Shown piece after piece: positions 1 to 48,147 of a stretch of DNA of 48,147 nucleotides. Below the pieces are notes generated by a model, which was not told the DNA's origin, did no database searches, and was given only the letters and a program-made list of their open reading frames with translations. Positions within the stretch are counted from its first letter, which is position 1; each line of letters opens with the position of its first letter. The translations under genes and the position numbers were made by a program. Origin of the DNA: a phage; the sequence record PV636260.1. One strand, written 5' to 3'.

Positions 1-127
1 ACGACTGGTCTATTTATAAAAATGTAGACTCTGAGCCGCCAAGCGGTTCCGATTCTTCAGGCGGCAGGATTGATTCAAAATTCAAGGTTGGTGAAGTTGA
101 TAAGTACAGATCCTCTTTCGAATTGCA
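1..127. repeat. 127-bp terminal direct duplication (identical to 48021-48147); circular closure or assembly overlap
   Basis: Positions 1-127 match 48021-48147 base for base; an ORF reads continuously across the junction. Confidence 0.9.
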
Positions 128-899
128 GGGAGGTAATGAAATAGATATATGGACAAGGATAACAACAATCAATGACAGATATAAGCAGGGCGCGGCAACG
201 TGGGATTTCAAACTGGACGGAAAGTTGATTTTTAACAAGGGTCTAACACCAAATGCAACTGGATATGCTCCAGGTAATACCTATTTGACATTGGCTAACA
301 CATGGATGAGTTCTTCGTACAGCGGTTATATTGGTCTAGTTGGTGGCGGCGTTGGTTTATCCAACGGCGGTTGGAGGAATTTTATCTCTCTTGGTTCGCT
401 TATTTTTCCAGGTAGTTCTCACCCCGTGGCGGTAATATCTCAGGTGTACGATTATGATATAGCTTCAGGTAATCAGCCAAACGGTGACATTGTAAGGAAT
501 ACATCGTTCAACGCTGAGAGTTACGACATAACGTTTGGGAATAACTCAGGTACTGTCAACTATATATTTTCCAAGTCTCCAGTGTCAGATGAGAGACTTA
601 AAAGCGACATAAAGGATATTGAAACAAGATTGGCGCTTGACAATTTGATGAAAATGAAATACCGATCATTCACATACAATTATGACAAGGAGAAAACTGT
701 AAGGAGAGGGTTCATAGCTCAACAACTTATGAGCATAGATAGTCAGTACGTTAGAAAGTACGGAAATATGAATGGAGAAGATTACACGCTATCACTGGAT
801 GAGAATGTTCTTTTGCTTGACGCTATAGCTGCGATACAGGAGCTTTCAAAGCAAGTATCTTCTCTAAAAGAAGAAATAAAATCACTTAAACAATCATAA
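1..899 (+). CDS. tail fiber protein, C-terminal part (intramolecular chaperone / peptidase S74-like domain); 5' part is 47072..48147
   Basis: In frame with 47072.. across the junction; C-terminus SDERLKSDIKDIE...AIAAIQELSKQVSSLKEEIKSLKQ resembles the autoproteolytic chaperone domain of phage tail fibers/endosialidases. Confidence 0.8.
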   Translation, partial: DWSIYKNVDSEPPSGSDSSGGRIDSKFKVGEVDKYRSSFELQGGNEIDIWTRITTINDRYKQGAATWDFKLDGKLIFNKGLTPNATGYAPGNTYLTLANTWMSSSYSGYIGLVGGGVGLSNGGWRNFISLGSLIFPGSSHPVAVISQVYDYDIASGNQPNGDIVRNTSFNAESYDITFGNNSGTVNYIFSKSPVSDERLKSDIKDIETRLALDNLMKMKYRSFTYNYDKEKTVRRGFIAQQLMSIDSQYVRKYGNMNGEDYTLSLDENVLLLDAIAAIQELSKQVSSLKEEIKSLKQS

Positions 900-902
900 A
901 GA

Positions 903-928
903 AAAGCCCCGCAATGCGGGGCTTTCTT
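903..928. terminator. bidirectional intrinsic terminator between converging tail fiber and ssb genes
   Basis: Hairpin AGCCCCGC-AAT-GCGGGGCT flanked by A-run and T-run. Confidence 0.7.
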
Positions 929-929
929 A

Positions 930-1346
930 TCAGAATGGGATATCATCGTCAAATGTTGACTGAGGGTTCGGTTGTGGTTGTTGTTGAGTTCGCTGTTGTT
1001 GCTGAGGCGATCGCTGTTGTTGATTGCTTTGTCCTCGTTGACTGAATACCAGCTTAGGAAAATCAGCGGCCTGCAATGAATTGTAAACCGTTCCGTTGTG
1101 CTCACGGGATGAGATCTTCAACGTTTCGCATGATACAGATATAACTCGACCAACTTGGAACGCTTCACGATACCAGTCAGCAAGGCCAGGCTTTCCACCA
1201 TCACTAAAAAAGAATGTGTAGTTGGTGTATTCTCGATCGCCATCACGAGGTTTATAGCTCTCTGCCAGTTCGATGATATAAGTATTGCCGCCGTTACGCT
1301 CCAGAATCTTAGGTTCTTTGCGGATCTCGCCAGTGATAATATGCAT
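930..1346 (-). CDS. ssb: single-stranded DNA-binding protein
   Basis: RBS AGGAGAG before ATG; Q/P-rich linker and C-terminal acidic tail DDDIPF typical of SSB. Confidence 0.85.
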   Translation of the reverse strand: MHIITGEIRKEPKILERNGGNTYIIELAESYKPRDGDREYTNYTFFFSDGGKPGLADWYREAFQVGRVISVSCETLKISSREHNGTVYNSLQAADFPKLVFSQRGQSNQQQRSPQQQQRTQQQPQPNPQSTFDDDIPF

Positions 1347-1392
1347 GTTTTTCTCTCCTAAAATTTATGGGCGACCGAAGCCGCCCTGATGA

Positions 1393-2040
1393 TTATTCGA
1401 AGTTGGTGATTGATTGAGATTGTACAGGCTTCGCGCTCGTTGCTTCAACCTGTTTTTTCTGTTCCGGTTGTGCCGGGCGAATACCGCGAGCTTTACCGAT
1501 CTCAAACTTAGCCTTAAGTGCGTTGTAGTGATCCTGAATGATTGACTTGCTTGCCGTGTCCGTCTGTCGGTAAGCGTTAGCCCATACCTCTTTCAGTGAT
1601 TCGATATCTTCACACGCATCAAGTTCTTTCTTCCAGTCCTTGACAGATTTTACTGCAAGCTGAGCATCGTCATCACTCTGGCTAATCCCCAGCGCTGCGG
1701 CTAATGAGTAACGTCGAGCATACGTCATTGCGGAACCTACGCCTTGCGGATCGCGCTTTGCAATCGGCATCATCATGAAGAATTTGGCCCACTGCCCGGA
1801 TTTGTGAATAAGCATCGTTTCAAGATGGAAAGTTGTTTCAGTGCTGGTATCCAGCATTGATTGCAGGATCATAATATCGTTATCTGTTAGTGCTGGGCTT
1901 ACTGCCGCCATCATTGCATCAAGAGTTGCATATGAGTTTTTCAGGTGATTGTTTTTAGCGTCCTTCTTTGCTTTCGCGAATTTGTTGCGAGCATTGAACA
2001 GTGCAGGAAGGATTTCGTTTGTTTCTGGTGATAATTGCAT
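1393..2040 (-). CDS. erf: Erf-like single-strand annealing recombination protein
   Basis: Start moved to internal ATG at 2040 with RBS CAGGAGAAG; sequence character of ERF-family annealing proteins; sits between ssb and exonuclease. Confidence 0.7.
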   Translation of the reverse strand: MQLSPETNEILPALFNARNKFAKAKKDAKNNHLKNSYATLDAMMAAVSPALTDNDIMILQSMLDTSTETTFHLETMLIHKSGQWAKFFMMMPIAKRDPQGVGSAMTYARRYSLAAALGISQSDDDAQLAVKSVKDWKKELDACEDIESLKEVWANAYRQTDTASKSIIQDHYNALKAKFEIGKARGIRPAQPEQKKQVEATSAKPVQSQSITNFE

Positions 2041-2114
2041 ATTAACTTCTCCTGATTGGTGTATGAGGTGCATTATAACACCTCATTAATTATTTGTTTA
2101 GCTATTTGTGCCGT

Positions 2115-3179
2115 TTACTTATTTTGGTAACGCACCCATGATGGCGTTTCAAGTTCGATCTCGCTTGCGTCGCCAGCGTACCCAGGCCAAATATCCATTT
2201 CAGAGCAAGCCTTGTAAGTGTGGACTACGCTAATGTACTGGTTACGACCGATCCTGATTTGCTCCATAGTCATACGGTAAGCCAGTGCGATATAAGGCTC
2301 TTTTTTCTCCTGCGCAAGCAATCTAACTACGATCGGGATATCTTCAGGGAAGTTGCCTTCAAAAGCGCCAGCCTGGATTGCGCGTCGTAGCAGATCATGC
2401 TGCAAGGCCATTTTCAGATAATACCCGTGATTATATGCAAGGCGCGGGAACTCCAACGGATTTGCGCTCATCGTTGTTTTGAAGTCGGTGATAATCAGTG
2501 CTTCCGGGAAAATAACGTCTTCGAATACCGGATCTCCATTCTCATCATAACCAGTCAGCACACGACCTGGTACATTCTCTTTGTAGTCCAGATGGTCAAG
2601 TCTAACCTTAACCTTTACGCCGGATATCTCACCGAAGATTGAGATCTCACGCTGCGCAGTTTCGCTATTGATGCACGCTTCATGATCGGGATTTTGCTCA
2701 AGAATGGCCCTCATCTTCATACAGGCATCATATTTATCAGCGTCAACCAGTTGCTTTCCTTCAGCGCGCGCCTCAGCTTCAGCAATCAGTTCAATAAGAT
2801 ATTGAACATTGAGATCTTCACCGCAATCAACCATCATTTTGATGAGGTCAGGGTACTGCTTACCGGATGTACCTTTCAGGCCAAAAGATTTTAATTTTGC
2901 TGCCAGTGCCGTTTGCGAAGTAATAAGATCTTTAAACTCTGACGGAGCAGGACAACGCGCATACGTTGCAGTAAACAGATCTCGACTCTCAAAGTTAGTG
3001 TGCGACTGAGTACCGAACTCCAGCGCTTTCGTTGTCTCATTCTTCTTGAATCGCCAGTTAGCTGGGCAAGTTTGATAAATTTCTGCAAGGCTCGATCCGC
3101 TTACATACTCTGCCGCCCAACCTTCGTTGCTATGATACTCGTCATTAGAAAGCTGACTTGATGTGAATACCTGGAACAT
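2115..3179 (-). CDS. recombination exonuclease, PD-(D/E)XK (YqaJ/lambda-Exo-like)
   Basis: RBS AAGGAG; motif ITDFKTT and surrounding acidic residues typical of YqaJ-type nucleases; adjacent to erf and ssb. Confidence 0.7.
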   Translation of the reverse strand: MFQVFTSSQLSNDEYHSNEGWAAEYVSGSSLAEIYQTCPANWRFKKNETTKALEFGTQSHTNFESRDLFTATYARCPAPSEFKDLITSQTALAAKLKSFGLKGTSGKQYPDLIKMMVDCGEDLNVQYLIELIAEAEARAEGKQLVDADKYDACMKMRAILEQNPDHEACINSETAQREISIFGEISGVKVKVRLDHLDYKENVPGRVLTGYDENGDPVFEDVIFPEALIITDFKTTMSANPLEFPRLAYNHGYYLKMALQHDLLRRAIQAGAFEGNFPEDIPIVVRLLAQEKKEPYIALAYRMTMEQIRIGRNQYISVVHTYKACSEMDIWPGYAGDASEIELETPSWVRYQNK

Positions 3180-3210
3180 TGCGCTTATCTCCTTCGTTTA
3201 CGATGAATCC

Positions 3211-3238
3211 ATTATAGCCATTAACAGCGTTTAGTCAA
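3211..3238 (-). promoter_or_regulatory. sigma70-type promoter for the exo-erf-ssb operon
   Basis: On minus strand TTGACT - 16 bp - TATAAT, about 30 nt upstream of the exonuclease RBS. Confidence 0.65.
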
Positions 3239-3647
3239 TCGGATACATGTAATTGGTGTGTAATAGCGTGTCTATATCGCTCAAGTTACAATCAGCATCA
3301 ACAGAATCAATGGCTTAATCCTGTTTTTATGTGGTGTCTATTTCGTAATACTTGTAACCGCTTTTTCTTAGAAATACACAGATATCCATGAATAGAATCA
3401 AGATTGATTATATTTTGAACAAATATGATAGAAATTTGACGAATCAATCAAATCACCTGTTACACGATATACAACTGTTACACAACAATAATTATATATA
3501 TAAAGCTAAAATTAAATATTATCTATCTATATATATTATATAGAGTTTTTATCATATCTCCCTGCGGTCGAATGAGGTCGATTTTGTAACACACCTCCCG
3601 GTTACAAAAATAGACACCTGTTACACGAAAAAATTGTAATCGAACTA

Positions 3648-3676
3648 TTGCAATAAAAGTAAATGCGACATACAAT
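3648..3676 (+). promoter_or_regulatory. sigma70-type promoter for the cor-like/RBP genes
   Basis: TTGCAA - 17 bp - TACAAT, about 30 nt upstream of ATG 3706. Confidence 0.6.
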
Positions 3677-3705
3677 GCAATCACACTAAAGACGAGGACA
3701 CACGA

Positions 3706-3936
3706 ATGAAAAAGTTAATCACCATTATCGCCGCCGCGTTCATCCTGACTGGTTGCGCTCAGAATCTTAAGAATGGCGACTGTGTTACTTACGCTTACGG
3801 ATCTTGCATGATGCGATTCGTTGACGGTCAGAAAGTGCCTGCTGGCGAAATCGATATGCGATTCAAGGGTCTGTCATCCGACGACGATCAGGGCAACTTT
3901 AGCGGCAAGGTGTCAATCAAAACTAAAGAGTGGTAA
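3706..3936 (+). CDS. small outer-membrane lipoprotein, Cor/Llp-like superinfection exclusion candidate
   Basis: Signal peptide with lipobox LTGC (MKKLITIIAAAFILTGC); 76 aa; sits next to receptor-binding locus downstream of J. Confidence 0.65.
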   Translation: MKKLITIIAAAFILTGCAQNLKNGDCVTYAYGSCMMRFVDGQKVPAGEIDMRFKGLSSDDDQGNFSGKVSIKTKEW

Positions 3937-3938
3937 TT

Positions 3939-4895
3939 ATGGGACAAGGAATATATATAAACCTAAACGACGGTCGCCCGGCAATGGAGATAACTTCGGG
4001 TCTTCGCGCACCGTCATGGTGCGGACCCATACAGGCTGACGGGGTTGATTCATCTGGATCGGTGTTTGATTTTGGTTTGCAAATGAGTCCAGGGTCTACT
4101 GCTTTTTGCCTTCCATCTCAGGCTATCTACATAGACGATATGGATTACATCCCGGAGGTGTATTATTTGACTAGTTTTCAGAAGGTAAATGATTCAACCG
4201 GACGAATAACGGTAGGTAATTTTAACGGGCACGGTGGAAGGAGGATGAGATTTTATGGAAACTGCTACGAAATCCTCCCCGCTCAAGCTGGAAATCAGGG
4301 GATACTTGTTAACGATTCAACGAACTTCGCAGCTATACCGAATAACGCCAGATTGATGAGCGCTGCATTTGTTGGGGGGATTCAGGTTAACGGTCAGGCT
4401 CAGTTGCCAGTACAGGGCGTTCCTTTCGGTATGTGGGATAATCCAAACGTAACACTTGAATCTGACGGCAATACAATATGGTGCAGGGATGCAAACTATA
4501 ACGGGATTGATGACGTTGGCGCTAGCGTATACGTGCAACTCGTAATATTTAATAACACTCCACCACCTCCTGGGCTAGGAATAACTATGAGTAACCCTGC
4601 TGGTCAGATCGTTTTCTCAAGCGTTAGACGCCCATTCGTTCTTGGCGGGACTATGGCGATAAATGATGGTTGGCAGTGGTGCGGTGGATTTTTCCCAATA
4701 CTGAGAACAGGTACGATATGCAGAGTTACGGGTGGATATAATAACATTCGATACAAGGGAGTTTGCATGAGCGGCGGTAACGTGAGAAGCGCACCCGGAA
4801 CAAGGGTGGGTAACTATTCTACTCAGAGCGGCGCTCAATTTCCCTTCAATATAAACATTTCAATGCCAATTCCTTTCACTCCAAACATGTATTAA
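3939..4895 (+). CDS. putative receptor-binding protein (distal tail protein)
   Basis: ATG 3939 after RBS AAAGAG; 318 aa, Gly/Asn-rich with PPPP linker; position between cor-like gene and J, converging on J. Confidence 0.5.
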   Translation: MGQGIYINLNDGRPAMEITSGLRAPSWCGPIQADGVDSSGSVFDFGLQMSPGSTAFCLPSQAIYIDDMDYIPEVYYLTSFQKVNDSTGRITVGNFNGHGGRRMRFYGNCYEILPAQAGNQGILVNDSTNFAAIPNNARLMSAAFVGGIQVNGQAQLPVQGVPFGMWDNPNVTLESDGNTIWCRDANYNGIDDVGASVYVQLVIFNNTPPPPGLGITMSNPAGQIVFSSVRRPFVLGGTMAINDGWQWCGGFFPILRTGTICRVTGGYNNIRYKGVCMSGGNVRSAPGTRVGNYSTQSGAQFPFNINISMPIPFTPNMY

Positions 4896-4920
4896 AAAAA
4901 GGGGCCAATCGGCCCCTTTC
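4896..4920. terminator. bidirectional intrinsic terminator between RBP and J
   Basis: A7-GGGGCCAATCGGCCCC-TTTCT. Confidence 0.7.
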
Positions 4921-4922
4921 TG

Positions 4923-7900
4923 TTACCAGACACCAACAACCACTCGGCCCCCGTTAGGTAGGTTAACCGTGATCCCGTTATTGTTTATCTGAACCGTATT
5001 GTTTGTCCCGTTGAATGCAAACGATCCGTTATTTGCATACAAAGCACCCCTTACGGTTGCGTTCATGAAGTAAGCTGCACCATTCTTGTTAATATGCCAC
5101 CCTTGATTTCCATCCCAATTGTTAGACTGAATCGCGTTACCAATCATGGCGTTAGTAATAAATCCATCCTTGATGATCGCGCTACTTAGAATGACCTGGC
5201 CATTCTCAACAACGAATGGGTACTGAGTCTGACCATTCATTCCTGTCATGATGGCAAATCGTGATGCCTCAAACAAAATCTGCGCCTTAGCCGCAGCTCC
5301 GGAACCAATCAGAGACATAGCCATGCCTGCACTGTATTCCTGGCCGTTATACTTCAGACCGAGCTTGACGCCGTACATTGCACCAGTCGAATCCGCATTG
5401 CTCCACGAATCAAGTTTTTGAGAAAGAGCTGCCTCATTATCCCCAAGCCTCGCGCTTAACGACAAGTCAGCTTGCGTTCTCGCCTCAGTCTCGTTTGCTA
5501 TAGCCTCTCTGATATCAGTCAAACTTGCCTGGATATCATCACCAATCTCTGCCCTGAGTTGATCGATTTCACGCGATAGCGCTCCAGTCTCAGTTGCGAT
5601 AACTTCACGCAATTCGCTGTTGCTAGCGCTAATCTGATCGCCAAAACTTGCCTTCAATTGCTCGATCGCCGTCACTCGTGCCTGCGTCTCATCAGCAATA
5701 AGTTTCAGTGATTTCGTGTACTCGGCTTTTCGTTTTCCGTTCTCCTTCTTCATGTAGATCGCGTCTTTGTCATTGGCGAGCGCGTTTTCTATTGCCGCCT
5801 CTGCGTTAGCTGCGTTCTGCGCCGCGTTGTCGGTTGCGTTGTCAACAAGCCACTTGTAACCCGGCGAGTTTTCGATATCGACAGAAATCTCTCCGATGAT
5901 ATCGTCAACGTTTGTTGATGCCATACCTCTGACAAAATCAGTCCACTGAGACACGTTACCGATCCTGTCAACCGTCCTTACCCGATACCACACAATATTC
6001 CCTCCAGGCATCGGTGAGTGATAATACTCATGCTGCGGATACGGAATCAAAGAAAGCAAACTTGCGTTATCCACTGTTCCATCCGGTGACTGTTGCAACT
6101 CTGTATAGGCCGTATCTCCAGAACCATCAGAGAACCCCCATTTTGTACGGATACCAAAAACAACATCATCCGTAGCTGTAAGGTTAATCGGTCTGCCCGG
6201 TTCACCCTGTTTACCCGTCAACGTTGCCGCGACGATATTTGACCAGCCTGAAGTCGTGCCCGAACCAGCGACTGAGCGCACGCGAACCTGATAGTTTCCA
6301 GCGTAAATCCCTTCAACATAAACCTCTTTGTTTGCTGTCTGCGGAACGTTTTGCCAGTTGCCGTCATCCTTTCTCCACTGTACGTCATAGAAAACTGCGT
6401 ACGGCACTTTATCCCAGCTAACAATCATAGTTTCTACGCTCATCCCTTGGACGATTCTCGACTCTGAGGACACTTGCACGTTTTCCGGTCTAGGGATCTG
6501 ATCTGGTTCAACGATGCTTGTCGGTCGGTCGTCGATGTTAACTCCGTAATCAATCTCATCGTACTTGTTAGGATCGTACTCAACCGCAGTAATCTTGTAG
6601 GTAAATTCCTCATCGTCATCACCCTTATCGATTTTTGTCACGACGTACTGCTGTAACGCAATGTCTGTGCGGTCGATAGCGAATACCGTGTTAGGCTTCA
6701 CAGGAAAGCCAAAGCCAATGTTAACCTCTATAGTCTTACCATCCGCACTAACACTTGAGATTGTGCGCTTCACGGGCTTGCCATCTGGCTTATTTACGAT
6801 AATAAAGTCACCCGCGCGTGCATCAACCCGGAACGGCAAGAAAATCTGACTTCCAGACACTTCGAGCAAGCGCCCTGATAGGTTCATCGTCAAGTTACTT
6901 GACCAGAAGTTATCAGCTATTGCCACAACATCTCCGATTGTCGGGATCATACCCTCAAGACCGGTAGCGAAGTTTACCGTAGTGCTGCGGAGGTTGGTTT
7001 TCAGAATCCATCTCCCGCGTCGGTTAGCCTCGCTTCGACGTGTGCAACCGATCGCTGTAATGCTGGTTACGTTATTACCGAACCGCAGAGTCGCCTCACG
7101 ATCGAATACTGGCTCAACGTCCTGTTGATACATGTTTTGCTCGTCGTCAAACATCACGTTACACGTCGTGTACATACTCTTTTCGCTTGCGAACGTATAG
7201 GAGAAGTCACCATTAACAACGTTGTCGTTAGTGAAGATGTACGCAGGCTCACGCGGTCTGTCGATGATTACCGAGATGCTTTCGCCATTCCAGAAGCTCA
7301 TACCACGGAAGATTGAGCAAATATCTCGAATCACCTTATACGCATCAGTCTGTGACTGAATTATCACGTCGCAAAGGTAGCGAGGCTCCGTGCCGCCTTT
7401 CCCGTCAGGAACCATCTGGTCGCAATATTGCGCCGCCTCATATAGCGCCCATTTATCTACAGATATTCCAAGCTCTTTCTGATCCAGTCCGTAACGCTGA
7501 TTAATCATCAAGTCATAAAGAACCCAAGCCGGATTATTAGTCCACGCCTTCTTAAAAGTGCCATCCCAATTTCCGTTATAAGTTCGTGATTCCGGATCGT
7601 AGTTTGACGGAACGTTTACAATCTTCCAGCGCTTACGAATTGAGATCGTAGGTAACTGGTTTGGGAACATCTTCGAGTCGAACTCTACGAAAAGAAGACC
7701 TGTCAGAGGATAACGGAACTTGGCATCGATAACCTCAGCATAGCTTTTTACCTGAATTGCATCGACAACGTTTGAGTTATCAGAGTCTGGAGTCTTTCTA
7801 ACAATCCTGAATATCACCTGGTTGTTGAAGTTTGGTAAGTTTATTCGACGACTTCGATCGTAACCAGACATTGTTTTGCCTTCGATTACGTCAGTGAGAA

Positions 7901-8372
7901 CAGTCTCAAACGAACCACCATCAACCGCTTGCTGCACTTCGTACTCAACGCGAACTCCGTTTTTATCACCGTTGCTTTCAATTCGTACTCCGCGTGGCAT
8001 AAACATTTTTATACGTATTGCCGATAGCGTTTTATTGGTTACTGATATTGAGTAAGGATTATTGGTAGTAATCTCACGGTTTACAGTTACCTCGCTTGAG
8101 CTATCTTCCATTCCTTTTATGTATTCCTGAGTCTGAGTTCCCGATCTGAACTCTGCTGTTACTCCTTCAAAGTTGAATGATCCGTCCTCGTTCTGCACTG
8201 GTACAGAGTTGAACATCAACTGCCTAAGGTCGAATTTATCGTCAATCTCACCATCAGATATTGCTAACAGGATCTTAATCTTGTTGATTGAGATCAGGTT
8301 ATCTTCCATTTCTTGAGGTTTGTGAGGTTTTGGTGAACCACCTTTCGATCCGCTTATCACTTTTTGAATCAT
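4923..8372 (-). CDS. central tail fiber / tail tip protein, lambda J-like
   Basis: 1149 aa; size, position after gpI, and C-terminal region typical of J-like host specificity proteins. Confidence 0.85.
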   Translation of the reverse strand: MIQKVISGSKGGSPKPHKPQEMEDNLISINKIKILLAISDGEIDDKFDLRQLMFNSVPVQNEDGSFNFEGVTAEFRSGTQTQEYIKGMEDSSSEVTVNREITTNNPYSISVTNKTLSAIRIKMFMPRGVRIESNGDKNGVRVEYEVQQAVDGGSFETVLTDVIEGKTMSGYDRSRRINLPNFNNQVIFRIVRKTPDSDNSNVVDAIQVKSYAEVIDAKFRYPLTGLLFVEFDSKMFPNQLPTISIRKRWKIVNVPSNYDPESRTYNGNWDGTFKKAWTNNPAWVLYDLMINQRYGLDQKELGISVDKWALYEAAQYCDQMVPDGKGGTEPRYLCDVIIQSQTDAYKVIRDICSIFRGMSFWNGESISVIIDRPREPAYIFTNDNVVNGDFSYTFASEKSMYTTCNVMFDDEQNMYQQDVEPVFDREATLRFGNNVTSITAIGCTRRSEANRRGRWILKTNLRSTTVNFATGLEGMIPTIGDVVAIADNFWSSNLTMNLSGRLLEVSGSQIFLPFRVDARAGDFIIVNKPDGKPVKRTISSVSADGKTIEVNIGFGFPVKPNTVFAIDRTDIALQQYVVTKIDKGDDDEEFTYKITAVEYDPNKYDEIDYGVNIDDRPTSIVEPDQIPRPENVQVSSESRIVQGMSVETMIVSWDKVPYAVFYDVQWRKDDGNWQNVPQTANKEVYVEGIYAGNYQVRVRSVAGSGTTSGWSNIVAATLTGKQGEPGRPINLTATDDVVFGIRTKWGFSDGSGDTAYTELQQSPDGTVDNASLLSLIPYPQHEYYHSPMPGGNIVWYRVRTVDRIGNVSQWTDFVRGMASTNVDDIIGEISVDIENSPGYKWLVDNATDNAAQNAANAEAAIENALANDKDAIYMKKENGKRKAEYTKSLKLIADETQARVTAIEQLKASFGDQISASNSELREVIATETGALSREIDQLRAEIGDDIQASLTDIREAIANETEARTQADLSLSARLGDNEAALSQKLDSWSNADSTGAMYGVKLGLKYNGQEYSAGMAMSLIGSGAAAKAQILFEASRFAIMTGMNGQTQYPFVVENGQVILSSAIIKDGFITNAMIGNAIQSNNWDGNQGWHINKNGAAYFMNATVRGALYANNGSFAFNGTNNTVQINNNGITVNLPNGGRVVVGVW

Positions 8373-8420
8373 GATGTTTACCTTTTTGTGCTATTTATCG
8401 GTGAACTCATTATACAGGCG

Positions 8421-8445
8421 AAAAAAAACCCGCGCAAGGCGGGTT
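8421..8445 (-). terminator. intrinsic terminator between gene I and gene J
   Basis: Minus strand AACCCGCCTTGCGCGGGTT followed by T8. Confidence 0.7.
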
Positions 8446-8449
8446 GATT

Positions 8450-9049
8450 TTAACTCATATCCTCAGCGTAAGAACCTGCTGAGAATGTTGCTCCACCTCC
8501 GGCTCGATACCCGTATGGTATAGGGAGAGGATATCCCGCCGCCGTCGTATTGACAGCACCACCGAACGCGTACGAAGGTTTATTCTTGCTTGACTGAACC
8601 TCAAAATTTGCGCCACCTGGCTGAGGTGAAATCATCTGCATCACGCCACCCAGCACCATAGCGCCACCCATCATGAATATAGATGAGGACATTGTACCCA
8701 TTAACGCCAGAGATGCGCCGCCAGTATAGAATGCGGCAACCATTATTGCCGCGCCCAATACAACCTGGAATAGACCGCCGGACTTAGAACCAGTTGGGAT
8801 AGGTACGATTCTTATCTCTTTAGCACACTTGAATTTTTCCTCTTCATGTTGCCCTACGTTAATGCCATCCACGAATATTGCAAACTTGCTACGTGATCCG
8901 ACCTCACTTTGCATATATTCTTTGAATCCATCCACCTGACTGGATAGCGCCCGGATAGCTTCCGGGTAAGAGTCAACGGCGAATTTGTGAAAGACGCCGA
9001 AGCGCCTTCCAAGTGAACCGGATAATTTGATTACTTTTACATCATTCAT
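8450..9049 (-). CDS. tail assembly protein, lambda gpI-like
   Basis: Size, position, Gly/Ala-rich hydrophobic C-terminal half. Confidence 0.7.
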   Translation of the reverse strand: MNDVKVIKLSGSLGRRFGVFHKFAVDSYPEAIRALSSQVDGFKEYMQSEVGSRSKFAIFVDGINVGQHEEEKFKCAKEIRIVPIPTGSKSGGLFQVVLGAAIMVAAFYTGGASLALMGTMSSSIFMMGGAMVLGGVMQMISPQPGGANFEVQSSKNKPSYAFGGAVNTTAAGYPLPIPYGYRAGGGATFSAGSYAEDMS

Positions 9050-9780
9050 AATTTAAGATCCTTATGGCGAACAATTAAAACAGTATGATCCTGATACCAT
9101 CCGGAATAGATATCACGTCGCGAAAGTTTGCCAAAGGCGTGATGCAAGATCTGATTATCACCCAGGTAAATCCCTGCGTGGTTCCATACCGGAACATTTT
9201 GCCCTATCTGCATGATTACCATATCCCCGAATGATGGGTTATTCTGATCTGGAATCTCAACGAATCCATCTTGCTTGTAATAATCCTGATAGAGATTAAT
9301 TCCGTACTCAGGTTTCCACCATTCAAAATTCAATCGGCGATCGCGTAACTCTACGCCGTGCTCTTTGTGCCACGCCATTACTAGCCCGTAACAGTCAAAT
9401 GAGCCTAACGACCACGGTCTACCAATCAGAGGTAATTTCTCAGGCTTAACAAATCGCATATCTCCTTCCGGTACGCTAACAATAATCCAGGTAACTTCCA
9501 TCTCGTTGCACATGCATGTGTCGTGCGCACTGGGAAGAGTTGTAGCCCCGTCTCCTGTGTGGCTGTGAACGATCGCAATCGTGGTTGAGTCTGCGTCATC
9601 CTCAATACATGCGTATTGCACTGCGTCCATCATGAAATGATTCTCAGGATCGCGATGCACGTTATCAATGCGATGGTATTTTTGCACGCGTCCTTTTTGG
9701 GTAACTACCCCGCAGCATTCTCGGGGGTATTCTTCTTGAGCGTGAGTCATGATTTCAAGTTTAATTTTTGCATTAATCAT
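9046..9780 (-). CDS. tail assembly protein, lambda gpK-like (JAB/MPN + NlpC/P60 domains)
   Basis: Start at internal ATG 9780 overlapping the upstream stop (ATGA); HSHT motif and Cys/His residues consistent with MPN and NlpC/P60. Confidence 0.75.
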   Translation of the reverse strand: MINAKIKLEIMTHAQEEYPRECCGVVTQKGRVQKYHRIDNVHRDPENHFMMDAVQYACIEDDADSTTIAIVHSHTGDGATTLPSAHDTCMCNEMEVTWIIVSVPEGDMRFVKPEKLPLIGRPWSLGSFDCYGLVMAWHKEHGVELRDRRLNFEWWKPEYGINLYQDYYKQDGFVEIPDQNNPSFGDMVIMQIGQNVPVWNHAGIYLGDNQILHHAFGKLSRRDIYSGWYQDHTVLIVRHKDLKL

Positions 9781-10559
9781 TGATTTTTCCTCTGTAGTGA
9801 AGCGACAGCACAACCGCCAAAATCCAATTCATTATTTGCACCAAATCTAAGTCGGCACGCAGTTACCGTTCCGGGGCAGAAGTCTAGGGATGGATCGCCT
9901 ACCTTGTTGTTGTCTTTGTCAAAATAACCGTTTTGCCCGTTGTATCCGCAGCCTTTCCCGGTTTTATACCATCCCCGCTGCGCCCAATAGCAAACGCTTT
10001 GCGTTAGTCGAGACGGGATCATGATGCCATCCATATCATACGGCGACGTGAGATCGAATCGGGCGACGCTCTTATCGACATAGCTCGGGCGTTCGATATA
10101 GTATACCAGTTTGCGGTAAGCGCCGTCAGCTATTGAGCCGTCAGGTTGAATTAAGTCCTTTTGAGTGATCCAGATTGTCACCTTAGCTTGCATCAATCCG
10201 TTATATGATCGAATCATTGCAGATACTCTGCTATCAATGTTCGCCACCGTCAACTGTGGTTTTGTTGCCTTGCCGGAACTATCAAACGAGATCCCGGATA
10301 TGCCGAACGGGCGCGCTCCATATTGCTCCCCACGGAATGTAATTTCTTTCGGCGGCAGCGTTCCAGTTTGCTGGGCCTGCATGATTTCCTCTGGAGTGTA
10401 CTGGATGTTCTCTCCGTGGAATCGATACACCTGAGCGCCGAACTTGCTACCATCAACTTCAATAAGGGTGATTATCTCCCCTGGATACAGTGACTGAAGG
10501 CAGTTATGAAACAGGCTCCTTCCGCTTTCTTCATCATAAAGTTTTTTGTTTTCGCTCAT
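9777..10559 (-). CDS. minor tail protein, lambda gpL-like
   Basis: Start at ATG 10559 after RBS AGGAAAAG; C-terminal cysteine cluster. Confidence 0.75.
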   Translation of the reverse strand: MSENKKLYDEESGRSLFHNCLQSLYPGEIITLIEVDGSKFGAQVYRFHGENIQYTPEEIMQAQQTGTLPPKEITFRGEQYGARPFGISGISFDSSGKATKPQLTVANIDSRVSAMIRSYNGLMQAKVTIWITQKDLIQPDGSIADGAYRKLVYYIERPSYVDKSVARFDLTSPYDMDGIMIPSRLTQSVCYWAQRGWYKTGKGCGYNGQNGYFDKDNNKVGDPSLDFCPGTVTACRLRFGANNELDFGGCAVASLQRKNQ

Positions 10560-10597
10560 TTTCTTTTCCTCTTGTTTAGTTGCAACCATTCTACAGC

Positions 10598-10622
10598 TAC
10601 AAAAAAACCCGCGCAAGGCGGG
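10598..10622 (-). terminator. intrinsic terminator between M and L
   Basis: Hairpin CCCGCCTTGCGCGGG + T7 on minus strand; 22 bp identical to the terminator at 8421-8445. Confidence 0.65.
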
Positions 10623-10638
10623 CTTTTGTCATGAAGTG

Positions 10639-10992
10639 CTATTCCATAGATGTAAACTGCTCCATAAACGTTACATTAATTTCCATCACGTCACGTGATA
10701 CTGGTTTCGCTCCCAAACTATTTGGCTTAACTACCCATATCCCGATCTTCCCGTCTGGAGGCGTCCATGCGAACGGCTTGATGCGGTGAGAATCGCAGAA
10801 GTCGTAAACAGCCATGAAATCTTCCCCAGCATAGACAACTGAATACTCGCGCCGAGTGGTGTTAAATCCAGAAGATGCAAGCTGCATGTATCCGTTACCA
10901 AACTGTATGGATCTGTCATTGTTGGTAGTGGTAAGGGAGCCACCGCCCCCTTGAACCTGCGTACACCAACTGAAAGTGTCAAGTGTCGCCAT
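10639..10992 (-). CDS. minor tail protein, lambda gpM-like
   Basis: RBS CAGGAGG; 117 aa; position between tape measure and L. Confidence 0.75.
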   Translation of the reverse strand: MATLDTFSWCTQVQGGGGSLTTTNNDRSIQFGNGYMQLASSGFNTTRREYSVVYAGEDFMAVYDFCDSHRIKPFAWTPPDGKIGIWVVKPNSLGAKPVSRDVMEINVTFMEQFTSME

Positions 10993-10994
10993 TA

Positions 10995-13868
10995 TTAGCC
11001 TCCTGTTTTTTCCTGAATGTAATTGTAAACCTCACCGCCCTGTGAACAAGACTCTCGAATCATTTTTTTGAACATCATTTCTACGCCCTGAGAAATTCCT
11101 CTCGGATCTGAACCGTTGTCAACTTTAACCTCCATGCCCCTAACATCAACGACCGTCCCGCCTGCTGATTGGTTCACTGCCTTCGGTGCGGATTTAGATG
11201 CGTTAAATCCAGATGTTGCAACACTACCAGCAGCGGCAGCAAGCGAGGTAACGGCGGCTCCTGAAGATAAAGACCTAAAACCAGAGGCGGCAGGCGTAGG
11301 GGTTGCCTGTGATGCCGCAGAAGCACCAGACGACGCCACTCCAGCAAAGCTCCACGTCTTACCGCCCATCATGCCTGAGATCGTATTGAATATTACCATC
11401 TGAGCAATCATCTTGATAATCATGCTAATGATGTTTTTCGCAAAGTCCTCAAAGTTTGCCTTACCTGTAGTAAGGAATTGGGTCATCATATCACTCATTC
11501 CGTTAAGTGAACTTGACGCGATATCATACACGTTGCCGTACATATCCATTGCAGAATCGCCGTAATCTGCAAATGCGCTTTCAGCACCAGCTAACCAGTC
11601 AGCGCGCTTGGCATCTTCCGCAGCATAGTAATCATTTTGTGCCTTGATCATGTTCTGGAGTTTTTCATCTCCTTCGCTGCCACCTGCATTAATATAGTCA
11701 GTGGTGATCTTAGCCAGCTCCGCTTGTCGTTCCATTTCTCGGGTGCTCATCCCGCGAGACGCGTTTAGCTGCTCTGTAGCTGCCGTCAAATCATTGACAA
11801 ATTTCAGTGATTTATCGGTAAGGGCGTTCAACTGCTGCTGCTTAACAATCTGATCGCCAATCTCAGCCTTTTGTTTCGCAAGCTCTAAAACCTTCTCTTG
11901 GTTTGCAAGTAGTGCTTTTTCTTCCGCAGATAACTGACGCTTAGAACTAGCTTCTCGAAGAACAGCAATCGTCGCCTCGGTCGTAAACAGTGCTTTTCTC
12001 TGTGCGGAAAGTTTTTGCCCAATCTCCTTGTGCTCTTGCAATACCTTAAGTTGAGCCTTGAGTGAAATTAACTCCTTGTCGAATTGCTCTGTCGGTGAGC
12101 GTACAATTTTCGACTGCTTATTTCTTTCTCGGTTTCGCTTCTCGATCTCTTCTGCTTCTTTCCTTATTGCCTCCTTAGTTTCCTCACTGTACTGCTTTTC
12201 AAGAGTTCGACGCTGCTTCATCGCTTCAATGTATCCCATCTCGCCTTTTTCTACGCGAGCGTTAATAGCATCAAGCTCTGAAGCCAACTGGTCGTAGTTG
12301 TCGCGAGAACTTTTTACGATGTTCTCCTGCTCCTTCAGTACATCAGCGCCGAAATCACTCATTCCAGGCAGTGACTGAGTTGCCTTTATGGCTGAGGCGA
12401 TAAAGTTTGAGATGTACTCATCACCCTTCGCTAGAATCATTTTGACCTGAATCACTGTACCCTGAACAACGTCGATAATCAGGTTTAGCGCCCCGAGTGT
12501 ATGATCACCAACCCATCCCCACGCGTCCGAAGCCCATTGTTTAATATCGCTCCACATCTTTTCCAGAGGGGTAGCGTTATCCGCGATCGACTTCATTCGC
12601 TTTTCCATTACGTCTGCGAATAGTTTGGTAGCCTCTGATACAGCCTCAGTTTCTCCTTTCGTCCGGCTTAATGTATCGATATAGGTAAGCTGCCCTTTTT
12701 CAAGGAAATTATATTGCTCGTTTAACTTCTTCAGACCTTTTACCGGATCGCTTGCGATTTTGTCGAACTCAGAAATAATTTGACTTGCTGACTTTCCTGT
12801 TGACGCTGACCACTCTGCGGTAGCCTTAGTGATGTTCTGGATCTGCTCGCGGGTGTACTTACCAGAACTTGCCAACTCCGTCACAATCTCGCGAATACTC
12901 CCAATGATTGAGTTGCTTGTCTGAGCCACCTTTTTAGCAACAGAATCAAGTTCTTCAGCCGTGACTCCTGCATAACCTCCAGTCTCAACAAGAGCCTTCT
13001 GCATATCAGTTATTGACTTGTAAGAGTCATAACCGGCTTTCGCAAGAAGGCCTAAAGAGCCGACAAGAACACCAACACCAACTGTGACCGGATTAATATA
13101 GCTGAGCAATACCTTAAATGTATTCCCGATCCCGCCGAACGAGTCCTTGATTTGACCGCCTTGCTGGATGGCAACCATCCAAACTGGCATACCGGACGCA
13201 AGAGATGTAACGACGTCGGTAATCTGCGCGGGAAGCATTCGCATTGCCTGCCTATATTGCCCAGCGCTAATACCTGCGGCATTCATAGCTCGACCCTGCT
13301 CTTTCAGTTTTGCGATCAGTGGCGCTGCTTCATTTGATAGTCCAAGCTGAGCCGCTTTCAGTTCCATTAACTCTGCGTGAGTTTTGCCAATAGCGTTAAC
13401 CTGACTGTTCAGGGAATCCATGAACGCTTTGTTTTTCGCTGCTGCCTGCTCTTTTGCTTTCGCTTCCTGCAATGCTGCCTGACCCTCTTCAGTAAGCATG
13501 GCTCGGCTACGAGCAAGTTTTGCATTTTGCATGTCCAGCATTTCACCCAAACGGAAAAATGTTTCATCTGGAACAACGCCCTTTTGCCAGAGTTTATCAA
13601 GCTGCTGAGATGCAATCTTCAGCCTTTCCATTTTTGATACTGTAGGATCGATTGCCTTTTCTACAGCCTCGTACTCTTTGCGCTGGCGCTTAAGTTGCTC
13701 AGCGTGTTCTTTAGCCTTCTGTTTTGCAACCTCGGCCTCATTGATTAAAGACCCCATAGAGTCAGCGGCTTGGTCGTTAGCTTTTGAAAACTCCTTCAAT
13801 GACTTGACGGCGCGCTGTACTGTCGACACATCAACGTCAAGCGATAGACCTGCTACCTTATCAACCAT
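10995..13868 (-). CDS. tail tape measure protein
   Basis: 957 aa, long coiled-coil Ala/Lys/Glu-rich regions, hydrophobic Gly-rich segment, position after G/GT. Confidence 0.9.
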
Positions 13869-13885
13869 ATAACCCCCTTATATAC

Positions 13886-13910
13886 AAAAAAACCGCCAAA
13901 CGGCGGCTTA
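13886..13910 (-). terminator. intrinsic terminator-like hairpin upstream of the tape measure gene
   Basis: CCGCCGTTTGGCGG + T7 on minus strand. Confidence 0.5.
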
Positions 13911-14542
13911 GTTATTCTGCTTAGCAATCATTTCAAGCGCTTTCGCTTCCATGATCCTAACGTCCTGCAATGCCAGTTCTTCATCTTCTATTTTATAGAT
14001 TTTAAACAACATAGGCAAAACATTATAGTCAAGACCATAAGCGCCAGCGCCTGAACTTCTCCACTGAGTGAGCATTGATGTAAAAACATTCCAAGCCTTC
14101 ACCATTTCAGCGTCGCCAATTATCGTTTCAGGTTCCTCGTCTTCATAGTCTGAAAGACTTAAACCAACCGATCGCAATTGTTCCTCTGTTGGCGGCTTCT
14201 GATATAACAGATAGACCGCCTTTTTTAGTTTTTTGCGCGGTGTCCGGCAAGAGCCTTGATGTAAGTCGCTGTCAGGTTGTACGCTGCTGAAGGATAATAC
14301 TGAACCAGTTTTCGCGCATTTTCTTCGTTAAATTCTTCTTCAAGGTTCCATCCTGACGCGATCTTGGTAATGAACTCGCTGTCGTTCATTTCTCCCTGGT
14401 TGGCATACATATCCTGAACTTCTTTACTGGAAAGGTGGCGTACAGTGAAAATGATCGTTGCATCTTCACCGTTAGGCATGGTGAAGGTAACTGGAAGTTT
14501 GAAGTCTGGAAGTTGACCAAGAATAAAATTAAATTTAGCCAT
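13908..14542 (-). CDS. tail assembly chaperone -1 frameshift fusion product (gpGT-like)
   Basis: Slippery heptamer A_AAA_AAC (complement of 14228-14234) at the last codons of G; the -1 frame is open into ORF 13908..14177. Confidence 0.7.
14225..14542 (-). CDS. tail assembly chaperone (gpG-like)
   Basis: RBS CAGGAGAAA; 105 aa; immediately upstream of tape measure with slippery site at its 3' end. Confidence 0.8.
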   Translation of the reverse strand: MAKFNFILGQLPDFKLPVTFTMPNGEDATIIFTVRHLSSKEVQDMYANQGEMNDSEFITKIASGWNLEEEFNEENARKLVQYYPSAAYNLTATYIKALAGHRAKN

Positions 14543-14564
14543 GATATTTCTCCTGATTGGTTAA

Positions 14565-14583
14565 TGGCACTTTTTGTTAAAAG
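14565..14583 (+). promoter_or_regulatory. copy of the ATAGCAC...TAAAAC element (TGGCACTTTTTGTTAAAAG), plus-oriented within the minus-strand tail module
   Basis: 17/19 match to the repeated element; TACGAT 18 bp downstream. Confidence 0.4.
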
Positions 14584-14626
14584 AGAATAGTGCAAACTTG
14601 ATACGATGATTTTACAGAAATGAATA

Positions 14627-14647
14627 AGGGGGCGCAAGCCCCCTTGT
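14627..14647. terminator. hairpin terminator downstream of the major tail gene
   Basis: GGGGGCGCAAGCCCCC followed by T-rich tract on minus strand. Confidence 0.6.
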
Positions 14648-14656
14648 AGATATGAT

Positions 14657-15325
14657 TTAGGCACCAGGTGATGCCAGAGCGGATGAAACGAAAGTGAAAT
14701 CACCCTTCAGGGATACGGCGAGTTGTACCGTTTCCATTTCGTTTACTTGCGTAGATGGAATGTCGTTAAAAGACAAGATACCAGCCCACATGCGCATCTC
14801 GTTCGCTTTTGGAACATACATCCGAACCGCAGTTACCTGACCAGAAGAATCCAGCTTACGCAGAATAGGGTAGATCGGGTTATCAAATTCGTGCGCGAAT
14901 GTGTAAGTTAGCGAGATCGCAGATTTAAACGTTGGGATCTGCTGTTCTTTATCGTCGGACAAGCACTGATAAGTATAATACTGCTGCTCGCCGCCGTCCT
15001 GACCAATCTCCTGTACACAAGGAATCTCAGTCCAGCCAGTAATTTTTGCAAAGCTCATCGTACCGCCAGCCGGGAAAACAAGAGTATCAGAGGTGTCAAT
15101 CCCAGCGAGAGTGATGCTTGTTTCCTGGGCGTCAGTAACAATTAGCACTCGACTAACCATCTTGGCCCAGGTTGACTGAGTTACAATAACGTAATCACCT
15201 TTTGCCAAGTCGCCCTTAGATGCAACTGTAGCAACAGGATTTTTTGCGTTAGTGACAGCGGTCGCCTCGATCTCTTCTCCGCGAGAGGTTTCCACGAAAA
15301 TTTGCGCGCCATTTGGTAAGTGCAT
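14657..15325 (-). CDS. major tail protein (gpV-like)
   Basis: RBS AAAGGAGA; 222 aa; position upstream of G/GT. Confidence 0.8.
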   Translation of the reverse strand: MHLPNGAQIFVETSRGEEIEATAVTNAKNPVATVASKGDLAKGDYVIVTQSTWAKMVSRVLIVTDAQETSITLAGIDTSDTLVFPAGGTMSFAKITGWTEIPCVQEIGQDGGEQQYYTYQCLSDDKEQQIPTFKSAISLTYTFAHEFDNPIYPILRKLDSSGQVTAVRMYVPKANEMRMWAGILSFNDIPSTQVNEMETVQLAVSLKGDFTFVSSALASPGA

Positions 15326-15326
15326 A

Positions 15327-15725
15327 TTAAGTCTCCTTTGTGTCTACTCGTACTGTAAAGCGAACCGGAATCATCCATCCGCTTTCGTGTTTAACAATTT
15401 GATGCACGATTGCACCTTCGAAAATATAACCAACGTTAAGCATTTTACCATCTTTGAAAAAATCAGCAATCTCTTTTGCTTTCAATCTTGCCTCATCAAC
15501 GCCGGAACCAGGAGGGAACACAACTCCGATCTGAACTATTGCGATGTAAGATTTACACTTTCGGTCAATTGATAGATAAAGCGTATCACCTTCAATGTAG
15601 TTGAACCTTAGCCACATGCCGCCATCCTTCGGAGGTGTAAAGTTCCTGTTTTCCATGTAGTGAGGAAAGTCTCTATACTTCGACAGAAAGGCGGCGCGCG
15701 CCGCCGCTGATAACTCATAGTGCAT
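15327..15725 (-). CDS. tail terminator protein (gpU-like), putative
   Basis: RBS AAGGAGA; position directly upstream of the major tail gene in lambda-like order. Confidence 0.55.
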   Translation of the reverse strand: MHYELSAAARAAFLSKYRDFPHYMENRNFTPPKDGGMWLRFNYIEGDTLYLSIDRKCKSYIAIVQIGVVFPPGSGVDEARLKAKEIADFFKDGKMLNVGYIFEGAIVHQIVKHESGWMIPVRFTVRVDTKET

Positions 15726-16158
15726 TTTGTTGTCTCCTTGCTTGCTTTATTGCGTCTGCCATATACGATCGCAATCTCAATGCAACCAGTCCGACGACTC
15801 CGTTTGGTGCTTGTTGTGAATGACCGTACTCAAGAGAGTTTGCATAAATCAACATGTTTGAGAAGTGAACTGATGTTATCGCACCTCCACGGCTGAACAT
15901 GCCATAAGTTTTTGCTTGCTCCTCACTACGGACGACGCTGCCAGTTTTATCGTATCGATTTAATGCGTAGTTAGGGATTTCGTTAAAAGTTATCTGCCAG
16001 TTACCCTTAAAGCGCCCAGTGTCGACGGGAGAACGGCTAACGAGCGCGTCGTGAACATCCCTTACAAATATCTCAATGGAATGTTCTAACGTGCTTTCAG
16101 CGGCCTTAATCCACGCATCAATCTCACCTTGAAATCTACGAATCTGATAATTAGCCAC
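15715..16158 (-). CDS. tail completion protein (gpZ / HK97 gp10-like), putative
   Basis: GTG start after GGAGGG; synteny. Confidence 0.5.
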   Translation of the reverse strand: MANYQIRRFQGEIDAWIKAAESTLEHSIEIFVRDVHDALVSRSPVDTGRFKGNWQITFNEIPNYALNRYDKTGSVVRSEEQAKTYGMFSRGGAITSVHFSNMLIYANSLEYGHSQQAPNGVVGLVALRLRSYMADAIKQARRQQNAL

Positions 16159-16522
16159 CTACTGATACCCTCCGCAATACTGGGCGATAGGCGACTGGTT
16201 TCAGTGACGCCTGAACCGGGCGAGCATCAACGACAACATGACGAACGCCGTCAATCTCTATATGGTCACCTTCGTTTATTTCATGGTCGTTATTGAAGAT
16301 CCCCAAAAGGTCTGAGGTGCGGATAGTCTCCCCGTCAATCTCACGCGCGTTCGGTCTTCGCGTCGCGCCGGATATTGGAATAATCTGTTCCATCGGTGGG
16401 ATCTCGAATCCGTTTTCATCATATCCGTATTCACCTTGCTTTATCAGGTTCATAGGTCTTGATGCATCGGTGAAGAAATCCACGCCTTTGCGAGCCATCC
16501 TTTCGATCTGTGAGTAGTTCAT
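16151..16522 (-). CDS. head closure / head-tail joining protein, putative
   Basis: Start at ATG 16522 after GGAGG; synteny. Confidence 0.5.
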   Translation of the reverse strand: MNYSQIERMARKGVDFFTDASRPMNLIKQGEYGYDENGFEIPPMEQIIPISGATRRPNAREIDGETIRTSDLLGIFNNDHEINEGDHIEIDGVRHVVVDARPVQASLKPVAYRPVLRRVSVGG

Positions 16523-16932
16523 TGGTGGCATCCTCCACGGAGTCCTGTTATTAATGCGAATCGACCACGGCGTCGCGCTTTAAGCTGTTCGAACATCTTA
16601 CCCCACGGCGTCGAAAGCATCATGTTCTCTGACTGGTTCTTCGTCACCTCTCCAAAAGTCTGGCTAAATTCACCGCTCAGGGAGAATGACGTAACGCGTC
16701 GTGAGTACGATTCAAGATCCTCATCTTCACCTTTTAGCGCCCCATCAAGGAAAGCAAGGTGCAATGCATAAAGAGCAAGCGCCTTGACGTATGCATCTTT
16801 AAAGGTCTTCTGGCATACAAATAGCTCAGCCATTTCTACCCATGCATAAAGCGTTTCGTCTGGAACCTTGCGAAGTGCCGGAACCAGCTTTCTCATTTGC
16901 TCGACCACTTTGTTTAATGTTTCTTGATCCAT
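16519..16932 (-). CDS. head-tail connector (adaptor) protein, putative
   Basis: Start at ATG 16932 after AGGTGG; synteny. Confidence 0.5.
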   Translation of the reverse strand: MDQETLNKVVEQMRKLVPALRKVPDETLYAWVEMAELFVCQKTFKDAYVKALALYALHLAFLDGALKGEDEDLESYSRRVTSFSLSGEFSQTFGEVTKNQSENMMLSTPWGKMFEQLKARRRGRFALITGLRGGCHQ

Positions 16933-16944
16933 AATTTCCACCTA

Positions 16945-16972
16945 TAAAAAAAGGCGCATTAAGCGCCTTGTT
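16945..16972 (-). terminator. intrinsic terminator
   Basis: AAGGCGCTTAATGCGCCTT + T7 on minus strand. Confidence 0.65.
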
Positions 16973-16974
16973 GA

Positions 16975-17265
16975 TTAATAGTATTCGCCGCCGTCTTCAA
17001 GCTCTTTTACGCTCATCTTATCCCACGGATCAGGTTTTTTAAGTTTAGCCATCTCTGCGCGGATTTCCCGGTTGGTGGCACTGTCGTCTTTTACTTCGAT
17101 TTCTTCGCGAGCAATCAAGAAACGCAGCCCGGGCAATTCAAGTGCGGATGCTGGGAGTGTCACCTCTTCATCCGGGAGAACCTTTGCGAATGAGCCATCT
17201 TCAAGACGGAACATCTGAAGCGCTACACCAACGTTTACGATAACAACAGTTTTTTCTTTAGCCAT
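16975..17265 (-). CDS. hypothetical structural protein
   Basis: RBS GGAGAAA; 96 aa between capsid and connector genes. Confidence 0.55.
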   Translation of the reverse strand: MAKEKTVVIVNVGVALQMFRLEDGSFAKVLPDEEVTLPASALELPGLRFLIAREEIEVKDDSATNREIRAEMAKLKKPDPWDKMSVKELEDGGEYY

Positions 17266-17280
17266 TTTGATTTCTCCAAT

Positions 17281-17310
17281 AAAAAAGGGACCAACTAAGT
17301 TAGTCCCTAT
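17281..17310 (-). terminator. intrinsic terminator downstream of the major capsid gene
   Basis: GGGACTAACTTAGTTGGTCCC + T6 on minus strand. Confidence 0.65.
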
Positions 17311-17314
17311 AATA

Positions 17315-18274
17315 TTACACGCCAGTGATTAAGACAATAGTCATCGGACGATAAATTGTAAGGCCAGTACACTTGGAGGTGCAAGGCACTTTAAAGTGAA
17401 GGTCTTTCGGCTGCGCTGGCAGCATGTTAAATGCTTCCGGGATTTCGATGGACATATTCATCGGATTTTTTTCGTACACCAGTACGCCTTTAGTCCCCGC
17501 ACCGTCGATATCTTCAAGCTCTGCGATAGAGTCGATTTCGATACCAGCATTCTGAGACTTGAAATAGTCCAGGTAAGACATGGTAGTTTCAGGCATACGG
17601 ATCGCCAGAACCTTACGCATGGACGGCGGGATCAGAATGTTGGTTGCACGATGCTGACCGCGAGTAATCGTCTCGATGGTTTCGATTGCCTGAGTCAATT
17701 CAGCTTCTGCCGTTTCCGGTTTCTGAGTTGCGCCATCCATCCACTTACCGGAGGTAATTTTGGTGATGTTCGGATGATTGAACACGGACACGATCTTGTG
17801 CGGCGCGGAACCTTTGAACACCAGACGGTTAACCAGTTGGTCATGCGCTAACTGACATGCACTTGCCTTACGAGTTGACAGTGGGCGACCAGTTGCCTGA
17901 CCCGCTTTGATTTCGTCGATTGAGATCAGATACGCGTTACCCAAACGGAACACTTTACCGAACTCAGAAGTACCCAGGGCATCAACAAGCGGCAGGTCGT
18001 CGGTGTAGTCCGCGATAATCTGAGCCGTGCCAACCTTATCAAAGGTCATGTATTCGAACGTCTTATCAGTCGGAGAAAGATCGGTTGTAACCGGGAATAC
18101 GCGTAGAGCGGAGCCGACCGGGTAGTCTTCTTCATAGGACTGGCTTTTAATGCGGTGTAGTTCCTGAGCGGTCCAGATACCCATTGTTGCGGCTGCATCC
18201 TGTTTTACGCCAGCCTGGATCAGATACATTTCAACATTGCTTTTATCTGCTTCATCAAATTTTTTAGTAGTCAT
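17315..18274 (-). CDS. major capsid protein
   Basis: RBS GGAGAAG; 319 aa; flanked by strong terminators; position after scaffold/decoration genes. Confidence 0.8.
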   Translation of the reverse strand: MTTKKFDEADKSNVEMYLIQAGVKQDAAATMGIWTAQELHRIKSQSYEEDYPVGSALRVFPVTTDLSPTDKTFEYMTFDKVGTAQIIADYTDDLPLVDALGTSEFGKVFRLGNAYLISIDEIKAGQATGRPLSTRKASACQLAHDQLVNRLVFKGSAPHKIVSVFNHPNITKITSGKWMDGATQKPETAEAELTQAIETIETITRGQHRATNILIPPSMRKVLAIRMPETTMSYLDYFKSQNAGIEIDSIAELEDIDGAGTKGVLVYEKNPMNMSIEIPEAFNMLPAQPKDLHFKVPCTSKCTGLTIYRPMTIVLITGV

Positions 18275-18295
18275 GATTACTTCTCCGTAGTTAAT

Positions 18296-18325
18296 AAAAA
18301 AGCCGTGATTATGTTCACGGCTTCA
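18296..18325 (-). terminator. intrinsic terminator immediately upstream of the major capsid gene
   Basis: AGCCGTGAACATAATCACGGCT + T6 on minus strand. Confidence 0.65.
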
Positions 18326-18328
18326 ATA

Positions 18329-18348
18329 ATAGCACTTTTTGTTAAAGC
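18329..18348 (+). promoter_or_regulatory. copy of the repeated element (ATAGCACTTTTTGTTAAAGC), plus-oriented
   Basis: Sequence match; lies between decoration gene stop and capsid terminator. Confidence 0.4.
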
Positions 18349-18365
18349 GTCAAAGTGTTTTTATG

Positions 18366-19133
18366 TTATGCATCAACCTCTGGCTCTGGCACTGCTTCTA
18401 CGCGATAAGCAATGGTTGCCGTCGTCTTGCTGGCATCGTTAGCCGTCCATGTGATATTGAAATCACCGACCGATTCTCCACCAGCAGGAGTTACAAGACC
18501 TGAGTCAGGATCGATAGTAGCGATGTTGGTGGCGTCAATTGACCACTTGCCAGTTTTATCATCAGCGTTCACAGGAAGAACATTAGCTACGCACTGAATC
18601 GTAACATTGTTCGGCTGAGGACTTTCCTTGTCGGTAGTGATCGTAGCTGATTCAACAAGAACAACTGGAGGTGGTGGCGGTGGGACGATGAAAGCATTTT
18701 GTTTCACCTGAACCTCAATGATGTAGCCGTCTTCATGCTTAACAAATCCACCAGCGAAGGTCCAACCTGCGGAACCAGATCCACCAGTAACAACGCCACC
18801 AGATCCAAATTGCAACTTTGAGAATAAGTCGGGAGCCTCATCAAGAGAAGTAAGCGTCCACATGCGACCGTGAGAAACTACGTTGCACACTTCGCCGTCT
18901 AAGATTTTACCGCTCAGGTGTTCATATTGAGAACGGAAAGCGATACCGTAAGGAGTCCCGCCATCAGAAAGTACTTTGACGACTTTCACACCATCAACGA
19001 TGCCGACAACCTGAACCGCCGCGCCGAACTCAATGTCACCTTGAGCCACACAAGCGCCATCAATATTGTAGGTTGAAGTATCAGAAAGATTTCCCGGACA
19101 CGCCGGGCGCAACATTAAATTTTCGTAAGCCAT
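18366..19133 (-). CDS. head decoration-like protein with C-terminal Ig-like (Big_2-type) domain
   Basis: N-terminal 150 aa paralogous to 19196..19672 (DTSxYNIDGACV...GAAVQVV...); PPPPPP linker then beta-rich domain. Confidence 0.65.
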   Translation of the reverse strand: MAYENLMLRPACPGNLSDTSTYNIDGACVAQGDIEFGAAVQVVGIVDGVKVVKVLSDGGTPYGIAFRSQYEHLSGKILDGEVCNVVSHGRMWTLTSLDEAPDLFSKLQFGSGGVVTGGSGSAGWTFAGGFVKHEDGYIIEVQVKQNAFIVPPPPPPVVLVESATITTDKESPQPNNVTIQCVANVLPVNADDKTGKWSIDATNIATIDPDSGLVTPAGGESVGDFNITWTANDASKTTATIAYRVEAVPEPEVDA

Positions 19134-19148
19134 AATGATTTCTCCATA

Positions 19149-19182
19149 AAAAAAGGACTATCCAAAAAAAGGATAGTCCCCA
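19149..19182 (-). terminator. intrinsic terminator between the two decoration paralogs
   Basis: AGGACTATCC-T7-GGATAGTCCT + T7. Confidence 0.6.
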
Positions 19183-19195
19183 TATTAAACGCTAA

Positions 19196-19672
19196 TTACA
19201 GTTGATGCAACTGAACCTCAACAAGCTGAATATCTTTGTATTTAGTCCAACCGCCAGCGTAGGTCCAGGTTGTTTCGATCGTGCCATCAGATTTTTCCTG
19301 ACCATCAACATCAAGTTTAACGGCAGAGCCGAAAGTTGGTGCTTCGGTGGATTTGGAAAGCATCCATACTCGACCTGAAGTCATCACGTTGATAGCGCCG
19401 CCATCTTCGTAAATCATCTGATTTTGAGCGTTAACAGTCTGCCAGTGAGAACGGATTGCCACGCCGTAAGGAGTGGTTCCGGTAGTAAGAGCCTTAACCA
19501 ACTTATGACCATCAACCGCCTGAGCTTGAACAACTTGTACGGCAGCGCCAACAAGAACATCACCTTCATTAACGACACAAGCGCCGTCAATATTGTACTT
19601 TGAAGTATCCGCAACCATACCCGGAAGCGCAATCGCCATATCTCGCTGATAAGATGCATTAATTTGTGCCAT
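19196..19672 (-). CDS. head decoration-like protein
   Basis: RBS AGGGGAAA; paralog of the N-terminal domain of 18366..19133. Confidence 0.65.
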   Translation of the reverse strand: MAQINASYQRDMAIALPGMVADTSKYNIDGACVVNEGDVLVGAAVQVVQAQAVDGHKLVKALTTGTTPYGVAIRSHWQTVNAQNQMIYEDGGAINVMTSGRVWMLSKSTEAPTFGSAVKLDVDGQEKSDGTIETTWTYAGGWTKYKDIQLVEVQLHQL

Positions 19673-19683
19673 GATATTTCCCC

Positions 19684-20796
19684 TTACATTACTTTGCTTA
19701 AACGTGAATTTGGCGTAACAGGCGCGGCGTCGTTTTTCTCTTCCGGCTTACCGCCTTCGATAGAGTCGCCTTTTACTGCTTTACGCTGAATAGCCATGAT
19801 ATCAGAATCTTTAGCAACATCAAACATAGCGTCGATATATGCGTCTGATTTTTCACTAACATCTTTATCAAGCATGGCTTTAACTACGGCAATCTTGACG
19901 TCTTTGATATCAAGACCATCATGTTTGACGCCTGCGGTTTCTGCTACTGCGGTAACTTCTGCGCGTGCGGCGGCATCAGCTTTTTGCTTCTCTACTTCAG
20001 CCTTCACAAGTTCCGGCAGAGAGTCAACCTTAACCTTCAGCGCATCGCGCTCAGCTTCGAAGCCATCAGCTTTCCCCTGAATGGTTGCAATCTGCGCGGT
20101 TAATTTTTCGATATGGTTCGCAACGTCTTCGGTTACTTCCACATCAACTGAGTCGATCTTAATTTTTTTCATTTGCTTGTCCTCGTTAGTTAATTGAACG
20201 TTATTATCATACGGGAACTCCTGTTCGGCATCAAGATTTAATTTAGCAATTCCCGCGCGACCTTTGAAAACAAGTGCGATATGGTTGACCTTGATATTAG
20301 TCTGTACCGCGTCAAATTTCACCCAGCCTTCAGGTGGCGCTTCGTCCTGTTTCATATCCTCTTCGAAGATATATTCTCCAGTCTCATTTGAACCCCATCC
20401 CGGTTTATCAATATCTACTGACGTGTAGCCAACAGATAATTCACCAGCTTCTTTTGCTTTAGCCTTGCTGATCGCGTAGTCGCTGTAAATGCTTAAAGGG
20501 ACTTCAACTCCAACACCTGAAGCAATACCAGCGCCAGCGCACGAACCTACAACAACGTCCTTAGCATTTTGGGGAGTCACCGTTACGTGACCGACTGTGA
20601 TCGGCTTGCCTGCAAAACTTTGCAAGGAATCTTGCTTGAAAACTTCGGACGCCGGACGGAACTCAACTCGATCGCCGTGCGGCGTTTTGTAAACCTGAGC
20701 GCCGATTCGCGCCACTATTGGGCGGTCAACTAAAAAACCGTTATCATCAAAGTGCGCCTTGATTTTTACTGAATCGAATCTTTGCTTTGCCTTCAT
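19684..20796 (-). CDS. scaffolding protein (possibly with N-terminal prohead protease-like domain)
   Basis: Start at ATG 20796 after CAGGAGA; Ala/Lys/Glu-rich coiled-coil C-terminal half; position. Confidence 0.6.
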   Translation of the reverse strand: MKAKQRFDSVKIKAHFDDNGFLVDRPIVARIGAQVYKTPHGDRVEFRPASEVFKQDSLQSFAGKPITVGHVTVTPQNAKDVVVGSCAGAGIASGVGVEVPLSIYSDYAISKAKAKEAGELSVGYTSVDIDKPGWGSNETGEYIFEEDMKQDEAPPEGWVKFDAVQTNIKVNHIALVFKGRAGIAKLNLDAEQEFPYDNNVQLTNEDKQMKKIKIDSVDVEVTEDVANHIEKLTAQIATIQGKADGFEAERDALKVKVDSLPELVKAEVEKQKADAAARAEVTAVAETAGVKHDGLDIKDVKIAVVKAMLDKDVSEKSDAYIDAMFDVAKDSDIMAIQRKAVKGDSIEGGKPEEKNDAAPVTPNSRLSKVM

Positions 20797-20798
20797 TT

Positions 20799-21560
20799 TT
20801 AATCTCCTGTAGAAAAGTCTGGAACAGCCCAACAGCGGCAATTGTATTCCTCACCCGGGAATACGTGATCGGAATCTACCGCTATGCGCTTACCTTCCCA
20901 TCTTACATGTTTTTCACGTTCACGTAAATCCATCACCCCACGCCAGAAATAGTAAGAGACTCCAGCGTCTTTTATGCGCTGACGCATTAGTCTACTGTTC
21001 CAGGTTCCAACAATTCCCGACGCTCTATTTTTGGCCCAATTCCGGTAAACACCAAATCGCTCATTAGCAAGTTCAACAACAAAATCCTTGCTTTTACCCT
21101 GACCGGATGCAGCACGAAGTTTATCAGTGAAATCAGTAACCATGTTGGCAGCAAATTTCCTGATAGAAGTAGTCACCTGCGATCGCCACAGATTATATTG
21201 TCCTGAGTACCAGCTTTCGGCAGCGGCAGGACCAATCAGGGCAAGTAGCATTACGGCTTGATTCTTCTTACCTCCAGCATTTCGAGCTATTCGCAACCAC
21301 TGCTTAGAGTTGAATTTATATATAGTTAGCGCAACGGATGATAGAGAACCAATAATCGGAGCGATGAGTGATTCAACGTAATCAAGCAATGACCTTTCTG
21401 TCTGATCTATCTCTTCGTCGGTAGCATCAAATTTCATCGGCTTTAATTCGTCACGCATTTTTTCAGTTAGTTTGGCTGCAACATCCTGTAGGGAGCGCGA
21501 CATTGCGCGCTCGCTCATTTCAGGATAGCGCCACTGTGTTGCAACGCCATTAATTTTCAT
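20799..21560 (-). CDS. head morphogenesis protein (Mu F / SPP1 gp7-like)
   Basis: RBS GGGGAGAAG; position after portal. Confidence 0.6.
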   Translation of the reverse strand: MKINGVATQWRYPEMSERAMSRSLQDVAAKLTEKMRDELKPMKFDATDEEIDQTERSLLDYVESLIAPIIGSLSSVALTIYKFNSKQWLRIARNAGGKKNQAVMLLALIGPAAAESWYSGQYNLWRSQVTTSIRKFAANMVTDFTDKLRAASGQGKSKDFVVELANERFGVYRNWAKNRASGIVGTWNSRLMRQRIKDAGVSYYFWRGVMDLREREKHVRWEGKRIAVDSDHVFPGEEYNCRCWAVPDFSTGD

Positions 21561-22833
21561 CTTCTAACTTCTCCCCTAATCCCGGTTCCGGTTCGGTTGT
21601 TTCTTCCTGTTCGCGAATGTTGATGTTATTACCATCCTTGAGTTTGAACTCAGGGGCAATGGATCGCAACGTGTCTCGAGCTTCTTCCAGATCGATGATT
21701 TGCTCAGTGATAGCTTTCGTGACTGACTCAACGTTATTCTTCGTGATCTCTGATTCCTCTTTCTTACTCGGAACAGACAAAGGCTCAAACTCGATCGACC
21801 ACTCTTGCTCGTCAACAATGAACGGCAGCAAGAACTCAAGAAGAGGCCTGTAATCTTCCTCACGCTTACGATCTACCAGCTTATAGAAAGTCTCAAGCGC
21901 TGTGTTTTGGCTCGCTGATACGCCGCCTACGTTCTTATTTTTGATGATAATCTCATGAATCCCTGAAAGGGAAACAATACGATCCATCTTGCTCGATAAG
22001 AACTCAGGCACTCCGCTGATATCAGAGTTTAGAACATCGTATTCTTCCGTCTCAGCATCGATACCGATCGCACGGCCTACTCCGGAGTTGTCATCAACCT
22101 GAGCAAGTCGCAGGCGCGCAGCATACTGAGCATCGTCATCATCGCACATTTCGGCAAGACCTTTGACCTTCCATACCGCCTGTTGCTTACGCCGCAGGAT
22201 CTGAGTCGCAAGTGATTCGCAATAGTCGTAGTCGCAGATTGCATCAATCAGTGACTTATTCAAAACTGAAGCACCCCACCCCTGATTCTGCTTGCGAATC
22301 TGAGGGGTTACTCGCTCACCATCAGCAATAAAAATTCTTGTGTGGTGGATTAAGTAAGGTTGAAGATTATCGCCAGGAGATACCTTGTATATCTCAGGCT
22401 CACCATAGCGAGGCGATCGAGCGTTGGTTACTCTCTTTTCAACGGTGATTGCAAATCGATCGTAAACACGCACGCCCTCAAGTTTAGCGCCAGGTTTAAC
22501 GGGGCTGGTTAGCATTCTGTTGTCTTTGATGATTGCCACAATAGCAGCCCCACCGTATAGTCTCGCCCAGCAAAGAACGTCAACCAAGCTAGAATCAATT
22601 TTGTAACTATCCCACAGAGACTTGAACTCTTTTTCATCCTTGACGCCTGACATTTTAAATCCAGCCGTCACCATCTCTTCCGGGATAACATCCACAATTC
22701 GCTTCGCGGTTGCGTTGTCGTTGTAGAAAGATCCTACGTGATATGATGCATCAGACATAAAGAATGGCTTAGGCGATCCGTCTGCACCGCCGTTAAAGAT
22801 ATCGTTATATCCATCATGCTTAACAATTTTCAT
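21550..22833 (-). CDS. portal protein
   Basis: Start at ATG 22833 after GGAGGAAAC; 427 aa, acidic C-terminus; position after TerL. Confidence 0.8.
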   Translation of the reverse strand: MKIVKHDGYNDIFNGGADGSPKPFFMSDASYHVGSFYNDNATAKRIVDVIPEEMVTAGFKMSGVKDEKEFKSLWDSYKIDSSLVDVLCWARLYGGAAIVAIIKDNRMLTSPVKPGAKLEGVRVYDRFAITVEKRVTNARSPRYGEPEIYKVSPGDNLQPYLIHHTRIFIADGERVTPQIRKQNQGWGASVLNKSLIDAICDYDYCESLATQILRRKQQAVWKVKGLAEMCDDDDAQYAARLRLAQVDDNSGVGRAIGIDAETEEYDVLNSDISGVPEFLSSKMDRIVSLSGIHEIIIKNKNVGGVSASQNTALETFYKLVDRKREEDYRPLLEFLLPFIVDEQEWSIEFEPLSVPSKKEESEITKNNVESVTKAITEQIIDLEEARDTLRSIAPEFKLKDGNNINIREQEETTEPEPGLGEKLEDEN

Positions 22834-22844
22834 GTTTCCTCCAA

Positions 22845-22875
22845 TAAAAAAGGCCGTCAATTGACAGCCTTGATT
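22845..22875 (-). terminator. terminator-like hairpin between TerL and portal
   Basis: AAGGCTGTCAATTGACGGCCTT + T6. Confidence 0.5.
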
Positions 22876-22887
22876 ATATCTCATTTA

Positions 22888-24456
22888 TTACCGCTTAACC
22901 ATCCCGGCGAGCCGCTTCATTCTCTCGATAGGATCATCAATGGTCAGCAATTCGATGTTCGCCGCATCCATGAAGTTATCGACGATATCATCATGCGGAT
23001 GGGTGTCATCGTAAGTGAAGGCGCTGTGTTCAGCGATAATTTCAGCAAGCATGGGGTGCTCTTCTGGCAGAACCACACGCCCGGCTTTAATAACTGGCTG
23101 AGCATCCATAGCGCGGGTAACTTTGTCTTTGTTACGCTGCAACGGAGTGATAGAGATCGGAGTCTTTTTCCTGAGGTTCTGTATAAGGCCCGTACCGCTC
23201 GCTTTATCTTCCACGTAGATTTTTCGAAGCACGCCCATTGATTTATTGTGTCTCCATGCCTGATTAACGAAAGCGGTAAATTGTTTCTCCATATCCGGCG
23301 CTTCCCACTTACCGCGAATGCCGTCAATAAAGTAAACCTTATCGTTCTTCTTACCCCACAAGCAAAAGACTGTGTAGTCGTTTAGCTCGCCTGTCTTCTG
23401 AGCGGTATCGGCAGTGATGAAACGGTAGTCGTACTTACCCGGATCTGGTTCGTCAGCGTCAAGGCTGCTGCCGTAATAAGTCCACCATTCCGAGTTAAAC
23501 ACGGAGCCACCAAGCGCGATCGGCTTCTGCTGATACTGAGAGTCAAAGGTGTACTGGTCAGCTTCGCGAAGCGCTAACAGGTCATGTACACTTTCCTTAC
23601 TGGGCCAGAACGAGTAATGCTTGACGCCATCAAGTTCGACATACTCAGACGATAAAACGTCGCGCTCGAAGTAAGGTTGTAACCAGTCAGGAAGCGTCTT
23701 TCCGTATTCTTCCGTGACCAGCGCCGGGATCGAGATCTGGTCAAACTCAATACCCATACCTCCATTCATCATAAACCAAGTTGAATCCTGCGCGTGCAGT
23801 CGCTGCTGGATTGCGATAATCGGCGTCTCGTTGTGCATACGACGGGATCGTATGGTGTTCTTCAATAGCATGTGAGTACGCTCACGCTTAACCTTTGAGA
23901 ACATATCGTCAGGCTTGTCTATATCGTCGAGCATTACCATCCCGGAGAATCCCGGCATCATATAGCCACCACGCGAACCTGTGATTCGACCTCCGGCTGC
24001 TGCGGATATTAGCTCGAACCAGACCTTGCCATCTTCGTTAAGAACTTGCATCTCTTCATCTTTCGATGTGCCGAACTTACAGGGCCACAACTCTTGGAAC
24101 TCTTTGCTGCTGATAATCTCACGAACTCGCTTACTGTTACGCTTTACAAGGCTATCTGCAAATGAAACGTTAAGGTTTCGTACCTTCTTGCACTTGAGCA
24201 TTGCGTAAACAGGAAGGTGAATTGAGAACACCTCGGTTTTACCCGAACCTGGCGTGACGTTAAAGATAGTGTTCCCGCGTCGACCTGCAATTATTTCCTC
24301 CACTTCGTGACATAGGTAAAGGTGATGCCAGTTAGGCTGGAACTGCTGCGCCTGCATAAGCTGGAACCAGATCCGAATCATTTTTTCGAAATTGGCCTCG
24401 CTCATTTTCTTGATCGCTAACTTCTGCGTTGCGTTAAGGTCTTCCCATTGAATCAT
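22888..24456 (-). CDS. terminase large subunit
   Basis: Start at ATG 24456 after GGGAGAC; Walker A-like TPGSGKT; 522 aa. Confidence 0.85.
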   Translation of the reverse strand: MIQWEDLNATQKLAIKKMSEANFEKMIRIWFQLMQAQQFQPNWHHLYLCHEVEEIIAGRRGNTIFNVTPGSGKTEVFSIHLPVYAMLKCKKVRNLNVSFADSLVKRNSKRVREIISSKEFQELWPCKFGTSKDEEMQVLNEDGKVWFELISAAAGGRITGSRGGYMMPGFSGMVMLDDIDKPDDMFSKVKRERTHMLLKNTIRSRRMHNETPIIAIQQRLHAQDSTWFMMNGGMGIEFDQISIPALVTEEYGKTLPDWLQPYFERDVLSSEYVELDGVKHYSFWPSKESVHDLLALREADQYTFDSQYQQKPIALGGSVFNSEWWTYYGSSLDADEPDPGKYDYRFITADTAQKTGELNDYTVFCLWGKKNDKVYFIDGIRGKWEAPDMEKQFTAFVNQAWRHNKSMGVLRKIYVEDKASGTGLIQNLRKKTPISITPLQRNKDKVTRAMDAQPVIKAGRVVLPEEHPMLAEIIAEHSAFTYDDTHPHDDIVDNFMDAANIELLTIDDPIERMKRLAGMVKR

Positions 24457-24495
24457 GATTAAGTCTCCCATGTGGGCGCTAGCGCGCCCGTAACG

Positions 24496-25020
24496 TTAAA
24501 GCATGTCAAGAATGCTATTTACTGCCTCTTTCATTGCATCCTCAGTAGTGGCGACTACTGTCGATGCGGAAGCTGACGAGTTTTCGATATTGATTGAGGC
24601 TGGCTTATCGATTCCGAGATCCTTACCGATAAAGGAGGCATTAATAACACCGTTGGCGGCAAGCTGGAATTTTTGCTCGTTGATTACCGATTCCACAAAC
24701 TCCATAACCTCACTGTATTCTTCCTCTCGCTTCCACTTAATGATTGCGGCCTCGCTTGCACCGATGAATAGTCGGTATCCGGTCCAGGTGAAGACTCGCG
24801 GCTTATGAACTAGCGATTCATAAACGCCACCCTGAAAGCTGGCTGATTCTGACGCCTTGATTGCGTTGTCCTCAGCCCATTCGAAATACTTAACTGACAG
24901 ATCGAATAGTTGCTCAGGCGTCATTGCCCGGTTTTTAGCAAGAACAGTGCCGAACTTTTTCTTGTATAGCTCTTTGAAATTACCTCCCTGGACTACGGGG
25001 GCGTTCTTAGGTTCACTCAT
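24496..25020 (-). CDS. terminase small subunit
   Basis: RBS AGAGGA; 174 aa directly upstream of TerL. Confidence 0.65.
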   Translation of the reverse strand: MSEPKNAPVVQGGNFKELYKKKFGTVLAKNRAMTPEQLFDLSVKYFEWAEDNAIKASESASFQGGVYESLVHKPRVFTWTGYRLFIGASEAAIIKWKREEEYSEVMEFVESVINEQKFQLAANGVINASFIGKDLGIDKPASINIENSSASASTVVATTEDAMKEAVNSILDML

Positions 25021-25035
25021 AAATCAATCCTCTTT

Positions 25036-25057
25036 GTTTAACATTTAGTGCTATTTT
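25036..25057 (-). promoter_or_regulatory. copy of the repeated element upstream of TerS
   Basis: Minus strand ATAGCACTAAATGTTAAAC directly upstream of the RBS. Confidence 0.45.
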
Positions 25058-25073
25058 ACCATATTGCAGGCAT

Positions 25074-25096
25074 AAAAAAACCCGCCGAAGCGGGTT
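25074..25096 (-). terminator. intrinsic terminator ending the leftward early operon
   Basis: AACCCGCTTCGGCGGGTT + T7 on minus strand. Confidence 0.7.
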
Positions 25097-25104
25097 AGTA
25101 TTTA

Positions 25105-25332
25105 TCACGATAATCGTCGTTTAATGCCTTTAGGGTGGGTCTGAGCTTTAGAGTAGCAGTGAGCAAGGTCGCCAGTCATTTCCCATTGATCCTTCTTAGG
25201 CGAGTAGGTCAGCCATACGCCAGTTTTATCTTTTGCTTCCGTAGCCATCATGAACGCTACAAGAACGAAGCCAGAAAATAAACCAGCACCAAAAATAACG
25301 ATACAAGCGATAATCCATAAAAAAATTTCCAT
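25105..25332 (-). CDS. small membrane protein
   Basis: RBS AAGGAGA; one strong TM helix (IFLWIIACIVIFGAGLFSGFVLVAFMM). Confidence 0.6.
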   Translation of the reverse strand: MEIFLWIIACIVIFGAGLFSGFVLVAFMMATEAKDKTGVWLTYSPKKDQWEMTGDLAHCYSKAQTHPKGIKRRLS

Positions 25333-25333
25333 G

Positions 25334-25519
25334 TTAAATCTCCTTAATTAATTCAATGTTTATTTTGTGAGTGTCAAGGTTTGCGCCGGAAAGTTTTTTG
25401 GCTTTCGTGATGGCTTCTGCCTGACTGGTTGCTGATAATTCAGTCTCGAAAGATTGTTTGCATGATTGGCAAAACATCCCCATCTTTCGAATGATTAATT
25501 TAACTTTGAATCGCTTCAT
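25334..25519 (-). CDS. hypothetical protein
   Basis: ORF in operon context. Confidence 0.5.
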   Translation of the reverse strand: MKRFKVKLIIRKMGMFCQSCKQSFETELSATSQAEAITKAKKLSGANLDTHKINIELIKEI

Positions 25520-25661
25520 CTTCTTGCGCCTTAATCATAACGCCATCGATGCGACCAATAACGGCCTCTCCAGGATTTAATCGCTTTTTATAACGAGTCG
25601 TTTTGCCGTTGCGAGTTACTTTAATTTCGATTTTGACTGATTCGTCTTTGATATTTTGCAT
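25500..25661 (-). CDS. hypothetical small basic protein (53 aa, not in ORF track)
   Basis: ATG 25661 with RBS GAGGA 8 nt upstream; MQNIKDESVKIEIKV... Confidence 0.45.
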   Translation of the reverse strand: MQNIKDESVKIEIKVTRNGKTTRYKKRLNPGEAVIGRIDGVMIKAQEDEAIQS

Positions 25662-25825
25662 TATGCAATCCTCTGGAATTGTTGCCGCTTACGGGTCTGC
25701 GGCGTTGCTTAACCACTATGCAACCGAGCTTGTTAGCTGGGAGTGTGAGAATCGTCTCACGCGTTGCGCTTCTTTGCGCCTCGTCTGTCTACGGGGTTAA
25801 TACTATCACCGCTAAGCGATTCAGG

Positions 25826-26029
25826 TCAATCATTAATTTCGAATTGTCCCTTAGTCATATCCTGCGGGTAATCAATCTCATGCAAGTTTCCATCGTCGCC
25901 GTACACATATATGAGTCTCTTTGCTTTACTAACCTTTTCCACATCGTAAGAGCATCCCGCTGAGAAAGCATCACTATTGCGTGATGTAATGCATCGAACC
26001 TGATCGCCTTTCTTCGGTAAGTTAGCCAT
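25826..26029 (-). CDS. hypothetical protein
   Basis: ORF, TAATG coupling with upstream gene. Confidence 0.5.
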   Translation of the reverse strand: MANLPKKGDQVRCITSRNSDAFSAGCSYDVEKVSKAKRLIYVYGDDGNLHEIDYPQDMTKGQFEIND

Positions 26030-26259
26030 TATTCGTAATCCCCCTCTTTGTTACCTACACGCCCTGCGATATACCCGGCAGTCCAGACAAACTTGTATCG
26101 ATCAATGAGTAGCTCAACCTTTTTGTGATGAGTTGAGATCACATCAATCATAATCTTTTCGTTTTTGCGATCTTCTTTCTTCATTCCGCTAACGAATTTA
26201 TTCAATTCCTTCGCTGCGCGCTTTACTACGTTCCATTCCGCTTCACTTAAACCGAACAT
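26029..26259 (-). CDS. hypothetical protein
   Basis: ORF, translationally coupled. Confidence 0.5.
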   Translation of the reverse strand: MFGLSEAEWNVVKRAAKELNKFVSGMKKEDRKNEKIMIDVISTHHKKVELLIDRYKFVWTAGYIAGRVGNKEGDYE

Positions 26260-26603
26260 TATTTACCTCTCCCAAATGAAAAATTAACACCTAAAACCTG
26301 ATTGCAAACTGATTCCATGTATCGCAACTGATATTGAGCAACCTTTGAAGGGCTTAATTCATCAGTAAATAAGTCATCAACATTGATTTCTTTTTTATGC
26401 TTGCGCTTCCATGCCTTGATGATATTGGGCAGGATTCGCTCGCTTTTCCAGGCTGCAAACTCAGCTTGATTCGTTGAAACAGGAGTAAGTTGTTTTTCGA
26501 TCTGGTTTAGCAACTCGGCGGCCGCTCCTTTTATATGCAACTGGTCGCCGATCGCATCAAGGATTTCACGAGCTTGCTTCTCTGACAGGTTAATCGTAAT
26601 CAT
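26259..26603 (-). CDS. hypothetical protein
   Basis: ORF, translationally coupled. Confidence 0.5.
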   Translation of the reverse strand: MITINLSEKQAREILDAIGDQLHIKGAAAELLNQIEKQLTPVSTNQAEFAAWKSERILPNIIKAWKRKHKKEINVDDLFTDELSPSKVAQYQLRYMESVCNQVLGVNFSFGRGK

Positions 26604-26809
26604 GCCTCTTCTCCCTCATCTTCGATCGGTGTAAAAAACTGAGTGTTCACTGCCGGGTTGTAATAAACCCCGTCATCATAGTCGCTTTCTTTCACTTCAA
26701 TGAAAACGTCGCAACCGTCATGCATGAAATCACCGTTATCAGTATGAACGAGTTCGAATACTTCAGAAGTTTTATTGCAAGTGAAAAACTTATCAGTTGA
26801 CACCATCAT
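26600..26809 (-). CDS. hypothetical small acidic protein
   Basis: ORF with upstream element and hairpin; Asp/Glu-rich. Confidence 0.5.
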   Translation of the reverse strand: MMVSTDKFFTCNKTSEVFELVHTDNGDFMHDGCDVFIEVKESDYDDGVYYNPAVNTQFFTPIEDEGEEA

Positions 26810-26837
26810 TTCTATTTTCTCTCTTCGTTGTCGATGA

Positions 26838-26887
26838 GGTGACTATATCAAATCACCCCACCGACGTTTTAGCAATTAGTGCTATTT
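26838..26887 (-). promoter_or_regulatory. repeated element (ATAGCACTAATTGCTAAAAC) plus hairpin with -10-like TATAGT
   Basis: Stop codon TAG of the kinase gene lies inside the element; hairpin GGTGA-N10-TCACC. Confidence 0.55.
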
Positions 26888-27454
26888 GTTGATGAACGTA
26901 GCGGCTATGTGCTGAGCGGTAATTTCAGGATGACCCTCAACAGAGAAGAAATCACATTCCTGATAACCGTTAACCCCGATCATATCGTCCAGGTAGATAT
27001 AATCGCGACTGTCGTTATCGAAGTTGCAACCGTTGCGATGTATGCGGCATAGCTTGACCTTGATATCGCCTTCAATCATTTGCAAGATCTCGTCTTTGAA
27101 TCCCCCGTCAGTAAATACCGAAAGTGAGTGCGACTCTTTCACCTTGCTTTCCGCTCGCATACCGAAGAATCGATTTCCGAACTGCGGCTTGATGACTTCC
27201 TCGCTAATCCAGATCATAAACTGGCGCGGGCTTTTACCGTTCAGGATTGACGCTGGCTCTTCTTTGTAACGACGGTCCTCATACAAGAACATGAAATACT
27301 CGTAGTTAGTTTCACCCAGGATTGCCCGAGCAATCTCAAACATTGGTGCTTTGAAGCTGCGCAAAGCTACATGATCGTAAGTGTCAGCCAGGATGCATCC
27401 GATAGTGTCCTTGCCTGCTCCAGGAGCGCCGTTTAAAATGATAGCTGTTTTCAT
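26882..27454 (-). CDS. P-loop nucleotide kinase (dNMP kinase / PNK kinase-like)
   Basis: N-terminal Walker A ILNGAPGAGKDT. Confidence 0.65.
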   Translation of the reverse strand: MKTAIILNGAPGAGKDTIGCILADTYDHVALRSFKAPMFEIARAILGETNYEYFMFLYEDRRYKEEPASILNGKSPRQFMIWISEEVIKPQFGNRFFGMRAESKVKESHSLSVFTDGGFKDEILQMIEGDIKVKLCRIHRNGCNFDNDSRDYIYLDDMIGVNGYQECDFFSVEGHPEITAQHIAATFINK

Positions 27455-27455
27455 A

Positions 27456-27566
27456 TCAGTATCTCCCTAAAAATAATTTTGCCATATTGATAATAGTGTG
27501 ATTGATGATTAGCAGGATGATAACCGTCAATACCGGATGTGCTGCAATAAATTCGTATAGGTTCAT
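27456..27566 (-). CDS. 36-aa hydrophobic peptide between phosphatase and kinase (not in ORF track)
   Basis: ATGA overlap with phosphatase stop, TGA then 1 nt before the kinase ATG; RBS GGGGTAGAG; MNLYEFIAAHPVLTVIILLIINHTIINMAKLFLGRY. Confidence 0.4.
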   Translation of the reverse strand: MNLYEFIAAHPVLTVIILLIINHTIINMAKLFLGRY

Positions 27567-28096
27567 TTCTCTACCCCGTGCGATTTTAAATGATCGTGAA
27601 CGTTATCGCCATAGTCAACTACAGCATATGTGGTTATTCCAAGCGACCGGAATAATGGAATAATTTGCGGTGAATCATCCCAAGCCGCGAGGATGTTTTC
27701 AATACCGATAGCTCGCACCGCTTCCTCTTTCATCACTGTGTCTTTCCGGTTGTCGGTGTGCGGTCGCATGACTAAGTAATCATATCGCGCACCGTGATGC
27801 TTAAGCCATAACTCAGATGCGTAACGAACCTCATCACTTCGCCCGGTTAAAACTATTACGTGATACCCAGCGGCAAACATAGAGTTCATCACCTCAATCG
27901 TGCTCTGGATGGGGTTATCAAATATTGCGGCTCGATTAAACTCAGACCAGCTTTCAGTCAAGTGCAAATCCTTTTTTGGCAACAGGTGAATGCGCTTTGA
28001 TCCGTCACTCAGTGTTCCGTCAAAGTCAAAGATTGCGACGCGGCGCGGACCGAGAAACAGGTTGATAGTTTGACCCCAAATTGTAATTTTATCCAT
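27563..28096 (-). CDS. HAD-superfamily phosphatase (PNK 3'-phosphatase-like)
   Basis: Motif I FDFDGTL near N-terminus; later VLTGR and Asp-rich motifs. Confidence 0.7.
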   Translation of the reverse strand: MDKITIWGQTINLFLGPRRVAIFDFDGTLSDGSKRIHLLPKKDLHLTESWSEFNRAAIFDNPIQSTIEVMNSMFAAGYHVIVLTGRSDEVRYASELWLKHHGARYDYLVMRPHTDNRKDTVMKEEAVRAIGIENILAAWDDSPQIIPLFRSLGITTYAVVDYGDNVHDHLKSHGVEK

Positions 28097-28132
28097 GATT
28101 TATTCCTCTGATCGGTTGTTTAACTCAACGAA

Positions 28133-28181
28133 GGGCACTATATCAAATGCCCTTGAGCAAGTTTTAGCAATTCGTGCTATT
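28133..28181 (-). promoter_or_regulatory. repeated element (ATAGCACGAATTGCTAAAAC) plus hairpin with TATAGT
   Basis: Hairpin GGGCA-N10-TGCCC; element abuts the stop codon of 28180..28626. Confidence 0.55.
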
Positions 28182-28626
28182 ACCAGTAATCTAACTCGCG
28201 TCCAACCCAGGCGTCAAAGTCACTTTGGCAGAATGTGCCGCTATAATTTTCCATCATTTCATCGATCAGGAAGTTGGCTGGCTCTCCGATGCTATAGAAG
28301 TATAAATCAGCAGCGTTACGCGCCCAGCGCCCGGCATCTTTCTTGCTCATCTTCCAGTATTTAATTGCAATCTTCTTGAATGCGCGAACTACGCGCTTGC
28401 GGATCTTGATATGCTTGTATACCGCATTGCAGCCGTAAGCCATATATTCATTGTTGCCAAGATTCTGCATGATGTACGGATTAACGTCTTTTGACGTAAT
28501 CATCAGTTCGCCATCTCCGCGACGCGCATAATAAATGCTTGCTGTCATGTAGTGACCTTTGAACATTCCAATGCCGTACAGGGTATGTTCATCGTTAGGT
28601 GTATCAATGCAAATCAAATGTTTCAT
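28180..28626 (-). CDS. hypothetical protein
   Basis: Start moved to ATG 28626 with RBS GAGGGAA. Confidence 0.5.
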   Translation of the reverse strand: MKHLICIDTPNDEHTLYGIGMFKGHYMTASIYYARRGDGELMITSKDVNPYIMQNLGNNEYMAYGCNAVYKHIKIRKRVVRAFKKIAIKYWKMSKKDAGRWARNAADLYFYSIGEPANFLIDEMMENYSGTFCQSDFDAWVGRELDYW

Positions 28627-28651
28627 GAGTGTTCCCTCGTTCGTTGGTGTG

Positions 28652-28700
28652 GGGGAATCATAGCGCATTCCCCTTGATAGGTTTTAGCAATTCGTGCTAT
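28652..28700 (-). promoter_or_regulatory. repeated element plus hairpin with TATGAT
   Basis: ATAGCACGAATTGCTAAAAC; hairpin GGGGAAT-N8-ATTCCCC. Confidence 0.55.
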
Positions 28701-28902
28701 TCGTTTTAATAGTGATGCAAAAATAATTTTTTAAGCACGTCACCACGCGCGCTGAATCGACTTGTGGGAGCATTAAAATTTCGTGGACCAATTGCACTGC
28801 CGACACCTCAGATTTGTAGTAGTGTGCGATTCTGGAGGTATTTGGGCGCATTCCTTCCACTGCGTCACGCGCTGCATCTTCTGCTGTCATGATAGTAGCC
28901 AT
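28684..28902 (-). CDS. hypothetical protein (uncertain; 3' end reads through the repeated element)
   Basis: ORF track only; weak RBS. Confidence 0.3.
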   Translation of the reverse strand: MATIMTAEDAARDAVEGMRPNTSRIAHYYKSEVSAVQLVHEILMLPQVDSARVVTCLKNYFCITIKTNSTNC

Positions 28903-29010
28903 AAAACACCCTTAAGAGATAATGTCAGGACCAGGAGGCAGAATAGCAACTCCTGAAATGATGGCGGCTCGTTATTCCAGTTAGAAAAGTCTGGCATAGT
29001 GTTTTCTCCA

Positions 29011-29040
29011 AAAGAAAGGGGAACCGCTCAGAGTCGATTC
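29011..29040 (-). terminator. terminator-like hairpin downstream of 29051..29689
   Basis: GGGGAATCGACTCTGAGCGGTTCCCC then TTTCTTTT on minus strand. Confidence 0.5.
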
Positions 29041-29050
29041 CCCGTTAAAA

Positions 29051-29689
29051 TTACATGATGAACAATAGCGAAATCGAAGCGACCAAGAGAACAATCGCAA
29101 TAGCCAGGCCAGACAAGTCTGCTTTCTCTTCAAACTTCAGTGCTGGCTTGCGGTCAGCATTAATAGGCTTGACGTTGCTAATCTTGCTGGTGTTGATCTT
29201 GCCGTTGGCGCGGAAGGTGCGCTTGCGCTTCTTGCCGAACGTTGCAAACTTAGTGCCGCCGCTATTCCAGCGAAGACCCTCTCCGTTGTGCGTTACGGTT
29301 GCAATGCGGTTGCGGCCCGTGTCGTCGGTAATTACAGCCGTGTGCTTAGCGTGCTCAGAGGGAACGTCGTAAATTTTGCCAACAGTAAATTTTTTGGTGT
29401 TATCGCTGATACATTCGAATTTCATAAATTTTACCTCTTTATTATGCAGTTGGTTGATTGCTTCGATTACGTCGTTAAATTTAACACCATCCACGATTCG
29501 ATGGAAGATATATTTTGAACTGCCGCCATACGGAAGGAAGATCTCCTGATATTCGTGACGCCGTACAACGTTTACGTTACTACCGTACTCATCAACTATA
29601 ACGAAGCTGTCGTCATTGACGCGAGCGCCTTCGTAGATTTTGCCGTACTTAAAACCAGATCCTATACTTGATACGCATTCAAATTTCAT
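29051..29689 (-). CDS. tail-anchored membrane protein with tandem duplicated domain
   Basis: Two repeats starting MKFEC(V/I)S...GKIY; basic linker; C-terminal TM helix LSGLAIAIVLLVASISLLFIM. Confidence 0.55.
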   Translation of the reverse strand: MKFECVSSIGSGFKYGKIYEGARVNDDSFVIVDEYGSNVNVVRRHEYQEIFLPYGGSSKYIFHRIVDGVKFNDVIEAINQLHNKEVKFMKFECISDNTKKFTVGKIYDVPSEHAKHTAVITDDTGRNRIATVTHNGEGLRWNSGGTKFATFGKKRKRTFRANGKINTSKISNVKPINADRKPALKFEEKADLSGLAIAIVLLVASISLLFIM

Positions 29690-29973
29690 GGTCTAACCTT
29701 CCTGTAAGGCTTGATTGATAACATCACGTATTGCGTGAAGTCGCATTCTTGCTCGTCATACCCGCGATTGATGTATGGCGTCACATCGGTAACATCGGAT
29801 ACCCTGGCGTGAACTTCCCACCCGGTAAACTCACCGCGATCGAACTCGCGTAGCTCCAGAATATCGCCAGGCCGGAAGTTTCGATCATTGACGCGGAACT
29901 CTGCCGTTTTGGTGCCGTTCATTACTCCAATAAAATGTACCGTGTTGATCTTAAGTTTGTGAATATTGCTCAT
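29686..29973 (-). CDS. ASCH-domain protein
   Basis: GxKxxExR signature (NGTKTAEFR) near N-terminus. Confidence 0.55.
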   Translation of the reverse strand: MSNIHKLKINTVHFIGVMNGTKTAEFRVNDRNFRPGDILELREFDRGEFTGWEVHARVSDVTDVTPYINRGYDEQECDFTQYVMLSIKPYRKVRP

Positions 29974-30163
29974 CTTCCTTCACCTCGAATGTTACGTTCC
30001 AAAATTTATTGCCGCAAGAATGATAGGTTACGTCATGCGGAGTTAGTTCGTGCAATGCATGACCGATGATTTCCATGCGATCGTTCGGTGCCAGGCATCG
30101 AAGTGATTCACGAAGGCGTGAAGCCTTGTCGTAAATCTGCCACTGCGTGAGTCGTGTAGCCAT
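29951..30163 (-). CDS. hypothetical protein (start revised to ATG 30163)
   Basis: Strong RBS AAGGAA before internal ATG; the track start is a TTG. Confidence 0.45.
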   Translation of the reverse strand: MATRLTQWQIYDKASRLRESLRCLAPNDRMEIIGHALHELTPHDVTYHSCGNKFWNVTFEVKEDEQYSQT

Positions 30164-30173
30164 AGCTAATTCC

Positions 30174-30251
30174 TTATTTGCAAAATGGGCAGGTTGATTT
30201 ATTTCCGCTGCCACCATGATTAGGGCAGCACAATTTCTCAATTGGCGTCAT
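30174..30251 (-). CDS. 25-aa Cys-rich mini-protein (not in ORF track)
   Basis: RBS GAGGAA 7 nt before ATG; MTPIEKLCCPNHGGSGNKSTCPFCK; stop TAA overlaps the next RBS. Confidence 0.35.
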   Translation of the reverse strand: MTPIEKLCCPNHGGSGNKSTCPFCK

Positions 30252-30285
30252 AACTGATTCCTCTGATTGGTTGCCATGCTTCAAT

Positions 30286-30335
30286 AAGGCCACTATATCA
30301 AATGGCCTTGCGGAAGGTTTAGCAATTCGTGCTAT
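30286..30335 (-). promoter_or_regulatory. repeated element plus hairpin with TATAGT
   Basis: ATAGCACGAATTGCTAAAC; hairpin AAGGCCA-N10-TGGCCTT. Confidence 0.55.
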
Positions 30336-30481
30336 CGTTTAACACACATTGTTTTTACTTCGTATCCGAACGGCTTGTTTTCTGCAATTACTTCACGAGC
30401 TTTGTTACATGATTGCTGACTCTCCATGTATACGTGATCCGGCCCGGTGCTCATCAGTATAATCAATACCCATGCAGCCAT
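30332..30481 (-). CDS. 49-aa hypothetical protein with hydrophobic N-terminus (not in ORF track)
   Basis: TAATG coupling to upstream gene, RBS GGTGA; stop TAG is the TAG of the repeated element. Confidence 0.4.
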   Translation of the reverse strand: MAAWVLIILMSTGPDHVYMESQQSCNKAREVIAENKPFGYEVKTMCVKR

Positions 30482-30987
30482 TATTTCACCTCGTAGCGTA
30501 CAAGCGTTCCGCGCTTAATGCTGATTTCACCTGATACCGTATTGTTCTTGAAGCTGCCGTGATGCAATAGAAGCGTGATGATATCGTCGTGCACCTCAAT
30601 AGTTTTTGGTATCGCGGTAATCTCAACCCAAGAATCGCTGCTAATCTGGACACCTTTTAGCTTTGCGCTAAGTGGCATGTTCTCGATCTGAGAGCACTGT
30701 ATAGACGGCTTGATTTCTGGCTTTGCAGCTTTGAATATCGAGCCTTCAATCTTCCAGCTATAATACAAGCTGTAAGCATTATGACCGTCACTCATAATGT
30801 AGTGGTAGTCCTTATTTGGTGAGTTTTCTTTATTCACTTCATTATGTCTGGCAATAAACCACTCCAGATTAAGCTGCGACACCTTATCAGTGGCCCATGT
30901 ACCCTTATCTTTATCGGTGAACGTAATTTCACCACATCCCATGCTGATAAATTTGATCGGGAATTTAACGTCTTCTAATTTCAACAT
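30481..30987 (-). CDS. hypothetical protein
   Basis: ORF preceded by element, hairpin and RBS AAGAGGAAA. Confidence 0.55.
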   Translation of the reverse strand: MLKLEDVKFPIKFISMGCGEITFTDKDKGTWATDKVSQLNLEWFIARHNEVNKENSPNKDYHYIMSDGHNAYSLYYSWKIEGSIFKAAKPEIKPSIQCSQIENMPLSAKLKGVQISSDSWVEITAIPKTIEVHDDIITLLLHHGSFKNNTVSGEISIKRGTLVRYEVK

Positions 30988-31013
30988 AATGATTTCCTCT
31001 TAGTGGTTGATGT

Positions 31014-31061
31014 GGGATTGTACCAGTCAGGACGAATCCCCTTTTAACAATTCGTGCTTAG
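31014..31061 (-). promoter_or_regulatory. repeated element (AGCACGAATTGTTAAAAG) plus hairpin with TACAAT
   Basis: Sequence match and position. Confidence 0.5.
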
Positions 31062-31552
31062 TAGACTAGCTCGCACTCAATAGAGAACGGTTCGGAGTCG
31101 CGATGGAAGAAGCAAAGTGACTCTTTATTCATCCCACCCCAAAAACCTACAGCATTGAGTTGTTCATTGCCAACGTAAGCTAGGGTGCTGGTAATTTCCT
31201 CAAAGTCAACAATAACCGGGAACGTGCGATTCTCATAACCAGGGCGCATAGGATACCCGCCATTGTTGAGAAGTCGAACCTTGCGCGGCTTGATGTTTGC
31301 CTGGACTTCCCATTTAAAAAAGAACATCGTTCCGTCCTTCTCGTTGAAGTCAGCCGGGCCAAATGCCGGACTAACCGATAGGCCGTAATCAAGATCGTAC
31401 ACGCCAGCTTTAACCAGGTCATCGACCTTTACGCGGTAGCCACCGCCGCCCAAGCTATCATCGCACTTCACCGCGTCAACGATAATCGGGTCTGATTCCA
31501 GGTCGCGAGTAAAGCCTTTGTAACCGCCAGTGCACAGTAATTTAATTTTCAT
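31058..31552 (-). CDS. hypothetical protein (start revised to ATG 31552)
   Basis: RBS GAGGACGAGAG; the longer track ORF would run through the regulatory element. Confidence 0.5.
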   Translation of the reverse strand: MKIKLLCTGGYKGFTRDLESDPIIVDAVKCDDSLGGGGYRVKVDDLVKAGVYDLDYGLSVSPAFGPADFNEKDGTMFFFKWEVQANIKPRKVRLLNNGGYPMRPGYENRTFPVIVDFEEITSTLAYVGNEQLNAVGFWGGMNKESLCFFHRDSEPFSIECELVY

Positions 31553-31577
31553 GCTCTCGTCCTCATTCGTTGTCGAT

Positions 31578-31629
31578 GTGGTTACTATATCGCAACCACA
31601 TGATCGCGTTTTAACAAAAAGTGCTATTT
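31578..31629 (-). promoter_or_regulatory. repeated element (ATAGCACTTTTTGTTAAAAC) plus hairpin with TATAGT
   Basis: Hairpin GTGGTT-N10-AACCAC. Confidence 0.55.
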
Positions 31630-31863
31630 CATCAGAGTGAAGCAACGAATCTCGTTTGGCTTAAAGATGAATGTCTGTATGCCATTGATAAGACCTGCGT
31701 GAATAACTTCGAACCCAAACTCTTTCTTTACATACCTTACAAATTCGAAGGTTGTACGATAATCACCATTGAATCCAAACGTCTCGGGGTTAAGCTGGAA
31801 TGCTTCGCCTGGGTTTAGTCGCATCAAGATACCTTTCAGGGCGTCATGCTTAATTTTGCTCAT
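31624..31863 (-). CDS. hypothetical protein
   Basis: ORF in operon. Confidence 0.5.
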   Translation of the reverse strand: MSKIKHDALKGILMRLNPGEAFQLNPETFGFNGDYRTTFEFVRYVKKEFGFEVIHAGLINGIQTFIFKPNEIRCFTLMK

Positions 31864-31865
31864 GA

Positions 31866-32441
31866 TTACTTCTCCTCATCCAGTAAATGCGAGCGGAATT
31901 GCTCGACCAGCTTGTTGAGATCGGATACCGAGATATTGCTGCCTTCAAAATCCCTCAAATCGATTCTGAACGCTTCAACCTTCGCATTGAACACGTCGGC
32001 TATGCTCTTTCGCTTCCGACCTCTCTTGCCCTGTTTAGCTTCGCATATGACCTTCTTCGCTTCCTCACCTTCTAGTTCGGTTATGAATATCGTCACCCCG
32101 TCAACCTGATCGCGGTTGATTCGCACAGATACGGCCTTATTGTGCACCTTGAGCATGTGGCGCTTGATGATATTGGACACATACGACGCGGTGAGTCGTT
32201 CTAGCAACCAGGCTGATCGAGATGTGTACTCGTTAACGACTGCCTCATCAATCTGGTCATCGTTAAGTTCCACGCCATGAGTAGCCTTTACAATCTCGGC
32301 CTGCTCATTGACGTACACTTCAACCATTTGCTTTCCGGTGATTGAGAACTCATTCCCTGATTGGTTGATTTCAATCGCCTTTCGAATATAGTCCGGCAGG
32401 TTGAGTTCAAATTCTGTCACTTCTTTAAGCTGAGTTTTCAC
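31866..32441 (-). CDS. hypothetical protein, first gene of the leftward early operon
   Basis: GTG start after GAGGT; 191 aa. Confidence 0.5.
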   Translation of the reverse strand: MKTQLKEVTEFELNLPDYIRKAIEINQSGNEFSITGKQMVEVYVNEQAEIVKATHGVELNDDQIDEAVVNEYTSRSAWLLERLTASYVSNIIKRHMLKVHNKAVSVRINRDQVDGVTIFITELEGEEAKKVICEAKQGKRGRKRKSIADVFNAKVEAFRIDLRDFEGSNISVSDLNKLVEQFRSHLLDEEK

Positions 32442-32489
32442 TTGTCTATACCTCGTTGTCTATGGTTGTAACTTTCAACTTCGAAAAAC

Positions 32490-32519
32490 ATGTTACAGCT
32501 ACAACGTCAGATGCGTCAA
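32490..32519 (-). promoter_or_regulatory. candidate sigma70-like leftward early promoter
   Basis: Minus strand TTGACG - 18 bp - TAACAT, about 50 nt upstream of the first gene. Confidence 0.35.
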
Positions 32520-32851
32520 TGTCTATAGCTGCATTTTTTATTTTTGTAACCAGTGCAACCGATGCAACCGACTTTTTCTATAAAAGTAAGAACATCTATT
32601 TATGCGCGCGGAATAGTATGTTTTTTATACTATGCATCACGAAATATATGCCACCCTCAAAAAATGCGGTTGCACCTATTACGCCGATTACATACCAATA
32701 TATAATATAATAAATAAATAAATATATATTATCTATCTTATTATTATATATAGATATTTTATTATCTATAGGCCTATCGATTCTCTGGCCATTTTGTAAC
32801 ACCCCTGATGGTATACAACTATTACGACAATTACAACTAACGCATAGACGA

Positions 32852-32871
32852 ATAGCACGTTTTGCTAAAAA
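32852..32871 (+). promoter_or_regulatory. copy of the repeated element within the large intergenic region (no obvious -10 at the usual spacing)
   Basis: ATAGCACGTTTTGCTAAAAA. Confidence 0.4.
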
Positions 32872-33221
32872 TGGAGATGACCACCAGGCGAACTGGGTAA
32901 CACTAAATCCCCCCTCTCACAATCATTGCAATCTAAGCAACAAATCAACCAACTGTTGCACACCATGCAACAATCACATTTCATCATTCGAGATCAATCA
33001 TGATCGTAATTATTCCAGATATTCCAGTATTGATGGAATAATGAGCAATTATTGGAATAGCATTTTTTGCCACACATCAGCCCTGCCGATCGGGTATGAT
33101 TCATCTCATCAACCAATCAGAGGAGATTTGCAGTGAAATTAATCTGGTCGCTATTCGACGGTTCCGGCCTTGCAGGTCATGAACTTAACTTTGCGCGATG
33201 TCTTCCGTTTTGAGGTGATGA

Positions 33222-33749
33222 ATGATTTGGCACGATTACTTTACATACAATCCGAAAACTGGAAAGCTGTTCTGGAAAGAAAGAAAAGATATACACAAAT
33301 CAAGAGTTAAACAATGGAATGCTCGCAATGCTGGTAATGAGGTTGGCTCTTTGGGTAGTGGTGGCAGATATTTAGAAACTACACTTACTGTAAACGGAAA
33401 ACGTTATAACCTGAAAGTTCATAGAATATGCTATGAAATGCACTATGGCCCAATACCTGAAGGAAAGGCGGTTGATCACGTAAATCACATCACGACTGAT
33501 AACAGAGCAATAAACTTTGAGTTAAAAGATCATAAAGGAAATATGCGAAACACATCAAAACAGAAAAACAATACAAGTGGCATACCAGGTGTGCATAAAA
33601 ATAAACATGGCAAATGGGTTGTAAGGATTGGAGGGGGAAAGCGAGGGAGGAGGATTTACATAGGGTGCTTCTCAAGTTTTGATGATGCGATTTCCGCAAA
33701 GAAAGCAGCTGAATATGAACATGGATACCATGAAAACCACGGCAAATAG
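33222..33749 (+). CDS. HNH endonuclease with C-terminal AP2 DNA-binding domain
   Basis: HNH core VDHVNHITTDNRAINFEL; AP2-like SGIPGVHKNKHGKWVVRI...IGCFSSFDDAISAKKAAEYEHG; RBS GAGGTGA. Confidence 0.7.
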   Translation: MIWHDYFTYNPKTGKLFWKERKDIHKSRVKQWNARNAGNEVGSLGSGGRYLETTLTVNGKRYNLKVHRICYEMHYGPIPEGKAVDHVNHITTDNRAINFELKDHKGNMRNTSKQKNNTSGIPGVHKNKHGKWVVRIGGGKRGRRIYIGCFSSFDDAISAKKAAEYEHGYHENHGK

Positions 33750-33765
33750 CACTTTTTGTTAAAAC
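33746..33765 (+). promoter_or_regulatory. repeated element (ATAGCACTTTTTGTTAAAAC) abutting the HNH stop codon
   Basis: The TAG of ATAGCAC is the HNH stop codon; -10-like TAATTA about 20 bp downstream. Confidence 0.5.
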
Positions 33766-33822
33766 TCGATCGGTGCGATTTGGCATAATTACCTCATCGA
33801 AACGAGATTGAGGAAAAACAAA

Positions 33823-34008
33823 ATGGCACGTCGCATCACTAAAGAACTTAAAGTTCTGAACAAAGAAAACGTAGTTAAAATCCTGGTTATTTGGGGATAC
33901 AGCGAAGAGTCAGCAAAGCAGAAGGTAGAAGCAGGTTACGACCTGGCTATCAAGGCAATGCCTAACGACGACGCAAAAGGCATTGCAAACTATGTAGCGT
34001 TCTTTTAA
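33823..34008 (+). CDS. hypothetical protein
   Basis: ATG 33823 after GAGGAAAAA. Confidence 0.5.
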   Translation: MARRITKELKVLNKENVVKILVIWGYSEESAKQKVEAGYDLAIKAMPNDDAKGIANYVAFF

Positions 34009-34023
34009 TTAACAGGCTAACAA

Positions 34024-34209
34024 ATGAAAACGAAATTAGTGCATAAATCAGAAATCAAGATCGGCGATACTGTGATTCACAACGGAGAGCTTAAAACTGT
34101 TGGCAAGGAGTCAATAACCAAAGATGAATTTATGGGGTTATTGTTGTTCGGGGACTCCTATCGACTTGGTTACAAAATGGTTGAGCTTGTTGAAGATGTA
34201 AAATTCTAA
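34024..34209 (+). CDS. hypothetical protein
   Basis: ORF; stop followed directly by the repeated element. Confidence 0.5.
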   Translation: MKTKLVHKSEIKIGDTVIHNGELKTVGKESITKDEFMGLLLFGDSYRLGYKMVELVEDVKF

Positions 34210-34259
34210 ATAGCACTTTTTGCTAAACGAAAATGCGGGAGGGCTGCTATAGTTCTCCC
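34210..34259 (+). promoter_or_regulatory. repeated element (ATAGCACTTTTTGCTAAAC) plus hairpin with TATAGT
   Basis: Hairpin GGGAG-N13-CTCCC with TATAGT in the loop, then RBS GAGGTAA. Confidence 0.55.
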
Positions 34260-34284
34260 ATCAACAGAAAACGAGGTAATCACC

Positions 34285-34656
34285 ATGTTTAAACAATTCG
34301 TAGACCTGGACTTCTCAGCAAGCACAGCAATCCAGACTGACGAGAAAGAGAACGTAGCGATCGAGAACATTGCGCGAAAGATTTACAACAAGCAAGAGAA
34401 GGCAGTGAGAGCCGCTCTAAGCGCTTATTACGGCGTAAGTGATGCAATGGAGTGCGTGAACCGAGTAACCCGCGCAGTGGACCATTTAGGCGTGTCTCGC
34501 TTCATTGATAATGATACTGGAGAGACAATAATCCAGCTTAACAACCCATCAATGCGGACCGAGCTTGGCAATATTGCATTATGGGGCGTGGCTAACTACT
34601 CAATCACTGTAAACTCCTGCATTGCGGATCGTGTTAAGGAGGCATTGTATGAGTGA
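34285..34656 (+). CDS. hypothetical protein
   Basis: ORF with RBS. Confidence 0.55.
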   Translation: MFKQFVDLDFSASTAIQTDEKENVAIENIARKIYNKQEKAVRAALSAYYGVSDAMECVNRVTRAVDHLGVSRFIDNDTGETIIQLNNPSMRTELGNIALWGVANYSITVNSCIADRVKEALYE

Positions 34657-34849
34657 TAATATCTACCGCGTGGTTGCGATCTCACGCAAGACGCAAAAGA
34701 GAGTAGTTGCCTACATGGGAAATAGCGCAATTGAAGCTACGGATGCCTTCGAACTATTGAAGAACAACGAGGGATTTATGAACACGTTCCGCGTTCGACT
34801 TGAGCGCCTCGAACCTGTTATCATTGATGAAGCGCGAAAGCTATCCTGA
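34651..34849 (+). CDS. hypothetical protein
   Basis: ATG 34651 overlapping the upstream stop (ATGAGTGA). Confidence 0.5.
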
Positions 34850-34866
34850 CTGGTTAAGGGGGAGTA

Positions 34867-35187
34867 ATGAACCACACTTACAAAATCACAACGAAGTCAC
34901 CGAAGATTAACGGAAGCACGGTTGCGGCACTGAATAACGCGGCGGCAATTCACGAAAAAAATATCATGGAGCGCGTGAAGGCGGCGGTAGGTAGATTCTA
35001 CGGGATCAATGCCGACATTGCCGACAGCAAGCGACTGTTCAAATACGTTCCAGGTCATCCATATGGCAGGATGATTGATATCAAGCATGAAAAAGAATTG
35101 GTTCGAATCGGATCGCTAAGCATTGATGAGTTCGATCATAGCATCAACCTGGTGACGGCGTATCAAACTTGGGACGGTAAAAAATGA
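34867..35187 (+). CDS. hypothetical protein
   Basis: RBS AAGGGGGAG. Confidence 0.55.
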   Translation: MNHTYKITTKSPKINGSTVAALNNAAAIHEKNIMERVKAAVGRFYGINADIADSKRLFKYVPGHPYGRMIDIKHEKELVRIGSLSIDEFDHSINLVTAYQTWDGKK

Positions 35188-35327
35188 TTTATATTCACAC
35201 TTTCTATACTGGCAAATTTAACAACGTAAAAAATGTTCGCGTTTACGATAGCCACCAAAAAGCAATGATGCAGAAAGTAGTTCTAGGCGGCACAACCAAA
35301 GAGTGCAAAGTAATTTCTGAGTACTGA
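35184..35327 (+). CDS. 47-aa hypothetical protein (not in ORF track)
   Basis: ATGA coupling with upstream stop; stop TGA immediately before the repeated element. Confidence 0.4.
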   Translation: MIYIHTFYTGKFNNVKNVRVYDSHQKAMMQKVVLGGTTKECKVISEY

Positions 35328-35378
35328 TAGCACGAATAGCTAAAGACAATCAGCAAGGGAGTAAGGTATATTACTCCC
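35327..35378 (+). promoter_or_regulatory. repeated element (ATAGCACGAATAGCTAAAG) plus hairpin with TATATT
   Basis: Hairpin GGGAGTA-N8-TACTCCC. Confidence 0.5.
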
Positions 35379-35404
35379 ACACCAAACAAACAAAGGAATT
35401 AAAA

Positions 35405-35629
35405 ATGAGCATTAAAGTTGAGAATATCATCAAGCACCTGAACGCGAAAGGCCGTGTAGTTATCAAAATGGATAAGTCTTCCGGTTTTATTTCAATGACG
35501 GTAACTAAGACTCGTAACGGTAATAACGTTATCGGCAGCACGCCAGGCTCTCGCTTAGTAAATGCAACAGATGCTGATGTGCGCGCTACGCTTGAGGCTA
35601 ACTCAATTTACATTAATTCATGGAGTTAA
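35405..35629 (+). CDS. hypothetical protein
   Basis: RBS AAAGGAA. Confidence 0.55.
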   Translation: MSIKVENIIKHLNAKGRVVIKMDKSSGFISMTVTKTRNGNNVIGSTPGSRLVNATDADVRATLEANSIYINSWS

Positions 35630-35632
35630 TTG

Positions 35633-35842
35633 ATGGAACGGGATAATTTCTGGACTCGTTATTTTGCCGCTCTTGATGCCGGGCTTAGTGCGGAATGGTG
35701 TATCAAGGTTGCATATAAGGAAATCACACTTGAGGACGCGCTAGGAAATATGGATATGGACGCAGAAAGCGAATATAATCCAAACTTCGAGTTACCTGGC
35801 GATGATATTGATGAGGACGACGACGATTATATTCCCTGGTAA
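35633..35842 (+). CDS. small highly acidic protein
   Basis: C-terminus PGDDIDEDDDDYIPW; 69 aa. Confidence 0.5.
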   Translation: MERDNFWTRYFAALDAGLSAEWCIKVAYKEITLEDALGNMDMDAESEYNPNFELPGDDIDEDDDDYIPW

Positions 35843-35892
35843 ATAGCACGATTTGTTAATATTGCCGTAAGGTCATTTGATAAAGTGACCTT
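35843..35892 (+). promoter_or_regulatory. repeated element (ATAGCACGATTTGTTAATA) plus hairpin with TAAAGT
   Basis: Hairpin AAGGTCA-N10-TGACCTT. Confidence 0.5.
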
Positions 35893-35922
35893 ATTCAAGA
35901 TAACCAATCAGGAGTTAATGCG

Positions 35923-36339
35923 ATGAAATCAATCAAACTGAAATGTACTTACGCCGATAAAATCACAGGATTTGAAATTAACAACCTATACAAAGGTCGA
36001 GAGCGTTTCGATGGCACTCGCGAAGTAAAATTAAAATGCGGCAAGTATTTAAAACTTGAAAAGCATGATGAATTACAGATTCACGGATCTGATGAAATCT
36101 TCTTCGCGAAGTTCACTGAGTTGAAAACAAAGACGCTCAAGTGCACCGGGCTTGACCATCGCAACCCAATGAAAAAATCATTCAAAGTTGGCAAGCGTTA
36201 CCAGGTTGAAAGCGGTCGCGCTCTCGGTGGAGTAGCTGGTTACATCTTTGATGAAGATGGTTGTCGCTGGACCTTATTTCGCGAAGAGGTTGGTTTTAGT
36301 ATCGCAGACGGCACAAACTTTGAGGCCAAATACTTATAA
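35923..36339 (+). CDS. hypothetical protein
   Basis: RBS CAGGAG. Confidence 0.55.
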   Translation: MKSIKLKCTYADKITGFEINNLYKGRERFDGTREVKLKCGKYLKLEKHDELQIHGSDEIFFAKFTELKTKTLKCTGLDHRNPMKKSFKVGKRYQVESGRALGGVAGYIFDEDGCRWTLFREEVGFSIADGTNFEAKYL

Positions 36340-36342
36340 CCA

Positions 36343-36394
36343 ATAGCACTTTTTGCAAAACGCGTGTACCATTGGCGGTGTATCATTCACACCG
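36343..36394 (+). promoter_or_regulatory. repeated element (ATAGCACTTTTTGCAAAAC) plus hairpin with TATCAT
   Basis: Followed by RBS AAAGGAG and start at 36416. Confidence 0.5.
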
Positions 36395-36415
36395 TCAACA
36401 AAGGAGTTTATTGTG

Positions 36416-37984
36416 ATGTTTAATATTAAGCCAAAACTGAATTACCAACAGATTATTGAGATCGCAAATAGCACTGGAGTTAATCCGGTGGCGATCGCAA
36501 TTCGTGAAAACAGCTATGGGGATTCAGTTTCGTTTTGGCAAGATCCGATCGATATAAACAGTGGAAACGATAAGTTCCCGCTGATTTCGTTAGGTGGCGA
36601 TAACCTGGTATTCGAATATGCAAAGGCAAAGGCTGAGTCTGTACAGTTCCCTGTTTCGTCTGCGTACGCTCATTTCATTGGGTGCATCTCAGCCGCGATG
36701 CTCGGGAAGTTTTGGGTGCAATATCACGGAGAAGAGCAACCGACAGCTCTTTACATGGTGATTAGCCAGCCACCTTCAACGGGTAAATCCGCGATTAACT
36801 CAGCGGCAATTACACCTATGCGTGCAGAGATTCAGCGACTGAATGAAGAGCGAAAAAAGGAACGTATCCGCTTAACCAGTCAGCTACGTCAGGTCGAGAA
36901 GGAAATTAAAAACGACCCGAAGGGTAACACGACGGCGGCGCTGTACGAGGACAAAGAAAAACTGGAAGAGAAGATCAAGAAGATGGCTGATATTGTTTTC
37001 GCGGTATCAGATCCTACACCTGAAGGTCTAGCGAAGGTAGCTGCTGTTCAAGGTCATTTCTCCGTAATCTCTGATGAGGCGACAGCAATCAATACATTGC
37101 TCGGCCTGACTTATGGTGGTTCAGACAAGAAATCAAATAGTGAGCTTATCCTTAAGGCGTGGGATAAAAACCATATGGAGGTGGCGCGTTCCAACCAGGA
37201 TAACAACTTGTCCCTTTGCCCGGTCGGTTCCATCTGCGTTATTGCGCAAGATGAAACAATCAAGGGCATCATGGACGCAGGCCAACGAGGCATCGGCGTA
37301 TCTGAGCGTTTCCTTTTAGTTCGTGAGGAACCGCTTTTAGGTACTCGTATTCTTTGTGATGAAAATGGTGATGCGCTGTATAAGGAAGTCGATCGAGGAT
37401 TGGTGAGTAAATATTATCGACTCGTGCACAACATCATGAAAGAGGATAACGTTGTTCTCTATGTAAGCCGTAATGCTATGCGTGAATTAAACCTTGCGCG
37501 TCAGGCGATGGAACCGGATTTCGCCGCAGGTGGGAAATACTCTCACTCAATGCTACGCGGTCATCTCGGCAAGTTCGATAAGCACGCCTTGCGTATTGCT
37601 TCAGTTCTCCACACGATCAAGAATTGGGAGGGTGAATCACCGAACCGTTCCAACCGTGAGATTGACCTTGAAACAATGCAAGAAGCGATCATGATTTTCA
37701 ATGAGCTTTCCAGGACTTATCTGTCGTCTGCCAGCGCTGCCGGGTATGCTGGTGATGAGGCTGAATCTCGTAAGCTGATTGATGTTATCACTGAGATCGC
37801 AAAGAAGAATAAAGGGCGCGCTCCTATTCATAGCATCGTTGCAAAGTGCCGGAACGTTACGCCGTTCAACGGTCAACAGAAAGTATCTGAGCGAATCGAC
37901 AGCCTGCTGATCACGCTCGAAGAGATGAACTACACTTGCCGCATTGATGATATTGTTTTCATCAATCCTAGACTGATGGGTTAA
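36416..37984 (+). CDS. putative ATPase with degenerate Walker A (QPPSTGKS)
   Basis: Start moved to ATG 36416 after AAAGGAG; the track start 36353 lies inside the regulatory element. Confidence 0.55.
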   Translation: MFNIKPKLNYQQIIEIANSTGVNPVAIAIRENSYGDSVSFWQDPIDINSGNDKFPLISLGGDNLVFEYAKAKAESVQFPVSSAYAHFIGCISAAMLGKFWVQYHGEEQPTALYMVISQPPSTGKSAINSAAITPMRAEIQRLNEERKKERIRLTSQLRQVEKEIKNDPKGNTTAALYEDKEKLEEKIKKMADIVFAVSDPTPEGLAKVAAVQGHFSVISDEATAINTLLGLTYGGSDKKSNSELILKAWDKNHMEVARSNQDNNLSLCPVGSICVIAQDETIKGIMDAGQRGIGVSERFLLVREEPLLGTRILCDENGDALYKEVDRGLVSKYYRLVHNIMKEDNVVLYVSRNAMRELNLARQAMEPDFAAGGKYSHSMLRGHLGKFDKHALRIASVLHTIKNWEGESPNRSNREIDLETMQEAIMIFNELSRTYLSSASAAGYAGDEAESRKLIDVITEIAKKNKGRAPIHSIVAKCRNVTPFNGQQKVSERIDSLLITLEEMNYTCRIDDIVFINPRLMG

Positions 37985-37988
37985 TGAT

Positions 37989-38396
37989 ATGCTGCTTCTT
38001 TTAGATCTGTTCAGGTTCTGCGAAGGTTACGACAAATACACTCGACAGCACATAGCGAAATTTATATACGCCCACAAGGAAAGTGAGCGATTTGCTAAGG
38101 CCGCAGGAATGACTCGTCGTGAATTTACAAGCGCGCTATCTAAGGAGTTTTGCTCACGCTGTGTAACTGAGGGTTATCTTGATTGCAGGGATGGGTTTTA
38201 CTGGTGCAAGGGAAAGATTAAGCGCCCGGTAATGATGAAGCTGATGTGTATTGATGGCTACAACAATCGGTATACGTGGGAAATGATGCACATTGGAGAG
38301 ATGAGTGATGAGGATTTGTTTGGCGAACGTAGAAACATTGATAGATCGGAACGTCGAATTGTGCGCAAGGCTCCAGCTTACGAAAGAAGAATTTGA
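37989..38396 (+). CDS. hypothetical Cys-rich protein
   Basis: CSRCVTEGYLDCRDGFYWCKGK cysteine cluster. Confidence 0.5.
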   Translation: MLLLLDLFRFCEGYDKYTRQHIAKFIYAHKESERFAKAAGMTRREFTSALSKEFCSRCVTEGYLDCRDGFYWCKGKIKRPVMMKLMCIDGYNNRYTWEMMHIGEMSDEDLFGERRNIDRSERRIVRKAPAYERRI

Positions 38397-38508
38397 GCAA
38401 GGGTTGTTGAGTCTGTTGCTCACTTCAATGAGGGCCAGTAACGAAAGCGAGCATAATCTTTGCGACCAGGAGGGGGAGTTACTACTTAACGTAAAAAGGT
38501 ACAAATAA
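38308..38508 (+). CDS. hypothetical protein (uncertain, overlaps the 3' end of the previous gene out of frame)
   Basis: RBS GGAGAG before ATG; ends at the bidirectional terminator. Confidence 0.3.
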   Translation: MRICLANVETLIDRNVELCARLQLTKEEFEQGLLSLLLTSMRASNESEHNLCDQEGELLLNVKRYK

Positions 38509-38509
38509 C

Positions 38510-38535
38510 AAAGGAGGCTAAGCCTCCTTTTTTTC
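38510..38535. terminator. bidirectional intrinsic terminator closing the rightward block and the lysis cassette
   Basis: AGGAGGCTAAGCCTCCT + T7; hairpin spans the spanin stop codon. Confidence 0.75.
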
Positions 38536-38922
38536 GTCCTTACGAAGTGAAAAATAAACCAGCAATAGACCGATAAAAACGAGAATCCAGCCAACGATAG
38601 CATCGTACCAGTTTTCCGGTTTTGTTACTGTGATGCTTTCAGCGTTAACCGTGTTAGCCTTAATGGTTGACACTTCAATTGACTTCTTCAAGGAAGAGTC
38701 AATCTTTCCTACATTGGACTTCTCAACTTTAACATCTCGCTTATCTTCGGATTTTGCGGTTACTCCTGCTAATTGCTTTGTGTTCTCCTCTCCGATTTGT
38801 GCTGTAACTTCCGGTTTAGATCCGATTAAACCGCTCAGGGCAGATGCCGTCGAACAACCGGATAGGGAAATAACGCCAACAGCCACTGCAATCGCAATGC
38901 ACGTTTTCTTCAGTTTCATCAT
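38518..38922 (-). CDS. unimolecular spanin (u-spanin)
   Basis: N-terminal lipoprotein signal with lipobox LSGC and a C-terminal TM helix ([16 protein letters not shown]); the topology described for T1 gp11. Confidence 0.75.
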
Positions 38923-39407
38923 AATTCCTTAACGCAATACGCGTATTCTTCAGCGCGTCGGTTCTTTAGTCCTCTAGACACTTCGCGCTTTTTGGTTTTT
39001 GGGTTGTAGTAGTATACCCATCGCCATAACTGATTGCACGCTTCCTTGTGCTTACTCTGATTTATTAGCTTAAGCATTGTAGAAGATCCGAACGCGCCAG
39101 TACCGACGTTGAAAGTGAAACTGTACAGTGACGCGCGCATCGTTACCGGAATATCAACATTCACCTTTTTGTCAACGTATCGCTGAGCGACTACGATATG
39201 TTTTATCAGCAATGCATCGCATTCTCGCTTAGTGTATTTCTTGCCAGGTATGACGTCCGGCCCGGTTATTCCGCTGCATACTGTAGGGACTCCGGCTATA
39301 TCGTAATACACCTCGTATTCTATCCCTTCGATTCGTTCCAGTAGTGTAGGTGTCAACGTCAAAGCGGCCCCGATCGATGCGCCTATAACGTTATTTTTTA
39401 AGCTCAT
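38919..39407 (-). CDS. SAR-type endolysin, glycoside hydrolase family 24 lysozyme
   Basis: N-terminal weakly hydrophobic Gly/Ala-rich segment; catalytic motif E-G-x(5)-Y-x-D-x(2)-G-x(2)-T-x(3)-G. Confidence 0.75.
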
Positions 39408-39622
39408 TATCTCCCCCTGATCTTAAGCGCCTTATTTAGATCGCCATCGTTTAACGCTTCCTGAATCGCCTTACTATCACGATACTTCCAGTATGCTCCC
39501 CAAGCGCCAAAAAGCAGAAAGCAAATGAATGTAGCGCCAGCAATGTAAAGTTGCCCGGTAGCGGCCCCGACTAATGAAGCGCCGCCAGTGCTGGACGTCG
39601 CAGCTGTTAAAAATTCTTTCAT
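39407..39622 (-). CDS. holin (71 aa, probably pinholin type)
   Basis: Start at ATG 39622 after GGTGAG; two hydrophobic segments and a charged C-terminus; 1-nt overlap with endolysin. Confidence 0.65.
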
Positions 39623-39656
39623 AATCTCACCATATATTTTTTGAACAAGTGAGTCG

Positions 39657-39685
39657 ATTTTAACCTTCAAATTTATTTGATACAA
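39657..39685 (-). promoter_or_regulatory. sigma70-type promoter for the lysis cassette
   Basis: Minus strand TTGTAT - 17 bp - TAAAAT, about 35 nt upstream of the holin ATG. Confidence 0.5.
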
Positions 39686-39694
39686 CGCAAAAAG

Positions 39695-39725
39695 GCCAGC
39701 ATGTAAATCATGCCAGCCTGTAAGG
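39695..39725 (-). terminator. terminator-like imperfect hairpin + T5 between the small gene and holin
   Basis: GGCTGGCATG-N5-CATGCTGGCC then TTTTTG. Confidence 0.4.
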
Positions 39726-39740
39726 TGATGAATGATATTG

Positions 39741-39917
39741 TTAATCTATCGCAATAAATTCCAGGTAGTGACCGTTCAGAGGCGCTTGGATTGCTGAACC
39801 TCGCCCGTCGTAAATCTCAAATAATCCCCCACAGAAATCATAACCAACACTATAGATCTGATTTACACGGAATGGAAGTGTCTTGGAGTCATTTCGGATG
39901 CACTTAACTAGCTTCAT
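39741..39917 (-). CDS. 58-aa hypothetical protein (not in ORF track)
   Basis: RBS AAAGAGG before ATG 39917; preceded by repeated element and hairpin. Confidence 0.45.
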   Translation of the reverse strand: MKLVKCIRNDSKTLPFRVNQIYSVGYDFCGGLFEIYDGRGSAIQAPLNGHYLEFIAID

Positions 39918-39950
39918 GATATAGCCTCTTTGTTTCGATGTGGTTACTAT

Positions 39951-39990
39951 GCCCGAATCCCTTCGGGCGTTTTTATCAATTAGTGCGATC
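39951..39990 (-). promoter_or_regulatory. variant repeated element (GCACTAATTGATAAAAAC) plus hairpin
   Basis: Hairpin GCCCGAA-N4-TTCGGGC followed by TAGTAA. Confidence 0.45.
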
Positions 39991-41131
39991 CTGTCATTTC
40001 TGGACGATAGATGAAGCGACCTATTTCCCCAAACTGCTTATCGTAAACAATTACAGCCGCTTGGCGATATGAGCGCCACCCTCCGCGTGCTGCGTATGCA
40101 TCTTTCGCGCCTAACTGACCGTGCACTTCATCAATACCAAGCGAGTGCTCAGTGATTGTCTGGTGATGCCAGTGACCACTATGAGTATACACATACTTGC
40201 TCTCGCCGAAGTCTGATCGGAAATCTGCGGCCATTGCTGCAAGTCGCGTGTCTGCCTTTTTCATAGTGTGCCCGTGAGTGTATCCCAACAAGGTATTTCC
40301 CCAACGAGTCTTATGCAGAATCATAGGACTAACGTCAACGAATACTCGCGGCTCGTCTTCATAATATGCCGACATTGCAGCGCGTAGCCAAATCATCCCT
40401 GCCTGGTCGTGGTTCCCTTCGATAACCTGGACTTCGACTTCCTTGTGTTTCAGTAGCATTTTGTCGATAGCGCGACGAACAGATCTAATAGCTACATGCA
40501 CCAATTTTGCATATCGTGAATCCTGATCCAGAACGTGACCACTTGCCGGGGTAACAGCATCAAGACCGTCCGAGTGAAGGAAGTCACCGCCGATTAAAAG
40601 AACGGCCTTCTCTGCGTTCGGAGCAATATCGATCGCGTAATTAAAGAAGTCGCTAAGCACTTTTTCCGCTACGTCGGTAGAGTAGTTCTCTCCACATTCA
40701 TGCTTATGAGCAAGCGCGCCAATGTGAAGATCGAATACCGGGTAGAGTGCCAGCTTGCCAATAGCGGTTGTAAGACCTTGCGATGTGAGTAGCTCAGTTG
40801 GCTTTGCTCGCGGCAAGTCTTCACAAAATGCAATGCGTGCAGCTTCCATCATAGCGGCAATCTTCTCACGGTCCTGATCGGTCTTAACCCATCGCACGAC
40901 CTCAGTCCCATCACCGCGAATCATTGTTGATGTGCCTTTTACCATGAAGCCTTCAGGAACGTTTTTAGCAACATGCTCATTGCCGTGAAAGTGGCCTTCT
41001 TTTGCCAATTTTGCGTGTCGAGCCTCAACAGTGCGAATATGCATACCGTACTTTTCCGCGATCTCGCGAAGTGTAAGTCCGTTCATACGTTCTTCGATAA
41101 GTTGCTCGGTAGTGATTTTAGCTTGTGACAT
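39980..41131 (-). CDS. calcineurin-like metallophosphoesterase with N-terminal HTH domain
   Basis: HTH-like LTLREIAEKYGMHIRTVEARHAKL; phosphoesterase motifs GGDFLH and GNHD. Confidence 0.7.
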   Translation of the reverse strand: MSQAKITTEQLIEERMNGLTLREIAEKYGMHIRTVEARHAKLAKEGHFHGNEHVAKNVPEGFMVKGTSTMIRGDGTEVVRWVKTDQDREKIAAMMEAARIAFCEDLPRAKPTELLTSQGLTTAIGKLALYPVFDLHIGALAHKHECGENYSTDVAEKVLSDFFNYAIDIAPNAEKAVLLIGGDFLHSDGLDAVTPASGHVLDQDSRYAKLVHVAIRSVRRAIDKMLLKHKEVEVQVIEGNHDQAGMIWLRAAMSAYYEDEPRVFVDVSPMILHKTRWGNTLLGYTHGHTMKKADTRLAAMAADFRSDFGESKYVYTHSGHWHHQTITEHSLGIDEVHGQLGAKDAYAARGGWRSYRQAAVIVYDKQFGEIGRFIYRPEMTGSH

Positions 41132-41209
41132 ATTTTAATCCTTACATGATAATGAAATACATTACTGAAAATGAAATTAGCGGTGTTAATACTACAGCAA
41201 AATAAAGTC

Positions 41210-41611
41210 TCATGCCACAGCCTTTAACCAGAATCCTAGATCTGAAGATTTAAACTCAACTAGTTTTCCATCAACCTCAAGCATCATACTGTTTCTACCT
41301 GGTGAGTAATAACCTATATGCAACTCTTGCTCGATCCCAATAGTGCAAAGCACGTTAACGAAGTCAGGAGGCAACCAATCAGAGAAAGGGATTTGCTTAA
41401 CCTGCTTCTTTCCGATCCATATAGTCTGGTAATCTTCTTCGTTAATGTTTAAGCCTGGAAGACTTGTTGTTCTTTGATGTTTTTCGTTCTCGCTCAATTC
41501 TCTTTCCCTCTTCACGATAAAACTCAAGTGACGGAGTTGCTGGCACTCTATGCATTTTTCTCGGCATATCCTCCATAAATGAAATCTTGCCATTTGAGAT
41601 AATGCTAACAT
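41210..41611 (-). CDS. hypothetical protein (frame B; overlaps 41442..41714 out of frame)
   Basis: ORF track; start unclear. Confidence 0.35.
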   Translation of the reverse strand: MLALSQMARFHLWRICREKCIECQQLRHLSFIVKRERELSENEKHQRTTSLPGLNINEEDYQTIWIGKKQVKQIPFSDWLPPDFVNVLCTIGIEQELHIGYYSPGRNSMMLEVDGKLVEFKSSDLGFWLKAVA

Positions 41612-41714
41612 CCTTTATATCGAAATATTTCGCTATTAGTGCTATATCGTCTGAGATTCCGCACTCCTTCGCGTGCTCCCAAACCTCTCGTTTACCTTGT
41701 TTTTTTATCAGCAT
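41442..41714 (-). CDS. hypothetical protein (frame A)
   Basis: RBS GGAGAA before ATG 41714; the C-terminal third is low-complexity basic. Confidence 0.4.
   Translation of the reverse strand: MLIKKQGKREVWEHAKECGISDDIALIAKYFDIKDVSIISNGKISFMEDMPRKMHRVPATPSLEFYREEGKRIERERKTSKNNKSSRLKH
41627..41646 (-). promoter_or_regulatory. intragenic copy of the repeated element (ATAGCACTAATAGCGAAAT)
   Basis: Sequence match inside frame A, just upstream of the frame B start. Confidence 0.35.
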
Positions 41715-41901
41715 TGGTTAGTTTCTCCACGCTTTCAATAAAACACTCAACATCTTTGACTGAGCAGAGGTAATAAGCCATTTTAAGGAAGTTCATAGCA
41801 ATATCCCAATCAAAGTTACCGCCTTTCTTGTCAGTGATATGAACAGCCATTTTTGCGGACTGTTGAGCGATATTGAAAAAGTTTGCGTTAATGCGTGCCA
41901 T
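41692..41901 (-). CDS. hypothetical protein (start revised to ATG 41901)
   Basis: RBS GAGGAATCAGAAG. Confidence 0.5.
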   Translation of the reverse strand: MARINANFFNIAQQSAKMAVHITDKKGGNFDWDIAMNFLKMAYYLCSVKDVECFIESVEKLTNADKKTR

Positions 41902-41938
41902 CTTCTGATTCCTCATTTCGTTTCTATGAAATAACTAT

Positions 41939-41977
41939 ACCCGACTTTCGCCGGGTATTTTTAGCAATTAGTGCTGT
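41939..41977 (-). promoter_or_regulatory. repeated element (AGCACTAATTGCTAAAAAT) plus hairpin, TATAGT after the hairpin
   Basis: Hairpin ACCCG-N8-CGGGT. Confidence 0.5.
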
Positions 41978-42219
41978 ACGATTGTATCAGCTTTAAGTTC
42001 TTCCACGTCTTTCTGTATGATTGAAGGCCAATTCTCTATGTATTCATTTTTTATCTCATCGAAAGACATATCAAGAGAACTAGTGAACTCCCACAGATCG
42101 CAACCAATAACATCCTGAGTCAATCCGTTTCGCTCCATAATTTCGCAGCAGGTAGCTCGATAAAGCAGCCATAAACCTTGATCAGTTAACTTAACCGGAA
42201 TCATTTTCTCGTTAATCAT
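41968..42219 (-). CDS. hypothetical protein
   Basis: ATGA coupling with the dam stop; RBS GAGGAAAG. Confidence 0.5.
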   Translation of the reverse strand: MINEKMIPVKLTDQGLWLLYRATCCEIMERNGLTQDVIGCDLWEFTSSLDMSFDEIKNEYIENWPSIIQKDVEELKADTIVQH

Positions 42220-42929
42220 ACTTTCCTCACTTTTGCGCGATTGTTTTTCACCGAAGGGCAAATGCTTGTGATTGGGATATAGTGAGTTTGCTGCGTCTCA
42301 CCCTCTTTAAGTTCGCGCATAATGAAAATTACCGAACCTTTGTTGTTACCGTCAACCGCCTTTCCTGTTTCACCGGATATGAACGCCAGGCGACCTGATC
42401 GTGCATATTCATTGCCGTCAATATCCTCAGTCAAGTCAGCTTCAATCCAGATGATTTCAGCCGCGTGCTGTCGAGCCTCAGTAAACCACGCCGTCGAGTT
42501 ATCGGCAGGTAAAAGAATATCGATCTGGTTGTTGTGCTCCATTTGCTCAATCGCTTTCTTGACGAATATATCAGGTCGACTGTAAGGAGGATTTAACCAT
42601 ACGTGCTTATTTTTACCCCACCAACGTTTTAAGCAGTTTGTTTCCTGGGAATAAAACTTCTCGCAAACTTTATTTTCTTCGCTTGCCGCAGCGTCGAGAT
42701 CATATTTTTCGTAGCGACCCTCAAGGTATGCGATAACCTCGCGTGGGGTTGACCATAAATCACGAACGGCGTCAGGTGTATTGGTTCCCTTGTATCTACG
42801 GCCTGAAATCTCTTTGCAGGTCGGCGTTTTCAGTGCCTGATAATAACAGCCTGATGCTATTGCTTCACGAGTGAATGAGCACCCAGTATCTGCAAAGTCT
42901 ATGGTTTCGATATCATTAAAGTCTTTCAT
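42216..42929 (-). CDS. dam: DNA N6-adenine methyltransferase (Dam-like)
   Basis: Catalytic motif NPPY (WLNPPYS); RBS GAGAGGAA. Confidence 0.8.
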   Translation of the reverse strand: MKDFNDIETIDFADTGCSFTREAIASGCYYQALKTPTCKEISGRRYKGTNTPDAVRDLWSTPREVIAYLEGRYEKYDLDAAASEENKVCEKFYSQETNCLKRWWGKNKHVWLNPPYSRPDIFVKKAIEQMEHNNQIDILLPADNSTAWFTEARQHAAEIIWIEADLTEDIDGNEYARSGRLAFISGETGKAVDGNNKGSVIFIMRELKEGETQQTHYIPITSICPSVKNNRAKVRKV

Positions 42930-42961
42930 TTTTATTCCTCTCGTTTTGGTGAGGTAATAAT

Positions 42962-43002
42962 GCCAGATTCCATTCCGGCATGTTTAGCAAAAAGTGCTAT
43001 TT
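42962..43002 (-). promoter_or_regulatory. repeated element (ATAGCACTTTTTGCTAAAC) plus hairpin upstream of dam
   Basis: TAG stop of the VRR-NUC gene lies within the element. Confidence 0.5.
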
Positions 43003-43413
43003 CATCATTTCGTATATTGCGATCTTGAATTGCTCAAATCCGTATGCAACGGCAGAGAATCCACCGCGATCCCGAACCTTTTTGAGAAACTCCCTTTGCT
43101 TATCGCTGACTGGTGACGCCTTTCCCTTGCCGGACTTATTAACCCGTTTGAGTTCGATAGCTGCGAACGGGTAACGTGAGTTTACACCAATCAGGATAAC
43201 GAAATCTGAAACACCTTTAAGTAATCCAGCCTGCTCATCCCTGAGTGCTGAAGTGATTGTTTTTTCACCTTCATTTACAGTGTGCCAAAATAGAAGGTGT
43301 GGAAAGTTGTATTTCAGCCAGGAAACGCAATCTACCTGATGAGCGTCCTCCTTTCTAGTGTCGCTAGGATCTCGATCGTAAAACTCTAAGTAATCGCCTT
43401 TATCTGTAATCAT
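42997..43413 (-). CDS. VRR-NUC domain nuclease
   Basis: Motifs VSDFVIL and AIELKR typical of VRR-NUC; ATGA coupling with helicase. Confidence 0.65.
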   Translation of the reverse strand: MITDKGDYLEFYDRDPSDTRKEDAHQVDCVSWLKYNFPHLLFWHTVNEGEKTITSALRDEQAGLLKGVSDFVILIGVNSRYPFAAIELKRVNKSGKGKASPVSDKQREFLKKVRDRGGFSAVAYGFEQFKIAIYEMMK

Positions 43414-45422
43414 TCCGGGATATCCTCCATACCGAAGTCTTTGCGTGAGATAATATCTTCTTTCTTCTGGTTGCGACGATGAGTTACGCGTACCGGGTGA
43501 GCGATATGATGTGCGTACTGCACGATCTTGATGGCGTTCTTCATTCCGATAAAGTAGCGACGCATTTTAGGATCTGACACATGAGGAAGTACACCTTTAG
43601 TTTTCCATAGCGTACCGCAAATCTTAGAGTCAGACTCGGGGAAGAATTTTTCATACGCCTTGAACTCATCACCATCGTCGTTAATCAGCATGTATTTGTA
43701 TATTATGCCTTTCTGGTTTTTGGTTAGCGTAACTTCAAAATTCTTTACCTCGTACCAGTCATTCTTAGTGTACGCCTTACCGGACAACTTCAGGTTCGGA
43801 TCGACAAGTGAGACATCACAACAACGACAGACTCGGGCCACAACGTCATTCTCTGCACCGCATCCTTTAACAAGGATTTTTCCGGTGCGCTCGTCAACCT
43901 GGTCCTCACAAATCTGAGAAGTCCAGAAATGATCGCAACGTTCACCATCAATGACATTAACGCATCGTCGAGCATAGAAGCTATTTACGCAACCGCATTT
44001 CGGACATTTTTTCGGATCTTTGCCATTTTCAAAACGCTTTTGGAATTGCGCCTGCTCAAGTATAGGATCGAAATAAAGCTGCCCCAACTCATCCATCGTG
44101 CCTGCGAAATCCCATACAAGATGATCTTGCTTAACCATTCCTTCAGCAACCTGCCAGGATTTAAGAAGTCGCATACCCCTACCCAAAAGCTGAATCAGCA
44201 AGGTAAGAGATCCTATCTTGCGAAGTATTACACTAAAATCCCAATTTGGAACGTTAACGCCAGTAGTTAGCGCCATGACTTGAAAGGTGTATTTAATTTT
44301 CCCGGCCCTCACATCATCAAGAATCTTCTTGCGCGTTTTAGTGTCTGTGTCGCCAGTAATAATTGCATATGTGCTTCCTGGTGGTAGTGCCGCCGCCGCC
44401 TCTTTGCAGTGACGCACACCAGCGCATGTAATCAGAACTGCGTTACGCTCTTCAGCCTTTTTGGCAACCATTTGCATGATTCGCTGAGTAAGAGATTTAT
44501 CATGAAGGATCTCATCTTCCATTGCCTTCATATCTTTCTCTGTAAAGTCCTGTACACCATCCTCGCTTGATGCCTTAAATTTATCAAGATCGTAGTGAAC
44601 TCCGTCCGTAGAACCGAATATAGTCGGAACGACTGAGCCAAACTCAATAAGGTAGTTGGTGTCTATATCAGTAACGCGCTCACGCCAGAATCCTAACGCC
44701 TTTGGATTCTCAACAAGAATAGGAACTACGCCCCTAAATTCAGATCCGGTCATACCAAATATTCTAAGGTCGTGACCGTGAACCTGTTTACAGCGTCGCA
44801 TCATTTCCATGATTACGATCGTGTACTGACTGCGCTTAGTTCCAAGAAGAGGCTTTCCATCATTACCAATCAGAGGAGTATCACCGTCCATGATAATTTT
44901 CCCTTTCTCTCCCCGCATCTGTTCCATCGTTTCCTTGCCTTCGATAGCTTGCGCAAGGTCTTCCCAATCCACCTGGTGACATTCATCGATCCCGATTACG
45001 TGAGGGACAAAATCAGATAACTCATTATTTAGACCATTTGCAACAGTTCCCTCAGATCCAACCACGATAGGGAAGTAGCAAGACTTGATTCCAAGTGACG
45101 CTGAGAATATAGAGTTAGTCACCCCGAAATTGTCGATCTCTTCACTATCCTGATCGACAATCTCACCCTGGCGTGCCAGAACAAGCATTTTCAAGCCCAT
45201 TTTTTGACACTGCTTTGCAACCATAGCAAAAATGATGGTCTTACCCGCAGATACTGACGCTTTAACAAAGAATGGATGCTCGTAATTTGACAGGCGTTTC
45301 GCGATCTCGGCATAAGCAACAACCTGGTACGGATAAGGAACAACCTCACCAACAGTAAATCGCTCCTGAGTTCGCTTTATGTAGTCCTCGCCAAGTAATG
45401 CAATCTGTTTTTTAATGTTCAT
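43410..45422 (-). CDS. SF2 DNA helicase (DEAD/DEAH-like) with C-terminal Cys-rich zinc-binding region
   Basis: Walker A VSAGKT, DEAH-like GIDECHQ, C-terminal CPKCGC...C...C cluster; start ATG 45422 (GTG 45428 possible). Confidence 0.8.
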   Translation of the reverse strand: MNIKKQIALLGEDYIKRTQERFTVGEVVPYPYQVVAYAEIAKRLSNYEHPFFVKASVSAGKTIIFAMVAKQCQKMGLKMLVLARQGEIVDQDSEEIDNFGVTNSIFSASLGIKSCYFPIVVGSEGTVANGLNNELSDFVPHVIGIDECHQVDWEDLAQAIEGKETMEQMRGEKGKIIMDGDTPLIGNDGKPLLGTKRSQYTIVIMEMMRRCKQVHGHDLRIFGMTGSEFRGVVPILVENPKALGFWRERVTDIDTNYLIEFGSVVPTIFGSTDGVHYDLDKFKASSEDGVQDFTEKDMKAMEDEILHDKSLTQRIMQMVAKKAEERNAVLITCAGVRHCKEAAAALPPGSTYAIITGDTDTKTRKKILDDVRAGKIKYTFQVMALTTGVNVPNWDFSVILRKIGSLTLLIQLLGRGMRLLKSWQVAEGMVKQDHLVWDFAGTMDELGQLYFDPILEQAQFQKRFENGKDPKKCPKCGCVNSFYARRCVNVIDGERCDHFWTSQICEDQVDERTGKILVKGCGAENDVVARVCRCCDVSLVDPNLKLSGKAYTKNDWYEVKNFEVTLTKNQKGIIYKYMLINDDGDEFKAYEKFFPESDSKICGTLWKTKGVLPHVSDPKMRRYFIGMKNAIKIVQYAHHIAHPVRVTHRRNQKKEDIISRKDFGMEDIPE

Positions 45423-45441
45423 TGTCACGGCTATTAATCCT

Positions 45442-45470
45442 TTGAATCGTTGTAACGTTTACGCTATAAT
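45442..45470 (+). promoter_or_regulatory. sigma70-type promoter for the HTH regulator gene
   Basis: TTGAAT - 17 bp - TATAAT; flanked by inverted repeat AACGTTTAC / GTAAACGTT. Confidence 0.6.
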
Positions 45471-45488
45471 ACACGGCATAAAGTAAAC

Positions 45489-45510
45489 GTTTTTAGCAAA
45501 AAGTGCTATA
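45489..45510 (-). promoter_or_regulatory. repeated element (ATAGCACTTTTTGCTAAAAAC) upstream of the helicase
   Basis: Its -10-like TATTAT is the complement of the plus-strand TATAAT region. Confidence 0.5.
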
Positions 45511-45521
45511 GGAGAATCAAG

Positions 45522-45974
45522 ATGAGTATTCAACGTATCGCAGAGTCAACTGGTGAAATCGATAAACGTCACATCAATGGTAACAACGGAACACGGCGCG
45601 GTAAAGATAAAAAGCCTCGACAGCGTTGCGGGTTCTATATTCATAAAGAAGAAACACGCGCCGGACTGCGAGCGCGACTTGATGCTCTTATCGAATATTA
45701 CGGCGGCCCTGCGGCCTGCGCAAAGGCTCTAAAAGTTAGCAATCAGACGGTGCAAGGCTGGAAAGATCGAAATATGATTTCATGGCAAGGCGCTGAAGCT
45801 GCGCATCGCGCTTACCGCCGACAGGGGTGCAAAGGATTTCGTGCCGCATGGTTGCGATTCGACCTGAAGTTTGACGGTAACGGCAAGTGCCTTGAGAAGC
45901 GATGCAAGAACAAGAAATTTATGCGCGTCGTGAAGAAGGAAGATATCGGAACTACCAATAGCATTTTTAGTTAA
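45522..45974 (+). CDS. putative DNA-binding regulator (Cro/YdaS-like HTH)
   Basis: RBS AGGAGA; HTH-like AACAKALKVSNQTVQGWKDRNMIS; Cys/His and basic residues. Confidence 0.5.
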   Translation: MSIQRIAESTGEIDKRHINGNNGTRRGKDKKPRQRCGFYIHKEETRAGLRARLDALIEYYGGPAACAKALKVSNQTVQGWKDRNMISWQGAEAAHRAYRRQGCKGFRAAWLRFDLKFDGNGKCLEKRCKNKKFMRVVKKEDIGTTNSIFS

Positions 45975-45977
45975 AAC
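45958..45977 (+). promoter_or_regulatory. variant repeated element (ATAGCATTTTTAGTTAAAAC) overlapping the regulator stop
   Basis: Sequence match. Confidence 0.4.
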
Positions 45978-45982
45978 AAACG

Positions 45983-46019
45983 ACGCGTAGCGGGTTAACA
46001 TCCTTATACGCGTTTTTTA
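45983..46019 (+). terminator. terminator/attenuator-like hairpin upstream of primase
   Basis: ACGCGTA-N17-TACGCGT followed by TTTTTTATTTT. Confidence 0.45.
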
Positions 46020-46035
46020 TTTTGGAGATCTGGAA

Positions 46036-46971
46036 GTGAACGAAGAATTTATGATGTTTCAGAAAGAGGACGTTTTGCCGTACATGAAGGGGTTATGGCG
46101 CGAGGCTTTCCAATCAATCTGCGGATTGCCGAATGATGTTTTTAATAAGAAGCACCAACCTTGCCCCAACTGCGGCGGTAAAGACCGCTTTCGCTGGACC
46201 GATAACTTAAACACTCCTGGCGACGGCGGCGCGATCTGCAACTCATGCGGGAACGACTCCGGGATCGGGTGGCTAATGAAATTAACTGGTATGCCGTACA
46301 GTGAATGTATAAACATCCTGGGGAGATTTCTCGGCAAGGTTCCGCAGGAATACATTGTTAAGGCAAACAAGAAAGCACGCAGGACTCCGGTATCTGGTGT
46401 CAATGTCATGATGGCAGATCATGAAGCGGTGATGAAAGTCATGGAGCGTACAGAGAAGCGCGTAAACACACCTCTAAGCATGTTTGAATCTCTACCTACT
46501 GAATCATTCGACGTTGGCGTAAAACGTCGCGAGGATGGCGGCGAGAGCGTATTTCACACCATACCATGTCAACTTGTACACGAGGACGGTCTTGATGATG
46601 AGTTTTGTAATATTTTGATTATTGATGAGGAGGGTAGGGAGTCATTTTACGCTAAGAAATACACAAGTTGCTCGGTTGCCGTGACTGGTAAAACAGAAAA
46701 AGCGATCTACTTATGCCTTAATTGGATTGATGCTCAGCATATTGCATTTCACACAAAGCAAGAGGTATGGGCCTGCTTCACTCCTGAGAATCTGGAAATG
46801 GTTGCATACAGATATAAAGGGGATCGAGAAGTAAGGGTTGCGTGCGAACCTTCAGACAAGGAGACTTTATACATGGCAGACGACCGACAATTAAAAATAA
46901 TCATCCCAAATCCTGGAGGATACCGCTCAGGAATGCAAGCCAAGTTATTCTCAGCAAGTGACCTACTCTGA
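46036..46971 (+). CDS. DNA primase with N-terminal zinc-binding domain
   Basis: CPNCGG...CNSCGN zinc ribbon; acidic IIDEEG motif; next to the helicase. Confidence 0.7.
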   Translation: MNEEFMMFQKEDVLPYMKGLWREAFQSICGLPNDVFNKKHQPCPNCGGKDRFRWTDNLNTPGDGGAICNSCGNDSGIGWLMKLTGMPYSECINILGRFLGKVPQEYIVKANKKARRTPVSGVNVMMADHEAVMKVMERTEKRVNTPLSMFESLPTESFDVGVKRREDGGESVFHTIPCQLVHEDGLDDEFCNILIIDEEGRESFYAKKYTSCSVAVTGKTEKAIYLCLNWIDAQHIAFHTKQEVWACFTPENLEMVAYRYKGDREVRVACEPSDKETLYMADDRQLKIIIPNPGGYRSGMQAKLFSASDLL

Positions 46972-46993
46972 CCGCCTTCTGGCGGTTTTTTAT
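46971..46993 (+). terminator. intrinsic terminator after primase
   Basis: ACCGCCTTCTGGCGGT + T6. Confidence 0.75.
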
Positions 46994-47010
46994 TGTCCAT
47001 TGCAAGTCGG

Positions 47011-47053
47011 ATAGCACAATGATAAAATCAGCGTTTAGCAATTCGTGCTATTT
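47011..47053. promoter_or_regulatory. head-to-head pair of repeated elements upstream of the tail fiber gene
   Basis: ATAGCACAATGATAAAATC (plus) and the complement of ATAGCACGAATTGCTAAAC; then RBS AAGGAG and ATG 47072. Confidence 0.5.
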
Positions 47054-47071
47054 ACTTAAGGAGTTTATACT

Positions 47072-48147
47072 ATGGCTTTATATAGACGCGGTACAGCATC
47101 AATGGATGCAGATGGAACGGTTCGCGGAACCGACACAAAATGGAAGGATCAGCTTGCTCTGATTCGAGTAGGTGCAACTATCGTATTCCTGGAGCAACCA
47201 ATTAAGCTGGCTGTAATCAGCGATATCGTGAGCGACACTGAGTTAAAGGCTATCTCTACGGATGGTCAGACTGCCGCTGACGGTAAGTATGTGATCCTGC
47301 TTAACGATTCACTGACTGTAAACGGCTTAGCTCAAAACGTTGCTGAAACGCTGCGATACTACCAGAGCAAAGAAACTGAGATTGCTGCGGCTCTTGATAT
47401 CATCAATCAGCTTGATATGGATAAACTTGAGCAAATAGTTACTGAGGTGAATAAGGCGAAATCTGATTCTCAAGCTGCGCAAAATCAGGCTGAATTAGCG
47501 CGTGACGCAGCCAACGCTGCACGAGATGAAACTAACTCAATCAAGAACCAGACTCAACAAATTGTTGACGGTGCTGTAGGTAGTATTAATGCAGCAAAGG
47601 ATCAGGCCATTACTGATATAGGATCTAAGGAATCATCTGTCATCACTCACATTGACACTGAAGAGGCGGCAGCGATTCAGGCCATTAATGACGCGAAAGG
47701 TGATTTATCTGGTTACGTTAATGACGCTCAAACGGCAGCACAAACTGCGACCTCTGCAAAAAATGACGCTCAGGTAGCGCGTGACAATGCGGTAAGCGCA
47801 AAAGATGCGGCGGCGGTAAGTGCTCAGGAAGCGAAAGACGCAGCAAATAGCGTTAATGCTGAAAACCTTTTAACTAAGGACGGTAATTTAGCTGGTCTTG
47901 TGGATAAATTAGAATCATGGAAAAACTTGAGGCCAGACGCCCCATTAGAGTTACTTAAAGATCCTGAAGGCAACATGGACGCAACTACTAAGGGTTGGGT
48001 TGAGAAAGGCCTAAAAGTAAACGACTGGTCTATTTATAAAAATGTAGACTCTGAGCCGCCAAGCGGTTCCGATTCTTCAGGCGGCAGGATTGATTCAAAA
48101 TTCAAGGTTGGTGAAGTTGATAAGTACAGATCCTCTTTCGAATTGCA
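47072..48147 (+). CDS. tail fiber protein, N-terminal part (continues through the terminal duplicate into ..899; about 615 aa in total)
   Basis: RBS AAGGAG; Ala/Gln/Asp-rich coiled-coil shaft; reading frame continuous with the ORF ending at 899. Confidence 0.8.
   Translation, partial: MALYRRGTASMDADGTVRGTDTKWKDQLALIRVGATIVFLEQPIKLAVISDIVSDTELKAISTDGQTAADGKYVILLNDSLTVNGLAQNVAETLRYYQSKETEIAAALDIINQLDMDKLEQIVTEVNKAKSDSQAAQNQAELARDAANAARDETNSIKNQTQQIVDGAVGSINAAKDQAITDIGSKESSVITHIDTEEAAAIQAINDAKGDLSGYVNDAQTAAQTATSAKNDAQVARDNAVSAKDAAAVSAQEAKDAANSVNAENLLTKDGNLAGLVDKLESWKNLRPDAPLELLKDPEGNMDATTKGWVEKGLKVNDWSIYKNVDSEPPSGSDSSGGRIDSKFKVGEVDKYRSSFEL

Follow-up and report, generated by a model that had tools for sequence, protein, structure and literature searches.

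What does a phage gain from a protein that joins a putative helix-turn-helix (HTH) to a metallophosphoesterase (MPE), and why does the gene for it lie beside the lysis genes? The question is raised by the complete coding sequence at positions 39980..41131 (minus strand, as are all features of this gene given below) of the window, by which we mean the whole 48,147-nt stretch of PV636260.1, a Tunavirus (T1-like) coliphage genome. The ORF list gives 383 amino acids from an ATG start to a TAA stop at 39980-39982, exactly as the gene had been delimited in the initial annotation of this DNA, and a Shine-Dalgarno sequence (AAGGA, 41139..41143) can be read 7 nt 5' of the ATG. Over the 1.7 kb around the gene, identity to Escherichia phage vB_EcoS-DELF2 (Tunavirus, Drexlerviridae) is 98%, and many other Tunavirus genomes reach 91-95%. 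The gene corresponds to DELF2 gp50, 'DNA repair exonuclease' (98% nucleotide and 99.7% amino acid identity), and its ortholog in phage T1 is gp16 (ST16, YP_003929.1), which bears the same label in RefSeq. The T1 product has 377 rather than 383 residues and its gene occupies the same place, between ST17 and the holin, endolysin and spanin genes; nothing substantive differs. The PHROG 704 'DNA repair exonuclease' profile was matched over its full length (E 7.2e-157; residues 4-380, profile positions 2-389 of 390). This name, as applied to T1 gp16 and PHROG 704, is an automated or homology-based label. The gene family is thus already in databases, and the HTH-SbcD architecture has been noticed by at least one annotation group, some annotators having named the Jerseyvirus members 'HTH-type regulator/nuclease SbcD'. 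Our analysis confirms and sharpens this existing annotation and reveals nothing unexpected about it.

The protein consists of three parts: an HTH (residues 8-44), a beta-hairpin followed by a helix (62-104), and a calcineurin-like MPE domain (123-383). Structure prediction, proposed earlier as a check, was run with AlphaFold2 on a 140-sequence alignment, and the resulting model (mean pLDDT 93.5, pTM 0.81) displays both the HTH and a compact MPE domain. Within the N-terminal region encoded at 41000..41110, the model places three helices (residues 8-16, 21-27 and 32-44). The single sequence matched the Pfam family Sigma70_r4_2 at a sub-threshold level (residues 15-38, E 0.01). When the N-terminal segments of 51 homologues were scanned individually, many HTH families of Pfam were matched, some significantly (Sigma70_r4_2, 2e-10; GerE, 5e-9; HTH_23, 7.5e-7; LysR HTH, 5e-6), and the N-terminal profile of the family matched the LuxR-type HTH of RhlR in the PDB (E 1.9e-4). 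These matches and the three modelled helices bear out the initial annotation, which had seen an HTH of the sigma region 4 type here. By its sequence signature and predicted three-helix bundle, the N-terminus is an HTH of the sigma-70 region 4/LuxR-GerE/resolvase type, and it is predicted to bind DNA. In 7 of 191 full-length members the HTH is swapped for a Cys4 zinc-ribbon-like N-terminus (the Pfam support for the zinc ribbon being sub-threshold), an exchange that suggests that the role of the N-terminal module may be to target nucleic acid; HTH-less members, found in Campylobacter phages and many Vibrio phages, retain the rest of the protein. Behind the HTH, the beta-hairpin (residues 62-86, with family-invariant G75 and W81) and the helix (88-104) are encoded at 40820..40948 and form a family-specific module for which no structural or sequence match was found. 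They are followed by a variable linker (residues 105-122; 40766..40819), which has no conserved columns and the lowest confidence in the model (pLDDT 69-80).

The MPE domain (39983..40765) adopts the four-layer alpha/beta-beta/alpha sandwich in the predicted structure and ends with this core fold, and so lacks a capping domain. Its conservation was examined across 140 homologues that are 30-90% identical to the query. Motif I (D134-L-H136; 40724..40732), which provides metal ligands, is invariant; motif II (G181-G-D183-F-L-H186; 40574..40591) has the Mre11-like form GDxxH, with G182 and D183 invariant and H186 present in 98%; motif III (G239-N240-H241-D242; 40406..40417) is 93-99% conserved; motif IV (H286; 40274..40276) is invariant; and motifs V/VI (G319-H320-W-H322; 40166..40177) are 96-99% conserved. 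Motifs II and III were also checked in the DNA. Five residues (D134, H136, G182, D183 and H286) are therefore invariant, six more (H186, N240, H241, D242, H320 and H322) are conserved in at least 90% of the homologues, and all six metal/catalytic motifs are invariant or nearly so down to about 30% identity. The metal-binding residues, whose loss would have spoken against the reading of the initial annotation, are kept, and from their conservation the metal site is judged to be intact and under selection. An additional, family-specific feature is an insertion after motif II (residues 187-206; 40514..40573) with the pattern S-D188-...-T194-P-...-L201-D202-x-D204-x-R206, in which D188, T194, L201, D202, D204 and R206 are kept in at least 90% of the homologues.

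The generic Pfam model Metallophos (PF00149) scored below its gathering threshold on the single sequence (residues 166-288, E 0.019, 15.8 bits against a cut-off of 21.5) because the family is too divergent for it. Assignment to the calcineurin-like superfamily rests instead on the motifs DxH, GD, GNH(D/E), H, GH and GxH and on the modelled fold. The fused phosphoesterase that had been recognized from the strings GGDFLH and GNHD is thereby upheld, the two strings being residues 181-186 and 239-242 within conserved motifs. A PDB search with the single sequence returned chance matches only, and the sole MPE matches of the family profile among PDB sequences were Thermotoga maritima Mre11/SbcD (E 0.044) and the Pseudomonas putida nuclease MPE (E 0.8). 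Class III cyclic-nucleotide phosphodiesterases (CpdA/Rv0805) were not the closest structural or sequence neighbours among MPEs, and the PUA-Cal-HAD MPE was set aside as an unrelated host MPE. On sequence and model, the MPE domain most resembles the branch of Mre11/SbcD/DP1 nucleases, as a distant relative: its identity to any nuclease is 12-19%, and the margin of the nucleases over non-nuclease MPEs in the structural comparison is small (scores of the latter: MJ0936, 13.8; LpxH, 13.4; YfcE, 12.9; Vps29, 12.8). Taken together, the HTH and MPE combination is real and far beyond chance, and its sequence features mark the protein as a putative MPE nuclease-like enzyme of distinct architecture.

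How widely is this architecture distributed? By tblastn the protein was found in 2,019 phage records, and an exhaustive phmmer search yielded 4,628 clusters at 50% identity with E<=1e-3, 957 of them with E<=1e-30. Loci were collected with a degenerate DNA pattern for GDFLHxD...TP, for which 120 of 120 matches in viral contigs were true members. The same was true of 88 of 120 matches in bacterial genome stretches; these had phage lysis neighbours, and some lay on contigs of up to 4.7 Mb. The family is therefore frequent not only in virulent phages but also in prophages of Proteobacteria. Within Drexlerviridae the gene is a persistent core gene; an independent pangenome study found the order exonuclease-holin-endolysin-spanin in 508 of 522 members (PMC13164509). 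No experimental study of any family member was found in the literature searched, where a phosphoesterase of phage T1 was represented by genome notes only. An escape-mutant compendium (10.1101/2022.08.27.505566) does not implicate the gene in SECphi4 or SECphi27.

On the transcribed strand of the window, the order of genes is helicase, VRR-NUC (Pfam E 6e-14), Dam methylase, three small ORFs, HTH-MPE, a 58-aa DUF7244/SH3 protein, holin, endolysin and spanin. Neighbours within four genes were clustered for 214 loci, representing 52 lineages at 60% identity, and lysis genes (holin, endolysin or spanin) were the most recurrent, being present in at least 19 of the 52 lineages and lying more often upstream than downstream of the HTH-MPE gene. 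The adjoining endolysins belong to five unrelated families (phrog_7 lysozyme, phrog_465 M15 peptidase, phrog_1259/9589, phrog_181 and phrog_315), while the holins belong to phrog_3427 and the spanins to phrog_1275. This adjacency is the strongest context signal and was unexpected. It may be only the usual boundary between early and late modules, and the linkage of so large and conserved a family to lysis cassettes is unexplained.

Other recurrent neighbours were NinB/Orf, NinG/Rap, Erf, dNMP kinase, MazG-like and DUF3310 proteins. The gene is flanked by the lysin gene and terS in SECphi4; in Jerseyvirus it belongs to a small island on the opposite strand within the tail module, together with a superinfection-immunity gene and an antirepressor; and in Campylobacter phage F355 an HTH-less version follows DNA ligase. 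A terminase-associated nuclease was considered as a general rule and rejected, since TerL-like ORFs were found within 4 kb downstream in only 8 of the 214 loci (5 lineages).

The initial annotation had also named the protein as a candidate binder of a repeated element, one copy of which (ATCGCAC-TAA-TTGATAAA, then a hairpin and CATAGT; 39935..39989, minus strand) overlaps the stop codon and lies between the HTH-MPE gene and the SH3/holin genes. The consensus ATAGCAC-N3-TTGCTAAA occurs in 28 copies, allowing up to three mismatches, against 1.8 expected. Nearly all copies are intergenic, most have the orientation of the genes, and each element is followed by a hairpin, whose stem varies in sequence while keeping its complementarity, and then by a TATAGT-like hexamer. 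The core, TAGCA-N5-TGCTA, is a palindrome and would suit a dimeric HTH protein. A sigma-54 promoter reading (TGGCAC-N5-TTGCW) was rejected when the element was inspected, its spacing being 2 nt shorter and AG standing in place of GG, and a sigma-70 reading (TTGCTA as -35, TATAGT as -10) is made doubtful by a spacer of about 22 nt, which is too long. Three findings weakly disfavour binding of the element by HTH-MPE, as far as sequence comparison can tell. A Cro-like HTH protein encoded at 45522..45974 is an alternative candidate binder; the recognition helix of HTH-MPE varies (RTVEARHAKLAKE, RSVERRGVRLARQ, RNVELRRSKLAKS) among Drexlerviridae proteins of 64-99% identity whose genomes keep the same element; and when 1.15 Mb of family-bearing loci from other lineages were searched, the element was confined to Drexlerviridae-like loci, bar one single match.

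What, then, does the protein do? The reading that we prefer, and to which we give about an even chance, is that of an MPE nuclease or phosphodiesterase that is tethered to DNA, works independently of Rad50 and serves phage DNA metabolism. The protein would be a catalytically active member of the calcineurin-like superfamily, a phosphodiesterase with a binuclear metal centre (probably Mn2+), and its N-terminal DNA-binding module, which is exchangeable and in this phage an HTH, would hold it on nucleic acid. As a DNA nuclease it would most likely work by itself or as a homo-oligomer, with no Rad50/SbcC ATPase. Plausible substrates would be the ends, hairpins or branches that phage DNA presents during replication or recombination, prior to packaging; host DNA may be another. 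The gene comes last in the transcription of the DNA-metabolism block, immediately ahead of the lysis cassette. The domain architecture, the intact active site, the structural neighbourhood, the distribution and the gene context are established by the observations above; DNA as the substrate, the nuclease chemistry and the biological role are what we infer. Several observations weigh against this reading: the small structural margin over non-nuclease MPEs and the low identity to nucleases, the lack of the Mre11 capping domain, which helps to position DNA, and the lysis-gene adjacency, which would not be expected from a role in DNA repair. The HTH, moreover, could serve transcription regulation and not substrate tethering.

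The protein might, alternatively, attack host DNA in early or mid infection, thereby shutting off host and defence genes, supplying nucleotides and acting in counter-defence. The stand-alone MPE gp48 of mycobacteriophage A10ZJ24 offers a precedent, as it degrades host DNA and overcomes defences (PMC12287305), and the annotation of T4 gp46/47, a remote relative, states that host-DNA degradation depends on it; T1-like phages are virulent, and the nuclease-like features fit here as they do in the preferred reading. We nevertheless regard host-DNA attack as a plausible but rather unlikely special case: the mycobacteriophage precedent is not specifically related (hhalign, 12%), the family is so frequent in prophages that wholesale destruction of host DNA is not obviously something that all its members would do, and the gene lies at the end of the early/middle block beside the lysis genes and not among the immediate-early takeover genes. 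Should the reading hold, HTH-MPE could correspond to the genetically defined host-DNA-degradation function of T1, which we take to be 'gene 2.5'. A phosphoesterase that heals ends, removing 3'-phosphates, 2',3'-cyclic phosphates or other blocked DNA or RNA ends and working with PNK or ligase in the repair of host-nuclease damage, is in our view improbable. The Pnkp phosphatase appears at rank 60 of the structural comparison, far below the nucleases; the PdeM match covers the GNHD region only and is not significant; PNK is adjacent in a minority of lineages and absent from the top neighbour families of the 52; and no RNA ligase is annotated in T1. The initial annotation had further suggested the removal of nucleotide-based defence signals, that is, hydrolysis of the cyclic or oligonucleotide immune signals of CBASS, Pycsar, type III CRISPR or Thoeris. 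Of the known anti-signal enzymes, Acb1 has a 2H phosphoesterase fold and Apyc1 a metallo-beta-lactamase fold, whereas HTH-MPE has the calcineurin-like MPE fold, and a fused HTH or zinc ribbon would be unnecessary for a soluble small-molecule substrate. The family profile search gave no sequence-level match to cNMP phosphodiesterases, PADLOC returned no meaningful defence-protein similarity and no anti-defence signal, and persistence as a core gene is atypical of accessory anti-defence genes, all of which leaves this suggestion with very little probability. The functional part of the initial annotation is thus supported for the nuclease-like enzyme and not for signal removal.

A further reading is that of a regulator of late genes or lysis timing, in which the HTH would bind promoter-proximal DNA, possibly TAGCA-N5-TGCTA, and the MPE domain would be a sensor or accessory enzyme. 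Its appeal lies in the recurrence of lysis genes of five non-homologous endolysin families within four genes, in the conserved gene order of Drexlerviridae, in the SECphi4 position before terS, the usual place of late activators, and in an HTH of the sigma-r4/LuxR type, as in transcription activators; the overrepresented, mostly gene-oriented 5-N5-5 palindrome, with a copy directly after the HTH-MPE gene, points the same way. A strictly conserved catalytic centre, however, is not expected of a pure regulator, HTH-less members keep the rest of the protein, and the varying recognition helix, the absence of the element from the loci of other lineages bar one match and the Cro-like alternative binder all count against it, as does the prospect that the adjacency merely mirrors a module boundary. 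We consider a regulator quite improbable. About as little credit can be given to a variant in which an HTH-MPE dimer recognizes the TAGCA-N5-TGCTA core of the approximately 28-copy promoter-proximal element, or lineage-specific equivalents, and there either cuts, nicks or remodels the DNA or controls transcription. If true, such an element-directed enzyme would couple DNA processing to the switch to lysis/late functions and would explain a nuclease-like gene adjoining lysis cassettes across unrelated phage lineages. Finally, NinB- and NinG-like neighbours in some lineages, the position directly before the lysis genes and the shared fold superfamily recall lambda NinI, a PPP-family protein phosphatase, in a nin-like region upstream of lysis genes. 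The GDxxDRG and GNHE signatures of PPP phosphatases are absent from the protein, though, and a NinI analogue is extremely unlikely.

The choice between these readings matters beyond one gene. With at least 4,628 clusters at 50% identity and carriers among about 2,000 sequenced phages, the family is among the commonest uncharacterised enzyme families of tailed phages, and phages used as models or in therapy carry it, among them T1, the BASEL collection, Jersey-like Salmonella phages and Klebsiella phages. To our knowledge, the host-DNA-degradation and late-control functions of T1 have not been assigned to genes, and choosing between a Rad50-independent nuclease, a host-DNA destroyer and a regulator would fill this gap in T1 biology.

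Among known systems, the initial annotation had singled out Mre11/SbcD. Part of this comparison holds: the histidine-containing, nuclease-type motif II of Mre11/SbcD (GDLFH-like) is present as GDFLH. As to membership of the sequence family, T. maritima Mre11 is one of the profile matches given above (E 0.044), and hhalign aligned the family with T4 gp47 across motifs I-VI (probability 82%, E 1e-5), which is nevertheless assigned to another PHROG. The architecture differs. Mre11, SbcD and T4 gp47 have a C-terminal capping domain and Rad50-binding helices, neither of which is seen in the HTH-MPE model, and no cognate Rad50/SbcC/gp46 gene is annotated in T1 or DELF2; the large ORFs of the window are accounted for by tail, tape-measure, helicase and terminase genes. 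Conversely, HTH-MPE adds the N-terminal HTH and beta-hairpin module and the conserved 20-residue insertion after motif II, where the hhalign alignment leaves a gap in T4 gp47, and the two phage families fall into different PHROGs (gp47 in phrog_100, HTH-MPE in phrog_704). Without the two defining features, capping domain and ATPase partner, the protein is not classed as a member of Mre11/SbcD.

Three further enzymes were compared. The 3'-5' exonuclease DP1 of PolD (PDB 5ihe), 12% identical to HTH-MPE, is a subunit of the archaeal replicative polymerase and carries OB and other domains that are absent from HTH-MPE. The ligase-associated P. putida nuclease MPE/PdeM, a small MPE that stands alone, cleaves DNA with no Rad50 partner, and the ligase-adjacent, HTH-less homologue of Campylobacter phage F355 recalls it. 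It has no HTH and a different gene neighbourhood, and its matches to HTH-MPE, around GNHD, are faint and non-significant (PDB, E 0.8; NCBIfam PdeM, E 0.14). The mycobacteriophage cluster A MPE (A10ZJ24 gp48; Bxb1 gp47) has about 255 aa and no HTH. Gp48 is a phosphodiesterase and DNase whose in vitro substrates are linear, plasmid and genomic DNA; in vivo it breaks down the genomic DNA of the host, and it is needed to overcome the defences of M. tuberculosis (PMC12287305). A specific kinship was rejected for the Bxb1 gp47 type (hhalign probability 11.6%; match to phrog_221, not 704), and gp48 is accordingly a functional precedent only. Set beside these systems, HTH-MPE would represent a new architecture for MPE nucleases, in which a DNA-binding module is joined to a minimal Mre11-like core.

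A palindromic element with the form ATAGCAC-N3-TTGCTAAA and the core TAGCA-N5-TGCTA recurs in the window, where 28 sites are observed against 1.8 expected. Examples lie on the minus strand at 26868-26885, 28163-28180, 42983-43000, 45492-45509 and 47034-47051 and on the plus strand at 34210-34227. Nearly all copies fall between genes, and most point in the same direction as the genes downstream of them. In most copies, a hairpin of 5-7 bp lies approximately 10 nt past the element, and its pairing is preserved while the sequence of the stem varies; a TATAGT-like hexamer then follows the hairpin, approximately 22 nt past TTGCTA. The element resembles both a sigma-54 site and a sigma-70 promoter; however, its spacing is 2 nt too short for the former and its spacer of approximately 22 nt does not fit the latter. 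Some of the hairpins are annotated as terminators in the T1 record, but they are not followed by a T-run when read in the direction of transcription. Taken as a unit, the element may represent an activator or operator site combined with a promoter.

An alternative candidate to the HTH-metallophosphoesterase (HTH-MPE) protein as binder of this palindrome is encoded at 45522-45974 on the plus strand. This 150-aa Cro/YdaS-like HTH protein (Pfam P22_Cro, E 5e-5, sub-threshold) is the ortholog of T1 ST23, annotated as a 'transcriptional regulator'.

Upstream of the HTH-MPE gene, two overlapping minus-strand ORFs occupy 41210-41714: 41210..41611 (133 aa) and 41442..41714 (90 aa). Because only a 95-aa product is annotated for this region in related genomes (T1 ST17, DELF2 ORF51), and because the longer reading frames contain the element copy at 41628-41645, translation probably begins at the internal start. 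At the ends of the window, identical 127-nt direct repeats (1-127 and 48021-48147) are most likely not biological but an overlap left by assembly of a genome that is circularly permuted or terminally redundant.

On its other side, the HTH-MPE gene is separated from the holin by a minus-strand ORF (39741-39917) encoding a 58-aa DUF7244, or stand-alone SH3-like, protein (Pfam E 1.4e-28). A recent description of the lysis modules in Drexlerviridae lists this protein as a shell component (PMC13164509). The 214 loci of the phrog_704 family (L002-L249) represent 52 lineages, and in at least 19 of these, holin, endolysin or spanin genes are found no more than four genes away from the family member. 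The neighboring endolysins belong to five non-homologous families, and the loci include prophages in bacterial chromosomes. The family's DNA-repair annotation leaves this proximity to lysis genes unexplained.

Family members also vary at the N-terminus. In 7/191, including those at loci L179, L157, L038, L030, L009 and L198, the HTH is replaced by a zinc-ribbon-like CPxCG...C..C segment, with the beta-hairpin and MPE core retained; Pfam zinc-ribbon matches in these HTH-replaced proteins are sub-threshold only (E ~0.01). A 317-aa member in the T4-like Campylobacter myovirus F355 (L005, 3652-5951) has no HTH, is encoded directly downstream of a DNA ligase gene, and is annotated as a 'putative recombination endonuclease'.

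In Jerseyvirus, the homologue from Salmonella phage Shelanagig (L006, 4759-7144) sits in a small opposite-strand island within the tail-gene module, accompanied by a superinfection-immunity gene, a small ORF and an antirepressor, with annotated terminators downstream of the homologue. This placement is moron-like, and such a position within a tail module differs from that of the gene in T1.

Follow-up and report, generated by a model that had tools for sequence, protein, structure and literature searches.

The closest described counterpart of the locus analysed here is found in phage T1 (GenBank AY216660), in which CPTT1_062 (WBY66054.1, 90 aa) and CPTT1_063 (AAP49982.1, 'Orf 17', 95 aa) lie in the same order, with the same lengths, a TTG start codon for the second gene, annotated ribosome binding sites (RBS) and an overlap of 56 nt. 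Pairs of the same two protein families, in the same synteny between a Dam methylase and an SbcD-like exonuclease, are gp55/gp56 of Rogue1, gp47/gp46 of NBD2, gp05/gp06 of Ec_L1 and rtp59/rtp60 of Rtp, where likewise the first protein ends in a basic tail and the second opens at an LPGL motif. T1-like phages also carry a 21-nt direct repeat, aaATAGCACnnnTTGnTAAAA, typically found some 76 nt 5' of start codons, for which no function has been demonstrated in the literature (PMC11447400).

The window, i.e. the whole stretch of 48,147 nt that was analysed (PV636260.1), is the DNA of a T1-like phage of the genus Tunavirus and contains such a pair, ORF1 and ORF2, on the minus strand between the genes for Dam methylase and an SbcD-like exonuclease. 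The T1 pair differs from it by point substitutions only; the identity to T1 is 93% for ORF1 and 86% for a 133-aa long version of ORF2 used as tblastn query. The arrangement is thus already known, as the exact pair with its RBS features is present in the T1 record. The genes of the block to which we refer below are:

41442-41714, minus strand: ORF1, 90 aa, taken from the list of open reading frames; homologue of T1 CPTT1_062; phrog_2817
41210-41497, minus strand: ORF2 as very probably expressed, 95 aa, TTG start; homologue of T1 gp17 (CPTT1_063); phrog_4596
41692-41901, minus strand: upstream small gene, 69 aa, starting at ATG 41901; homologue of T1 Orf 18; phrog_2180
39980-41131, minus strand: gene for an SbcD-like DNA repair exonuclease, downstream of the pair and closing the gene block; its match to Pfam Metallophos is weak
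41725-41728, minus strand: Shine-Dalgarno (SD) sequence GGAG of ORF1, anti-SD duplex of -6.4 kcal/mol at a spacing of 9 nt

The SD sequences of the neighbouring genes range from -5.9 to -6.4 kcal/mol. In the upstream small gene, which shares 23 nt with the start of ORF1, the SD reaches -6.3 kcal/mol at ATG 41901 compared to +0.1 kcal/mol at ATG 41916. The sequence-only reading had credited ORF1 with a good RBS and a basic C-terminus, and both features were confirmed: the T1 annotation carries an RBS at the position homologous to GGAG, and ten of the final 24 residues are K or R. In a PHROG search, residues 3-77 of ORF1 matched the phrog_2817 profile with an E-value of 1.5e-32. The match to Pfam DUF7334 (17.5 bits) is below the gathering cut-off of 27 and covers residues 6-31 alone, and PF24022 is carried by some ORF1 homologues. 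The protein has a core formed by residues 1 to about 62 and, behind it, a basic C-terminal helix (residues 63-88 in an AF2 model with a pLDDT of 81), and codons 1-72 have a dN/dS of 0.01-0.02.

Start of ORF2 and extent of the two-frame region

Two long ORFs had been pointed out at this locus, 41442-41714 (90 aa) and 41210-41611 (133 aa), which lie in different frames and share 41442-41611, i.e. 170 nt. This description of the ORFs is correct, the frame of ORF2 being +1 relative to ORF1, but the true coding overlap comprises 56 nt, and the statement that the second ORF lacks a convincing start turned out to be wrong, as the same frame contains TTG 41497 preceded by GAGGG. The elements concerned are:

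41506-41510, minus strand: GAGGG, SD sequence of ORF2, 8 nt 5' of the TTG and inside the ORF1 codons of the conserved REEGKR motif
41442-41497, minus strand: 56 nt of true two-frame coding, with ORF1 residues 73-90 over ORF2 residues 1-19
41498-41611, minus strand: 38 codons starting at ATG 41611 that seem to extend ORF2 N-terminally but are non-coding in the ORF2 frame

The anti-SD duplex of GAGGG reaches -6.3 kcal/mol at a spacing of 8 nt, which equals the median of the long ORFs in the window and corresponds to the 5th percentile among random 20-mers, compared to -3.4 kcal/mol or weaker for all other in-frame ATG, GTG or TTG codons of the ORF2 frame. The RNA around TTG 41497 folds more weakly than shuffled sequence (121-nt region, z +1.48), with the SD and the TTG in an open loop. 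Both elements are kept in 15/15 close relatives, in all of which the 16-mer 5' of the TTG is either GAAGAGGGAAAGAGAA or GAAGAAGGAAAGAGAA; the alternative starts ATG 41593, GTG 41515 and TTG 41374 are present in 3, 9 and 13 of these 15 relatives, respectively. In T1, an RBS is annotated at the position homologous to GAGGG, and automatic gene callers predicted 95 aa for ORF2 in 13/15 clusters. TTG is, on the other hand, a weak start codon.

The protein family is consistent with this start. In the PHROG search, the 95-aa product matched phrog_4596 with an E-value of 1.4e-37, residues 12-94 aligning to positions 2-84 of the 85 profile positions, so that the profile match begins at residue 12. The family motifs LPGL (N-terminal), IPFSDWLPPDF, YSP and WLK are all present, and P14, I36, P37, F38, W41, P43, D45, S65, P66, W90 and L91 are invariant or nearly so among 46 ORF2 sequences. 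Residues 1-10 are disordered in the AF2 prediction. The roughly 70 ORF2 homologues have lengths of 78-96 aa, except for one annotation of the same locus with 133 aa and one 48-aa fragment. A shorter product of 54 aa starting at TTG 41374, as annotated in SH2, was rejected, since it would lose the invariant LPGL and IPFSDW motifs; furthermore, there is no SD at this codon (-0.9 kcal/mol), which is CTA in 2/15 relatives. The family phrog_38834 appears to have been built from such truncated 54-aa calls. We found no proteomics, ribosome profiling, transcription start site or other expression data for T1-like phages in the literature.

The distribution of substitutions follows the ORF2 frame from 41497 onwards. 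In the extension (41611-41498), 14 of the 16 variable sites fall on ORF1 position 3, which is ORF2 position 2, and none on ORF2 position 3, whereas the latter accounts for 9/17 variable sites in the overlap (41497-41442) and for 38/57 downstream of it (41441-41210). Accordingly, the ORF2 frame of the extension has a pS of 0.000, and the dN/dS of ORF1 there is 0.02; in the overlap, dN/dS is 0.39 and 0.32 for the two frames, and 3' of it, ORF2 has a dN/dS of 0.08. Strong purifying selection is thus seen in neither frame of the overlap, and the last 18 residues of ORF1, whose tail ends in ...IERERKTSKNNKSSRLKH (...SSRLKH) opposite an ORF2 stretch that includes the conserved LPGLN motif, may or may not be functional. 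When ORF1 was resampled synonymously, the +1 frame was open for at least 39 codons 5' of the TTG in 49% of 20,000 samples, and the length of 170 nt is therefore no more than expected by chance. The other 114 nt that the 133-aa ORF comprises are the +1 frame of ORF1, stop-free by chance.

We consider it very improbable that ORF2 is translated in its full 133-aa form, from ATG 41611 or ATG 41593, and that all 170 nt are truly read in two frames. In agreement with such a product, no stop interrupts the frame from 41611 onwards in any of the 15 close relatives, 133 aa are annotated in one GenBank record (LeonhardEuler bas13_0037), and tblastn alignments of the 133-aa query reach back to residue 17-22 in three distant phages. 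ATG 41611 itself is conserved in 15/15 close relatives, which is explained by the ORF1 codons GAT-GTT. The extension, however, is free of any synonymous change and has most of its variable sites at the second codon position, and an open frame of this length would occur by chance in about every second case. In addition, the SD sequences of both codons are unusable, with -2.8 kcal/mol at a spacing of 0 for ATG 41611 and -3.4 kcal/mol at a spacing of 13 for ATG 41593, and the latter codon is ACG in 12/15 relatives. This ACG also led us to dismiss ATG 41593 as a leaderless start on a transcript that an internal repeat module might hypothetically provide. In two divergent relatives, L044 and L045, whose ORF2 products are 54% and 47% identical, both the TTG with its SD and the overlap of 56 nt are kept, but stops close the ORF2 frame 25 codons (L044) and 6 codons (L045) 5' of the TTG. 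Moreover, ATG 41611 is absent in IME347 and BrunoManser (codon GAC), and the homologues in other genera begin at M-x-LPGL.

These results strongly favour two separate small early genes, with ORF2 translated from TTG 41497 to give 95 aa and a true overlap of 56 nt. The gene boundaries, the conservation, the selection pattern and the lack of fusions, on which this explanation draws, were observed directly. Ribosomes would load on ORF2 independently, 56 nt 5' of the ORF1 stop, since the SD GAGGG sits in the REEGKR codons of ORF1. The TTG start may lower the output of ORF2, and the basic tail of ORF1 is read out of frame over the disordered N-terminal extension of ORF2 and its LPGLN motif.

Separate genes, frameshifting and sequencing errors

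Scans of IMG/VR gave just 8 distant loci, and the wider taxon sample was drawn from GenBank records and Logan contigs. The junction was compared in 11 genomes, all of which have an SD and a start of their own for ORF2. In these 11 genomes, the ORF2 family member is a stand-alone gene located after the phrog_2817 gene and 5' of the gene for the SbcD-like exonuclease. Outside the Tunavirinae, six of the genomes (four assigned genera plus two without genus assignment) encode the two proteins individually, with 77-127 aa and 83-85 aa, the genes meeting at ATGA. Among about 70 relatives of ORF2 and 154 of ORF1, we detected no fusion of the two, except in the error-ridden singleton contig P0135. Its 132-aa product contains three frame changes, two of which were traced by eye to runs of A and the third of which is presumed.

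A single gene, split in the window by an indel introduced during sequencing or assembly, had also been proposed. Overlap of short ORFs out of frame is a classic signature of such errors, and homopolymer indels do occur in this region of the public contig P0135. This possibility is practically negligible. A total of 14 other loci, which represent 13 distinct genomes because T1 is included twice, align collinearly with the window over 611 columns without gaps and with the same two frames, stops and starts, and 60/61 GenBank records span this region with 80-99% identity. A single uninterrupted ORF was not encountered in relatives; in each genus that was examined, the two families are encoded by separate genes.

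The idea of a programmed +1 (or -2) frameshift, which would join the N-terminal part of ORF1 to ORF2, perhaps beside the separate products, rested on the out-of-frame overlap and on the apparent lack of a good start at the 5' end of the long ORF2; it is very improbable. Frameshifting is used elsewhere in T1-like phages: the tape-measure chaperone genes CPTT1_038/039 of T1, which are of the lambda G/GT type, likewise consist of two out-of-frame ORFs on one strand. Such G/GT pairs, however, have a slippery heptamer, a second frame without independent start and a conserved frame relation, none of which applies here. Between 41442 and 41611, there is neither an X_XXY_YYZ heptamer in the ORF1 frame nor a homopolymer of at least 6 nt, and the sole A7 run (41700-41706) lies 5' of stops in the target frame. 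No stable structure that could stimulate frameshifting was found downstream in the above 121-nt region, and an Rfam search with E-values up to 1 gave no match. ORF2 has its own start. The relative frame of the pair is +1 in the Tunavirinae and +2 elsewhere, and therefore a frameshift signal cannot be conserved. Finally, no natural fusion of the two was seen among the homologues; P0135 is a singleton with three frame changes.

The repeat copy inside ORF1

A copy of the regulatory element had been noticed inside ORF1, just 5' of ORF2, and is indeed present on the coding strand. The relevant features are:

41628-41644, minus strand: degenerate copy of the T1-like direct repeat, TAGCACTAATAGCGAAA compared to the consensus TAGCACnnnTTGCTAAA, in the ORF1 codons I-A-L-I-A-K
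41602-41607, minus strand: -10-like hexamer TAGCAT with 4/6 matches (including A2 and T6), 22 nt after the repeat copy; read from the sequence and not scored by a tool
41937-41976, minus strand: canonical repeat module heading the gene block, made up of CAGCACTAATTGCTAAA, a hairpin of 9 bp and, at a distance of 22 nt from TTGCTA, the downstream TATAGT

The internal copy has 2 mismatches at 14 specified bases and the orientation of transcription; it lies 33 nt 5' of ATG 41611 and 147 nt 5' of TTG 41497, within ORF1 and thus not in an intergenic region. Overall, the window contains 21 copies of TAGCACnnnTTGCTAAA with at most 2 mismatches, compared to 0.42 expected.

Several other candidates for a regulatory element, and two other readings of the repeat itself, were discarded. 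ATTTCAT, which occurs 24 times in the window compared to 14 expected and is clustered here with 4 copies, was dropped once the real repeat family had been found, and the palindrome CGAAATATTTCG (41621-41632) is unique in the window and thus not a repeated operator. The repeat resembles the sigma-54 consensus TGGCAC-N5-TTGC, but in TAGCAC-N3-TTGC the spacing is 2 nt too short. A T4 MotA box, which is located about 13 nt from the -10 element, was considered for TTGCTAAA, where this distance is 22 nt.

In addition to the two-gene explanation, and compatible with it, the repeat copy and TAGCAT might form an internal promoter or regulatory module, from which a transcript starting at about 41595 would supply ORF2 and the exonuclease independently of ORF1. 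We regard this as unlikely. The number of repeats in the window is far above the chance expectation, the internal copy is on the coding strand, and TAGCAT (TAGTAT in IME347 and L045) is at exactly the 22-nt spacing of the canonical copies. The copy has 1-3 mismatches in Tunavirus, where the 15 relatives show 5 haplotypes, 1-2 in other Tunavirinae-type genomes and none in L044 (P = 0.002 given the peptide), with TAG(C/T)AT always at +22 nt, compared to 4-7 mismatches, i.e. chance level, in other genera whose peptide is identical or almost so. Repeats inside genes are also known from phage TLS, where they make up 3 of 21 (PMC11447400). On the other hand, the 2 mismatches of the window copy include a change of TTG to TAG, and the probability of at most 2 mismatches, given the peptide IALIAK, is 0.16. 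The copy lacks a hairpin like the canonical 7-9 bp stems, as read from the sequences and not folded, and its distance to the TTG is about twice the typical one. Among the 15 genomes, 4 of the 14 specified positions of the copy vary, at synonymous sites, whereas the canonical module 330 nt upstream is nearly invariant between variable flanks. A sigma-70 scan of the minus strand between 41500 and 41700 reported no promoter.

The claim of a true overlapping pair with an internal promoter is thus valid with regard to the pair, which is real and conserved, but with a coding overlap of 56 nt (41442-41497) instead of 170 nt. It is unlikely that the internal copy is a working regulatory module specific to the Tunavirinae, which would produce a transcript for ORF2 and the exonuclease lacking the ORF1 start and would have been gained when the ATGA junction was replaced by an SD-driven start 29-56 nt inside ORF1.

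Comparison with other T1-like phages

The repeat described for TLS, aaATAGCACnnnTTGnTAAAA (PMC11447400), is matched by 41628-41644 in the direction of transcription with 2 mismatches, compared to 1 mismatch for the corresponding copy in ORF1 of T1. Canonical repeats are intergenic, and those of the window precede a hairpin and a -10-like hexamer; the hairpin is missing from the internal copy, which close relatives do not conserve. If functional, it would add one more data point on the still-unexplained repeat of T1-like phages.

The locus reveals no new mechanism, but it is of value for annotation. GenBank annotators differ in the length of ORF2, the same locus being entered with 54 aa in SH2, 95 aa in T1 and 133 aa in LeonhardEuler, and the comparative data fix the TTG start and the length of 95 aa. 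It also provides a small and clean example of a 4-nt ATGA junction growing into a 56-nt two-frame overlap, with the outcome that the tail of one gene is written over the conserved N-terminal motif of the other.

In most genera of the Drexlerviridae, the pair is joined at an ATGA stop/start. Rogue1, NBD2 and Ec_L1 have an overlap of 4 nt and Rtp a gap of 2 nt in place of the ATGA junction, with ATG or GTG at the junction and a frame offset of 2. In the window, the two genes share 56 nt, and the TTG precedes LPGL by 12 codons, with a frame offset of 1. Thus, a stop/start of the ATGA type (1-4 nt), as found in six other genomes, does not occur here, the ORF2 start lying 56 nt 5' of the ORF1 stop. 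The offset is 1 in the Tunavirinae, whereas the other seven genomes of the comparison have an offset of 2. In the Tunavirinae, a net 3n+1 indel at the junction would have moved the ORF1 stop downstream and the ORF2 start upstream. Overlaps in this group are 29, 32 and 56 nt, the intermediate ones being those of BrunoManser (Sertoctavirus, 29 nt) and IME347 (Badaguanvirus, 32 nt). As in the window, these two phages have a 90-aa ORF1, an offset of 1 and a basic tail, ...SRLKR, over the LPGLN codons, but in both of them the start of ORF2 is an ATG that precedes LPGL by only 3-4 codons, resulting in a shorter overlap.

Reading frames and the start of ORF2

For the 1.4 kb around the two ORFs, matches with 80-99% identity were found in 61 phage records of GenBank, nearly all of them from Escherichia or Shigella T1-like phages. 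On the minus strand, a Dam methylase gene is followed by three small genes, ORF1, the downstream gene ORF2 and an SbcD-like exonuclease gene (39980-41131). Residues 15-38 of this exonuclease gave weak helix-turn-helix matches (Sigma70_r4_2 and HTH_23, E about 0.01), with a weak metallophosphatase match C-terminal to them. The ORF listing contained:

41442..41714, minus strand: ORF1, 90 aa, ATG start
41210..41611, minus strand: ORF2-long, 133 aa, ATG start

The two frames share 170 nt (41442-41611), ORF2 being in frame +1 relative to ORF1, as stated in the sequence-only reading. The good ribosome binding site (RBS) and basic C-terminus reported there for ORF1 were likewise found, namely GGAG (-6.4 kcal/mol, spacing 9) and K or R at 10 of the last 24 residues. 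The claim that the second ORF has no convincing start did not hold. At ATG 41611, the Shine-Dalgarno sequence (SD) is not usable (-2.8 kcal/mol at spacing 0), and TTG 41497 is the only in-frame ATG, GTG or TTG with a proper one (GAGGG, 41506-41510, -6.3 kcal/mol, spacing 8). This strength equals the median of 33 long ORFs in the window (-6.2 kcal/mol), lies at the 5th percentile of random 20-mers and is comparable to that of the neighbouring genes (-5.9 to -6.4 kcal/mol). TTG 41497, the purine-rich 16-mer 5' of it and the TAA stop of ORF1 were each identical or equivalent in all 15 close sequences. The alternative ORF2 starts are less well kept in this set: ATG 41593 is replaced by ACG in 12 sequences, GTG 41515 by GCG in six and TTG 41374 by CTA in two.

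The close-relative alignment, consisting of the window and 14 other loci (T1 present twice), extended over 611 nt with zero gaps, which excludes the sequencing indel suggested as a cause of the out-of-frame arrangement.

Variable sites in the 611-nt alignment of close relatives
41714-41612: 20 variable sites, 17 at ORF1 position 3
41611-41498 (supposed ORF2 extension): 16 variable sites, 14 at ORF1 position 3 (= ORF2 position 2), 0 at ORF2 position 3
41497-41442: 17 variable sites, 9 at ORF2 position 3, 5 at ORF1 position 3
41441-41210: 57 variable sites, 38 at ORF2 position 3

TTG 41497 is thus the point where the wobble periodicity changes frame. dN/dS values calculated according to Nei-Gojobori agree with these codon-position counts: 0.01-0.02 for ORF1 up to 41498, 0.39 and 0.32 for the two frames of the true overlap, and 0.08 for ORF2 downstream of it; across the supposed extension, the ORF2 frame showed pS = 0 and pN = 0.068. 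When the ORF1 protein was held constant and its codons were resampled from the window's own codon usage (20,000 samples), the +1 frame extended 39 or more codons back from the TTG without meeting a stop in 49% of the samples, so the long open frame is unsurprising. The two genes share 56 nt of coding sequence; the figure of 170 nt arose because the first ATG was taken in a frame open by chance.

Fusion and frameshifting

Programmed frameshifting, by which a +1 shift would join ORF1 to ORF2, was also considered in the sequence-only reading and is not supported. The overlap contains neither a slippery heptamer nor a homopolymer run in the frame of ORF1, and the only A7 run (41700-41706) is followed by stops in the target frame. 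This run is part of a 23-nt overlap (41692-41714, minus strand) between the end of the upstream 69-aa gene and the start of ORF1. The folding of the 121 nt around TTG 41497 is weaker than that of shuffled sequence (z +1.48), and both SD and TTG are unpaired in the predicted fold; an Rfam search gave no match.

Two separate genes, rather than a single uninterrupted ORF, were found in the compared genera. Among 5.8 billion proteins, 60 clusters of ORF2 homologues were identified by profile search. All measure 78-96 aa, with two exceptions: a 48-aa fragment and a 133-aa annotation, the latter of this same locus. When 1.84 billion representatives were scanned exhaustively with HMMER, 15 ORF2 matches were obtained, each of 78-95 aa and beginning at query residue 11-31, mostly 11-15. 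ORF1 had 154 homologues; the 120 listed measure 74-91 aa, except P0101 (99 aa) and P0135 (132 aa). P0135, from a singleton Logan contig, joins the upstream gene to ORF1 and ORF1 to the ORF2-long frame, which it leaves again further on. Read against the window sequence, its first two frame changes fall at A-runs, apparently as single-base deletions, and the third is presumed alike; we read this fusion as a probable assembly error or product of homopolymer sequencing errors.

By tblastn, the ORF1 family was widespread, with matches in 846 phage records. The predicted fold of ORF1 (pLDDT 81) combines a strand and two helices with a beta-hairpin and a long basic helix spanning residues 63-88; for ORF2, the prediction is a small all-beta domain plus disorder at residues 1-10 (pLDDT 84).

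The repeat copy inside ORF1

41628-41644, minus strand: internal repeat copy inside ORF1, 2 mismatches to TAGCACnnnTTGCTAAA
26868-26884, 28163-28179, 30318-30334, 31610-31626, 41960-41976, 42983-42999 and 45492-45508: example copies of TAGCACnnnTTGCTAAA

The regulatory element noticed inside ORF1 is indeed a copy of the repeat TAGCACnnnTTGCTAAA, of which the window holds 21 copies at no more than 2 mismatches (0.42 expected), oriented with transcription. The repeat was published for TLS as aaATAGCACnnnTTGnTAAAA, with 21 copies, three of them within genes, that precede start codons by about 76 nt, and according to the TLS authors T1, Rtp and Rogue1 carry it as well (PMC11447400). The about 21 window sites share a fixed architecture. 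In at least 12 copies, a -10-like hexamer, mostly within a hairpin, follows TTGCTA by exactly 22 nt, a spacing exceeding what a sigma-70 -35/-10 pair allows. The hexamers are TATAGT or TATAAT-like, often preceded by TG; the hairpin is formed by the spacer and bases 3' of the hexamer, its stems vary by copy yet remain complementary, and the loop frequently reads TTTGATATAG. The T1 GenBank record labels these hairpins as rho-independent terminators. We found no description of the fixed 22-nt spacing or of its link to a hairpin in the literature, though the repeat itself is published (PMC11447400).

The internal copy covers the ORF1 codons for I-A-L-I-A-K, which most of the genera examined conserve as a motif. 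With this peptide held fixed, synonymous resampling gave probabilities of 0.16, 0.03 and 0.002 for at most 2, at most 1 and 0 mismatches, respectively. Tunavirinae-type genomes carry 0-3 mismatches (0 in the divergent relative L044, 1 in T1 and IME347, 2 in the window) and other genera 4-7. The perfect repeat of L044, TAGCACTTATTGCTAAA (Logan contig DRR001793_12, 1040-1075), occupies those codons of the ORF1 homologue that correspond to the ones covered in the window (P 0.002). A TAGCAT hexamer is present at +22 of the internal copy, the hairpin is absent, and a sigma-70 scan found no promoter there. Of the suggested overlapping pair with an internal promoter, the pair stands and the promoter is a weak possibility. 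Among 15 close genomes, the internal copy occurs in five haplotypes; the canonical intergenic module (41937-41976) is almost invariant with variable flanks. From these patterns we conclude that in Tunavirus the internal copy is free of the canonical constraint; the probability of a weak or ancestral function in Tunavirinae is low. A perfect 12-bp palindrome, CGAAATATTTCG, occurs once in the window, inside ORF1 (41621-41632); T1 has AAATACTTTGAT at this place, so that the palindrome is not conserved there, and it is probably incidental.

Annotation and junctions in related phages

ORF1 and ORF2 do overlap as genes, but the pair is an ordinary one and was annotated before in T1. The re-annotated T1 record (AY216660) has the same arrangement as the window, with CPTT1_062 (90 aa), CPTT1_063 (95 aa), an RBS feature and the same 56-nt overlap, which ranks second among the annotated same-strand overlaps of T1 (longest, 91 nt). 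CPTT1_063 is 'Orf 17' of the 2004 T1 paper, according to this record. CPTT1_062 (WBY66054.1; 40239-40511) seems to have been missing from the 2004 annotation and added at re-annotation, because it bears no 'Orf no.' note. The ORF2 locus (window 41210-41611) is recorded as 54 aa in KY985004 (SH2), 95 aa in AY216660 and 133 aa in LeonhardEuler (bas13_0037), and phrog_38834 (54 positions) appears to derive from truncated ORF2 calls without the conserved LPGL and IPFSDW motifs.

Two divergent relatives on Logan contigs, L044 and L045, whose ORF2 is 54% and 47% identical to that of the window, retain a TTG at the equivalent place, a GAAGAAGG SD and the 56-nt overlap; upstream of the TTG, their ORF2 frame is closed by stops at a distance of 25 codons in L044 and 6 in L045. 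IME347 and BrunoManser, from two other Tunavirinae genera, have the same 90-aa ORF1, with ...SRLKR as its ending, but differ from the window in starting ORF2 at ATG, with overlaps of 32 and 29 nt. Read directly from the sequence, SSRLKH in the Tunavirinae tail of ORF1 is an out-of-frame reading of the conserved LPGLN codons of ORF2. In NBD2, Rogue1, Ec_L1, Yersinia YP10S2 and LF82-10, the two genes are instead joined by ATGA, with an ORF2 N-terminus of M-N/S-LPGL, and in PH1062 by GTGA (V-N-LPGL), whereas a 2-nt gap separates the homologues in Rtp; the relative frame is 1 in Tunavirinae and 2 in these six genomes and Rtp.

Follow-up and report, generated by a model that had tools for sequence, protein, structure and literature searches.

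The helicase/pir intergenic region

The window (the whole 48,147-nt stretch of record PV636260.1) is the sequence of a T1-like coliphage. Within it a helicase gene and the regulator gene pir diverge from a gap of 93 bp that differs from its counterpart in phage T1 by a single nucleotide (Table 1), and a published CRISPRi guide against pir matches positions 45609-45628 with one mismatch. The ORF list places no co-directional gene upstream of the helicase from which read-through could arrive. At the far end of the pir unit, a second repeat copy (45957-45976) overlaps the pir stop and is followed by a hairpin (ACGCGTA/TACGCGT) and a T-run; the T1 RefSeq annotation has a terminator at the equivalent position. 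As read from its letters, the gap holds two opposite-facing promoters with a common -10 element, of which the leftward one is putatively active and both start sites are predicted.

Table 1 Features of the helicase/pir region (coordinates are those of the window)
Feature	Position	Strand	Basis or remark
Helicase, T1 ST22 homologue	43410..45428	-	ORF list; Pfam Helicase_C + ResIII; 92% identity to T1 ST22
Helicase start codon	GTG at 45428; alternative ATG 45422	-	
Helicase Shine-Dalgarno AAGGA	45439..45443	-	read from sequence
Ppir -35 hexamer TTGAAT	45442..45447	+	17-nt spacer to TATAAT
Inverted-repeat left arm AACGTTTAC	45454..45462		
Predicted helicase transcription start (A)	45459	-	7 nt past leftward -10; 31-nt leader to GTG
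Pseudo-palindromic -10 heptamer TATAATA	45465..45471	both	common to both arms
Rightward -10 TATAAT	45465-45470	+	
Leftward -10 TATTAT	45471..45466	-	
Predicted pir transcription start (+/-1)	45477	+	from -10 position; 45-nt leader
Inverted-repeat right arm GTAAACGTT	45483..45491		
Drexlerviridae 21-nt repeat TATAGCACTTTTTGCTAAAA	45491..45510	-	fits published consensus aaATAGCACnnnTTGnTAAAA
Palindrome TAGCA-N5-TGCTA	45494-45508, centre 45501	-	
pir Shine-Dalgarno AGGAG	45510..45514	+	sequence
pir (T1 ST23/orf23), 150-aa transcription regulator	45522..45974	+	ORF list; homology to T1; published function (PMC6737242)
Downstream boundary of pir unit	45957..46023	+	second repeat, then hairpin, T-run

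The initial annotation had proposed a near-consensus sigma70 promoter reading into the regulator gene, and the two hexamers of this promoter (Ppir) were found as described on the plus strand. Taken alone, a match of 10/12 is unremarkable, as four such sites occur in 2 kb against 3.2 expected. Nevertheless, Ppir is one of only four matches of at least 10/12 in the window that are intergenic and closely followed by a gene on the same strand. Such sigma70-like intergenic promoters are so few in the genome that most genes must need another promoter type. The -35 hexamer of Ppir overlaps the helicase Shine-Dalgarno sequence by 2 nt; on the plus strand the latter appears as a CCTTT block, which is almost invariant in the alignment of relatives (A3). 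The complementarity noted earlier between TATTAT and the TATAAT region is real, with an offset of one base, and positions 2 and 6 of the two hexamers pair. The predicted starts of the two arms are 18 bp apart. As a separate observation, the leftward -10 cannot be inactivated without touching positions that it has in common with TATAAT.

The leftward arm is organized differently. The repeat copy TATAGCACTTTTTGCTAAAA matches the consensus aaATAGCACnnnTTGnTAAAA at 15 of 16 specified positions, is directed toward the helicase and abuts the pir Shine-Dalgarno sequence; 62 nt separate the GTG from the downstream end of the element, and about 82 nt from the upstream end. The element sits inside the predicted pir 5' UTR (45477-45521), where the initial annotation had located it. 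TATTAT lies exactly 22 nt past the TTGCTA of the repeat, and the place of a -35 element at 17-nt spacing is taken by AAAAAC, which agrees with the consensus at one position of six; the arm has no -35. Measured from the predicted helicase start, the palindrome is centred at -42 and spans -49 to -35; measured from the predicted pir start, it is centred at +25 and spans +18 to +32. A site centred near -41.5 next to a -10 that lacks a -35 consensus is the layout of class II activation, an assignment that hinges on the predicted start. The geometry of the leftward arm is thus, on paper, that of a class II activator-dependent promoter with a putative binding protein at the palindrome.

Three other assignments were considered and rejected. 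TTGCTA cannot serve as a host sigma70 -35 element because the 22-nt spacer is too long. A sigma54 (-24/-12) promoter was dismissed because TAGCAC-N4-TTGC leaves 8 nt between the conserved Gs where sigma54 has 10; a -10 at N22 would not be expected of such a promoter either. A MerR/SoxR-type arrangement disagrees with the position of the palindrome, upstream of the leftward -35 position and downstream of the rightward start, and with the rightward spacer, which is 17 nt and not 19-20.

Repeat modules in the window and in related phages

The 21-nt intergenic repeat aaATAGCACnnnTTGnTAAAA of T1-like phages was described in the 2024 re-annotation of phage TLS as oriented with the downstream gene and located about 76 nt upstream of its start codon, and its function was left open between a stoperator, an enhancer site and an UP-like element (PMC11447400). 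The palindromic core, the -10 at a fixed distance, the associated hairpins and the antisense copy in the pir leader are absent from that report and come from the present analysis. In the window the core TAGCA-N5-TGCTA occurs 19 times when one mismatch is allowed, compared with 1.37 copies expected, and none of 100 shuffled sequences reached 19. Among the 23 modules of the window, 13 carry TAnnnT exactly 22 nt past TTGnTA (background 1.5%, binomial P = 2.6e-18), and no other offset is used by more than two modules. The same N22 rule was recovered in T1 RefSeq (15/23) and TLS (11/21) and, once the threshold for calling a repeat was relaxed from at least 13 to at least 12 of 16 matches, in Vibrio phage Vc1 (8/25). 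The repeat itself is present in every genus examined.

Most modules place the start codon 52-65 nt past the repeat, and in most of them the repeat is upstream of the predicted transcription start and hence outside the mRNA. The helicase gene resembles the other modules in its 62-nt distance from repeat to start codon and in its A/C-rich leader (ACAACGA). One module borders the pir unit on its other side: the loop of the terminator hairpin 3' of pir contains TAACAT (45996-46001), the N22 -10 of the primase module. Palindrome centres come in a T-type (CACTTTTTG) and a G-type (CACGAATTG). The promoter fragments Pdam and Porf65 have the same repeat-N22-(-10) layout as the leftward arm. From these regularities of sequence we conclude that the repeat and its N22 -10 constitute a predicted promoter family of roughly 20 members, to which the putative helicase promoter belongs.

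Pir, Orf65 and CRP

Published reporter data for phage T1 bear directly on both arms. In phage-free E. coli a Ppir-gfp fusion is active, and Pir, Orf65 and cAMP-CRP each repress it; Pir activates Pdam and Phol and represses PrecE, while Orf65 activates Porf65, which is reported not to depend on Pir (PMC6737242). That study (Laganenka et al. 2019) worked on this very gene and promoter fragment, apart from the 1-nt difference in the gap, and established that Pir represses its own gene; it mapped no promoter elements, operators or divergent promoter and mentions neither the helicase arm nor the 21-nt repeat (PMC6737242). A literature search for start-site or transcriptome data on the T1 family, or for the repeat sequence, returned nothing beyond the TLS and Pir papers.

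Inspection of the reporter fragments showed that Pdam and Ppir have only the repeat in common, over 13 nt and in opposite orientation. The Porf65 fragment begins 9 nt upstream of its perfect repeat, and no repeat was found in the Phol or PrecE fragments. Since Porf65 carries a perfect repeat and yet reportedly does not depend on Pir, Pir is not a simple universal activator of repeat promoters.

Structural evidence assigns Pir to a known fold. Every 10-residue block between residues 41 and 130 of its AlphaFold2 model has a mean pLDDT above 90, the best PDB matches are the Cro proteins of Xfaso1 and N15 (TM-score to target about 0.7), and sequence searches gave weak matches to Pfam P22_Cro and to PDB entries. 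On the strength of this model, Pir is predicted to have a Cro-like all-alpha fold with a helix-turn-helix motif; its N-terminus bears a basic, highly conserved motif. A search for covariation between the recognition helix and the repeat was negative, in that the helix is strongly different in Vc1-type phages and the repeat consensus is unchanged. This combination lends no support to recognition through the helix and speaks against a simple Pir model. It points to recognition by something invariant, which may be a host factor, a phage factor other than Pir, or Pir itself through its conserved N-terminus. The presence of Pir in 825 phage records is in line with a repeat that occurs in every genus examined, whereas Orf65 was found in only 65 records and was discarded as a universal repeat binder. 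Orf65 yielded no Pfam domain, and its structural model (pLDDT 52) was unusable. A scan for the CRP site TGTGA-N6-TCACA with up to three mismatches gave no hit in 45423-45521 and no genome-wide enrichment, which leaves the reported cAMP-CRP repression of Ppir without explanation.

Conservation of the locus in diverged relatives

A scan of viral contigs with a single protein returned close relatives only, and diverged ones were reached with a protein-alignment scan; 65 distinct intergenic sequences from such relatives were compared at the locus. On the helicase strand, TAnnnT stands at N21 or N22 in 63 of the 65, the spacing being 21 rather than 22 nt in about half of the lineages. The symmetric heptamer TANNNTA is kept in 64, all of which retain a rightward sigma70 match of 9-11/12. 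In alignment A3 conservation is confined to the repeat (an invariant block), the -10, where the A and T positions of the heptamer are almost invariant, and the helicase Shine-Dalgarno sequence; the sequence between them varies. One lineage (L073) has its rightward -10 shifted relative to the leftward hexamer and still keeps the leftward N21/22 distance.

In every relative the repeat lies directly upstream of the pir ribosome-binding site, and its centre is AAAAG or AAAAA in 63 of 65 loci compared with only 8 of 23 modules genome-wide in the window, which suggests that pir imposes a constraint of its own. In the late region, too, repeats are found right at ribosome-binding sites or start codons (terS 25036, a tail gene at 8376, ST40 14563). 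These observations would suit a repeat that acts only as a repressor operator or roadblock at +18 to +32 of the pir transcript, in the manner of the stoperators raised by the TLS authors (PMC11447400), so that pir would be autoregulated and the helicase would be served by a promoter that is weak, constitutive or located elsewhere. TATTAT would then be a by-product of symmetry, since TATAAT is almost self-complementary and an opposite-strand hexamer comes free (Warman et al.). We regard this explanation as unlikely. It sits poorly with the leftward distance kept in 63 of 65 sequences, even where the rightward -10 has moved, with the spacing and leader that the helicase has in common with other modules, and with the absence of a co-directional gene upstream of the helicase; moreover, Pdam and Porf65, which have the same architecture, act as promoters in reporters. 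For a promoter in each direction, the evidence is the activity of Ppir-gfp on the rightward side and, on the leftward side, conservation together with the analogy to Pdam and Porf65, by which the leftward arm would be active as well.

The inverted repeat and RNA structure

The initial annotation had drawn attention to an inverted repeat that brackets the common -10. Its arms are complementary at 9 of 9 positions across a gap of 20 nt, and a perfect 9-bp inverted repeat has an expectation of only about 1% per 93-bp stretch; the window contains 15 of them with loops of 3-30 nt, compared with 6.2 +/- 3.3 in shuffled sequences. The hairpin formed at this copy (-11.2 kcal/mol, z = -2.7) spans the spacer and the -10. 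Conservation, which the initial annotation had named as a requirement, failed: the inverted repeat is confined to Tunavirus, apart from a partly preserved copy in one further lineage, and mutations in its arms are mostly uncompensated.

A real operator of the form AACGTTTAC-N20-GTAAACGTT, at which Pir, Orf65 or CRP, acting as a dimeric repressor or through looping, occludes the -10 and turns both genes off together, would be in keeping with the exact bracketing of the -10 by the arms. Such an operator is improbable, more so than the roadblock above. The compensatory exchange of two outer pairs (AA/TT to TT/AA) in the L033/L067 lineage speaks for it, and is outweighed by arm changes within Tunavirus (L022, L023, L029) that break pairs without compensation and by the absence of the inverted repeat from most lineages that keep the rest of the design: of 53 distinct sequences at the locus, only 7 reach a folding z < -2, and the arms are not conserved in A3. 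Hairpins with z < -2 over the spacer and -10 are found in 14 of 23 repeat modules compared with 7 of 100 random control segments, and their stems are unrelated, the structure being common and the sequence not. The inverted repeat therefore looks like a feature of the modules and not a dedicated operator, and as a conserved operator it was rejected on the conservation data and on these hairpins elsewhere. The motif GTAAACG is enriched in the genome (13 copies against 5.4 expected) and occurs just 3' of the -10 in PrecE, which Pir represses as well. It was rejected as a common Pir site because its copies are mostly outside promoters and because, by our own estimate, about 1.2 common 8-mers are expected by chance for each pair of 200-nt fragments, the 8-mer common to Ppir and PrecE included.

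At the RNA level, neither the helicase leader nor the pir leader is predicted to fold more stably than shuffled sequence (z = -0.84 for the pir leader), and no Rfam family was found inside the gap at E <= 1. Control of translation or stability by a pir-leader hairpin (UAGCA-AAAAG-UGCUA) beside the Shine-Dalgarno sequence, with the promoter overlap incidental, is thus very improbable: the hairpin appears in both the minimum-energy and centroid folds, its loop is the centre conserved in 63 of 65 loci, and a phage small RNA or riboswitch for AI-2 control was a speculation of Laganenka et al. (PMC6737242), but the Shine-Dalgarno sequence is unpaired, the repeat is upstream of the predicted start in most modules, and the effects of Pir and Orf65 on promoter-gfp fusions fit transcriptional control, without proving it.

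Proposed mechanism

We favor the reading, to which we assign a probability of roughly 60%, that the gap is a compact bidirectional promoter at which an activator bound to the repeat, probably Pir, recruits RNA polymerase leftward and thereby shuts pir off. On infection, host polymerase would use the rightward arm, which contains a -35, and Pir would be made from a unit that ends at its own terminator. A repeat-binding activator would then occupy the palindrome; this would most likely be Pir, and in Tunavirus Orf65 may also act. Leftward recruitment of polymerase by this protein would turn the replication genes on and pir off, because the common TATAATA could accommodate RNA polymerase in only one orientation at a time. 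The shut-off would proceed through polymerase competition and possibly also through a roadblock, and the 9-bp inverted repeat would not be required. The geometry and its conservation, the activity of Ppir, and repression of Ppir by Pir and Orf65 in T1 are established; the two start sites, the activity of the leftward arm, the assignment of a protein to the repeat and repression by competition are inferred. One of its predictions agrees with the published data, in that both factors that activate a repeat promoter (Pir and Orf65) repress Ppir.

The initial annotation had gone further and read the overlap itself as a built-in switch. The interleaved geometry is exact and fits the 18-bp class of bidirectional promoters described below; overlap alone makes no switch, and an activator is needed. 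At E. coli bidirectional promoters basal transcription is too low for competition, and exclusion is seen only when one arm is strongly activated. For the same reason, exclusion at the helicase/pir gap would depend on strong leftward activation.

A broader version remains tentative and is, in our judgment, rather less probable than the local model. It holds that the repeat, its N22 -10 and the hairpin form an uncharacterised promoter class and that Pir might be the class II activator of about 20 promoters, extinguishing its own synthesis through the common -10. If so, a single protein would provide a self-limiting early-to-middle switch conserved in more than 800 pir-carrying Drexlerviridae genomes, and the published question on the function of the repeat would be answered.

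Coliphages of the T1 type are classic and very common, and they pose the question of how gene expression is ordered with neither a polymerase nor a sigma factor of their own. The locus links the repeat, the regulator Pir with its autorepression and Pdam activation, and the recently formulated rules of bidirectional promoters. In the model offered here, the repeat would bind an activator at -42 and, in this particular gap, would also serve to switch pir off. If this is true, the gap would be a natural, deeply conserved instance of activator-driven polymerase competition at a common -10; to date this effect has been demonstrated in semi-synthetic constructs and at a few E. coli promoters. If it is wrong, the gap holds an ordinary autoregulated promoter beside a repeat of unassigned role.

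Comparison with known systems

Two-way promoters of this kind are already known, and the locus would be a further case. Transcription starts of bacterial bidirectional promoters are 7-25 bp apart and commonly 18 bp (bioRxiv 10.1101/2020.01.31.928960; PMC12825309). The 18-bp class is the commonest in E. coli, and in it the -10 elements overlap so that positions 2 and 6 pair (Warman et al.); the helicase/pir gap has this same overlap of TATAAT on the plus strand and TATTAT on the minus strand. Activation of one arm by CRP positioned at -40.5 goes together with a block of the divergent arm, and such repression is usually polymerase competition, in which one orientation of polymerase excludes the other (Warman et al.; PMC12825309). 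The closest cases are PacrA/acrR, with CRP at -40.5, and PsoxS/soxR, in which, as at helicase/pir, one arm encodes a regulator. SoxR binds between the -35 and the -10, whereas the helicase/pir palindrome is located elsewhere. Unlike these bacterial cases, the present locus belongs to a phage, its putatively activated arm comes from a phage promoter family of about 20 copies without a -35, and the gene on the silenced arm probably encodes the activator itself.

Dimeric helix-turn-helix proteins that bind near -42 activate transcription at lambda PRM/PR, where CI occupies OR2, and at class II CRP/FNR promoters. In lambda, CI activates one promoter and represses the divergent one, and the regulator's own gene is in the pair. 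PRM and PR are arranged back to back, each with its own -10 box at a distance of about 80 bp from the other, and through three graded operators CI stimulates its own gene and represses the lytic gene. At helicase/pir, by contrast, the gene repressed would be that of the regulator itself, by means of a single site and a common -10. The stoperators of mycobacteriophage L5 resemble the 21-nt repeats in that many short, oriented sites occupy short gaps and are aligned with transcription. In a prophage, stoperators act as asymmetric sites at which repressor blocks elongation, whereas the 21-nt repeat has a palindromic core with a -10 at constant distance from it, an arrangement that belongs to initiation.

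Phage and locus

The sequence comes from a T1-like coliphage (Tunavirus) and represents an almost complete genome, with T1 genes mapping to it at about 80-100% identity and the 401 bases around the present locus 98.3% identical to phage T1. The locus is a 93-bp gap whose flanking, divergently transcribed genes encode the helicase (ST22) and Pir, and the latter gene was the subject of an experimental study by Laganenka et al. 2019 (PMC6737242), whose CRISPRi guide against pir is matched here with one mismatch. Between the helicase and pir ATG codons a single base differs from T1, within the pir Shine-Dalgarno.

Several further features of the genome were recorded. The first and last 127 bases are identical, which looks like either the overlap left by a circular assembly or a terminally redundant phage genome. 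Relative to the T1 RefSeq genome (L016), counterparts of the HNH endonuclease genes ST15 and ST63 are missing, ST8 is only a 75-nt remnant, and ST72-77 and ST31/32 are likewise absent, as would fit a presence/absence polymorphism of homing-endonuclease genes. Two long non-coding gaps each contain a very AT-rich stretch with TATATA-type palindromes, and these stretches are candidate sites of an origin or of a packaging-related region. The motif AACCAATCAG(G/A)AGG recurs directly 5' of start codons, also in Vibrio phage Vc1 (L098), where AACCAATCAG is the top 10-mer (9 copies); the motif may serve as an extended ribosome-binding site or as a translation enhancer.

Coordinates of features in the window
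Feature	Position	Strand	Remark
Helicase gene (T1 ST22)	43410..45428	minus	T1 gene mapping
pir (ST23 = orf23), 150-aa regulator	45522..45974	plus	T1 gene mapping
Rightward -35, TTGAAT	45442-45447	plus	17-nt spacer
Rightward -10, TATAAT	45465-45470	plus	
Leftward -10, TATTAT	45471..45466	minus	
Predicted pir start	45477	plus	
Predicted helicase start	45459	minus	
Inverted repeat	45454-45462 / 45483-45491		AACGTTTAC / GTAAACGTT
Repeat copy in gap	45491-45510		
Palindrome centre	45501		central five bases 45499-45503
Difference from T1	45513		pir Shine-Dalgarno
pir CRISPRi guide match	45609-45628		one mismatch
Downstream end of pir	45957-46023		second repeat
Module hairpins (examples)	26825-26886, 28116-28181, 35326-35385, 41917-41978		fold z < -2
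A/C-rich leaders (examples)	26825-26840, 31567-31582, 45436-45452		
Repeats in late region	8376-8395, 14563-14582, 18328-18347, 25036-25055		
PrecE region	3180-3240		
AT-rich stretches	3490-3560, 32699-32752		
AACCAATCAG(G/A)AGG	2035-2063, 14544-14560		examples
Identical ends	1-127, 48021-48147		127 bases

Architecture of the helicase-pir gap

The initial annotation had described interleaved divergent promoters in this gap, and its rightward sigma70 promoter, its leftward TATTAT, its inverted repeat and its copy of the repeated element were all found where it placed them. The rightward 10/12 sigma70 match is ordinary in itself (4 sites in 2 kb vs 3.2 expected). On the helicase strand the order is TTGCTA, 22 nt, TATTAT, followed by a 31-nt leader to the GTG that is A/C-rich (AACGTTACAACGATTCAAAGGA...) like those of other modules. 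TATAATA supplies both -10 hexamers, one on each strand with a one-base offset, so that position 2 of either hexamer pairs with position 6 of the other; the predicted starts lie 18 bp apart. The centre of the palindrome in the repeat falls at -42 of the predicted helicase start and at +25 of the predicted pir start. On the DNA, the helicase Shine-Dalgarno overlaps the pir -35 while the pir Shine-Dalgarno adjoins the repeat.

The downstream end of pir was also inspected. Its stop codon lies inside a second 21-nt repeat, and the loop of its terminator hairpin (ACGCGTA/TACGCGT plus a T-run) contains TAACAT, which serves the primase module as its -10 at the 22-nt distance described below. The terminator thus coincides with the next promoter, an arrangement that TLS shares, and the pir unit has DNA in common with neighbouring promoters on both sides.

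The repeat and its promoter module

The repeated element in the gap is a copy of the 21-nt direct repeat aaATAGCACnnnTTGnTAAAA, which has previously been reported from TLS, T1, Rtp and Rogue1 and whose function was explicitly stated to be an open question (PMC11447400). Our analysis adds three features not stated in that report, the last being the hairpins treated below. Firstly, the core TAGCA-N5-TGCTA is a perfect 5+5 palindrome with half-site centres 10 bp apart, present in 19 copies in the window (at most one mismatch) vs 1.37 expected. Secondly, TAnnnT stands exactly 22 nt after TTGnTA (N22) in 13 of the 23 repeat copies (background 1.5%, binomial P = 2.6e-18), and this peak is the sole one, every other offset within 8-39 having at most 2 copies. 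The same peak appears in the T1 RefSeq (15/23), in TLS (11/21) and, using a looser repeat threshold, in Vc1 (8/25). Start codons follow the repeat by 52-65 nt in most copies.

Assuming a start 7 nt after the hexamer, these modules have no -35-like sequence at normal spacing, and a palindrome at -42 without a -35 is class II activator-dependent geometry. A sigma54-type reading was rejected, as the spacing is short by 2 nt. Pdam-gfp and Porf65-gfp are active in vivo (PMC6737242), the Porf65 fragment beginning just 9 nt upstream of the repeat, so fragments with the repeat architecture are in vivo promoters. Most modules also carry a conserved A/C-rich leader, CATCGA(A/C)AACGA (ACAACGA in the helicase version), about 10-25 nt past the N22 hexamer and 5' of the Shine-Dalgarno.

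The late (structural) region holds the repeat in other configurations: 3 nt 5' of the start of tail gene ST33, 15 nt 5' of terS, in reverse orientation directly 5' of the ST40 ribosome-binding site (the pir arrangement), and between the two hexamers of a sigma70-like TTGACG-16-TATTAT that precedes the major capsid gene. These placements suggest that the site also acts on late genes, by repression or in some other way.

Conservation among relatives

A protein-alignment scan of viral contigs returned 80 loci with Pir 51-100% identical to the query, comprising the 65 distinct intergenic sequences used for counting. Every one of the 65 has the palindrome (at most 2 mismatches) directly 5' of the pir ribosome-binding site. 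The symmetric heptamer TANNNTA is present in 64 (TATAATA in 48 of those), all of which keep a rightward sigma70 match of 9-11/12. The helicase-strand TAnnnT stands at N21 or N22 in 63 sequences and at N23 in the other two. In an 18-lineage alignment conservation is confined to three blocks, namely the helicase Shine-Dalgarno, the -10 and the repeat; it is lacking in the 20-odd bases that separate the latter two. In one lineage (L073) the rightward hexamer TACAAT is shifted relative to the leftward TAGTAT, which keeps N21 from the repeat; this speaks for selection on the leftward arm in its own right. A rival reading, in which the repeat is nothing more than a roadblock operator for pir, fits its place next to the pir ribosome-binding site but not the retained leftward hexamer; we consider it unlikely.

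Palindrome centres fall into TTT, GAA and TAA types. The five central bases are AAAAG/AAAAA in 63/65 distinct pir loci (L017-L096) and in only 8/23 modules genome-wide. Because one type is kept at pir loci while being a minority elsewhere, the centre may set factor specificity.

Inverted repeat and module hairpins

The initial annotation had set conservation of the bracketing inverted repeat as a check, and on this point it failed, most lineages outside Tunavirus having none. Within Tunavirus the repeat is kept, with uncompensated outer-arm changes in three loci (L022, L023, L029), and the L033/L067 lineage has a related one with two outer pairs swapped from AA/TT to TT/AA. Only 7 of 53 distinct sequences at this locus fold with z < -2. 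The window has 15 short-loop inverted repeats with perfectly matching 9-bp arms vs 6.2 +/- 3.3 in shuffles, and a stable hairpin over spacer and -10 (z < -2) occurs in 14/23 repeat copies vs 7/100 random segments, the stems being unrelated in sequence between copies. Since most modules have such differing hairpins, the inverted repeat here is read as the local form of a module feature and not as a specific operator. That it is a true operator co-repressing both arms is improbable.

A module hairpin cannot form in RNA begun at that module's own promoter; it might provide read-through insulation or a DNA cruciform. As neither predicted mRNA in the gap contains both arms, the inverted repeat cannot act there as an RNA hairpin. 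Action of the 21-nt element on RNA in the pir leader, where it adjoins the Shine-Dalgarno, is very improbable, the leader folding no better than shuffled sequence and having no Rfam match.

Published regulation of pir

Ppir-gfp, whose fragment covers the gap from end to end, shows activity in E. coli cells without phage (PMC6737242), which identifies the rightward arm as a host-polymerase promoter. The same study reported repression of Ppir by Pir, by Orf65, and by cAMP-CRP both in vivo and cell-free, and mapped no operators. Pir raised Pdam and Phol and lowered PrecE, while Orf65 activated its own promoter, which is reportedly Pir-independent (PMC6737242). The Pdam and Ppir reporter fragments have only the repeat in common (13 nt, in opposite orientation), which fits activation from -42 and repression from +25. 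Moreover, each protein that activates a repeat promoter (Pir, Orf65) also represses Ppir, as expected if leftward activation denies polymerase access to the shared -10 for the rightward arm. The idea of a CRP site within the gap was rejected, no match to TGTGA-N6-TCACA with 3 or fewer mismatches being found there.

Of all sigma70 promoters in the genome, that of recE is the best (TTGACT-16-TATAAT, 11/12); it lacks the repeat, yet is reported to be Pir-repressed. GTAAACG, 9 nt past its -10, has 13 copies genome-wide vs 5.4 expected.

Candidate repeat-binding protein

Pir is the best, though still tentative, candidate for the protein that binds the repeat. Its model has a mean pLDDT above 90 in each 10-residue block from 41 to 130, the structures it matches best are those of the Xfaso1 and N15 Cro proteins, which are dimeric and all-alpha (TM-score to target about 0.7), and its sequence gives weak Cro matches. 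The spread of Pir over 825 phage records agrees with a repeat found in every genus examined. For Orf65 there are only 65 such records; no Pfam domain is matched and its structural model was unusable. Several results pose difficulties for Pir: Phol and PrecE respond to it without carrying the repeat, Porf65 has a perfect repeat and is reported Pir-independent, and Vc1-type phages have a very different Pir recognition helix (the Vc1 protein being only 44-45% identical, alignment A1) with repeat consensus and N22 rule unchanged. Conservation within Pir is highest not in the helix but in the basic N-terminal motif STGEIDKRxxNGNNGTRRGKD, predicted to be disordered.

Interpretation

The best explanation of the gap, to which we assign a probability of roughly 0.6, is an activator-switched bidirectional promoter. 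Host polymerase would first make Pir from the -35-bearing arm, and an activator bound at the repeat would then recruit polymerase leftward, turning the helicase on and silencing pir. Earlier publications cover the regulation of Ppir by Pir, Orf65 and CRP, describe the repeat as such and define the 18-bp bidirectional-promoter class. What is new is the architecture joining them: a palindrome centred at -42, the N22 rule, and at this locus a shared -10 that is conserved across the family. It gives a testable answer to the published question of repeat function.

The gap resembles the commonest class of bacterial bidirectional promoter described by Warman et al., in which starts are spaced by 18 bp, in both its overlapping -10s and its predicted starts. 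The proposed switch has a direct precedent in PacrA/acrR (Warman et al. 2026), where a CRP site centred at -40.5 relative to one start leads to activation in that direction and a block in the divergent one. In that system basal transcription alone is too low for interference, and such repression usually comes from polymerase competition.

Follow-up and report, generated by a model that had tools for sequence, protein, structure and literature searches.

Between a Cro-like regulator gene and the primase gene of a T1-like phage lies a G+C-rich hairpin followed by a U-run, which is very probably the intrinsic (Rho-independent) terminator of the regulator transcript, and the loop of this hairpin holds a −10-like hexamer at a family-fixed distance from a dispersed repeat, which probably forms part of a repeat-type promoter for primase. 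That both hold together, i.e. that a terminator for the regulator transcript overlaps a promoter for primase, is the reading that the comparative evidence set out below favours on balance. The terminator itself is already known and ordinary; it is a routine signal that is annotated in reference genomes, and the hairpin as first described in an earlier note on this DNA adds little. The reading of a promoter in the loop is new, and the earlier note most likely missed a promoter there. What the present analysis appears to add, and what we consider modestly interesting, is this promoter hidden in the loop together with an architecture of repeat, −10 hexamer and hairpin that recurs across the family.

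The window, i.e. the whole stretch of 48,147 nucleotides that was analysed (record PV636260.1), was placed by a 1-kb query around the hairpin, which matched 74 phage records and showed 97.5% identity to Escherichia phage JMPW1 and 95.5% to T1; the window is therefore assigned to Tunavirus (Drexlerviridae), i.e. to a T1-like phage. Phages of this kind are common contaminants and candidates for phage therapy, and their transcription programme is essentially unmapped: literature searches for transcriptomics of T1 or the Drexlerviridae, for mapping of transcription starts, for Term-seq or in vitro data and for experimental mapping of 3' or 5' ends found nothing.

The site has been annotated several times. 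In the T1 record (AY216660.1 / NC_005833.1) the orthologous stretch 35930..35969, which stands between gp23 (the regulator) and primase, is entered as a rho-independent terminator with the primase ribosome-binding site (RBS) directly after it. The SA32RD record marks the orthologous site as a terminator on the basis of TransTermHP and WebGeSTer, it is likewise annotated as a terminator in the Webervirus phages Skenny and Solomon, and in phage TLS it is terminator T57, with −17.1 kcal/mol in Table S1, the calls having been made by ARNold and Genome2D (PMC11447400, 2024). The annotations in T1, SA32RD, Skenny, Solomon and TLS are all software predictions, and none of them mentions a −10-like hexamer in the loop.

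Genes and signals around the junction

The features on which the argument draws are collected in Table 1. Assignment of the upstream gene as a Cro-like regulator comes from a weak P22_Cro match of residues 55–82 (E 5e-5, under the Pfam cut-off), from the match of its family profile to the Cro structures 5w8y, 3bd1 and 1rzs, and from its counterpart, which is called “transcriptional regulator” in RefSeq and in the T1 annotation. The counterpart of the 311-residue downstream ORF is named primase in the records of relatives. The primase unit is closed by a second terminator, which overlaps the primase stop codon.

Table 1. Features at and around the regulator–primase junction of the window.
Feature	Position	Strand	Remarks
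Regulator promoter, near-consensus sigma70	45442..45470	+	TTGAAT, 17-nt spacer, TATAAT; scan score 10/12
Repeat copy (45509-45491) with hexamer TATTAT (45471-45466)	45466..45509	-	Aimed at the helicase gene
Regulator ORF, 150 aa	45522..45974	+	Cro-like helix-turn-helix; upstream gene whose transcript the hairpin would end
Competing segment GCGCGTCGT	45923..45931	+	In regulator ORF; complementary to 45980-45988
Variant repeat copy ATAGCATTTTTAGTTAAAA	45958..45976	+	13/15 specified positions; overlaps last codons and stop codon of the regulator
Hairpin, predicted terminator	45983..46013	+	Outer stem 45983-89/46007-13; inner stem 45992-94/46002-04; loop 45995-46001
−10-like hexamer TAACAT	45996..46001	+	In the hairpin loop; 38 nt after repeat start; G45994 at −14
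Predicted transcription start, A46008	46008	+	7 nt after the hexamer, in the 3' arm; from the family pattern
T-run TTTTTATTTT / UUUUUAUUUU	46014..46023	+	Directly 3' of the last stem base
Primase SD and start codon	46024..46038	+	GGAG 46024-27; GTG 46036-38
Primase ORF, 311 aa, GTG start	46036..46971	+	Downstream gene; Zn_Ribbon_Prim E 6e-16
Second terminator	46970..46997	+	GACCGCC TTCT GGCGGTT + T-run; overlaps primase stop codon

The regulator has a near-consensus sigma70 promoter of its own, which corresponds to P57 in TLS and is kept in nearly all genera checked; the equivalent in other genera stands 49–56 nt 5' of the regulator start, with TATAAT in most. On the opposite strand, the −10 of this promoter is overlapped by TATTAT, a hexamer of the repeat type directed at the helicase gene; the local architecture as such is conserved.

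Anatomy of the hairpin

The outer arms of the hairpin, ACGCGTA and TACGCGT, are separated by 17 nt (45990–46006, gcGGGttaacatCCTta), within which GGG pairs with CCU, so that the stem-loop consists of 7 bp, a 2×2 internal loop, 3 bp and a loop of 7 nt. The 7-bp stem with a 17-nt loop given in the earlier note was therefore right as to the literal arms, but the three inner pairs close the loop to 7 nt. That note had also put the hairpin 15 nt upstream of the primase RBS, a distance that needs correction: the T-run abuts GGAG, and the end of the stem lies 10 nt before the RBS. The presence of a hairpin and T-run between regulator and primase was itself described correctly. Between the T-run and the GTG come only GGAG and eight further nucleotides, and the T-run doubles as an A/U-rich leader before the primase Shine–Dalgarno (SD) sequence; on the other side, the regulator stop codon lies 8 nt before the 5' arm.

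The 31-nt hairpin folds with −12.3 kcal/mol (z −2.8), a value equalled by 1 of 200 shuffles, and an 81-nt context folds with −23.4 kcal/mol (z −3.9). A terminator scan of the region returned 7 terminator-like sites where 7.9 were expected, hence no excess, and missed this hairpin only because its loop limit was 8 nt. One hairpin of z −2.8 is not significant genome-wide, and significance comes from the comparison with relatives.

Conservation of the hairpin among relatives

Regions upstream of the primase start were extracted from 34 loci, and 21 regulator–primase junctions were analysed in detail, from Tunavirus, Webervirus, Henuseptimavirus, Warwickvirus, Kyungwonvirus, Hanrivervirus, Nouzillyvirus, Sauletekiovirus, Tlsvirus and metagenomic relatives. 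Left out of the detailed analysis was L019, a relative with a primase of 33% identity which has no upstream hairpin in the 34-locus extraction, and P818, in which an inserted HNH gene breaks up the junction, was considered on its own. At 20 of the 21 junctions, in at least 10 genera, there is a G+C-rich hairpin of −10.5 to −23 kcal/mol, followed by T4–T9 and then by GGAG or GAGG; for the remaining one, herni, the detailed extraction kept only an inner 4-bp hairpin, and the 34-locus extraction shows a stem of 6+4 bp. T1 and most relatives have a stem of 12–16 pairs that folds with −15 to −23 kcal/mol. Its sequence is not what is conserved, as at least nine unrelated stem sequences occur among the junctions (e.g. 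ACGCGTAG.., GATCGCGTGTGTGG.., AAACGCCTGCCGGG.., GCCCACGTA.., GCCTGGCATGG.., AAGGTTGTGCCA.. and AGGCTCGGTC..). Four columns of the T-run, by comparison, are invariant across 17 junction sequences.

From a plain MAFFT alignment of 17 junctions RNAalifold returned no structure, because stems of different length are out of register in such an alignment, which was replaced by a covariance-model alignment and by folding of each sequence. A first covariance-model alignment contained minus-strand and spurious matches and was not used for pair counts; covariation was instead taken from a structure-guided covariance-model alignment of 10 closer sequences. In these, 93.1% of cells are paired, and at 6 of 13 pairs both partners have changed. 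The covariation score of 0.412 compares with 0.20 in shuffles, none of 500 reaching the observed value, and sliding the partner gives no more than 0.11.

The strand matters as well. The sense RNA is more stable than the antisense in 16 of 18 orthologues (p=1.8e-4), and the orthologue stems contain 2–4 G.U pairs in the sense direction versus 0–1 in the antisense. In the window the two are about equal (−14.3 sense, −15.0 antisense), as they are in T1, because of the flanking A-run and T-run, and given this equality the site could act in both directions. Covariation and sense-strand bias together argue that selection has acted on a transcribed RNA hairpin and not on a DNA palindrome.

These comparisons bear directly on whether the site is a chance palindrome (ACGCGT, of the MluI type) which happens to lie beside a T-rich ribosome-binding region and has no function. 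Such a reading could point to the modest z-score of the hairpin by itself and to the lack of enrichment in the terminator scan, but conservation of position and structure, compensatory changes across genera and the invariant columns of the T-run effectively refute it.

What is found at the junction is thus a G+C-rich RNA stem-loop, a U-tract immediately 3' of the stem, a co-directional gene upstream and a structure kept by compensatory change, which together are the marks of an intrinsic terminator; with the orthologues annotated as such, the terminator-like character proposed in the earlier note is borne out.

A dispersed repeat coupled to a −10 hexamer

A 21-nt direct repeat, aaATAGCACnnnTTGnTAAAA, has been described in TLS, where its 21 copies run along the direction of transcription about 76 nt before start codons, and it was also recognised in T1, Rtp and Rogue1 (PMC11447400). 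The TLS repeats are listed as DR1–DR18, and DR10, the orthologous copy at the regulator–primase junction, and the terminator T57 are entered as separate features (PMC11447400). The authors left the function of the repeat open and suggested a stoperator, an enhancer or an UP-like element; for TLS they report just three sigma70 promoters, and no gene for an RNA polymerase or a sigma factor (PMC11447400).

In the window, ATAGCAY occurs 33 times against 12.9 expected and forms the core of a 19–21-nt element, ATAGCACnnnTTGnTAAAA, of which 24 copies match at least 12 of 15 positions, compared with about 2 in a Markov null. In 17 of these 24 copies an nAnnnT hexamer (TATAGT, TATGAT, CATAAT, TATCAT and similar) stands exactly 38 nt from the start of the repeat, and the other offsets from 25 to 54 have 0–5 copies each. 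The same coupling was found in T1 (17/24 copies), in Webervirus mtp23 (10/13) and, at an offset of 37 or 38, in Hanrivervirus E6 (15/20). This coupling of the repeat to a sigma70-type −10 at a fixed offset of 38 nt is new here.

A position matrix was built from 38 sites. Of these, 35 have G at −14, the signature of an extended −10, 30 have T at −12, 25 have C at −1 and 31 have A at +1, and none of these positions was used in selecting the sites. Across the 38 sites an SD sequence and a start codon follow 24–40 nt after the hexamer, and the repeat spans about −51 to −31, with TAGCA-N5-TG(C/T)TA as an imperfect dyad whose centre is at about −42. The 38-site composite has no −35 hexamer at 17 nt from the −10. 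TTGCTA within the repeat was considered as a −35 and rejected, since the spacer would be 22 nt and a hexamer 17 nt downstream of TTGCTA is not conserved; the repeat was also judged by eye unlikely to be a canonical UP element, its G+C-containing core ATAGCAC lying at −50 to −44 with no A-tract at −46 to −38. Judged by these features, the composite has the anatomy of a sigma70 extended −10 promoter with an upstream factor site, and without a −35 hexamer its activity probably needs an additional factor. With a fixed distance from repeat to hexamer, G at −14, C at −1 and A at +1, this is a testable promoter model for some 17–20 early and middle genes per genome.

A promoter-like copy of the repeat at the probable terminator

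The variant regulatory element that the earlier note placed next to the hairpin is indeed there, just upstream, in the form of a copy of the repeat. It deviates from the element by C7->T and by TAG in place of TTG, lies on the same strand as primase and starts 78 nt before the primase GTG, and by match, orientation and distance to a start codon it is a member of the dispersed T1-like repeat. The hexamer TAACAT that it predicts falls into the hairpin loop, the bases at −1 and +1 are T46007 and A46008, and the GTG follows 34 nt after the hexamer. The candidate promoter therefore has its −10 at offset 38, G at −14, a pyrimidine at −1, A at +1 and a start codon at the spacing seen in the family; its limits are a variant copy of the repeat (13/15) and a −10, TAACAT, that is modest.

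Relatives keep the same arrangement. The offset from repeat to hexamer is 37–39 in all 21 junction loci, and in 17 junction sequences with varying stems the loop has just two near-invariant columns, those of the A and the T in the hexamer. Nor is the repeat a by-product of the regulator's coding sequence, as it is conserved even outside the regulator ORF in phages such as Skenny, whose regulator stops at the TAG contained in ATAGCAC; in other regulators the “STNS” tail is nothing but the repeat read as codons. A second sigma70-like match, found by the scan at 45995–46023 (TTAACA, 17 nt, TATTTT; 9/12), was rejected, as its start would fall after the SD sequence and its spacing is not conserved, stem lengths differing between genera.

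Hairpins in other copies of the repeat

The junction is not the only place where a hairpin and a copy of the repeat meet. Of the 17 composite sites in the window, 14 show a stable hairpin that lies between repeat and predicted start, with a mean minimum free energy of −12.4 versus −5.5 for genome controls (p=1.5e-7) and a mean per-site z of −3.2, and the excess was replicated in T1 (p=3e-9), mtp23 (p=3e-6) and E6 (p=0.002). Some copies in E6 have no hairpin, and some copies carry it 5' of the hexamer. The hairpins of paralogous copies covary (AAGGgCA/TGcCCTT, AAGGcCA/TGgCCTT, AAGGtCA/TGaCCTT), and the sense strand is more stable than the antisense in 29 of 32 copies (p=2.6e-6); the hairpins of the family are therefore RNA features of read-through transcripts from upstream, squeezed into the promoter of the next gene. 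Most of the other copies have a hairpin and no T-run, so the hairpins of the repeat family are not always terminators. Among the repeat copies of each genome examined, only that of primase combines a hairpin with such a long T-run, which is the reason it looks like a full terminator.

This family-wide occurrence of hairpins, replicated in the three other genomes, biased to the sense strand and mostly free of a T-run, is also what would be expected if the hairpin were an RNA 3'-end or stability element, i.e. one that marks or protects the 3' end of the upstream mRNA after processing, or makes RNA polymerase pause, the T-run then being merely an A/U-rich leader of primase. We regard this as unlikely for the primase junction. 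There the long T-run right after the stem is conserved in every genus, with its four invariant columns, the hairpin is longer and more G+C-rich than most of its paralogues, and the site was called by four terminator-prediction programs (TransTermHP and WebGeSTer in SA32RD, ARNold and Genome2D in TLS). A hairpin with a U-tract is moreover all that the RNA polymerase of E. coli needs for intrinsic termination, which counts against a role in RNA stability alone.

An inverted repeat that brackets the −10-like hexamer, as it does here and in about 10 other copies, might also be read as DNA, either as an operator for the adjacent regulator or as a cruciform that presents a single-stranded −10 in the manner of phage N4. 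In this direction points a 9-bp inverted repeat, 45454–62/45483–91, whose arms flank the −10 that the divergent promoters of regulator and helicase have in common, where no upstream transcript is expected. A DNA-level element nevertheless seems highly improbable to us. The arms have different sequences in the copies of a genome and in different genera, and could therefore not all be read by one protein; the G.U pairs of the sense strand are A.C mismatches on the other, and the sense strand is the more stable; the spacing of repeat and hexamer is kept even in copies whose hairpin is missing or stands 5' of the hexamer. The absence of an RNA polymerase or sigma gene from the TLS genome, as found by its authors (PMC11447400), tells against a DNA-level element as well.

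The allele of the window and the question of attenuation

The hairpin of the window differs from that of T1 by one base. T1 and most Tunavirus read ...CCTTCTACGCGT and the window ...CCTTATACGCGT, a C->A change at 46006 that breaks the eighth stem pair, a G-C, and reduces the folding energy from −17.2 kcal/mol in T1 to −14.2. The change is private to the window: none of 58 Tunavirus records is identical over 45955–46040, and the best matches are one base off. The “large loop” to which the earlier note had attributed a weak terminator is thus partly a private mutation; the loop measures 7 nt, and such weakness as there is comes solely from A46006.

The window also has an RNA segment that competes with the stem. 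A helix of 8–9 bp between 45923–31, in the regulator ORF, and 45980–88 can sequester the 5' arm of the hairpin, and the predicted probability of the terminator stem is 0.04–0.98 over the upstream contexts and drops to 0.01–0.23 with 60–80 nt of upstream sequence. In all 14 relatives tested, T1 included, this probability is at least 0.88 in every context from 40 to 250 nt. The helix was accordingly rejected as an anti-terminator, being specific to the window and not conserved in the 14 relatives, among which no conserved anti-terminator structure was found. With a weakened stem and a competing helix that wins in some contexts, termination in the window may be leaky, and in these folding predictions the terminator of the window may be leakier than those of its relatives.

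It is against this background that the regulated attenuator of the earlier note has to be weighed. The primase leader would then hold a terminator that forms only under some conditions, depending on an alternative RNA fold, on ribosomes that translate the regulator ORF or on a factor that binds, and the level of primase would be set by read-through from the regulator promoter. The competing helix, with its effect on the stem at 60–80 nt, would suit such a device, and with the regulator stop codon 8 nt before the 5' arm, a terminating ribosome could, going by textbook footprints, interfere with folding. Yet the competitor is not conserved and the stems of the relatives, T1 among them, are predicted to form in all contexts; the weakness in the window stems from the private substitution; there is no Rfam match at the hairpin at E up to 1 and no leader ORF or leader peptide between the regulator stop codon and the hairpin, though an RNA-binding protein might act there; and genera differ in how far the hairpin lies from the stop codon. 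The conserved loop is also better accounted for by a promoter-like element with the spacing fixed in the family. As a conserved anti-terminator is the defining feature of an attenuator, that reading is unsupported and we consider it very improbable. What survives of the earlier proposal is that the hairpin probably gates transcription of primase.

A model for transcription of regulator and primase

The preferred reading, of a terminator that overlaps a repeat-type promoter, can be put as follows. Transcription from the sigma70 promoter of the regulator would pass through the Cro-like ORF into the hairpin and its U-run; RNA from this promoter contains both arms and would be terminated. The repeat copy would occupy about −51 to −31 of a second promoter, whose spacer is filled by the 5' arm of the hairpin and whose −10 hexamer, TAACAT with G at −14, is the hairpin loop, with a start at about 46008 in the 3' arm. 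RNA from this embedded promoter would lack the 5' arm, form no hairpin and run into primase with a leader of about 27 nt that consists of the U-run and GGAG. As such RNA would escape the hairpin, expression of primase would depend mainly on the repeat-type promoter and not on read-through. We infer termination at the U-run, use of the hexamer by the sigma70 RNA polymerase of E. coli, the position of the start and a factor that binds the repeat from the anatomy of the site, from the conservation, covariation and strand asymmetry of its hairpin, and from the fixed composite motif, as described above.

If confirmed, the model would explain how primase is expressed despite a terminator that abuts its RBS, and annotations in which “terminator” and “direct repeat” stand side by side without a connection would have to be corrected. 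The junction offers a case of how a terminator and a repeat-type promoter can share 60 nt.

A further step, which we offer tentatively and think rather doubtful as a whole, concerns the factor. The repeat may be the operator of a phage activator, most economically the Cro-like regulator itself, which would bind at about −42 and recruit the host sigma70 RNA polymerase to extended −10 promoters that have no −35. The regulator, whose promoter alone in this region is of the sigma70 consensus type, would come first, its transcript being stopped by the hairpin, and its product would then fire the primase promoter within the terminator, the oppositely oriented helicase promoter that overlaps the −10 of the regulator, thereby shutting the regulator off, and about 15 other copies in front of early genes. 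If true, a compact terminator/promoter switch would lie at the heart of the T1 transcription programme.

Comparison with known systems

Transcription attenuators, such as the trp or pyrBI leaders and the terminators of riboswitches or T-boxes, place a hairpin and U-run immediately upstream of the RBS of the downstream gene, as is the case in the window. The site in the window differs from them in having no conserved anti-terminator, sensor, leader peptide or Rfam match.

Hairpin promoters are used by the virion RNA polymerase of phage N4, and there are single-strand promoters such as Frpo. The window resembles these in having a short inverted repeat centred on promoter-critical bases, and departs from them in that the arms vary freely, that G.U pairs give an asymmetry of the RNA type and that the hairpin is dispensable in some copies. 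In contrast to N4, we know of no phage RNA polymerase in T1-like phages.

A further likeness is offered by Class II activator-dependent or extended −10 promoters of E. coli RNA polymerase, e.g. lambda PRM with cI at OR2, or CRP sites centred at −41.5. What sets the repeat apart is that conservation is lower in its 3' half-site than in the 5' one and that its flanks are asymmetric. Shared with them are the dyad TAGCA-N5-TG(C/T)TA at about −42, whose half-site centres are 10 bp apart, the composite without a −35 at 17 nt and with a conserved G at −14 and −10 hexamer, and a Cro-like helix-turn-helix regulator that is encoded next door.

The closest counterparts are those of the T1-like phages themselves. 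The T1 terminator 35930..35969 and T57 of TLS are at the orthologous site, with the same neighbours, the same T-run and the same abutting RBS; compared with T1, the window has A instead of C at 46006 and has lost one G-C pair. Likewise, the copy at 45958–76 belongs to the T1-like 21-nt repeats, with DR10 as its counterpart in TLS, and to this known repeat the present analysis adds its coupling to a −10 hexamer and, in many copies, to a hairpin.

A proposed composite repeat and promoter element

Some 17 composite elements were counted in the window, each with the order ATAGCACnnnTTGnTAAAA, a sigma70-like -10 lying exactly 38 nt downstream of the repeat start, then a Shine-Dalgarno sequence and start codon about 30 nt further on, and each carrying G at -14 and C/A at -1/+1. 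They are placed before early and replication genes, and the structural-gene block is largely devoid of them. The repeat itself has already been published with no function assigned; that it is coupled to a -10 has apparently not been described before.

Features of the repeat system and of comparable T1 terminators (T1 coordinates are those of AY216660.1)
Feature	Position	Strand	Remark
Repeat starts	26885, 28180, 28700, 30335, 31060, 31627, 39989, 41977, 43000, 45509	-	partial list
Repeat starts	33746, 34210, 35843, 36343, 45958	+	partial list
Regulator sigma70 promoter -10	45465-70	+	TATAAT
Hexamer of helicase-directed repeat promoter	45471-66	-	TATTAT
Inverted repeat, 9 bp	45454-62 with 45483-91		Tunavirus only
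Copy-specific hairpins	28180, 30335, 35843, 31627, 26885	-	examples
Copy-specific hairpins	35327, 36343	+	examples
Full repeat copy	47051	-	14 of 15 specified positions matched
Bare ATAGCAC core	47011	+	
T1 terminators adjoining an RBS	4001-4034, 14237-14269, 16107-16137, 16445-16470, 28568-28594		examples

Between regulator and helicase (45442-45509), the regulator -10 and the helicase-directed hexamer occupy the same base pairs on opposite strands; at any moment RNA polymerase is limited to one of the two directions. This arrangement is kept across genera and looks like a switch. In Tunavirus only, the short inverted repeat flanks the shared -10 on both sides.

The repeat at the primase junction

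At the regulator-primase junction the repeat itself encodes, at 45958-45974, the C-terminal residues of the regulator, which read ..TNSIFS in the window and ..STNS in other genera (alignment A4). The ORF ends sooner in Skenny and AAS23, yet there too the repeat is conserved; selection is acting on the DNA element, not on the peptide tail. In Escherichia phage P818 (L029, 540-1200) the regulator and primase genes are separated by an inserted HNH homing-endonuclease gene, which sits precisely at the junction and is encoded on the opposite strand. P818 retains the repeat; the hairpin after it is another one, GGGGC gcta GCCCC, and both the -10 and the T-run are missing. The sequence upstream of its primase gene is unrelated.

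Immediately 3' of the primase terminator lies a further full repeat copy, directed back at primase, with TATCCG and no -10-like hexamer at offset 38. It faces a bare core, so that the two cores make up an inverted pair with a spacing of about 40 nt, a possible decoy or operator.

Hairpins and terminators

Copy-specific RNA-type hairpins occur between repeat and predicted start at composite-element sites, the -10 hexamer usually lying in the loop. Compensatory changes are seen among these paralogous hairpins, with a G.U bias to the sense strand, and most are without a U-run; their candidate roles, acting on transcripts that read through, are 3'-end protection, pausing or weak termination.

The primase-junction terminator of the window carries a private C to A change at 46006 that weakens it by about 3 kcal/mol and allows a fortuitous helix between 45923-45931, in the regulator coding region, and 45980-45988 to compete with it. 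Read-through into primase may be greater in this isolate than in T1.

In the T1 record (L035), many annotated terminators directly adjoin the RBS of the next gene, as at the primase junction. The general plan in T1 seems to be a terminator whose T-run also serves the following gene as its A/U-rich leader.
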